Shown: positions 1-29,541 of the stretch, one piece after another
Position numbering within the stretch: the first letter of the stretch is position 1
How the letters are laid out: each line of letters begins with the position of its first letter
Assembly: GCA_005800865.1 (NCBI GenBank)
Contig: SYEI01000364.1
Coordinates: forward strand, 1-29,541
Source: Bacteroidota bacterium
GTDB taxonomy: Bacteria; Bacteroidota; Bacteroidia; B-17B0; Aurantibacillaceae
Direction of reading: 5' to 3'
DNA length: 29,541 nucleotides
Program-made: the position numbers and the translations under genes
The notes under the pieces: model-generated
The model's database searches: none
What the model was told of the DNA's origin: nothing
Seen by the model: only the letters and a program-made list of their open reading frames with translations

Positions 1-147
1 AAAAATTTTCCAAAGAGCTTTTACGTAGTCGGCTCTTACATTCTTATACTGTAGATAGTAGGCATGCTCCCAAACATCGATTCCGAGAAGAGGGACAAGA
101 CCTTGAGCGCTTACAGGATCTTGGTTAGCGCATGTAGCAATTTCTAA
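1..147 (-). other. C-terminal fragment of an Fe/Mn superoxide dismutase (Mn-SOD, mitochondrial-like), in frame with the upstream gene
   Basis: Translation [49 protein letters not shown] contains the Fe/Mn-SOD signature DxWEHAYY plus NQDP and LQYKNVR. Hand-counted GC is about 43% over 1-135 versus about 25% over 301-480. Confidence 0.9.
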
Positions 148-753
148 TCTTTTTTGAGTACGTTTCTTTTTATTTTTAGCCGAAAAAATTGCTCCAGTAA
201 CCCCAATAGCAACATTACTAAAGGCATAAACTGCGCCACCTGTTGAAGTAACAGTGCCGTCAGGACCAACAAATGAATTCATGAAAAATAGTGGCAAAAT
301 AAAGCCAGTAGTTATTCCTCCGAAAAAATATAAATATTGGCGCCTTTTATATTTTTTTAATTGAGCATACTCTACTAATAATTTAGATTTTTTATCTACA
401 TCATTTTCTTTACTAATAAAATTATATAAACCATTTTCCATAATAGCCTTTCCTTTATATGCCAATCTATTTCCAGAAACTTCAATTTCACCACTATTAA
501 TCACCGACATCTTCTTATCCATTCTAGAAATTGAATCAATATCACCATTTGCATACTTTATATAGTGTACGTTTTTTTTTGAAACTGTATAAACGGGGCC
601 ATCAATATTATCAAATCGATTATATTGTATGTTCTCAAAACCAATTTCCCGCACTTTAGCTACTTGAATTGTTTTATTCAAAAAAGCAATAGTATCTTGC
701 GAATATGAGTTGACAAAAATGCCGATTAATAAAAAACTATAAAGAAATTTCAT
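1..753 (-). CDS. Hypothetical signal-peptide/membrane protein, paralog of 773..1426; 3'-partial, and its last ~45-50 codons are an Mn-SOD-like sequence
   Basis: Not in the ORF track because it has no stop inside the window. Hand translation from ATG at 753 gives 251 open codons: [27 protein letters not shown]...[24 protein letters not shown]... This matches the neighbour's SQDTI, GPIYT and [11 protein letters not shown] motifs, then a hydrophobic segment and basic tail ([15 protein letters not shown]). Confidence 0.85.
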
Positions 754-772
754 ATGTATTTTAATTATTTTG

Positions 773-1426
773 CTAATTGTTGTATAAAGCCACTGCTTCT
801 GCTTTTAGTTTTAGTATTTGTTTTCTCTGTGACTTACTAAATATTGCAAAGCTGGCGCCGGTTGCTAAAAATGGAATAGCAGGTAACAAAAAATCAGGAT
901 TACCCCACGCAGCAGCATAAATCCCAAGTGCTCCTAATGCACCACCGATTCCAAAAAATGGTATACTGGCTATTCCTGTTCCTCTCGCTTTTCGCTGTTT
1001 ACTATCCACTTTATTAATAAGCAATTTTATCTTATTATATTTTTCGTGATCTGAAGTGTACTTACAAATCGTTAAAAAGTCGTCATTATGTATAGATACA
1101 TTATTCAAAAATATTCTTCCATCATTATAACTCAATTGTTTATTTACTAGATTAACAATTCTTAAAGAATCACCATTTTGAATTACCTTTTTAATGCGAA
1201 TACTATCAATTATACCATTCTCATATTTAATGTAAAAAACATCATTCTTATAGCATGTGTAAATGGGACCATTTAGATTTGAATATTTTTGATACTTGAT
1301 GGTTTCTCTATTAATTTCTTTAACCTTAGCAGAAACACGTTGACCTTTTATAAAACAAATTGTATCTTGAGAATAGCTACTAGATGCCAATCCTATTAAT
1401 AGTATTATGTAAATAAATAATTTCAT
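773..1426 (-). CDS. Hypothetical protein with N-terminal signal peptide and C-terminal hydrophobic hairpin
   Basis: 217-aa ORF with a Sec-type leader ([22 protein letters not shown]), two Gly-rich hydrophobic segments near the C-terminus and a basic tail. No family recognised. Confidence 0.8.
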
Positions 1427-1437
1427 TCAAATAAATT

Positions 1438-2580
1438 TTACAATTTACAAATAATTTCAGCTGCCTTTTCTAAAGTCTCCTCCTTTTTAGCAAAGCAAAA
1501 CCTCAATAATTGCTGCTGTTCTTGATTCGTATAAAAAACTGATAATGGAATAGAGGCCAATCCTTTTTCCTTAGTTAATCTTATCGCTAAATCAGTGTCT
1601 TTTTCATCGGTAATGTTCTTATAATTCAATAACTGAAAATAGGTTCCAGTGCATGGCTCCATCACAAAACGAGATCCCGAAACGAGTTTTCGAAAATAAT
1701 CTCTTTTTGCTTGATAAAATTGGTGCAAGCCTTTATACGTTGATTCATCTTTTAAATAATCGGCTAAAGCCAATTGAAAAGGATGATTGACACAAAACAC
1801 TAAAAACTGATGCACTTTTCTAAATTCCAGCATTAATTCTTTAGGCGCTGCCACGTAACCAATTTTCCAGCCGGTGGCATGAATGGTTTTTCCGAAAGAA
1901 GAAACGATAATAGATTGTGCGGCTAAGTCTTTAAAACGCGCTACACTTTGGTGAGGCTTTCCATCAAATACCATGTGTTCGTATACTTCATCACTTACCA
2001 CAATGATATTTTTACCGGCTACTAGTTTTTGCAATTCTAACAAATCATTTTCGGAAAGTGTTGTTCCACTAGGGTTGTGGGGTGAATTAATGATAATCAT
2101 TTTAGTTTTATCAGTAATAGTATTTCGTACCGTGTTCCAATTAATCGTAAAATTTGGGTACTCTAAGTGAATAGATTTTACAACACCACCATGCACATCA
2201 ATAGCTGGAATATAACAATCATACGCAGGCTCAAATACAATCACTTCATCTCCTTTATTAATAAAAGCAGCAATACTAGTATAAATACCTTGCGTTGCTC
2301 CAGCCGTAATGGTAATTTCTGTATCAGGATGATAAACAGCGCCATAACAATTTTGCAATAATTCGCTTATAACCTCTCTTAAAGGCTGCGCCCCAGTCAT
2401 AGGTGCATACTGGTTAAAGCCAGCAGTTAAGTGTTTTTGGGCTAATTCCAATAATTTAGGATGGCAACCAAAATCTGGGAAGCCCTGAGAAAGGTTAATG
2501 GCATTATATTCTTTAGCCAAACCACTCATAACCGTGAAGATGGTAGTGCCAATATTTGGTAATTTTGAATTTATCTGCAT
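1438..2580 (-). CDS. ybdL: PLP-dependent class I/II aminotransferase, methionine aminotransferase YbdL type
   Basis: SKLPNIGTTIFTVMS start, INLSQGFPDF, NSPHNPSG, SDEVYEH, SSFGKTIHATGWKIGY (PLP Lys), LRFCFAKKEETL. Confidence 0.9.
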   Translation of the reverse strand: MQINSKLPNIGTTIFTVMSGLAKEYNAINLSQGFPDFGCHPKLLELAQKHLTAGFNQYAPMTGAQPLREVISELLQNCYGAVYHPDTEITITAGATQGIYTSIAAFINKGDEVIVFEPAYDCYIPAIDVHGGVVKSIHLEYPNFTINWNTVRNTITDKTKMIIINSPHNPSGTTLSENDLLELQKLVAGKNIIVVSDEVYEHMVFDGKPHQSVARFKDLAAQSIIVSSFGKTIHATGWKIGYVAAPKELMLEFRKVHQFLVFCVNHPFQLALADYLKDESTYKGLHQFYQAKRDYFRKLVSGSRFVMEPCTGTYFQLLNYKNITDEKDTDLAIRLTKEKGLASIPLSVFYTNQEQQQLLRFCFAKKEETLEKAAEIICKL

Positions 2581-2620
2581 ATTTTTTTGTAATAATTAGA
2601 CTAAGTTGCTAAAAAAATCT

Positions 2621-2628
2621 TATTTTTG
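2621..2628 (+). promoter_or_regulatory. Bacteroidota -7 promoter element (TAnnTTTG), likely for the tRNA
   Basis: TATTTTTG, 48 nt upstream of the tRNA 5' end. No clear -33 element at canonical spacing. Confidence 0.55.
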
Positions 2629-2676
2629 CTACCCGTTCTTGGATTTTCATTAAAATAATAAAACCAATAACAAATT

Positions 2677-2747
2677 GGTCCTGTGGCCGAGTGGTTAGGC
2701 TCAGCTCTGCAAAAGCTGCTACTCCAGTTCGAACCTGGACGGGACCT
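2677..2747 (+). tRNA. tRNA-Cys (GCA)
   Basis: Acceptor stem GGTCCTG/CGGGACC; D-arm with GG; anticodon stem CAGCT/AGCTG with loop CTGCAAA (GCA at 2709-2711); T-arm TCCAG-TTCGAAC-CTGGA; U discriminator typical of Cys. CCA is not encoded. Confidence 0.97.
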
Positions 2748-2750
2748 CTA

Positions 2751-2785
2751 AAAAACCTCCAAGAAATTGGGGGTTTTTTGTTTTT
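2751..2785 (+). terminator. Intrinsic terminator after tRNA-Cys
   Basis: AAAAACCTCCAA-GAAA-TTGGGGGTTTTT hairpin followed by a T tract. Confidence 0.85.
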
Positions 2786-2815
2786 AAACCCCGTCTATTA
2801 TTTATACATTAGTGT

Positions 2816-3376
2816 ATGCCATTAATTAACCACCTTTCTTCAATCATTACAGTTTCACCAAATTTAGCTGAAGAGCTAAAGAAGGTAACTATTAAAAAAA
2901 CGGTTGCAAAAGGCGATGTGATTGTTAATTGCTACGACCGTTGTGATAGCATTTATTTTATTGAAAAAGGATTAGTGCGTGGATATTATTTTAATGAAGA
3001 TAAAGAAATTACCAATTGGTTTGCACAAGAAGAAGAATTTGCAACTTCGTTTTATGCTTTTATCACCAAAAAAACAACCAACGAAACTATTCAGGCATTA
3101 GAAGATTGTTCCTTAATTGAAATTCCATTTTCTGTTTTACAAAATCTATATACCAACTTTCATGAAACAGAAAGGTTAGGCAGAATCATCACCGAAAACT
3201 ATTACATAAAATTAGAAGAACGTATTTTAAGTTTACAATTTAAAACAGCAAAAGAACGTTATCAAAAATTCGCCGTATCAAAACCTAGCTTATTGCAAAG
3301 AGCTTCATTAGGGCAGATTGCTTCTTACTTGGGCATCACGCAAGAAACCCTGAGCCGAATAAGAGCCGAAAACTAA
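2816..3376 (+). CDS. Crp/Fnr-family transcriptional regulator
   Basis: cNMP-binding domain (IYFIEKGLVRGYY...EITNWF) and C-terminal HTH (LGQIASYLGITQETLSRIR). No N-terminal FNR Cys cluster. Confidence 0.9.
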   Translation: MPLINHLSSIITVSPNLAEELKKVTIKKTVAKGDVIVNCYDRCDSIYFIEKGLVRGYYFNEDKEITNWFAQEEEFATSFYAFITKKTTNETIQALEDCSLIEIPFSVLQNLYTNFHETERLGRIITENYYIKLEERILSLQFKTAKERYQKFAVSKPSLLQRASLGQIASYLGITQETLSRIRAEN

Positions 3377-3395
3377 AAATTAGTTAAAAATTTAT

Positions 3396-3442
3396 TTTTT
3401 GACAATTGTCAAAAAGTCCCTCCTCTACTCTCTCTACTTTTG
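3396..3442 (+). promoter_or_regulatory. Palindromic operator plus -7 element upstream of yiaA
   Basis: Perfect 20-bp palindrome TTTTTGACAATTGTCAAAAA (3396-3415), resembling the FNR box TTGAT-N4-ATCAA; TACTTTTG at 3435-3442. Confidence 0.7.
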
Positions 3443-3467
3443 ATCTCATAATTTTAAAACTAAATTT

Positions 3468-3905
3468 ATGAATAAAAAACCATCAAATGCTTTTATAGGT
3501 GCCTCATGGGTTGCCTTATTAGCGGGAGCAGTATCTTACAATATCGGATTATGGAATGCCGACATGATGCTAAATGAAAAAGGCTATTATTTTGCAGTAT
3601 TAATGTATGGATTATTTTCAGCCGTTTCACTTCAAAAAGCGGTGCGAGACGAACTCGAAGGAATTCCTGTAACTTCCATTTATTACGGCATAAGCTGGTT
3701 CTCTACTATCCTTTCTATTTTATTATTAGTAATTGGATTATGGAATGCTGATTTAATGCGAAGCGAAAAAGGTTTTTACGGCATGTCGTTTACCTTAAGT
3801 TTGTTTGCTGCTGTTGCGGTGCAAAAAAATATACGCGATAGTTCTTCCGCAAAAAAACAAAATAACCTACGCGAAGAAAAAACAGAGTTTAATGAATCGT
3901 TGTAA
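3468..3905 (+). CDS. yiaA: Inner membrane protein YiaA (two YiaAB repeats)
   Basis: Duplicated motif [15 protein letters not shown] / [15 protein letters not shown], each followed by A(V)xLQKxxRD; four TM segments. Confidence 0.9.
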
Positions 3906-3921
3906 TTAAAAGTCTAAAAAC

Positions 3922-4704
3922 ATGCTAGCAACCACACAATCAAAAAACAGGTTATTGTTAGGTATTACCATTATTGGAATGAGTGCGCTTTTTTTTATCA
4001 AGCTAATTGCTCAAAATCCAAGTTACCATATATTTTCCGACCAAAGAACCATTCTATCATTAGAACATTTTTGGAACATACTTTCTAATATTCCTTTTTT
4101 TGTAGTTGGTTTGCTTGGCATGTTTTTTATTATTAAAAAATATAATGTGATAAATCTTAACCTCAATAGTTTTGTTTTTTATTTAGGTATATTTTTAACA
4201 GCCATTGGCTCCATGTATTATCATCACCAGCCGTGCAATCAAACATTGGTTTGGGACAGACTGCCAATGACTATTTCTTTTATGGCTTTTTTCTCCCTTA
4301 TTATCGGAAACTATATTTGTATGACAACAGGGAAACGAATGTTATTCCCTCTATTATTACTAGGAATTATTTCTATCATTTATTGGCAAATGACAAAAAG
4401 CAAAGGTCATGAGGATTTACGATTTTATGTGCTCATCCAATTTTTACCGATTATTCTAATTCCAATTGTTTTAATACTATTCAAAAACCACAATCCACTT
4501 ACTAAAACCTATTGGCATATTTTAATGGTTTACATTATTGCAAAAGTATGTGAAGCAAATGATGAATCGATTTTTAAATATATACATATTATAAGCGGCC
4601 ATACATTAAAGCATTTCATAGCATCATTAGCTCCCTTGCTATTTTTAGCAAAGCAATATAAAATGTATCAAAATAAAATTGATAATAATTTATTTTCTAC
4701 TTGA
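3922..4704 (+). CDS. CREST-superfamily membrane hydrolase, alkaline (phyto)ceramidase-like
   Basis: About 7 hydrophobic segments with ILSNIPF, GSMYYH (SxxxH), WDRLPM and GHTLKH (HxxxH) Zn-site motifs. Confidence 0.75.
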   Translation: MLATTQSKNRLLLGITIIGMSALFFIKLIAQNPSYHIFSDQRTILSLEHFWNILSNIPFFVVGLLGMFFIIKKYNVINLNLNSFVFYLGIFLTAIGSMYYHHQPCNQTLVWDRLPMTISFMAFFSLIIGNYICMTTGKRMLFPLLLLGIISIIYWQMTKSKGHEDLRFYVLIQFLPIILIPIVLILFKNHNPLTKTYWHILMVYIIAKVCEANDESIFKYIHIISGHTLKHFIASLAPLLFLAKQYKMYQNKIDNNLFST

Positions 4705-5763
4705 AGCAATTAGTTCTGCCTTTTTACGCTTGGCCTCTTCTAGCTTTTGTATTTCAGCCAAATGAAGTTCATTAATATCATCCTTGTAAAGTTTATGTGC
4801 TTTCCAAATTGGAGGATTGTTAGCGCAGCAGTCTAAAGACATATATAAAGGAGACTGCATAAATGAATATAAAGGCGAATACCATCTGTAACCAACACCA
4901 ATTGAATCAGTAGCGTTTTTTACAGCATGCCAATAAAAGGGTGGGTTCCACAAAATATCTCCTGGCATTAAACTTACAGAATATCCATCCATATATTTGT
5001 ACAAATCGTATGGAGAATTATAATTTGGTTCAAAAGGATTAAAAGGCCCTGAAGCAATTTTTCCTGGAGCGCGTCTATAAATATTTTCTACTGGATCTGG
5101 ATCTATAATAGGTGTGTAATATTGCGAATACAATACCCAATCTTTTTGACCACAAACTTGCACAAATAAATTAGGTGGATTAGCGCAATGTAATGCCGAG
5201 TAAGTTCCTTGTCCGCCAATAAACACCTGAAAGGCATCAAACCAAACAGGAGGTGTGTTTCTTTCCTTCAGCCATTGATAATCAAAATCTTCTAAATGTT
5301 CGGGGTGCCTTTTAAGCAAGGGATAAAATCGATAATATTTACTTCCACCACTTCTAATATTATCAATTACTTCTCCCAAAGTAATGTGCTCATATTTTAC
5401 GTCAGAAGTGTTTTGATCTACTAAAACTATTTCATCAGTACCATGCAAATCTTTAAAATATTGCATACTCCATTTTTTTACACAAGGCCAATCTTTTGCT
5501 GCACCATCTAAAACAACAGGAATTCCTTTTTTCACGTAATGCTCTTTGAATTCTTTTAGACTCAAATCTTTTCTTCTTTCGATGGGCATAATTCTACCTA
5601 AGCCATGTTTAGGCATTGTTTCGTGCAGCTTATTATAAAATGAAGTTCTATTTTTAAAAAAGGTTTTTCTGCCAAAAAAATGATCAAACCATTGATATGT
5701 TCCATATTGGAGTCTTTGTCCAAATGAAATATTTTTTAAAAAGTCTCCTTCCTCCCTTGTCAT
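4690..5763 (-). CDS. JmjC/cupin-like (Cupin_8-type) Fe(II)/2OG oxygenase-fold protein with H-x-A metal motif
   Basis: F..HYVKKGIPVVLDGAAKDWPCVKKWS N-terminal motif; FIGGQGTYSALHCANPPNLFVQVCGQKDW; PGDILWNPPFYWHAVKN. Start moved from the track's 5856 to ATG 5763 (MTREE) because the upstream part looks like AT-rich intergenic sequence. Confidence 0.85.
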   Translation of the reverse strand: MTREEGDFLKNISFGQRLQYGTYQWFDHFFGRKTFFKNRTSFYNKLHETMPKHGLGRIMPIERRKDLSLKEFKEHYVKKGIPVVLDGAAKDWPCVKKWSMQYFKDLHGTDEIVLVDQNTSDVKYEHITLGEVIDNIRSGGSKYYRFYPLLKRHPEHLEDFDYQWLKERNTPPVWFDAFQVFIGGQGTYSALHCANPPNLFVQVCGQKDWVLYSQYYTPIIDPDPVENIYRRAPGKIASGPFNPFEPNYNSPYDLYKYMDGYSVSLMPGDILWNPPFYWHAVKNATDSIGVGYRWYSPLYSFMQSPLYMSLDCCANNPPIWKAHKLYKDDINELHLAEIQKLEEAKRKKAELIASSRK

Positions 5764-5905
5764 AATGATTTTAAATTTACAAAAAATTGTAAATATAAAA
5801 AGCGTTTTTAATTCGTATTCGCTCAAAAGAAAAAATCTGTTTCTACACTTTCGCAAACCTTAACAAAAGCATTAAAAATTAATTTCATAGTGCAGTAATA
5901 AAGAA

Positions 5906-5913
5906 TAAATTTG
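5906..5913 (+). promoter_or_regulatory. -7 promoter element directly upstream of the sensor kinase
   Basis: TAAATTTG, 6 nt before ATG 5920. Confidence 0.55.
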
Positions 5914-5919
5914 TTTTCG

Positions 5920-8808
5920 ATGGCAAAACCCTATTGGAAATATATACTACTATTTTTCATAAAGATTTCTCTATATGCTCAAAATCCAGTTGCTTTTCAA
6001 ATAACGTCGGAAGAAGGTTTGCCTAATCAAACAATTTATAGCATTATACAAGATGATAGAGGATTTATTTGGTTAGGAACTGATGCTGGATTATATAAAT
6101 ATGACGGCATACGTTATTATGAATACAAGCATCCTTTGCAAAAATCACGTTCATTAACTGGACTCGAAAAGGCGACAGATGGTAAAATATACATGTATAA
6201 TTTTAATGGTCAGATTTTTTATATTGAAAACGACTCTTTAAAATTATTGACTGCTTGGGATAAAGGATCGGTTTCAAACATCTGTATTGACAAAAACAGT
6301 AATCTATGGGTGAGCTATAGCAAAGGCATTACCTCACTATCAAATAAAACTAATAAATGGTCATATTTTGCAACTACCCCTAAATATCCAACAGGTAATT
6401 TCACGCATTCATGTTATATTGATAAAGACAATGTATTTTGGTGTATTGGACCAAAAGGTCTAATTCAAATAGACAATGGGGTTGAAAAGTGTTACCCTTT
6501 AAGTTGGTCTGAGGGCAAAGCATCTGGAGACTATCAACTTACCTATTATAATAAACAAAAATTTATATTCAGTAGAGTTGACGGTGAAATATTTAGATTA
6601 ATGGATGGAAATATAAAGCCTTTTTATTCAAATAATTTAAATCCTATTCTTAAAGATAAAAAAATAACTAGAGTAGAAGAAGATAATCAAGACCGTATTT
6701 GGATATACACTTATAGTGGAATTATAATTTATGACATTAAACATGACACTAGTGAATTGTTGTATGAAGACAAATCTTTTTCTTGCGGAATACAAGATAA
6801 CGAGAATTCTTATTGGTTCAGCACACTTCATGATGGCTTACTCAGAATTCCTGAATTATCAAATAAATTATGGATTATAAAAGATGATGCAAATGGGACT
6901 GCAAAGATTAATAAAATAGTGCGCGCTAAATCTTCAGTGTTTTTTGCTTCAGTTAATGGTAAAATTGGGGAACTAAAATTACATGATAACACCATAAAAA
7001 CAATCTCGCTTGATACTAAATCAGATATTCAATCATTTACTTTAGCAGAAGACAGTCAATCAGTTTTGTTTGGAATTCAAGTGAGTGTTTTTAATTTCAA
7101 GCAAAATAAAACAAAAATCATAAGTGAAAAACTTCCTCCTGCTAAAGATGTTTTACAAATAGGGAATAATTATATTGTTGCAAGTTCAAAAGGCACTTTT
7201 TGGTATTGTCCTGACGAGAATTCAAAAACGGAGGTTTTAAATGAAAAATGGGCAAGATCTATTGCTTACAATAAAATTACAAATCGTTTATGGGTAGCTA
7301 CTAATAGTGGTATTGATGTTTATCAATTTAAAAATAATCATTGGATATATATTACAACGTTGCTTGATGGCATTCAAATTATTTCACTATCTTATAAAAG
7401 TAAATTACATGCTTTAGCATTTAACGGAAATGTTTATGAAATAGAAAACAACAGAATTCCTCATATCCTCACAACTTTAAATCAAAATACAACTAGCTAT
7501 CAATTAAAAGAAAATGATTCCTGTTTATTTGCGGCAACTAATAAAGGGCTTTGGATATATAATTTAAAAAATAAAGAATGGCAACTTAAAAATAGATTAT
7601 CTGGTTTAGCATCAAATACTATAGATGGTTTAGACATTGATTCTGAATATATATGGTTGGCAACTTCAAAAGGTATTCAGCAAATACCATTACATACAAA
7701 TAACAAAATTACGTCTTCAAAAATATATTTAAAAAACATTTCGGTCAATAACTCCATTGTTAATTATAAAAAGCCATTAAATCTAAACTATAAAGATGAG
7801 CTAAAAATAGAATTGAATGCAGTTGCATTAAGCTCCGAAAATCACTTTCAATATGCTTATCGATTAGACACTATCAACTCTTGGATATTTTTGCCAGCAG
7901 AAATAAATCAAATTGAATTGCCCGTTCTCAGTTCTGGCCCCTTTAATTTAGAAATAAAATTAGTAGATCATTTAGGAAAAGATTCCATTAATTCTGTACT
8001 AATTAATGGAACAGTAAACCCTCCGTTTTGGCAAAGGTGGTGGTTTTATCTTATGATTGGGATTACCTGTATATTACTTGCGCTTATTATTTTTAAGCAA
8101 CGCGTAAAAGTTATTCATAAAAAACAATTAAAAGAATTAGAACGTATTAATCTCGAACATCAATTAAAACTATCACAAGAAACTGCATTAAGAGCTCAGA
8201 TGAATCCGCATTTTATATTTAATGTATTAAATTCTATAAAAAGTTATATCTATGATAACGACAAAAAAAAAGCGGCAAGTTATCTTCAACGATTTTCTGA
8301 TTTGGTGCGTAAAATATTAGAACAAAGCTCCATGTCGTGGGTAAAATTAGATGAAGAAATAGAACTATTAAAATTATATATCGAACTAGAGTCGATGCTG
8401 TTTATTGATGAGTTTCAGTATTCTATTCAAATAAATGACAATATCGATACTAGCCACACCGCTCTACCATCCCTTATTTTACAACCCTTTATAGAAAACG
8501 CCTTTAAACATGGGTTAAGGCATAAACTTGGAGAAAAGAAGCTCGATCTACTTTTTGCGATGGATACTACAAACACTGTTTTAAATGTGACGATAACCGA
8601 CAACGGCGTTGGACGAAGTCAATCGAAAATAATTAATGATAGCAATACTAAAAAACATCAATCTTTTTCAACGGATGCCATTAATAAAGTTACTGTTTTA
8701 AATCAAAATCAACCTGGTATTATTGCCATCAATTATTTAGATTTATACAACAACAATCATGAAAGTATTGGCACTTCGGTAGTAATTAAAATTAAATCAA
8801 ATGACTAA
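5920..8808 (+). CDS. LytS-type sensor histidine kinase with periplasmic beta-propeller (Reg_prop/Y_Y_Y) domain
   Basis: EGLPNQTIYSIIQDDRGFIWLGTDAGLYKYDG propeller repeats; TM after PPFWQRWWF; ALRAQMNPHFIFNVLNSI (His_kinase, PF06580 type); ENAFKHGL and ITDNGVGR ATPase motifs. ATG 5920 preferred over the track's TTG 5911. Confidence 0.9.
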   Translation: MAKPYWKYILLFFIKISLYAQNPVAFQITSEEGLPNQTIYSIIQDDRGFIWLGTDAGLYKYDGIRYYEYKHPLQKSRSLTGLEKATDGKIYMYNFNGQIFYIENDSLKLLTAWDKGSVSNICIDKNSNLWVSYSKGITSLSNKTNKWSYFATTPKYPTGNFTHSCYIDKDNVFWCIGPKGLIQIDNGVEKCYPLSWSEGKASGDYQLTYYNKQKFIFSRVDGEIFRLMDGNIKPFYSNNLNPILKDKKITRVEEDNQDRIWIYTYSGIIIYDIKHDTSELLYEDKSFSCGIQDNENSYWFSTLHDGLLRIPELSNKLWIIKDDANGTAKINKIVRAKSSVFFASVNGKIGELKLHDNTIKTISLDTKSDIQSFTLAEDSQSVLFGIQVSVFNFKQNKTKIISEKLPPAKDVLQIGNNYIVASSKGTFWYCPDENSKTEVLNEKWARSIAYNKITNRLWVATNSGIDVYQFKNNHWIYITTLLDGIQIISLSYKSKLHALAFNGNVYEIENNRIPHILTTLNQNTTSYQLKENDSCLFAATNKGLWIYNLKNKEWQLKNRLSGLASNTIDGLDIDSEYIWLATSKGIQQIPLHTNNKITSSKIYLKNISVNNSIVNYKKPLNLNYKDELKIELNAVALSSENHFQYAYRLDTINSWIFLPAEINQIELPVLSSGPFNLEIKLVDHLGKDSINSVLINGTVNPPFWQRWWFYLMIGITCILLALIIFKQRVKVIHKKQLKELERINLEHQLKLSQETALRAQMNPHFIFNVLNSIKSYIYDNDKKKAASYLQRFSDLVRKILEQSSMSWVKLDEEIELLKLYIELESMLFIDEFQYSIQINDNIDTSHTALPSLILQPFIENAFKHGLRHKLGEKKLDLLFAMDTTNTVLNVTITDNGVGRSQSKIINDSNTKKHQSFSTDAINKVTVLNQNQPGIIAINYLDLYNNNHESIGTSVVIKIKSND

Positions 8809-9565
8809 ACTTAAAGCGATAATCATCGACGATTCGCCTCAGGCTCGAAAATTACTTTTAATGATGTTAGAGGAACATTCAAATGACTTAGAAGTAATTG
8901 GTGAAGCTGAGCAAGCCACGCAGGGTTTAGACTTGATAAAGCAGCATCATCCGGATGTGGTGTTTTTAGATATTGAAATGCCCGGAAAATCGGGCATACA
9001 ATTAGCTGAACAATTACTAATTGAGAAAATAAATCCAGCAATTGTTTTTACAACAGCGTATAACGATTATGCTTTAAAGGCATTTCGATTAAGTGCAATT
9101 GATTATTTATTAAAACCAATCAATGAAAATCATTTAGAAGAAGCCATTGAGAAAATAAAAAAATTACATCCGAAAGCGGAAGAAGAAAAAAAATTAAAAA
9201 CTTTTATAGATAATTACGACGATCAACTTCCTAAAACACTGAGCATTCCTTCGGCCTCAGGATATATTTTTATTAAGATTAATGAGATACAATATATAAA
9301 AGCAGATGGATCATACACTCACATTTATTCTTCATCAGAAAAAGCAATTACGGTTTCTAAAAATTTAAAATATTTTGAAACAGCACTTGAAGGGTATTCT
9401 CAATTTGTGAGAGTTCACCGCAGTTATTTGATTAATATTTTTCAGATGAAAAAATTTGACAAACAAAATCGTGGCGAAATTGTGATGAATGATGGTGTTT
9501 TAATAGATTTAGCTAGAGAAAAGCGGGAGGACTTTTTTAATGCCGTAGAAAAATTTATGCTTTAA
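8801..9565 (+). CDS. LytR/AlgR-family (LytTR) response regulator
   Basis: Receiver domain (IIDD, FLDIEMP, FTTAY, DYLLKP) and LytTR domain (IKADGSYT, FVRVHRSYLIN). Overlaps the kinase stop by 8 nt. Confidence 0.93.
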   Translation: MTKLKAIIIDDSPQARKLLLMMLEEHSNDLEVIGEAEQATQGLDLIKQHHPDVVFLDIEMPGKSGIQLAEQLLIEKINPAIVFTTAYNDYALKAFRLSAIDYLLKPINENHLEEAIEKIKKLHPKAEEEKKLKTFIDNYDDQLPKTLSIPSASGYIFIKINEIQYIKADGSYTHIYSSSEKAITVSKNLKYFETALEGYSQFVRVHRSYLINIFQMKKFDKQNRGEIVMNDGVLIDLAREKREDFFNAVEKFML

Positions 9566-9659
9566 TTTTTTAATTTAATCTTATTTGTTTTCTAAAATCA
9601 TTTTAATTACAGTGATTTTTTGGCATTTATCGATTTAGATAATTTTTATGTGGTGTAAA

Positions 9660-9744
9660 TGAGTTTTCTTTTTTAAGAGCCACAAACTCAAACGCGTCAT
9701 TCACAAAACGCTTTTTTTTAGCCTACAGTTATATTTTAGATTTG
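9660..9744 (+). promoter_or_regulatory. Candidate LytTR-controlled promoter
   Basis: CACAAA repeated with 21-bp periodicity (9681-9686, 9702-9707); inverted TGAGTTT/AAACTCA (9660-9666, 9684-9690); -7 element TAGATTTG at 9737-9744. Confidence 0.45.
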
Positions 9745-9768
9745 TGTAAAATTATAAAATCTAAAAAA

Positions 9769-11946
9769 ATGATCAAAAAATTACTTTTAGTAGCGGCCAT
9801 ATTAGGATGTATACAAACAAAAACGAAAGCACAAGCGGGGGCAGCATTAAGTTTTGATGGCACTAATGATTACATTACTATACCAGCCGTATATTCAAAT
9901 GAATACACGATTGAGGCTTGGGTTAAATTAAATTCACTAGCCAATAGAAACATTATAGCAGGAACAAACTCATCAGGCCCTTCTCTTTTTTTATCTAATT
10001 GTTTACGTGTAAATTCTGCCGGTTTATTCGAGCATTATACTTATGATGGTGCTGCCAAAACTTTACAAAGCTCCGTGACGATAACTGCTGGAACTTGGTA
10101 TCATGTTGCAATTAGTGCCAAAAGCAACGGTGTTATGAAAATAGTAGTAAATGGAAACGAAACCATCTCAACATTTTCAGTTGGTACGCTTTGGACCGGC
10201 TTAACATCTTTTAGATTAGGGCAAAATACGTTAGGTAATTTTAATTATTTTAATGGAAGTATGGATGAGTTTAGAGTATGGAACCGCCAATTGTGTATAG
10301 ACGAGATTTTAAATAATAAAGACGGTGAAATATTAACTACTGCGCCTGGTCTTACTACTAATATGCATTTTAATCAAGGTTTATCTGGTGGCGGTAACTC
10401 AACTGTGACTTCGGCCCTTGATGATTCAGGCTTTAATCGAAATGGAACATTAACTAATTTTACATTGTCAGGTACTGCTTCCAACTGGGTTGCCCCTGGT
10501 GCAGTTACTTCAGGAGTTGCTGTTACTTCTTTTGCTTTGCCTACAGTTAGTGTCACCCCATCAGCTACACTCGTTTGTGGTGGAGCTCAAAATACATTTA
10601 CAGCAAGTGGTGCGTTTAATTATAGTTGGTCAAGTTCATTTCCCGGTCAAACAAACACTGCAACCAATATTTACACAATCACAACTGCTAATGTCCCTGG
10701 TAATTGGAATGTACAAGTATTTGGAACTGATGTAAACGGTTGTTATGCTCCTGCGCAGGTTGTTACCTTTAGCACGGTAAACACCCCGGTTTTATCAAAC
10801 GATTTGGGATACTTTTGCTCAGGTAGTAGTTATACTATTTCTCCTACAGTAGCTATCGGTGGTCCGATAACTTCCTATACTTATAGCACAGGTTCAAGTG
10901 TTTTTTCACCAACAAGCACTACAACGTACACGGTAATTGGTGCTAATGCTTTAGGTTGCGTGTCGGGTGTGGCAACAGGTACGGTTGAGGTTTGTGGTGC
11001 AAGTGGAAGTTCATTAAACATGAATGGAACAGATGATGTATTAAATACTGGTATATTATATAGTGATTTTACAAACAGCTGGACCTTTGAATGTTGGGCA
11101 AAAAGTCCAAGTACTCCAACTAGTGGCAAATTTAATGGTCCAATGTATGGCGCAAACATGGGTATTGTTTGGGACCATAATACTCTTATTTATAGAGGAA
11201 GCGCAACAGTACAAGATGCTTCAAATAATTTTTATGGTGCTTCATTCGGCTCTTTATTAGCAAATACTTGGTATCACTTAGCAGCAACGTATGATGGGAC
11301 GGTTTTAAAAGCCTATAAAAATGGTGTATTAACTTCATCTGTAACTACTTTGGGCGGGTTGTCCGCAGCTTCAGGCGGTTTGACTTTTGGTAAACATCCA
11401 ACCCTTAGCCAATTTTGGGACGGAACAATAGATGATGCTAGAGTTTGGACAGTTGCTAGAACTTGTAATGAGATTAATCAAAATATGAATATAGAATTAA
11501 CAGGAAACCAAATAGGATTAAAAGCGTATTATAAATTTAATGAAGGAACTCCTACGGCTAATAATACAAGTATTACCTCAACATCTGATGCTTCTGGAAA
11601 TAATTACAATTGTTCTTTAGCAGGATTTACAAGAAATGGAGCAACTTCCAATTATCTGGTTGGTGCCCCATTTAATAACACATTAAATCCATTATGTTTA
11701 ACAACTGGTATTAATGAAATAAATACAACAAATCCATTTATAATTTATCCAAACCCAACTTCAACTATTTTAAACATTGAAGTAAAAGAACAAGCACAAA
11801 TTTCTATTGTAAATGTTTTAGGCGATGTTGTTTTAACACAAACAATTAATGGTTTAAGTAAAATTGATGTGAGCAGCTTAAAATCAGGCGTTTATTTTAT
11901 TCAAGATTCAAAATCTGGTAAAGCCATTAAGTTTATTAAAGAGTAG
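9769..11946 (+). CDS. T9SS-secreted protein with two LamG/concanavalin-A-like domains
   Basis: Signal peptide (MIKKLLLVAAILG...KAQA). Two LamG-like units (ALSFDGTNDY..YTIEAWVK..WYHVA..MDEFRVWN; LNMNGTDD..WTFECW..WYHLAATYDG..IDDARVW). Thr/Ser-rich Ig-like linkers. CTD IYPNPT...LKSGVYFI...KFIKE. Start set at ATG 9769. Confidence 0.88.
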   Translation: MIKKLLLVAAILGCIQTKTKAQAGAALSFDGTNDYITIPAVYSNEYTIEAWVKLNSLANRNIIAGTNSSGPSLFLSNCLRVNSAGLFEHYTYDGAAKTLQSSVTITAGTWYHVAISAKSNGVMKIVVNGNETISTFSVGTLWTGLTSFRLGQNTLGNFNYFNGSMDEFRVWNRQLCIDEILNNKDGEILTTAPGLTTNMHFNQGLSGGGNSTVTSALDDSGFNRNGTLTNFTLSGTASNWVAPGAVTSGVAVTSFALPTVSVTPSATLVCGGAQNTFTASGAFNYSWSSSFPGQTNTATNIYTITTANVPGNWNVQVFGTDVNGCYAPAQVVTFSTVNTPVLSNDLGYFCSGSSYTISPTVAIGGPITSYTYSTGSSVFSPTSTTTYTVIGANALGCVSGVATGTVEVCGASGSSLNMNGTDDVLNTGILYSDFTNSWTFECWAKSPSTPTSGKFNGPMYGANMGIVWDHNTLIYRGSATVQDASNNFYGASFGSLLANTWYHLAATYDGTVLKAYKNGVLTSSVTTLGGLSAASGGLTFGKHPTLSQFWDGTIDDARVWTVARTCNEINQNMNIELTGNQIGLKAYYKFNEGTPTANNTSITSTSDASGNNYNCSLAGFTRNGATSNYLVGAPFNNTLNPLCLTTGINEINTTNPFIIYPNPTSTILNIEVKEQAQISIVNVLGDVVLTQTINGLSKIDVSSLKSGVYFIQDSKSGKAIKFIKE

Positions 11947-11970
11947 TTTTTATTTTTAAACAATAGAGAG

Positions 11971-12007
11971 CGCTTGTCGGAATTTTTTCGGCAAGCGTTT
12001 TTGTTTT
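11971..12007 (+). terminator. Intrinsic terminator
   Basis: CGCTTGTCGGA...TTCGGCAAGCG stem followed by TTTTTGTTTTT. Confidence 0.8.
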
Positions 12008-12060
12008 TAATACAATCCTAAAATTGTAAAGGTGAAATCTGATTTTTATAGTTTATATTT

Positions 12061-12104
12061 ATGACAATTATCATATACAAGGCATTAATACCTTATTAAA
12101 TTTG
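12061..12104 (+). promoter_or_regulatory. Imperfect palindromic operator plus -7 element upstream of usp
   Basis: ATGACAATTATCAT (12061-12074) and TAAATTTG (12097-12104), with the same spacing as the yiaA promoter. Confidence 0.6.
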
Positions 12105-12141
12105 ATTGGAGTAATTCGCTTAACCCATTAATATTAAAGCC

Positions 12142-12972
12142 ATGAATAAAATTTTAGTTCCTTGCGACTTTTCAGATACATCAAAAAACGCATTAAACTA
12201 TGCGATTGAATTTGCTAAGAATTTATCGGCCGATGTACTATTACTACATGTAGCTCAACTACCTGTTATGAATTCAGAATTTGGTTTAACCAGTTATTCT
12301 ATCCCTAACAATAATGCTGATAACAAAGCATTATTAGAAGAATTAGCTGCAAAAATAAAACAGGAACATTCCACCATTACTAACATTACGTGTTATGCAG
12401 AAATTGGCAATGCTAACGATGTAATTGTAGAATACAGTAAAAATTACGACATCACTTTTACAGTGATGGGCATTAGTGGGCACGGCAATAAATTAATGAA
12501 AGTCTTTTTAGGAAGTACTGCCGTAAATGTTTCTAAAGAAACAACGACACCTTTAATTATTGTGCCACCAGATGCGAGCTACAAAAAAATTGAAAATATC
12601 GCTTTTGCTTGCGACTACGACGAACATATTGAAAAAAACACCTCTCTATTACAAGTAAAAGCACTAAACAGTATTTTAGGCGCTACATTAAATGTATTGC
12701 ATGTCGTTCCCGAAAATCACAATTTAAATTTTAAAGAATCACACATTGATTCATTTGTGGAACATTCTTTAGAAACTGCTACACATAAAACATTTATCAT
12801 AACTGATAATGATGTAAGCGAAGGTTTATTAGAATTTGTGGAATACCACGATATTGATGCCATCATTATTGAACCAAAAAAACATTCTTTTTTTCACAAT
12901 CTATTTTTCCCGAGCATCACAAATGAAGTAGCATTTAATAGCCCCGTGCCAGTAATAACAATACACGGCTAA
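12142..12972 (+). CDS. Universal stress protein (tandem Usp domains)
   Basis: ILVPCDFSDTSKNALNYA; VMGISGHG...FLGSTAVNV; second domain IAFACDY...LNVLHV...PVPVITI. Confidence 0.9.
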   Translation: MNKILVPCDFSDTSKNALNYAIEFAKNLSADVLLLHVAQLPVMNSEFGLTSYSIPNNNADNKALLEELAAKIKQEHSTITNITCYAEIGNANDVIVEYSKNYDITFTVMGISGHGNKLMKVFLGSTAVNVSKETTTPLIIVPPDASYKKIENIAFACDYDEHIEKNTSLLQVKALNSILGATLNVLHVVPENHNLNFKESHIDSFVEHSLETATHKTFIITDNDVSEGLLEFVEYHDIDAIIIEPKKHSFFHNLFFPSITNEVAFNSPVPVITIHG

Positions 12973-14285
12973 TCGTTAAAGCCTTTTCCATATGTTAGTC
13001 GTTTCCACAACCACTCCAAAGGTCCCATTTTAAAGAAGCGAAGATAAATAGTGGAATATGTAATTTGGATAATCCATATACATACAACAAAAAGTAACAA
13101 CCCTTTGGTATCATATTCTCCATAATGATTTAATCCAAAACCAAAAAAGTACAAGGAACATAAAATAGTCTGCATGATATAATTAGTTAATGCCATGCGG
13201 CCAACATTAGCAAACAAAGCTAAAAATGATTTTAACCAATTCACTCTGCATAATAGTAATATAGCAGAGGCATAACTCACCGTTAAAACTATTCGTCCTA
13301 CACCACCAACATGATTGATACTAAAAATTCTAGTTTCCAAGGCGTGTATTAATTCAGATTGTGTATAAACCATATTTAATGCTGACATACCACATAATAT
13401 AATTCCAATAGGAATTCCTATAAATACAAGTCCTCTGTAAACGTTAACATGAATTCTTCCTTGAAAAAATCCAAATTTAAACAAGGCCATTCCTAATAAA
13501 ATAGTTGCAAATGATTCCCACATCGCCATAAAAAACTCTTGAGTATGATAGGGCACTAACTCTTCTGCATTTTTTAAAAACAGATTAGAATAATCTGATT
13601 TCATTTTAATTTCTCTTTCATAAATACTTTCAGTAACGTTATGAATATGATTTTTGGAAAACGGTAAAAAACCACCTAATGTTTCTTTAAAACCATCATA
13701 AGCTGTCCTCTGCTCTTCACTAATTACTTTGTTTTCATTCAATAATTTTTCAGCTGCTTTATATTCTAAGTATGTATCTTTCCGATCTAAAAAGGGACTG
13801 CCGCTAACATATATGGTAACCGATAAAATTAGTAATGACATAAACAACAAATTACGAGGTTTCATCGTACGAAATGCAAATGCAAAAATACCACACATGG
13901 CATATTCATATAGCACATCTCCACCCCACAGCAATACATAAGCATCTACCAAGCCAAAAAACAACAACCATGTCATTCGCTTAAAATACAAATCTGCAAC
14001 TTGTAAAGAGTTATCATTTTTATTTTCGATAAACAGCATCAAGCCTGCTCCAAACAATAAGGTAAACAAGCCTCGCATTTTGCCATCAAATAATATCATA
14101 CTGGTTTTAAAAATAATACCATTGGCAGTTGCTTCACCTTTTAACGCATCATGCCAAAACAGAAAAAATTCGTGTGTAGAAAAACCTGGAATATTCATTA
14201 ATAAAATGCCCAACACGGCAACGCCACGCATCACATCCATAGCTTGAATTCTGTTGTTTAAATTAACGGCGGTGATTATTGACAT
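12969..14285 (-). CDS. DUF418 (YeiB-like) integral membrane protein
   Basis: RIQAMDVMRGVAVLGILLMNI, LFTLLFGAG, WGGDVLYEYA, VGRMALTNYIMQT, FKMGPLEWLWKRLTY. Confidence 0.88.
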   Translation of the reverse strand: MSIITAVNLNNRIQAMDVMRGVAVLGILLMNIPGFSTHEFFLFWHDALKGEATANGIIFKTSMILFDGKMRGLFTLLFGAGLMLFIENKNDNSLQVADLYFKRMTWLLFFGLVDAYVLLWGGDVLYEYAMCGIFAFAFRTMKPRNLLFMSLLILSVTIYVSGSPFLDRKDTYLEYKAAEKLLNENKVISEEQRTAYDGFKETLGGFLPFSKNHIHNVTESIYEREIKMKSDYSNLFLKNAEELVPYHTQEFFMAMWESFATILLGMALFKFGFFQGRIHVNVYRGLVFIGIPIGIILCGMSALNMVYTQSELIHALETRIFSINHVGGVGRIVLTVSYASAILLLCRVNWLKSFLALFANVGRMALTNYIMQTILCSLYFFGFGLNHYGEYDTKGLLLFVVCIWIIQITYSTIYLRFFKMGPLEWLWKRLTYGKGFND

Positions 14286-14394
14286 AAGAATGCTTTATTA
14301 AATAAAACGTAAGTTATAAATAAAAATTGTTCAACGATTAAAAGATGTGACATTTGACTAAACTTGAAAAAACATCTATTTTTACAATCCAACC

Positions 14395-14997
14395 ATGGAT
14401 CTATTCTCCGAAAATCAAATTACCAACTTATTACCTTACGACGGAACCGTATTTTATTACGGTACGGTAATGACGCAAGCAGAAGCTAATCATTATTTTA
14501 ATGAATTGTTTAATAGTATTGAATGGAAAAATGATGAAGCTATTGTTTTCGGGAAACATATTTTAACCAATCGTAAAGTAGCTTGGTATGGCGATAAGGA
14601 TTTTGATTATACCTATTCCAACACTACCAAAAAAGCCCTGCCTTGGACCAAAGAATTACTGGCGCTTAAACAACTGACAGAAGAAAAAACGGAAACTACT
14701 TACAATTCCTGCTTATTAAACTTATACCATGATGGTAATGAAGGCATGGCTTGGCATAGTGATAGCGAAAAAATGTTACAAAAAAATGGAGCTATTGCAT
14801 CGTTTACCTTTGGTGCCGAACGAAAATTTGCCTTTAAACATAAAGCTACAAAAGATGGTACTTCCCTAATTTTAGAACATGGTAGCTTACTTGTAATGAA
14901 AGACGAAACTCAAACTCATTGGCTGCATCGCCTGCCGCCAACAACAACTATTAAGCGTCCTCGCATCAATCTGACTTTTAGAACAATTATGGCATAA
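14395..14997 (+). CDS. AlkB-family Fe(II)/2OG dioxygenase (ALKBH2/3-like alkylated-DNA repair)
   Basis: RKVAWYG, YNSCLLNLYHDG, WHSD (HxD), GSLLVM, WLH, RINLTFR. Confidence 0.9.
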   Translation: MDLFSENQITNLLPYDGTVFYYGTVMTQAEANHYFNELFNSIEWKNDEAIVFGKHILTNRKVAWYGDKDFDYTYSNTTKKALPWTKELLALKQLTEEKTETTYNSCLLNLYHDGNEGMAWHSDSEKMLQKNGAIASFTFGAERKFAFKHKATKDGTSLILEHGSLLVMKDETQTHWLHRLPPTTTIKRPRINLTFRTIMA

Positions 14998-15050
14998 ATT
15001 TAATGCCTCCCTCGAAGAGACAAAACCTATGATGTATACCCTTTAAGGAC

Positions 15051-15076
15051 TGTCAGTTCGAGCATAGTCGAGAACT
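15051..15076. repeat. REP-like intergenic palindromic element
   Basis: TGTCAGTTCGAGCATAGTCGAGAACT, GC-rich with AGTTC/GAACT and TCGA/TCGA arms. Resembles an intergenic repeat I recall from Bacteroidota genomes; only one copy in this window. Confidence 0.5.
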
Positions 15077-15172
15077 CGTCCTCTAAAATTCTCGTTTCTA
15101 ATCACAAATTATATTACTAAATATTTCAGAGAAAACTACCATTTTTATACAGATTTCATTATATTCGTATCT

Positions 15173-18100
15173 GTGCTTAACGGAAACGATATACAACAAG
15201 ATGCAACTTTGAAAATTCAACAGTTAACTCATCAATCTATTGAGTTGTGTAGGAACAATCCCGTTGAAGGTATTAAACAAGCCGAAGAAATTATTGCGCT
15301 AGCCATCTCCATTCAATCTGATTTGGATATTGCCGTTGGCAAGGCTTGCAAGGGCTCTTGTTTAGTTTGGTTAGGGCATTACGACACTGCCTTACAAGCC
15401 TTATTTGAAGCGCTACCTCAACTTCAAGAAATAGGAAATAAAAAAATAGAAGCACATGCACGTTATCATGTATTTTGTAGCTACTACTTTTTAGCAGATT
15501 ATGATAACGCTCTAAAATATGCGCACGAAATGTTACACCGTGCTGCGCAAAACGAAGATTTACTATCTCAGGCAAATGCCTATAACGCTATAGGTACTAT
15601 TTGTTATACAACTGGCGAAAATCAAAAAGCATTAGATGCCCTTTTAAATGGCTTAACAATAGCTAATTCTTTAAATGACAAACATTTACTAGCACGTATT
15701 TTAGACGGTATTGGCACCGCACACTTTAACCTAAAGGATATTGAAAAATCAATTGAGTTTAAAAAGAAAGCTTTAGAGGTTTCTCGTTCCATTGGTTTAA
15801 AACAAATTGAATCGTATGCCATTGATGGCTTAGCAAAATTATATTTAGATGCAAACGATTTAAGTAATGCCGAAAAATATTTGCACGAGTGTTTAGCCAT
15901 ACGTCAGGAATTGGATTTTAAATCGGGTATTGCCGAAAGTAATTTTCAGTTAGGTGATTTGTATTTAAAAATGAATCGCTTAGATTATGCTTTATCACAT
16001 TTAAACAACGCATTAAAAATTGGAATAGAAACCAATACAAATGAAGTAGTTTACAAAACACATAAATCGCTTTACAAACTCTACGAAAAACAAAACAACA
16101 ACACTAAATTTATTGAACACTTTAAAAGTTATTATACATTAAAAGAAGAGTTTTTTAGTGAAAAAAATAAACAGAAACTAAAAGGTGTTGAAATGCAAGC
16201 CAGCATTTCGCAAATGGAAAAAGAAAAAGAATTGCTTAGCGAAAAAAACAAGCAATTAGAATCTCTTTCGAACGACTTAGTGATTTTAAGTGATTTAGGA
16301 AAAACCATAACCTCTTTACTTTCTATTGAAGCAGTTAACAAAACTGCTTACGACATTATCAATAATATGATGGATGCCCATGGTTTTGGGATTGGTATTG
16401 TATCTGATAATAAAACAATATTAAATTTCCCTGGCTACATAGAAAAGGATGTTGTACTTAGCTCTTCAGGCTACGACATAACTGATGAAAATAGATTAGC
16501 GAGCGTTTGTTTTAATAAAGAGTTAGAAATTGTAATCAATGATTATGAATTAGAGGCAGGTAAATTTATTCAGAAACGACTACAACCCGTTGTTGGAGAA
16601 TCTGTTCAATCTATCATTTATCTTCCACTAAAATTAGGTGAAAAAAAATTAGGCGTTTTAACCGTACAAAGTTTTAACAAAAATGCTTTTGACGATTACA
16701 AAGTTAACCTAGTAAAAAACTTAGCCGTGTATTGTGCTATTGCCATTGAAAATGCCACGCTATATAAAAAACTAGAGGAACGTGTAGAAGAACGCACAAA
16801 AGAACTTATTACAGCCCAAGAAACCACACGTATGCTAAGCGTGATTGGTAAAGAAATTATTTCAACAACCGACTTTGATTCGATTTTTCACACCTTGCAC
16901 CAAAAGGTAGGGCAGTTAATGAACGCCGATTGTTTTAGTGTGAGAGTGTATCAAAAAGATAGACATGAAATAGAATATAAATATTCGATGGAGAAAGGAA
17001 AATTAAAAACTCCTTTATCTGTATCGATGAACGATATCGATAATTATTCGGTATGGTGTGTGACTCATAATAAAGAAATTTTTATTAATGATAACCTCAA
17101 CGAATATCATAAATACACAAAAAAAATAGTAGTCCCTTCTGGGGAAATGCCAAATTCATTATTGTTTTGCCCTTTAACTATTGGTGATAAAGTAACAGGA
17201 GTTATCACCGTGCAGAGTTTTGAAAAGAATGCCTATTTGCCATTTCACATGGATGTATTAAAAACATTAGGCACCTACACGGCTATTGCGTTAGAAAATG
17301 CAAACCTTGTTGAAACACTTGAAGAAAAGGTAAACGAACGCACTTCTGAAGTTGTTGAACAAAAAGAACAACTCGAAAAAAGTTTTAGAAACAGTAAATT
17401 ATTAAGTGAAATTGGAAAAGAAATTTCTGCTACATTATCCGTTGATGAAATTATTTCTACTGTTTACACACAAATAAATACCTTGATGGATGCTACCATT
17501 TTTGGAATTGGTATTCATCGTCCCGAAAGCAACGATTTATATTTTTCTGGCTCTATGGAAAAAGGAGAAAAACTAAACTCGTTTGTGTTCGATTTAAAAG
17601 ATGAGAAAACAGCAACCGTATGTTTTTTACAATGTAAGGAGTTTGTAATTAATGATTGGGAAAACGAATACAAACAATACATTCAAAAAGCCTACAAGCC
17701 AGTAGCAGGAGAAGCTCCAGAATCGCTAATTTACATGCCTCTCCTTTCAAAAGGAAAAGCAATTGGCGTAATTACAGTTCAAAGTTTTGCTAAACATGTT
17801 TATAACGATCATCACTTAGATTTATTAAGAAGCTTATCAGTTTATGTTGGTGGCGCCATTGAAAATGCCAACTTATACAAAGGTTTAGAAGAAAGAGTAG
17901 TTGAAAGAACCAAAGAAGTAATGCTTCAAAAAGAACAAATTGAAAAATCGCACGAAAACACACGCTTACTTAGTAAAATTGGTCAACATATTATTTCAAA
18001 TATAAACTTTGATGCCATCTTTGGAGAACTGCATGAAAACATAAGTAAGCTAATGAATGCGGATTGTTTTGGCGTGCGAATCTATCACCCAAAATTAAAT

Positions 18101-19279
18101 CAAATTGAGTACCGTTACGAAATGGAAAATGGAGAATCCTTTGAACCAATTAGTGTTTCGATGGATAACGACGATAACTACTCTGTATGGTGCGTAAAAA
18201 ATAAAAAAGAAATTTTCATCAATGATAACCTCAACGAATACCATAAATACACAAAAAAAATAGTAGTGCCTACTGGCGATATGCCTAACTCTCTGTTATT
18301 TTGTCCGATGATGATTGGCGAACGTGTGGTTGGTGTAATTACTGTTCAAAGTTTTGAAAAAAACGCTTATGTGCCTTTGCATATGGATGTTTTAAAAACC
18401 TTAGGTACATACACAGCTATTGCTTTAGAAAACGCGAACTTAGTTGAAAACCTAGAGGAGAAGGTAGAAGAACGAACTAAAGAGGTTGTAAAACAAAAAG
18501 AAATTATTGAAGAAACCAATAAGCATATTACTGATAGTATTAAATATGCTAAGCGAATTCAGGAAGCATTTTTACCTACCGAAAGTATGGTGAATGCGTT
18601 TTTAAAAAGTGCTTTTGTATTATACAAACCAAAAGATATTGTGAGTGGCGATTTTTATTGGATTGAGAAAAAAGACAATAAAGTGCTTTTTGCAGTAGTT
18701 GATTGTACTGGACATGGCGTGCCTGGTGCCTTTATGAGTATTATTGGATTTAATGCTATAAATCAAATTGTAAACGAATACAACTACACTAAGCCATCTG
18801 AAATTTTAACGCAATTAAATAAAAGTATCAGTACAACCCTAAGTCAAAAAGTTGAAGACTCTAAAATACGCGATGGTATGGATGTGGCTTTATGTTCATT
18901 AGACTTAGATAATTTGACCTTAGAATTTTCTGGGGCATTTAGTCCTTTATTTATTTTACGTGATGGCGAAGTTTTAAAAACAAAAGGCGACAAACATCCT
19001 ATTGGAAATTTTGTGGGCGCCGAAGATTTTGAATTTACGAATCACGAAATACAATTAATGCAAGGCGATAAATTGTATATTTTCTCTGATGGCTTTGTGG
19101 ATCAGTTTGGGGGCGCTGGCGGTAAAAAATTAAAGTATAATGCTTTCCGTAATTTGTTAACTGAGAATCATCAAAAAACAATGCTCGATCAAAAAACTGC
19201 CATTAACGATTTTTTTGAAACATGGCGTGCAGGCTACGAGCAAATTGATGATGTGTGTATGATTGGAGTTTCCATTTAA
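15173..19279 (+). CDS. TPR + four GAF + SpoIIE/RsbU-type PP2C phosphatase
   Basis: N-terminal TPR helices (ANAYNAIGTICY, LARILDGIGTAHF, AESNFQLGDLY), coiled coil, four ~185-aa GAF units ending ENAxL..LEE.V.ERT, and intact PP2C motifs (PKDIVSGDFYW, DCTGHGVPGAFMS, DGMD, SDG, IDD). GTG start is uncertain. Confidence 0.9.
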   Translation: MLNGNDIQQDATLKIQQLTHQSIELCRNNPVEGIKQAEEIIALAISIQSDLDIAVGKACKGSCLVWLGHYDTALQALFEALPQLQEIGNKKIEAHARYHVFCSYYFLADYDNALKYAHEMLHRAAQNEDLLSQANAYNAIGTICYTTGENQKALDALLNGLTIANSLNDKHLLARILDGIGTAHFNLKDIEKSIEFKKKALEVSRSIGLKQIESYAIDGLAKLYLDANDLSNAEKYLHECLAIRQELDFKSGIAESNFQLGDLYLKMNRLDYALSHLNNALKIGIETNTNEVVYKTHKSLYKLYEKQNNNTKFIEHFKSYYTLKEEFFSEKNKQKLKGVEMQASISQMEKEKELLSEKNKQLESLSNDLVILSDLGKTITSLLSIEAVNKTAYDIINNMMDAHGFGIGIVSDNKTILNFPGYIEKDVVLSSSGYDITDENRLASVCFNKELEIVINDYELEAGKFIQKRLQPVVGESVQSIIYLPLKLGEKKLGVLTVQSFNKNAFDDYKVNLVKNLAVYCAIAIENATLYKKLEERVEERTKELITAQETTRMLSVIGKEIISTTDFDSIFHTLHQKVGQLMNADCFSVRVYQKDRHEIEYKYSMEKGKLKTPLSVSMNDIDNYSVWCVTHNKEIFINDNLNEYHKYTKKIVVPSGEMPNSLLFCPLTIGDKVTGVITVQSFEKNAYLPFHMDVLKTLGTYTAIALENANLVETLEEKVNERTSEVVEQKEQLEKSFRNSKLLSEIGKEISATLSVDEIISTVYTQINTLMDATIFGIGIHRPESNDLYFSGSMEKGEKLNSFVFDLKDEKTATVCFLQCKEFVINDWENEYKQYIQKAYKPVAGEAPESLIYMPLLSKGKAIGVITVQSFAKHVYNDHHLDLLRSLSVYVGGAIENANLYKGLEERVVERTKEVMLQKEQIEKSHENTRLLSKIGQHIISNINFDAIFGELHENISKLMNADCFGVRIYHPKLNQIEYRYEMENGESFEPISVSMDNDDNYSVWCVKNKKEIFINDNLNEYHKYTKKIVVPTGDMPNSLLFCPMMIGERVVGVITVQSFEKNAYVPLHMDVLKTLGTYTAIALENANLVENLEEKVEERTKEVVKQKEIIEETNKHITDSIKYAKRIQEAFLPTESMVNAFLKSAFVLYKPKDIVSGDFYWIEKKDNKVLFAVVDCTGHGVPGAFMSIIGFNAINQIVNEYNYTKPSEILTQLNKSISTTLSQKVEDSKIRDGMDVALCSLDLDNLTLEFSGAFSPLFILRDGEVLKTKGDKHPIGNFVGAEDFEFTNHEIQLMQGDKLYIFSDGFVDQFGGAGGKKLKYNAFRNLLTENHQKTMLDQKTAINDFFETWRAGYEQIDDVCMIGVSI

Positions 19280-19468
19280 ACCGCATCATTAATTTAGACA
19301 TAGACTTACCTGCATTTATAACCGGGTACTTGTGTTTTGTTCTGGAAATATTTAAAATTTAATGTTTCTATATGATTAAATTTTCGTTCCTTGTAAACAT
19401 TATTGCTTTCCATCTGTCCTTTATTGTGTCCCTATTAAAAACTGCTCTCTAAATTACATCCAAGATTT

Positions 19469-21058
19469 TTGAAAAATTTATACACTTCTGACTTAACTAA
19501 ATCAACCTATGATGCAATTATAATTGGATCAGGCGTAGGTGGATTAACTACAGCGGTGTGTTTAGCAAAGTCAGGTAAAAAAGTATTAGTCCTCGAAAAG
19601 CATTATGCCATTGGTGGTTTTACACACACCTTTAAACGTAAAAAATTTGAATGGGATGTTGGTGCACATTATATTGGTCAAGTAAATAATCCAACCTCAC
19701 TCATTCGTAAAGCCTTTGATTATATTACCAATAGCAAATTGCAGTGGGAAGATATGGGCGATATTTATGACCAAGCCATTATCGAAGGTGAGACATACAA
19801 CTTTAAAAAAGGGTTGCAAAATCAAATCAATCAAATGATTGCGTATTTTCCTAATGATGAAAAAGCCATTAGAGAATACTACGCTCTAGTAAATAAAGTA
19901 AGCGGACACGCCTCTGTATTTTTTTCAGAAAAATCAATGCCTAACTGGTTAAGTAAATTAATTGGACATCAGCTGCGGAAAAACTTTTTAAAATATTCAA
20001 AACAAACCACTCACGAAGTATTAAGTAGCTTAACAAAAAACGAAAAACTAATTTCGGTGTTATGTGCTCAATGTGGTAATTATGGCTTAACTCCTAAGCA
20101 AAGTAGTTTTGGTGTTCATGCTTTGGTTGTTACTCATTACATCGAAGGGGCAGCTTATCCAGTTGGCGGGGCAGCAAACATCCATAAAAGTATGGAAGAC
20201 GTGATTGAAAAACATGGCGGCATGATTGCTATTAAAGCTGATGTTAAGCATATTATTATTAAAGACAATACGGCCATTGGCGTTCTCATGCAAAATGGCG
20301 ATATGTTATATGCTAAAAATATCATCAGCAATGCCGGCGCTCATAATACATTCAATAAATTAATCTTACCAGAATTACAAAAAGCAGAAAATACGATAGC
20401 GTTAAATAAAGTGATGCCTTCGGTGTCACATGTTTGTATTTATGTTGGTTTAAATGCCAGCGACGAAGAACTAAATTTGCCAAAATATAATATTTGGCTC
20501 TATGAAAACTATAAGTTTGATGAAACGAGAGAACTGCATTTAAAAACCAAAGACAGTATATCGCCTGTATTTTATATTTCATTTCCTTCGGCAAAAGATA
20601 GCGAATGGCCAAAAAAACACCCGGGCACTGCTGCAATTCAAGTATTGGGTTCCTACCCTTTTAATTGGATGCAAGAATGGGAACACATGAGGTGGCAAAA
20701 ACGTGGTGTTGATTACGAGGCTGTTAAAGAAGAGTTGAAAAACGTTTTTCTAGAAAAACTATACAAAACCTTACCACAAATAAAAGGTAAAGTTGAAATT
20801 TGCGAACTCTCCACTCCCCTATCAACAAAGCATTTTAGCAATTATGATAAGGGAGAAATTTATGGGCTAGAACATACCCCTGAACGATTTGAACTAAAAC
20901 AATTACGCCCTAAAACAAACTACAAAAATCTGTATCTAACTGGGCAAGATATTATCGCCGTGGGAGTTTGCTCGGCTATGTTTGCTGGCATTATAACGTC
21001 CATTAATATATTAAACCGCAATGTTTTGTGGCGAATCGCTCGTTATAAGGCAAATTAA
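19469..21058 (+). CDS. FAD-dependent oxidoreductase, phytoene desaturase superfamily, retinol-saturase-like
   Basis: GSGVGG Rossmann motif, GGFTHTF, WDVGAHYIG, YPVGG, ISFPSAKD, KRGVDYE, NLYLTGQD. TTG start. Confidence 0.85.
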   Translation: MKNLYTSDLTKSTYDAIIIGSGVGGLTTAVCLAKSGKKVLVLEKHYAIGGFTHTFKRKKFEWDVGAHYIGQVNNPTSLIRKAFDYITNSKLQWEDMGDIYDQAIIEGETYNFKKGLQNQINQMIAYFPNDEKAIREYYALVNKVSGHASVFFSEKSMPNWLSKLIGHQLRKNFLKYSKQTTHEVLSSLTKNEKLISVLCAQCGNYGLTPKQSSFGVHALVVTHYIEGAAYPVGGAANIHKSMEDVIEKHGGMIAIKADVKHIIIKDNTAIGVLMQNGDMLYAKNIISNAGAHNTFNKLILPELQKAENTIALNKVMPSVSHVCIYVGLNASDEELNLPKYNIWLYENYKFDETRELHLKTKDSISPVFYISFPSAKDSEWPKKHPGTAAIQVLGSYPFNWMQEWEHMRWQKRGVDYEAVKEELKNVFLEKLYKTLPQIKGKVEICELSTPLSTKHFSNYDKGEIYGLEHTPERFELKQLRPKTNYKNLYLTGQDIIAVGVCSAMFAGIITSINILNRNVLWRIARYKAN

Positions 21059-21081
21059 TTCTCAACACTTGCAGTTTTCAA

Positions 21082-21112
21082 ATTTAGAACTATTCCAAAT
21101 AAGGTAATTTTG
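21082..21112 (+). promoter_or_regulatory. Palindrome abutting the -7 element of the sdh promoter
   Basis: ATTTAGAA-CTA-TTCCAAAT (21082-21100, one mismatch) and TAATTTTG at 21105-21112. Confidence 0.5.
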
Positions 21113-21234
21113 GTCTATTTGTAAACCTAATTGGGCTTAATCTTGTTATTTAGTTAATAAAAGCATGAAATAATATTGGATTAAATGCTTCACAATTATA
21201 CATTTGCCAAGTAAAAACTAAACACATTTCTCTT

Positions 21235-21909
21235 ATGAGCAAAGGATTCTTAAAATCTTCCATCGGAAAAAAAGTAGTTATGGGCCTTACAGGTTTATTT
21301 CTTATTTCTTTCTTAGTAGTACACTGCTTTATTAACTGCCTTATCTTTTTTAATGATGGCGGTTTAACGTTTAACATTGGGGCCGATTTTATGGCTCACA
21401 ACTGGTTAATTAGAGCAGGCGAAATCGTATTATTTGCAGGCTTAATCTTGCATATTGTACAAGCTTTAATCTTAACGTTAGAAAACAAAAAAGCTCGTCC
21501 TGTTGGATACGCAAAAATTGATGGTGCCGCTAACTCATCTTGGTACAGCCGTTCAATGGGTTTGTTAGGAACATTATTATTAATGTTTTTAATCATTCAC
21601 TTAGTTCATTTTTGGGTTAAATCGCGTTTCACTGGCTTACCAGGGCACGATGCAAACGGAAACGAAAACTTATACGCTGTGATGCAAGAAACATTTAAAA
21701 TGTCTTGGGTAGTTGTATTGTATGCTTTGTCAATGATTTCGCTAGCATACCATTTATTACATGGTTTCCAATCAGCATTCCAAACATTAGGATTAAATCA
21801 CAAAACCTATACACCAATCATTAAAAAAACGGGTATAGCGTTTGCAATCCTTGTCCCTTTTATTTTCGCATTAATGCCAATACTAATGTTCTTAGGCGTT
21901 ATTAAATAA
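21235..21909 (+). CDS. sdhC: Succinate dehydrogenase cytochrome b subunit (single membrane anchor)
   Basis: SSIGKKVVMGLTG start; five hydrophobic helices; four His in TM context (VVHC, ILHI, IIHL, AYHL) consistent with a dihaem anchor; HGFQSAFQTLG. Confidence 0.93.
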   Translation: MSKGFLKSSIGKKVVMGLTGLFLISFLVVHCFINCLIFFNDGGLTFNIGADFMAHNWLIRAGEIVLFAGLILHIVQALILTLENKKARPVGYAKIDGAANSSWYSRSMGLLGTLLLMFLIIHLVHFWVKSRFTGLPGHDANGNENLYAVMQETFKMSWVVVLYALSMISLAYHLLHGFQSAFQTLGLNHKTYTPIIKKTGIAFAILVPFIFALMPILMFLGVIK

Positions 21910-21945
21910 TTAAAAAATTCAATCTTACATTCTTAATTTTTCGAT

Positions 21946-23958
21946 ATGAGTAAATTAGATTCAAAAATTCCTGAAGGAGCGATAGACCAAAAATGGTCGA
22001 AATACCGCTCTACAGTTCATTTAGTAAACCCAGCTAACAAACGTAGTTTAGAAGTATTAGTTGTTGGTTCTGGTTTAGCTGGTGCATCAGCAGCATCTTC
22101 TTTAGCAGAAATGGGATATAAAGTAAAAGTATTTTGTTTTCAAGATTCACCTCGTCGTGCTCACTCTATTGCAGCGCAAGGTGGTATCAACGCAGCAAAA
22201 AATTACCAAAATGATGGTGACTCAACTTACCGTTTATTTTACGATACAATTAAAGGAGGTGATTATAGAGCACGTGAAGCAAACGTTCACCGTTTAGCAG
22301 AAGTGTCTTCAAATATCATTGACCAATGTGTGGCTCAAGGTGTTCCTTTAGCTCGCGAATACGGCGGCTTATTAAGTAACCGTTCGTTTGGTGGTACTCA
22401 AGTACAACGTACATTTTATGCAGCTGGACAAACTGGTCAACAATTATTATTAGGTGCTTACTCAGCTTTACAACGCCAAGTTGGTATGGGTGCAGTTGAA
22501 TTATGCGCTCGTCACGAAATGTTAGATGTAGTAACTATTGATGGCATTACTCGTGGTATCATTGCTCGTAATTTAATTACTGGCGAAATGGAAAAACATT
22601 TTGGTCATGCGGTGTTATTATGTACAGGTGGTTACGGAAACGTTTTCTACTTATCTACTAACGCAATGGGAAGTAACGTTACAGCTGCATGGAAAGCTCA
22701 CAAAAAAGGAGCATTCTTTGGTAATCCTTGTTACACACAAATTCACCCAACGTGTATTCCAGTTTCTGGTGATCACCAATCTAAATTAACCTTAATGTCT
22801 GAATCGTTACGTAACGATGGACGTATTTGGGTTCCAAAAAAGAAAGATGACAACCGTAAACCAACAGATATTCCTGAAGAAGAAAGAGATTATTATTTAG
22901 AGCGTCGTTACCCTGCATTTGGTAACTTAGTACCTCGTGACGTTGCTTCTCGTGGAGCTAAAGAGCGTTGTGATGCTGGTTACGGTGTTGGTAATTCTAA
23001 AATGGCGGTGTATTTAGATTTCGCATTTAATACAGCACGTTACGGAAGAACAGAAGCTACTAAACGTAATATTCAGAACCCTAGTCATGAAGAAATCATG
23101 CGCTTAGGTAAAGAAGTTGTAAAAGAAAAATATGGTAACTTGTTTGATATGTATCAACAAATTACTGGCGAAAATCCTTATGAAGTGCCAATGCGTATTT
23201 ATCCAGCGGTTCACTACACAATGGGTGGCTTATGGGTAGATTATAACTTAATGACAACTGTAAAAGGTTTATACGCATTAGGTGAGGCTAACTTCTCTGA
23301 CCACGGAGCTAACCGTTTAGGTGCTTCTGCATTAATGCAAGGTTTAGCAGATGGTTATTTCGTAATCCCTTATACATTAGGTGTGTATTTATCTGAAGAG
23401 GTTTCTCGTATGAGTGCTGAAAAAGATAAAGCAGATTCTATTGATAAATTAAAAACTAAACATCCTGCATTTGATGCTGCTTTAAAAGAGCAAACAGACT
23501 TAATCAATAAATTCTTAAACATTAAAGGAACTAAATCAGTAGAAAGTTTCCACAAACGTTTAGGATTGATTATGTGGAATAAATGTGGTATGGCTCGTAA
23601 TAAACAAGGCTTAACAGAAGCTATTGCTGAGATACAAGCATTACGCAAAGAATTTTGGAGTGATGTGCGTGTATTAGGAAGTGCAGATGAGTTCAATCCA
23701 GATTTAGAAAAAGCAGGTCGCGTAGCTGACTTTATTGAGTTAGGAGAATTAATGTGTAAAGATGCTTTACACCGCGAAGAAAGCTGTGGAGGTCACTTCC
23801 GTGAAGAACACCAAACTGAAGATGGTGAAGCTAAACGTGATGACGTGAACTTTGCTTATGTTGCTGCATGGGAATACAAAGGTGTTAGCGAATGGGAATT
23901 AAACAAAGAAGAATTGAAATACGAGAATATTAAAATCGCACAACGATCATATAAATAA
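21946..23958 (+). CDS. sdhA: Succinate dehydrogenase/fumarate reductase flavoprotein subunit
   Basis: GSGLAG; [14 protein letters not shown] (FAD-linked His); QIHPT; SESLRNDG; HYTMGG; GANRLG; [10 protein letters not shown]. Confidence 0.97.
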
Positions 23959-23966
23959 TAGAAACT

Positions 23967-24731
23967 ATGGGATCAGGACACGGAACAGAATTGAATCTAA
24001 CTTTAAAAGTTTGGAGACAAAAAAATACTAAAGCTTCAGGTAGCTTTGAAACACACCAGTTAACGGGCATTTCAACAGATATGTCGTTTTTGGAAATGTT
24101 TGACGTATTAAACGAAAAATTAATTAGCGAAGGTAAAGAAGCTATTGCTTTTGATCACGATTGCCGCGAAGGTATTTGTGGAATGTGCAGTATGTACATC
24201 AATGGCCGTCCACACGGACCAAAACAAGGTGTGACGACATGTCAATTACATATGCGTTCTTTCAAAAACGGAGATACAATTGTTGTAGAACCATGGAGAA
24301 GCGCTGCATTTCCTGTAATTAAAGATTTAGCAGTTGATAGAGGTGCATTTGACCGTATCATTGCAAGTGGTGGTTATATTTCTGTAAACACTGGTAATGC
24401 AAAAGATGCCAATAATATTTTAATTCCTAAGCCAGATGCTGATGATGCATTTGCTGCTGCAGCTTGTATTGGTTGTGGTGCTTGCGTAGCAGCTTGTAAA
24501 AATGGATCTGCTATGTTATTCGTTTCGGCAAAAGTTTCTCAGTTAGCGTTATTACCTCAAGGACAAGTTGAGCGTAAAGAGCGTGTATTGAAAATGGTAG
24601 CGGCAATGGATGAAGAAGGATTTGGTAACTGTACAAACACTGGTGCTTGCGAAGCGGAATGTCCTAAAGGAATTTCTTTAGAAAACATTGCTCGTATGAA
24701 TCGTGAATTAACAGCAGCAAGTTTTAAATAA
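23967..24731 (+). CDS. sdhB: Succinate dehydrogenase/fumarate reductase iron-sulfur subunit
   Basis: CREGICGMC...TTC (2Fe-2S), [11 protein letters not shown] and [12 protein letters not shown] clusters. Confidence 0.97.
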
Positions 24732-24751
24732 GATTTTTAAACATATAATGT

Positions 24752-24783
24752 AAAAGCCTTTCAGAAATGGAAGGCTTTTTTGT
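24752..24783. terminator. Bidirectional intrinsic terminator between sdhB and holB
   Basis: AAAAGCCTTTCA-GAAA-TGGAAGGCTTTT, with an A tract before and a T tract after. Confidence 0.85.
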
Positions 24784-24788
24784 TTCTA

Positions 24789-25913
24789 TTACACAGGGCG
24801 ATTAATCAACTCGTTCGTTTTCATAATCAAATCCATAAATAAAATTTTAGGATTCGCATTGCGCTCTACATGATAAAAAGCAGAATTGAATTCTTCTAGG
24901 AGTTTTTCGTAATTACGTTGATGCACAAAACGAGCAAATTTTGTAATGAATTCTTTTTCTTCGCCAGAATGTCTTACTAAATCAACGCTTCCAAAATTAA
25001 ACATTAAGCAATCTCTAAAAATTTCTAATCCGTATTGCAAAAATTGTTTTTGTTTTTCTCTTCCAATACGAGCATTTTCATCAACCCAAGCAACCGCTTT
25101 AATGGCATCAAATTTTAAAGCAATTAACATAAAGGTTCTGAAATTTTGCAGATAGGCTGTTCCACCATCTAAATGCTGTAATAGTAATTGCGCTTCTCTA
25201 TAACTGCCATCACTCAATAATGCAGCTTGTTTAGCTGCTATTGGCTGGCAATCAAATTGTTCTTGCAACCCTTTTACAATATCTTCTGTATCTATTTTAT
25301 AAAACGGAATTTGTTGTACTCGCGAAATAATTGTTGCCAATAATTGATCGGGATGGTTACACACCAATAAGAATAAAGTTTGCTCAGGTGGTTCTTCTAA
25401 TATTTTTAAAAGCTTATTGGCGGCCGAAGTATTCATTTTTTCGGGCTGCCATATAATCATAATCTTATAACCACCTTCGTAACTTGTGTAAGACAATTTT
25501 TTTAAAATATCATTTGCTTCATCTGTAGGGATAGTTGGTTGCTTATTTTCAGCACTTAAACTATCAAACCAATCGTGAACAGTAATATAAGGTGTTTCAA
25601 TAAATACTTCTCTAAATTCAGGCAACAAATCATTACTCGTTCTAACGTGCTTACTGAGAGGAATTGGAAATACTAAATGTAAATCGGGATGAATTAATTT
25701 ACTCACTTTTAAGCACGAACCACAAACGCCACAGGAATCGTGTTGCTGTTTATTTTGACAAAATAAATATTGTACAAATGCAAACGCAGCGGGCAAATTA
25801 CCACTTCCTTCGGGGCCAGTAAACATTAAAGCATGCGGCACACGACCATCCTGCAACATGTTTAGTAATTTTTGTTTAACGGGTGTTTGCCCTACAAGGT
25901 TCTTAAAAAGCAC
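24789..25913 (-). CDS. holB: DNA polymerase III subunit delta-prime
   Basis: HALMFTGPEG; Zn-binding C..SCGVCGSC; HPDLH; IIWQPEKMNTSAANKLLKILEEPP; TIISR; ERNANPKILF. Confidence 0.92.
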   Translation of the reverse strand: MLFKNLVGQTPVKQKLLNMLQDGRVPHALMFTGPEGSGNLPAAFAFVQYLFCQNKQQHDSCGVCGSCLKVSKLIHPDLHLVFPIPLSKHVRTSNDLLPEFREVFIETPYITVHDWFDSLSAENKQPTIPTDEANDILKKLSYTSYEGGYKIMIIWQPEKMNTSAANKLLKILEEPPEQTLFLLVCNHPDQLLATIISRVQQIPFYKIDTEDIVKGLQEQFDCQPIAAKQAALLSDGSYREAQLLLQHLDGGTAYLQNFRTFMLIALKFDAIKAVAWVDENARIGREKQKQFLQYGLEIFRDCLMFNFGSVDLVRHSGEEKEFITKFARFVHQRNYEKLLEEFNSAFYHVERNANPKILFMDLIMKTNELINRPV

Positions 25914-25970
25914 AGGCTAATTTACATATTTAGCTGATTAAAAAATGCACAATAAATCGAAAATGATGTT

Positions 25971-25978
25971 TAATTTTG
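25971..25978 (+). promoter_or_regulatory. -7 promoter element directly upstream of nadD
   Basis: TAATTTTG, 4 nt before ATG 25983. Confidence 0.55.
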
Positions 25979-25982
25979 TTTT

Positions 25983-26573
25983 ATGCATATTGGTTTGTTT
26001 TTTGGGTCTTTTAATCCAGTTCATGTGGGACACATGGTGCTAGCAAACTATATGGCTTCATTTACTGATTTGGAGCAGGTTTGGTTTGTAGTATCTCCGC
26101 ACAATCCATTAAAAGAAAAATCATCTCTTTTAAACCAAAATCAACGCTTACACATGGTTAATTTAGCTATTGGCGACACTAATAAACTAAAAAGCAGTAA
26201 TATTGAATTTGGGCTCACTCAACCTTCGTATACCATTAATACATTGGCTCATTTAAAAGAGAAATACCCAAAACATGAATTTTCATTAATTATGGGCGAA
26301 GACAATTTACAGTCTTTTACTAAATGGAAAAACTACGAGGAAATCCTGAAAAACCACAAACTATATGTGTACCCTAGGCCAAATTCAAATTCAGGAGTCC
26401 CGATAGCTATCGGGATAAAAACGCATCCAAACGTTATTATGACAGAGGCTCCTTTAATGGAAGTTTCCTCTACGATGATTAGACAAGCGATAAAAGACAA
26501 AAAAAACGTCTCTTTCTTTGTGCCGCAAGCAGTTTGGCAATATTTGGATGAAATGAATTTCTATAAAAAATAG
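25983..26573 (+). CDS. nadD: Nicotinate-nucleotide adenylyltransferase
   Basis: GLFFGSFNPVHVGH (HxGH), SPHNPLK, PSYTINTL, LIMGEDNL, VYPR, VSSTMIR. Confidence 0.96.
   Translation: MHIGLFFGSFNPVHVGHMVLANYMASFTDLEQVWFVVSPHNPLKEKSSLLNQNQRLHMVNLAIGDTNKLKSSNIEFGLTQPSYTINTLAHLKEKYPKHEFSLIMGEDNLQSFTKWKNYEEILKNHKLYVYPRPNSNSGVPIAIGIKTHPNVIMTEAPLMEVSSTMIRQAIKDKKNVSFFVPQAVWQYLDEMNFYKK
26398..26415. repeat. 18-bp perfect palindrome embedded in frame in nadD
   Basis: TCCCGATAG|CTATCGGGA, 10/18 GC, encoding (V)PIAIG(I) at codons 139-145. Confidence 0.8.
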
Positions 26574-26834
26574 AAAAAACACCTTTCTAGGAATCCAATA
26601 AAATACTCAATATTTATCGATATCAGATTCTCTTTGTAATCCTTTGCTCTAAAAGCCTTTTATATTTTACTGACCGCCCATTTTACTGCTATTTTGAGCG
26701 TTTTTAATGCTTTTTTTCATCAAACTAAACAGAGTTAGGAATACCATTTCATATCAAATAGCGTTATTATTTTAGGTTTTAGTTTCATAATATTGTATTA
26801 AGAATTAATTAATAATCAGATAAACCCTATACGC

Positions 26835-27584
26835 ATGAAAAAACTTTTACTTATAGCATCAACCTTATTTATTGGATTATCCAATTTAAATGCGCAAACA
26901 TCCATACAGTTAACTAATAACTCTACTGGCACTCCAATAACTAATAATATTGTTTTTTTAGAAGATGTTGCAACTGGTGGACAAAGTCATGTTTATATCC
27001 AATTAAAAAACATCAGTTCGTCTTCTGTAACTTATGCAGTTAAAAAAACCGAATTAGTTACCAATGCTGGAGCTGACATTTATTTTTGTTGGGGAGGACA
27101 GTGTTTCCCAACAACGACTACAGTAACTCCATTAGCGAACTATGTAACATTAACCGCTGGCCAAACTTATGCTCCTCAATCGTTTTATTATGATGAAAAT
27201 GTTGCAGAAGGTTATTCAGAAGTTAAATATGAAGTATATGACGTAAATAACACAAGTGATGCTGTTAGTTTTATCTTTAAATTCAATCCAAACTTAGCGT
27301 CTGTTAAAGATAACGGTAGTTTATTCACTTCTATTTCTGATGTGTTCCCAAATCCATCTGTAAATAAAGCGCAAATTGTAGTTAACTCTAAAGTTAACAC
27401 TAACAATGCTTCTATTAGTATTACAAATGCCTTAGGTTCTATTGTTTCAGTAAAAAATATTGAATTATCAGCTGGGAAAAATAATATTCACTTAGATTCT
27501 GAAAATTTAAATTCAGGAATTTATTTTGCTACTATCTCTTCTGGCAACAATAAAATTGTAAAAAAATTCACCGTAAATAAATAA
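26835..27584 (+). CDS. Small T9SS type-A sorting domain protein with one beta-rich (Ig-like) domain
   Basis: Signal peptide (MKKLLLIASTLFIGLSNLNA/Q); YFCWGGQCF motif; CTD VFPNPS...LNSGIYF...KKFTVNK. Confidence 0.85.
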   Translation: MKKLLLIASTLFIGLSNLNAQTSIQLTNNSTGTPITNNIVFLEDVATGGQSHVYIQLKNISSSSVTYAVKKTELVTNAGADIYFCWGGQCFPTTTTVTPLANYVTLTAGQTYAPQSFYYDENVAEGYSEVKYEVYDVNNTSDAVSFIFKFNPNLASVKDNGSLFTSISDVFPNPSVNKAQIVVNSKVNTNNASISITNALGSIVSVKNIELSAGKNNIHLDSENLNSGIYFATISSGNNKIVKKFTVNK

Positions 27585-27613
27585 TAAATAACTACTAACC
27601 CAAACACATAATC

Positions 27614-29431
27614 ATGAAAAAACAATTACTAACATTACTAGCAGCTGGAGCCACAGGTTCAATGTTTGCTCAATTACCGGTAAGTACAACTCCGTCTAAT
27701 AAAAATATCGTTTTAGAAGAATTCACAGGAATTCACTGCGGATATTGCCCAGATGGTCACGTTGTAGCGAATACTATTTATAACAATAACCCAGGAAGAG
27801 TGATTTTAATTAACATTCACTCAGGTAGTTTTGCAACTGCTGCAAATGGAGAGCAAGATTTAAAAACAACCATGGGAACGGCTATTGATGCCATGCCAGG
27901 TATGGGAATTACAGGTTACCCTGCAGGAGCAGTAAACAGAACTGTTTTAACAGGAACTGTAATGTCTGGTGGACGTGGTTCATGGACAGGTTGGGCTAAT
28001 ACTATTAAAGCACAATCTGCATATTGTAACGTAGCTGTTGAAGGATCTGTTAATGCTGTAACTAGAGTTTTAACATATACTGCTCAAGTACATTATACAG
28101 CTAATAGCCCAGTAGGCACAAACTCTTTAACTGTGATGTTATTGGAAGATAAAGTATTAGGTATTCAATCTAACTATGGTACTCCAACTCCATACAATGC
28201 TTCGAACTATAATGCTGACGGAACTTATAACCATAACCACGTATTACGTGCTGGTTTAACTGCTGGTAATTTTGGTATTACTATTCCAGTAACTACTTCT
28301 GGTACTACTTTTTCAACTACTGGTACTTATACAATTCCTGCTACTTACGGTGCGGTTAATAAAACTACTCCTTGTTTATTAGGAAATATTGAATTAGCAG
28401 CTTTTGTTACTCAAACAAATTCTGTAACAATCAATGGTGCATATGGCCCAATTGCTATCACAAACATTGCTAATGTTAGAGATGGTGCTGTAAGTAATTT
28501 AGTAGCTGATGCTGAAACTTGCGCAGGTAACTTACAACCAATGAAATTTAGCCTAACAAATAACGGTAGTGCTAATATGACTGCTGCAACTGTTTCTTAC
28601 TCTGTAAGCGGTGGTACAACAATGAACTACAACTTTACTGGTAACTTAGCTCCTTTTACACAAACTGTAATTACATTACCAGCATACTCTTTCCCTGCAT
28701 CTGCAACTAACACATTAAATGTTGCTATTACAAGTGTTAATGGTTCAACAGATCAAAACGCAGTTAACGACGTTGCTGTTAAATCAATTCCTTTAACAAC
28801 TAAAGTGGCTAACACTCCTTCAACAATGTCGATGAAATTTAAAACTGACCAATATGGTTCTGAATTATCTTGGGAAGTGCAAGAAGAAGTATCTGGCACT
28901 GTAGTAGCATCTGGTGGACCTTATACTGATTTAGCAGCATCTGGAACATCTGTACAACCAACAGTTACATTTACTGCAAACCCTAGCATGTGTTACAAAA
29001 CAATCATTTATGATTCTTATGGTGATGGTTACAATGCTGGATATGGTGTTGGTGGTTATACTATCACATCAGGAGCAGCTAACGTATATGTGAAATCTGC
29101 AGCTTTTGCTAGCGAAGACATCGCATTATGGAAAACAGCTACTGTTACTGGTATTACTGAAGTAAATTCTTCAATCTCTAATATTTCAGTTTACCCATCT
29201 CCTGCTAAAAATGCAGCTACTCTTTCTTTAGAGTTAGTTCAAAACGAAAACATTTCTATTAGTGTTATTAACACAGTTGGTCAAGTTGTATATACTGAAA
29301 CTTTAAACAATTTATCTGCTGGAAATCACGTGGTGAATTTCAATACTGAAAATTGGGCTTCTGGTATCTACAATATCAACATCTCTACTACAAACGGAAC
29401 TACAAACCGTAAATTAGTGATCGCAAAATAA
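27614..29431 (+). CDS. T9SS-secreted Omp28-related protein with thioredoxin-like CxxC
   Basis: Signal peptide; VLEEFTGIHCGYCPDGH; GYPAGAVNR; YNHNHVLR; CARDB-like NNGS segment; TDQYGSELSW...YDSYGDG domain; CTD VYPSPA...GIY...KLVIAK. Confidence 0.85.
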   Translation: MKKQLLTLLAAGATGSMFAQLPVSTTPSNKNIVLEEFTGIHCGYCPDGHVVANTIYNNNPGRVILINIHSGSFATAANGEQDLKTTMGTAIDAMPGMGITGYPAGAVNRTVLTGTVMSGGRGSWTGWANTIKAQSAYCNVAVEGSVNAVTRVLTYTAQVHYTANSPVGTNSLTVMLLEDKVLGIQSNYGTPTPYNASNYNADGTYNHNHVLRAGLTAGNFGITIPVTTSGTTFSTTGTYTIPATYGAVNKTTPCLLGNIELAAFVTQTNSVTINGAYGPIAITNIANVRDGAVSNLVADAETCAGNLQPMKFSLTNNGSANMTAATVSYSVSGGTTMNYNFTGNLAPFTQTVITLPAYSFPASATNTLNVAITSVNGSTDQNAVNDVAVKSIPLTTKVANTPSTMSMKFKTDQYGSELSWEVQEEVSGTVVASGGPYTDLAASGTSVQPTVTFTANPSMCYKTIIYDSYGDGYNAGYGVGGYTITSGAANVYVKSAAFASEDIALWKTATVTGITEVNSSISNISVYPSPAKNAATLSLELVQNENISISVINTVGQVVYTETLNNLSAGNHVVNFNTENWASGIYNINISTTNGTTNRKLVIAK

Positions 29432-29452
29432 ATTAGTTTTTTTATGTTTAAC

Positions 29453-29490
29453 AAAAGGCTTGGTGTTAGTTCATCAAGCCTTTTGTTTTT
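29453..29490 (+). terminator. Intrinsic terminator
   Basis: AAAAGGCTTGGTG-TTAGTT-CATCAAGCCTTTT followed by GTTTTT. Confidence 0.85.
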
Positions 29491-29541
29491 ACTGAATTTT
29501 TGAAACAAGCTGTAAAATACATATTTTTATAGAATCTTACA

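What the first reader, a model, noticed from the sequence alone, without database searches (positions are those of the whole stretch)
1..180. Bacterial membrane-protein gene runs in frame into a eukaryote-like Mn-SOD C-terminus
Seen: the unannotated ORF from 753 aligns with its paralog ([24 protein letters not shown]-stop versus [25 protein letters not shown]) and should stop within about 5 codons. Instead it continues as [45 protein letters not shown] to the window edge. GC rises from about 25% to about 43% by hand count and C-ending codons appear (CTC, ATC, GCC, TAC, GAC). Established: NQDP...[20 protein letters not shown] is the mitochondrial Mn-SOD pattern (chlamydial SODs are similar), whereas E. 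coli SodA has NQDSPL...[17 protein letters not shown]. Inference: most likely a chimeric join through the short AGATTAGAAATTGC (RLEIA) stretch, which fits both genes. That would record a co-occurring eukaryote or Chlamydiae in the sample. A real fusion or HGT is less likely, since this fragment lacks the two N-terminal metal-binding His.
Basis: partly seen in the sequence, partly recalled or inferred. Interest (0 to 1): 0.62.

Follow-up and report, generated by a model that had tools for sequence, protein, structure and literature searches.

The report
Chimeric contig end, not a fusion
The last 134 bases of this metagenome contig are a piece of a superoxide dismutase gene from a different bacterium (Chlamydiota), stitched onto a Bacteroidota gene through 22 shared bases, so this is almost certainly an assembly artefact and not a real fusion protein.

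Summary
The minus-strand ORF starting at 753 runs without a stop to window position 1 and ends in a Fe/Mn-SOD C-terminal domain. Position 1 is the true end of contig C336, in a 444-contig MAG that is 77% complete.

- An independently assembled 51.9-kb contig of the same strain is 100% identical to the window from 3000 down to 135. It is also 100% identical over 24614-29541.
- In that contig the gene ends normally (…[15 protein letters not shown]-stop, 211 aa), and 22.4 kb of further DNA follows.
- Nine same-genus orthologs end the same way (…IANLYNN-stop).
- Window 156-1 is 92% identical in DNA, with only synonymous changes, to a complete 205-aa SOD gene on another contig.
- The native and SOD sequences overlap in 22 nt (window 156-135), which encode QKRLEIA in both genes. 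That shared peptide explains why the join is in frame.

The donor is not a eukaryote. The closest proteins (92-100% identity) belong to environmental Chlamydiota, against 75-80% for animal mitochondrial MnSOD.

Read mapping was unavailable, so a rare real recombinant cannot be formally excluded.

Verdict: not a real feature, low interest.

The parts
157..753 (-). Native part of the host gene. It belongs to an uncharacterised Bacteroidota family with an N-terminal signal-like segment and C-terminal hydrophobic segments. ATG at 753.
   Evidence: 100% identical to the independent contig ERZ27257033 k141_305615, where the gene is 211 aa. Orthologs occur in 49 of 52 other same-genus genomes.
135..156 (-). 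22-nt stretch CAAAAAAGATTAGAAATTGCTA present in both the native gene and the SOD donor. It encodes QKRLEIA in the same frame in both. The join lies somewhere within it.
   Evidence: Identity to the native contig runs down to 135. Homology to the SOD gene starts at 156.
1..134 (-). Donor-specific fragment: residues about 149-193 of a roughly 205-aa Chlamydiota-type Mn/Fe superoxide dismutase. It is cut by the contig end and lacks the whole N-terminal domain.
   Evidence: Pfam Sod_Fe_C. 100% aa and 92% nt identity to P0002/L028. Relatives in named Chlamydiota MAGs. GC 43.3%. No similarity to the native contig.
773..1426 (-). Upstream tandem paralog of the host gene (217 aa), ending ...ALYNN-stop. 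It served as the anchor for finding independent assemblies.

Best explanation
Window 1-134 does not belong to this genome. It is a fragment of the sodA-type gene of a co-occurring environmental Chlamydiota bacterium, attached to the end of a Bacteroidota contig. The join runs through 22 nt that the two genes happen to share, because both encode QKRLEIA at that point with the same AT-rich codons. The join arose either in the de Bruijn graph or as a chimeric library molecule formed by template switching at the shared stretch. For the graph route, 22 nt holds two consecutive 21-mers, and 21 is the default smallest k of MEGAHIT. Sister assemblies carry MEGAHIT-style k141 contig names. Shown: the native gene ends 5 codons later in the same strain; the tail is Chlamydiota-like; the join lies at a contig end within a shared 22-mer. 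Inferred: that the join is artefactual, and which of the two routes produced it.
For: (1) Position 1 is the end of contig C336, in a MAG of 444 contigs at 76.8% completeness. (2) The independent contig ERZ27257033 k141_305615 (51,852 bp) is 100% identical to window 3000..135 (2,866 bp, no mismatch) and to window 24614..29541 (4,928 bp). It then continues into ...LEIAKLYNK-stop, a 510-aa gene and 22,435 nt more. The only discrepancy in the stretches compared is window 1-134. (3) Nine same-genus orthologs all end ...KR(I/V)(D/E)IANLYNN-stop or a close variant. (4) Window 156..1 aligns to a complete 205-aa SOD gene (L028) at 144/156 nt, with every difference synonymous. The tail therefore comes from a gene that was evolving as a functional full-length SOD. 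(5) The closest proteins, at 92-100%, are Chlamydiales, Chlamydiia and other PVC-group MAG SODs. Nearly all of the 80 loci from named genomes that carry a taxon label are Chlamydiota, some on Mb-scale contigs. (6) GC steps from 29.6% to 43.3% at the join; the donor-like contig is 45% and the MAG 33%. (7) The donor-specific part is 134 nt, shorter than the final k of 141 seen in the sister assemblies' contig names. (8) Nothing else in the MAG resembles the donor contig.
Against: No reads could be examined, so there is no direct proof that junction-spanning molecules are absent or rare. The assembler of the window's own assembly is not known to me; the k141 names come from sister assemblies. The exact donor allele was not recovered: the nearest is 92% identical in DNA, and JGI metagenome contigs gave 0 hits. 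The native downstream DNA is missing from the MAG. That fits a contig break, but it means the native arrangement is not shown within this very assembly.
Confidence: 0.91

Rival explanations
1. Real, strain-specific recombinant. In a sub-population of this Bacteroidota strain, a piece of Chlamydiota sodA was integrated by microhomology-mediated illegitimate recombination at the 22-nt stretch, replacing the last 5 codons of the gene.
For: Microhomology-mediated integration of foreign DNA is a known process (general knowledge). The join is in frame. No read data exclude it.
Against: The same strain, with 0 mismatches over 2,866 + 4,928 bp, has the native arrangement in an independent assembly. 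The foreign part stops at the contig end after 134 nt. The product would lack the SOD N-terminal domain with two of the four metal ligands, and would lose the conserved ...LYNN end of the host family. The junction pattern gave 0 hits in public metagenome contigs.
Confidence: 0.05
2. The tail comes from a eukaryote (a mitochondrial MnSOD exon or cDNA) present in the sample.
For: Among solved structures the best matches are C. elegans and human mitochondrial MnSOD.
Against: Against 5.8 billion proteins, the top 120 hits include only one eukaryote, a scorpion protein at 75-78%. Bacterial proteins of 200-208 aa reach 86-100%, and the named ones are Chlamydiota or other PVC-group bacteria. The 92%-identical DNA relative lies in a compact bacterial locus next to accD and dut. 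PDB simply holds no close Chlamydiota SOD.
Confidence: 0.02
3. The tail is the missing C-terminus of the MAG's own second, Tat-exported SOD, whose N-terminus is cut by the end of contig C23.
For: C23:1-237 (-) encodes MSDRRDFFKK...HHTKHHQAYVN and runs off the contig end. Most genomes of the genus have two SODs.
Against: By my own count, the same-genus ortholog of the C23 gene (L012) is about 85% identical to it in the N-terminal part. Its C-terminus, however, reads ...[49 protein letters not shown], only 57% identical to the tail. No SOD in 40 relatives exceeds 65%.
Confidence: 0.01

Closest known systems
Inter-genome chimeric contig ends in short-read de Bruijn metagenome assemblies (MEGAHIT-type multi-k assembly) or PCR/library chimeras
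   Same: The join is at a contig end and lies in an exact shared stretch of 22 nt, at least as long as the smallest default k of 21. The foreign part is shorter than the final k. Composition steps abruptly at the join. An independent assembly of the same strain lacks the join.
   Different: Here the shared stretch encodes the same heptapeptide in the same frame in both genes. The artefact therefore produces an uninterrupted ORF that mimics a domain fusion.
Chlamydiota Fe/Mn-family superoxide dismutase (about 200-208 aa; e.g. P0002, P0031 'Chlamydiales bacterium')
   Same: The 52 tail residues are 92-100% identical, including [12 protein letters not shown] and [31 protein letters not shown].
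   Different: The window holds only about a quarter of the gene, without the N-terminal domain and the last ~12 residues. The nearest DNA relative is 92% identical, so the exact donor is unsampled.
Mitochondrial MnSOD of animals (C. elegans SOD-2/3, human SOD2)
   Same: The C-terminal signature motif is the same, with 75-80% identity over about 50 aa.
   Different: It is clearly less similar than the Chlamydiota SODs. The bacterial gene neighbourhood of the nearest relative also argues against a eukaryotic source.

Membership tests
Fe/Mn superoxide dismutase (PF00081 + PF02777) | C-terminal alpha/beta domain (Sod_Fe_C) with the D-x-W-E-H metal ligands | tested here: met
   PF02777 at E = 3.4e-19, profile positions 22-93 of 102. 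DVWEH is present in the translation. The match is partial, cut by the contig end.
Fe/Mn superoxide dismutase (PF00081 + PF02777) | N-terminal helical domain (Sod_Fe_N) carrying the two His ligands, in the same polypeptide | tested here: not met
   No PF00081 hit in the 251-aa ORF. Residues 1-205 are the host membrane-protein family. The ORF as written is not a SOD.
Eukaryotic mitochondrial MnSOD | Closest relatives are eukaryotic | tested here: not met
   Chlamydiota and other PVC-group proteins reach 92-100%, against 75% for scorpion and about 80% for C. elegans (my count from the alignment).
Chlamydiota-type SOD clade | Closest relatives are encoded in Chlamydiota genomes, in bacterial gene context | tested here: met
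   80 loci from named genomes; nearly all that carry a taxon label are Chlamydiae, Parachlamydiales or Chlamydiales MAGs, on contigs up to 2.7 Mb. L028 has accD and dut next to the SOD. The context of the exact donor could not be tested.
Assembly or library chimera | An independent assembly of the same strain shows a different, biologically sensible continuation | tested here: met
   100% identity down to window 135, then the native stop and 22.4 kb of further genes. Orthologs end the same way.
Assembly or library chimera | The join lies at a contig end, within an exact stretch shared by both sources | tested here: met
   Contig end. The shared 22 nt are window 156-135.
Assembly or library chimera | Missing or aberrant read support across the join (coverage step, clipped reads, discordant mates) | not testable with these tools

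The most novel reading that the evidence does not exclude
A rare sub-population of this Bacteroidota strain really carries a Chlamydiota sodA fragment, integrated by 22-nt microhomology at the 3' end of a membrane-protein gene. That would be a snapshot of very recent inter-phylum DNA uptake in the environment.
Probability: 0.05. Interest if true: 0.35.

Novelty: not a real feature. Interest (0 to 1): 0.06.

Why it matters
It matters mainly as quality control. An automatic annotator would report a 'membrane protein-SOD fusion' or an inter-phylum or eukaryote-to-bacterium gene transfer in this MAG, and neither exists. The case also shows how a shared heptapeptide encoded by identical codons can produce an in-frame chimeric ORF at a contig end. 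It further shows that a 'eukaryote-like' verdict based on well-studied sequences such as those in PDB can mislead when the true relatives are uncultured Chlamydiota. A useful by-product is that the source sample contained an environmental Chlamydiota organism.

Tried and rejected
(1) Tail as the C-terminus of the MAG's own Tat-SOD on C23. Rejected because the same-genus ortholog's C-terminus is only 57% identical.
(2) Eukaryotic donor. Rejected by the large-database and named-genome searches.
(3) Another MAG contig overlapping the junction, or carrying the native downstream DNA or the donor. None found.
(4) Exact-pattern scans of JGI metagenome contigs for the junction side (22-mer plus 19 donor bases) and for a donor-specific 42-mer. 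Both gave 0 hits, so neither an independent copy of the junction nor the exact donor was found there.
(5) Read mapping.
(6) L007, the best within-genus tail match at 65%, is just a native low-GC Tat-SOD split by an internal stop.
(7) A first script that counted terminal k-mers shared between contig ends timed out and was dropped.

Full report
**1. Observation.** On the minus strand, an ORF starts with ATG at 753 and runs without a stop to window position 1 (251 aa, open-ended). Its last ~50 residues read ...[51 protein letters not shown]. They match Pfam Sod_Fe_C (PF02777, E = 3.4e-19, profile positions 22-93 of 102). The upstream paralog (773-1426, minus strand) ends ...[24 protein letters not shown]-stop. 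GC is 43.3% in 1-134, 29.6% in 157-753 and 33.4% for the whole window. The window is the whole of contig C336 in an assembly of 444 contigs (2.68 Mb, 76.8% complete, 1.7% contamination). Position 1 is therefore a true contig end.

**2. What the host gene normally looks like.** The first 205 residues have relatives in 49 of 52 other genomes of the same genus, usually several copies per genome and often in tandem. In an alignment of the nine best orthologs, all end five or six codons after the motif shared with the window. They read ...NKHKRTKKR(I/V)(D/E)IANLYNN-stop, with variants such as ...IEIATIYNN-stop.

The stronger evidence comes from exact-protein look-ups with the two neighbouring genes (the paralog and the aminotransferase at 1438-2580). 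These recovered an independently assembled contig, ENA ERZ27257033 k141_305615, of 51,852 bp.
- That contig is 100% identical to the window from 3000 down to 135 (2,866 bp, no mismatch or gap), and then diverges completely.
- In it the gene is 211 aa and ends ...[20 protein letters not shown]-stop. A 510-aa gene, a 224-aa gene and 22,435 nt in total follow on that side.
- As a control, the far end of the window (24614-29541) is also 100% identical to the same contig.

In the stretches compared, the only disagreement between the two assemblies of this strain is window 1-134.

**3. What the tail is.** A search of 5.8 billion proteins restricted to the tail gives a different picture.
- A complete 205-aa SOD (P0002) is 100% identical over the tail.
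- Over a hundred bacterial-sized (197-219 aa) proteins are 82-94% identical. The named ones are 'Chlamydiales bacterium', 'Chlamydiia bacterium' and 'Verrucomicrobia bacterium' MAG proteins.
- The only eukaryote in the top 120 is a scorpion protein at 75-78%.

P0002 is encoded on ENA ERZ27247837 k141_1727741 (2,069 bp, GC 45%), next to accD (TIGR00515, above its curated cut-off) and a dUTPase. This is a compact bacterial locus. A scan of one genome per GTDB species with P0002 returned 80 loci. Nearly all of those whose record title names a taxon are Chlamydiae, Chlamydiota, Parachlamydiales or Chlamydiales MAGs, some on contigs of 0.5-2.7 Mb. The donor lineage is therefore environmental Chlamydiota.

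**4. The junction.** Window 156..1 (minus strand) aligns without gaps to L028:470-625 at 144/156 = 92%. All 12 differences are synonymous, because the 52 residues are identical. Homology starts exactly at CAAAAAAG..., window 156. Identity to the native contig runs down to window 135. The two sources therefore overlap in 22 nt, CAAAAAAGATTAGAAATTGCTA (window 156-135). This stretch encodes Q-K-R-L-E-I-A in the same frame in both genes. The host family carries a conserved KR-x-EIA motif just before its stop. Chlamydiota SODs carry KGQKRLEI|ATCANQD.

This explains why the join is in frame. The frame match is not an independent coincidence; it follows from the shared peptide being encoded by the same codons.

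**5. Mechanism.** This part is inferred. A 22-nt identity contains two consecutive 21-mers. From my own knowledge, 21 is MEGAHIT's default smallest k and 141 its largest. The sister assemblies carry k141_ contig names. The donor-specific part is 134 nt, shorter than one 141-mer. The join could arise in two ways. It could be a graph-level mis-join at small k that was carried forward. Or it could be a chimeric library molecule, for example from PCR template switching at the shared stretch, that was assembled as a tip. I cannot tell which without reads. I also do not know the assembler of the window's own assembly. The native downstream DNA is absent from the MAG, and nothing else in the MAG resembles the donor contig. 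Both facts fit a contig break at this point plus a short foreign tip.

**6. Rivals.**
- (a) A real strain-specific recombinant. It is not excluded, because read mapping was unavailable. It is disfavoured because the same strain shows the native arrangement elsewhere and the foreign DNA ends with the contig. The product would also lack the SOD N-terminal domain and the host family's conserved C-terminus. The junction pattern gave no hit in public metagenome contigs.
- (b) A eukaryotic donor. Rejected.
- (c) The tail as the missing end of the MAG's own second SOD. This idea arose because contig C23 ends inside a Tat-signal SOD gene. It is rejected because the same-genus ortholog is about 85% identical (my own count) to the C23 fragment, yet its C-terminus is only 57% identical to the tail. 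No SOD in 40 relatives exceeds 65%.

**7. Comparison with what is known, and verdict.** The fragment is a piece of a Fe/Mn-family SOD of the Chlamydiota type. The ORF as written is not a SOD, because the N-terminal domain was tested and is absent. It is also not a natural fusion. It fits the known pattern of inter-genome chimeric contig ends. The host bin is Bacteroidota: it has T9SS type A sorting domains (TIGR04183; Por_Secre_tail genes in the window). I rate novelty as 'not a real feature' and interest as low. I put about 0.9 on the chimera reading. The remaining doubt is entirely due to the missing read-level test.

Noticed in passing
G000 contig C23:1-237 (-), locus L005: A second SOD gene of the MAG, with a twin-arginine signal (MSDRRDFFKK...), is cut by a contig end at ...HHTKHHQAYVN. 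So two contig ends of this bin lie inside SOD genes. Highly conserved SOD stretches shared among community members may tangle the assembly graph.
   Followed up: partly
window 1-1426 (-) and loci L019-L027: The host gene belongs to an uncharacterised multi-copy family with no Pfam or NCBIfam hit. Genomes with a match have 1-9 matches each, often in tandem. Members share an N-terminal ...YSQDTI... segment, a conserved (K/R)YxRFDNxDGPxY region, C-terminal hydrophobic segments and a conserved basic tail ...KR..IANLYNN-stop.
   Followed up: partly
window 29541 (right contig end); L113, L114: Three independent assemblies of this strain (the window, ERZ27257033 and Logan SRR8894381) all break within 10 nt of the same point, just downstream of the 605-aa Omp28/T9SS-tail gene. 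This suggests a repeat or a strain-variable site there.
   Followed up: no
L007 (G024:C381:638-1387, -): In a same-genus MAG, the Tat-signal SOD is split into 157-aa and 92-aa frames by an internal stop or frameshift. It is either a pseudogene or a sequencing error.
   Followed up: no
P0001 (scorpion Centruroides sculpturatus SOD, 232 aa): This eukaryotic protein model contains the C-terminal SOD segment (...[44 protein letters not shown]...) twice, once inserted in the N-terminal domain. That inflated its score. It looks like a gene-model or assembly artefact.
   Followed up: no
P0002, P0031, L033-L112: Environmental Chlamydiota SODs share the 'mitochondrial' MnSOD signature ([20 protein letters not shown]). 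They are 75-80% identical to animal MnSOD over the C-terminal 50 residues, far more than to other bacterial SODs (52-65% for Bacteroidota). The evolutionary reason was not examined.
   Followed up: no
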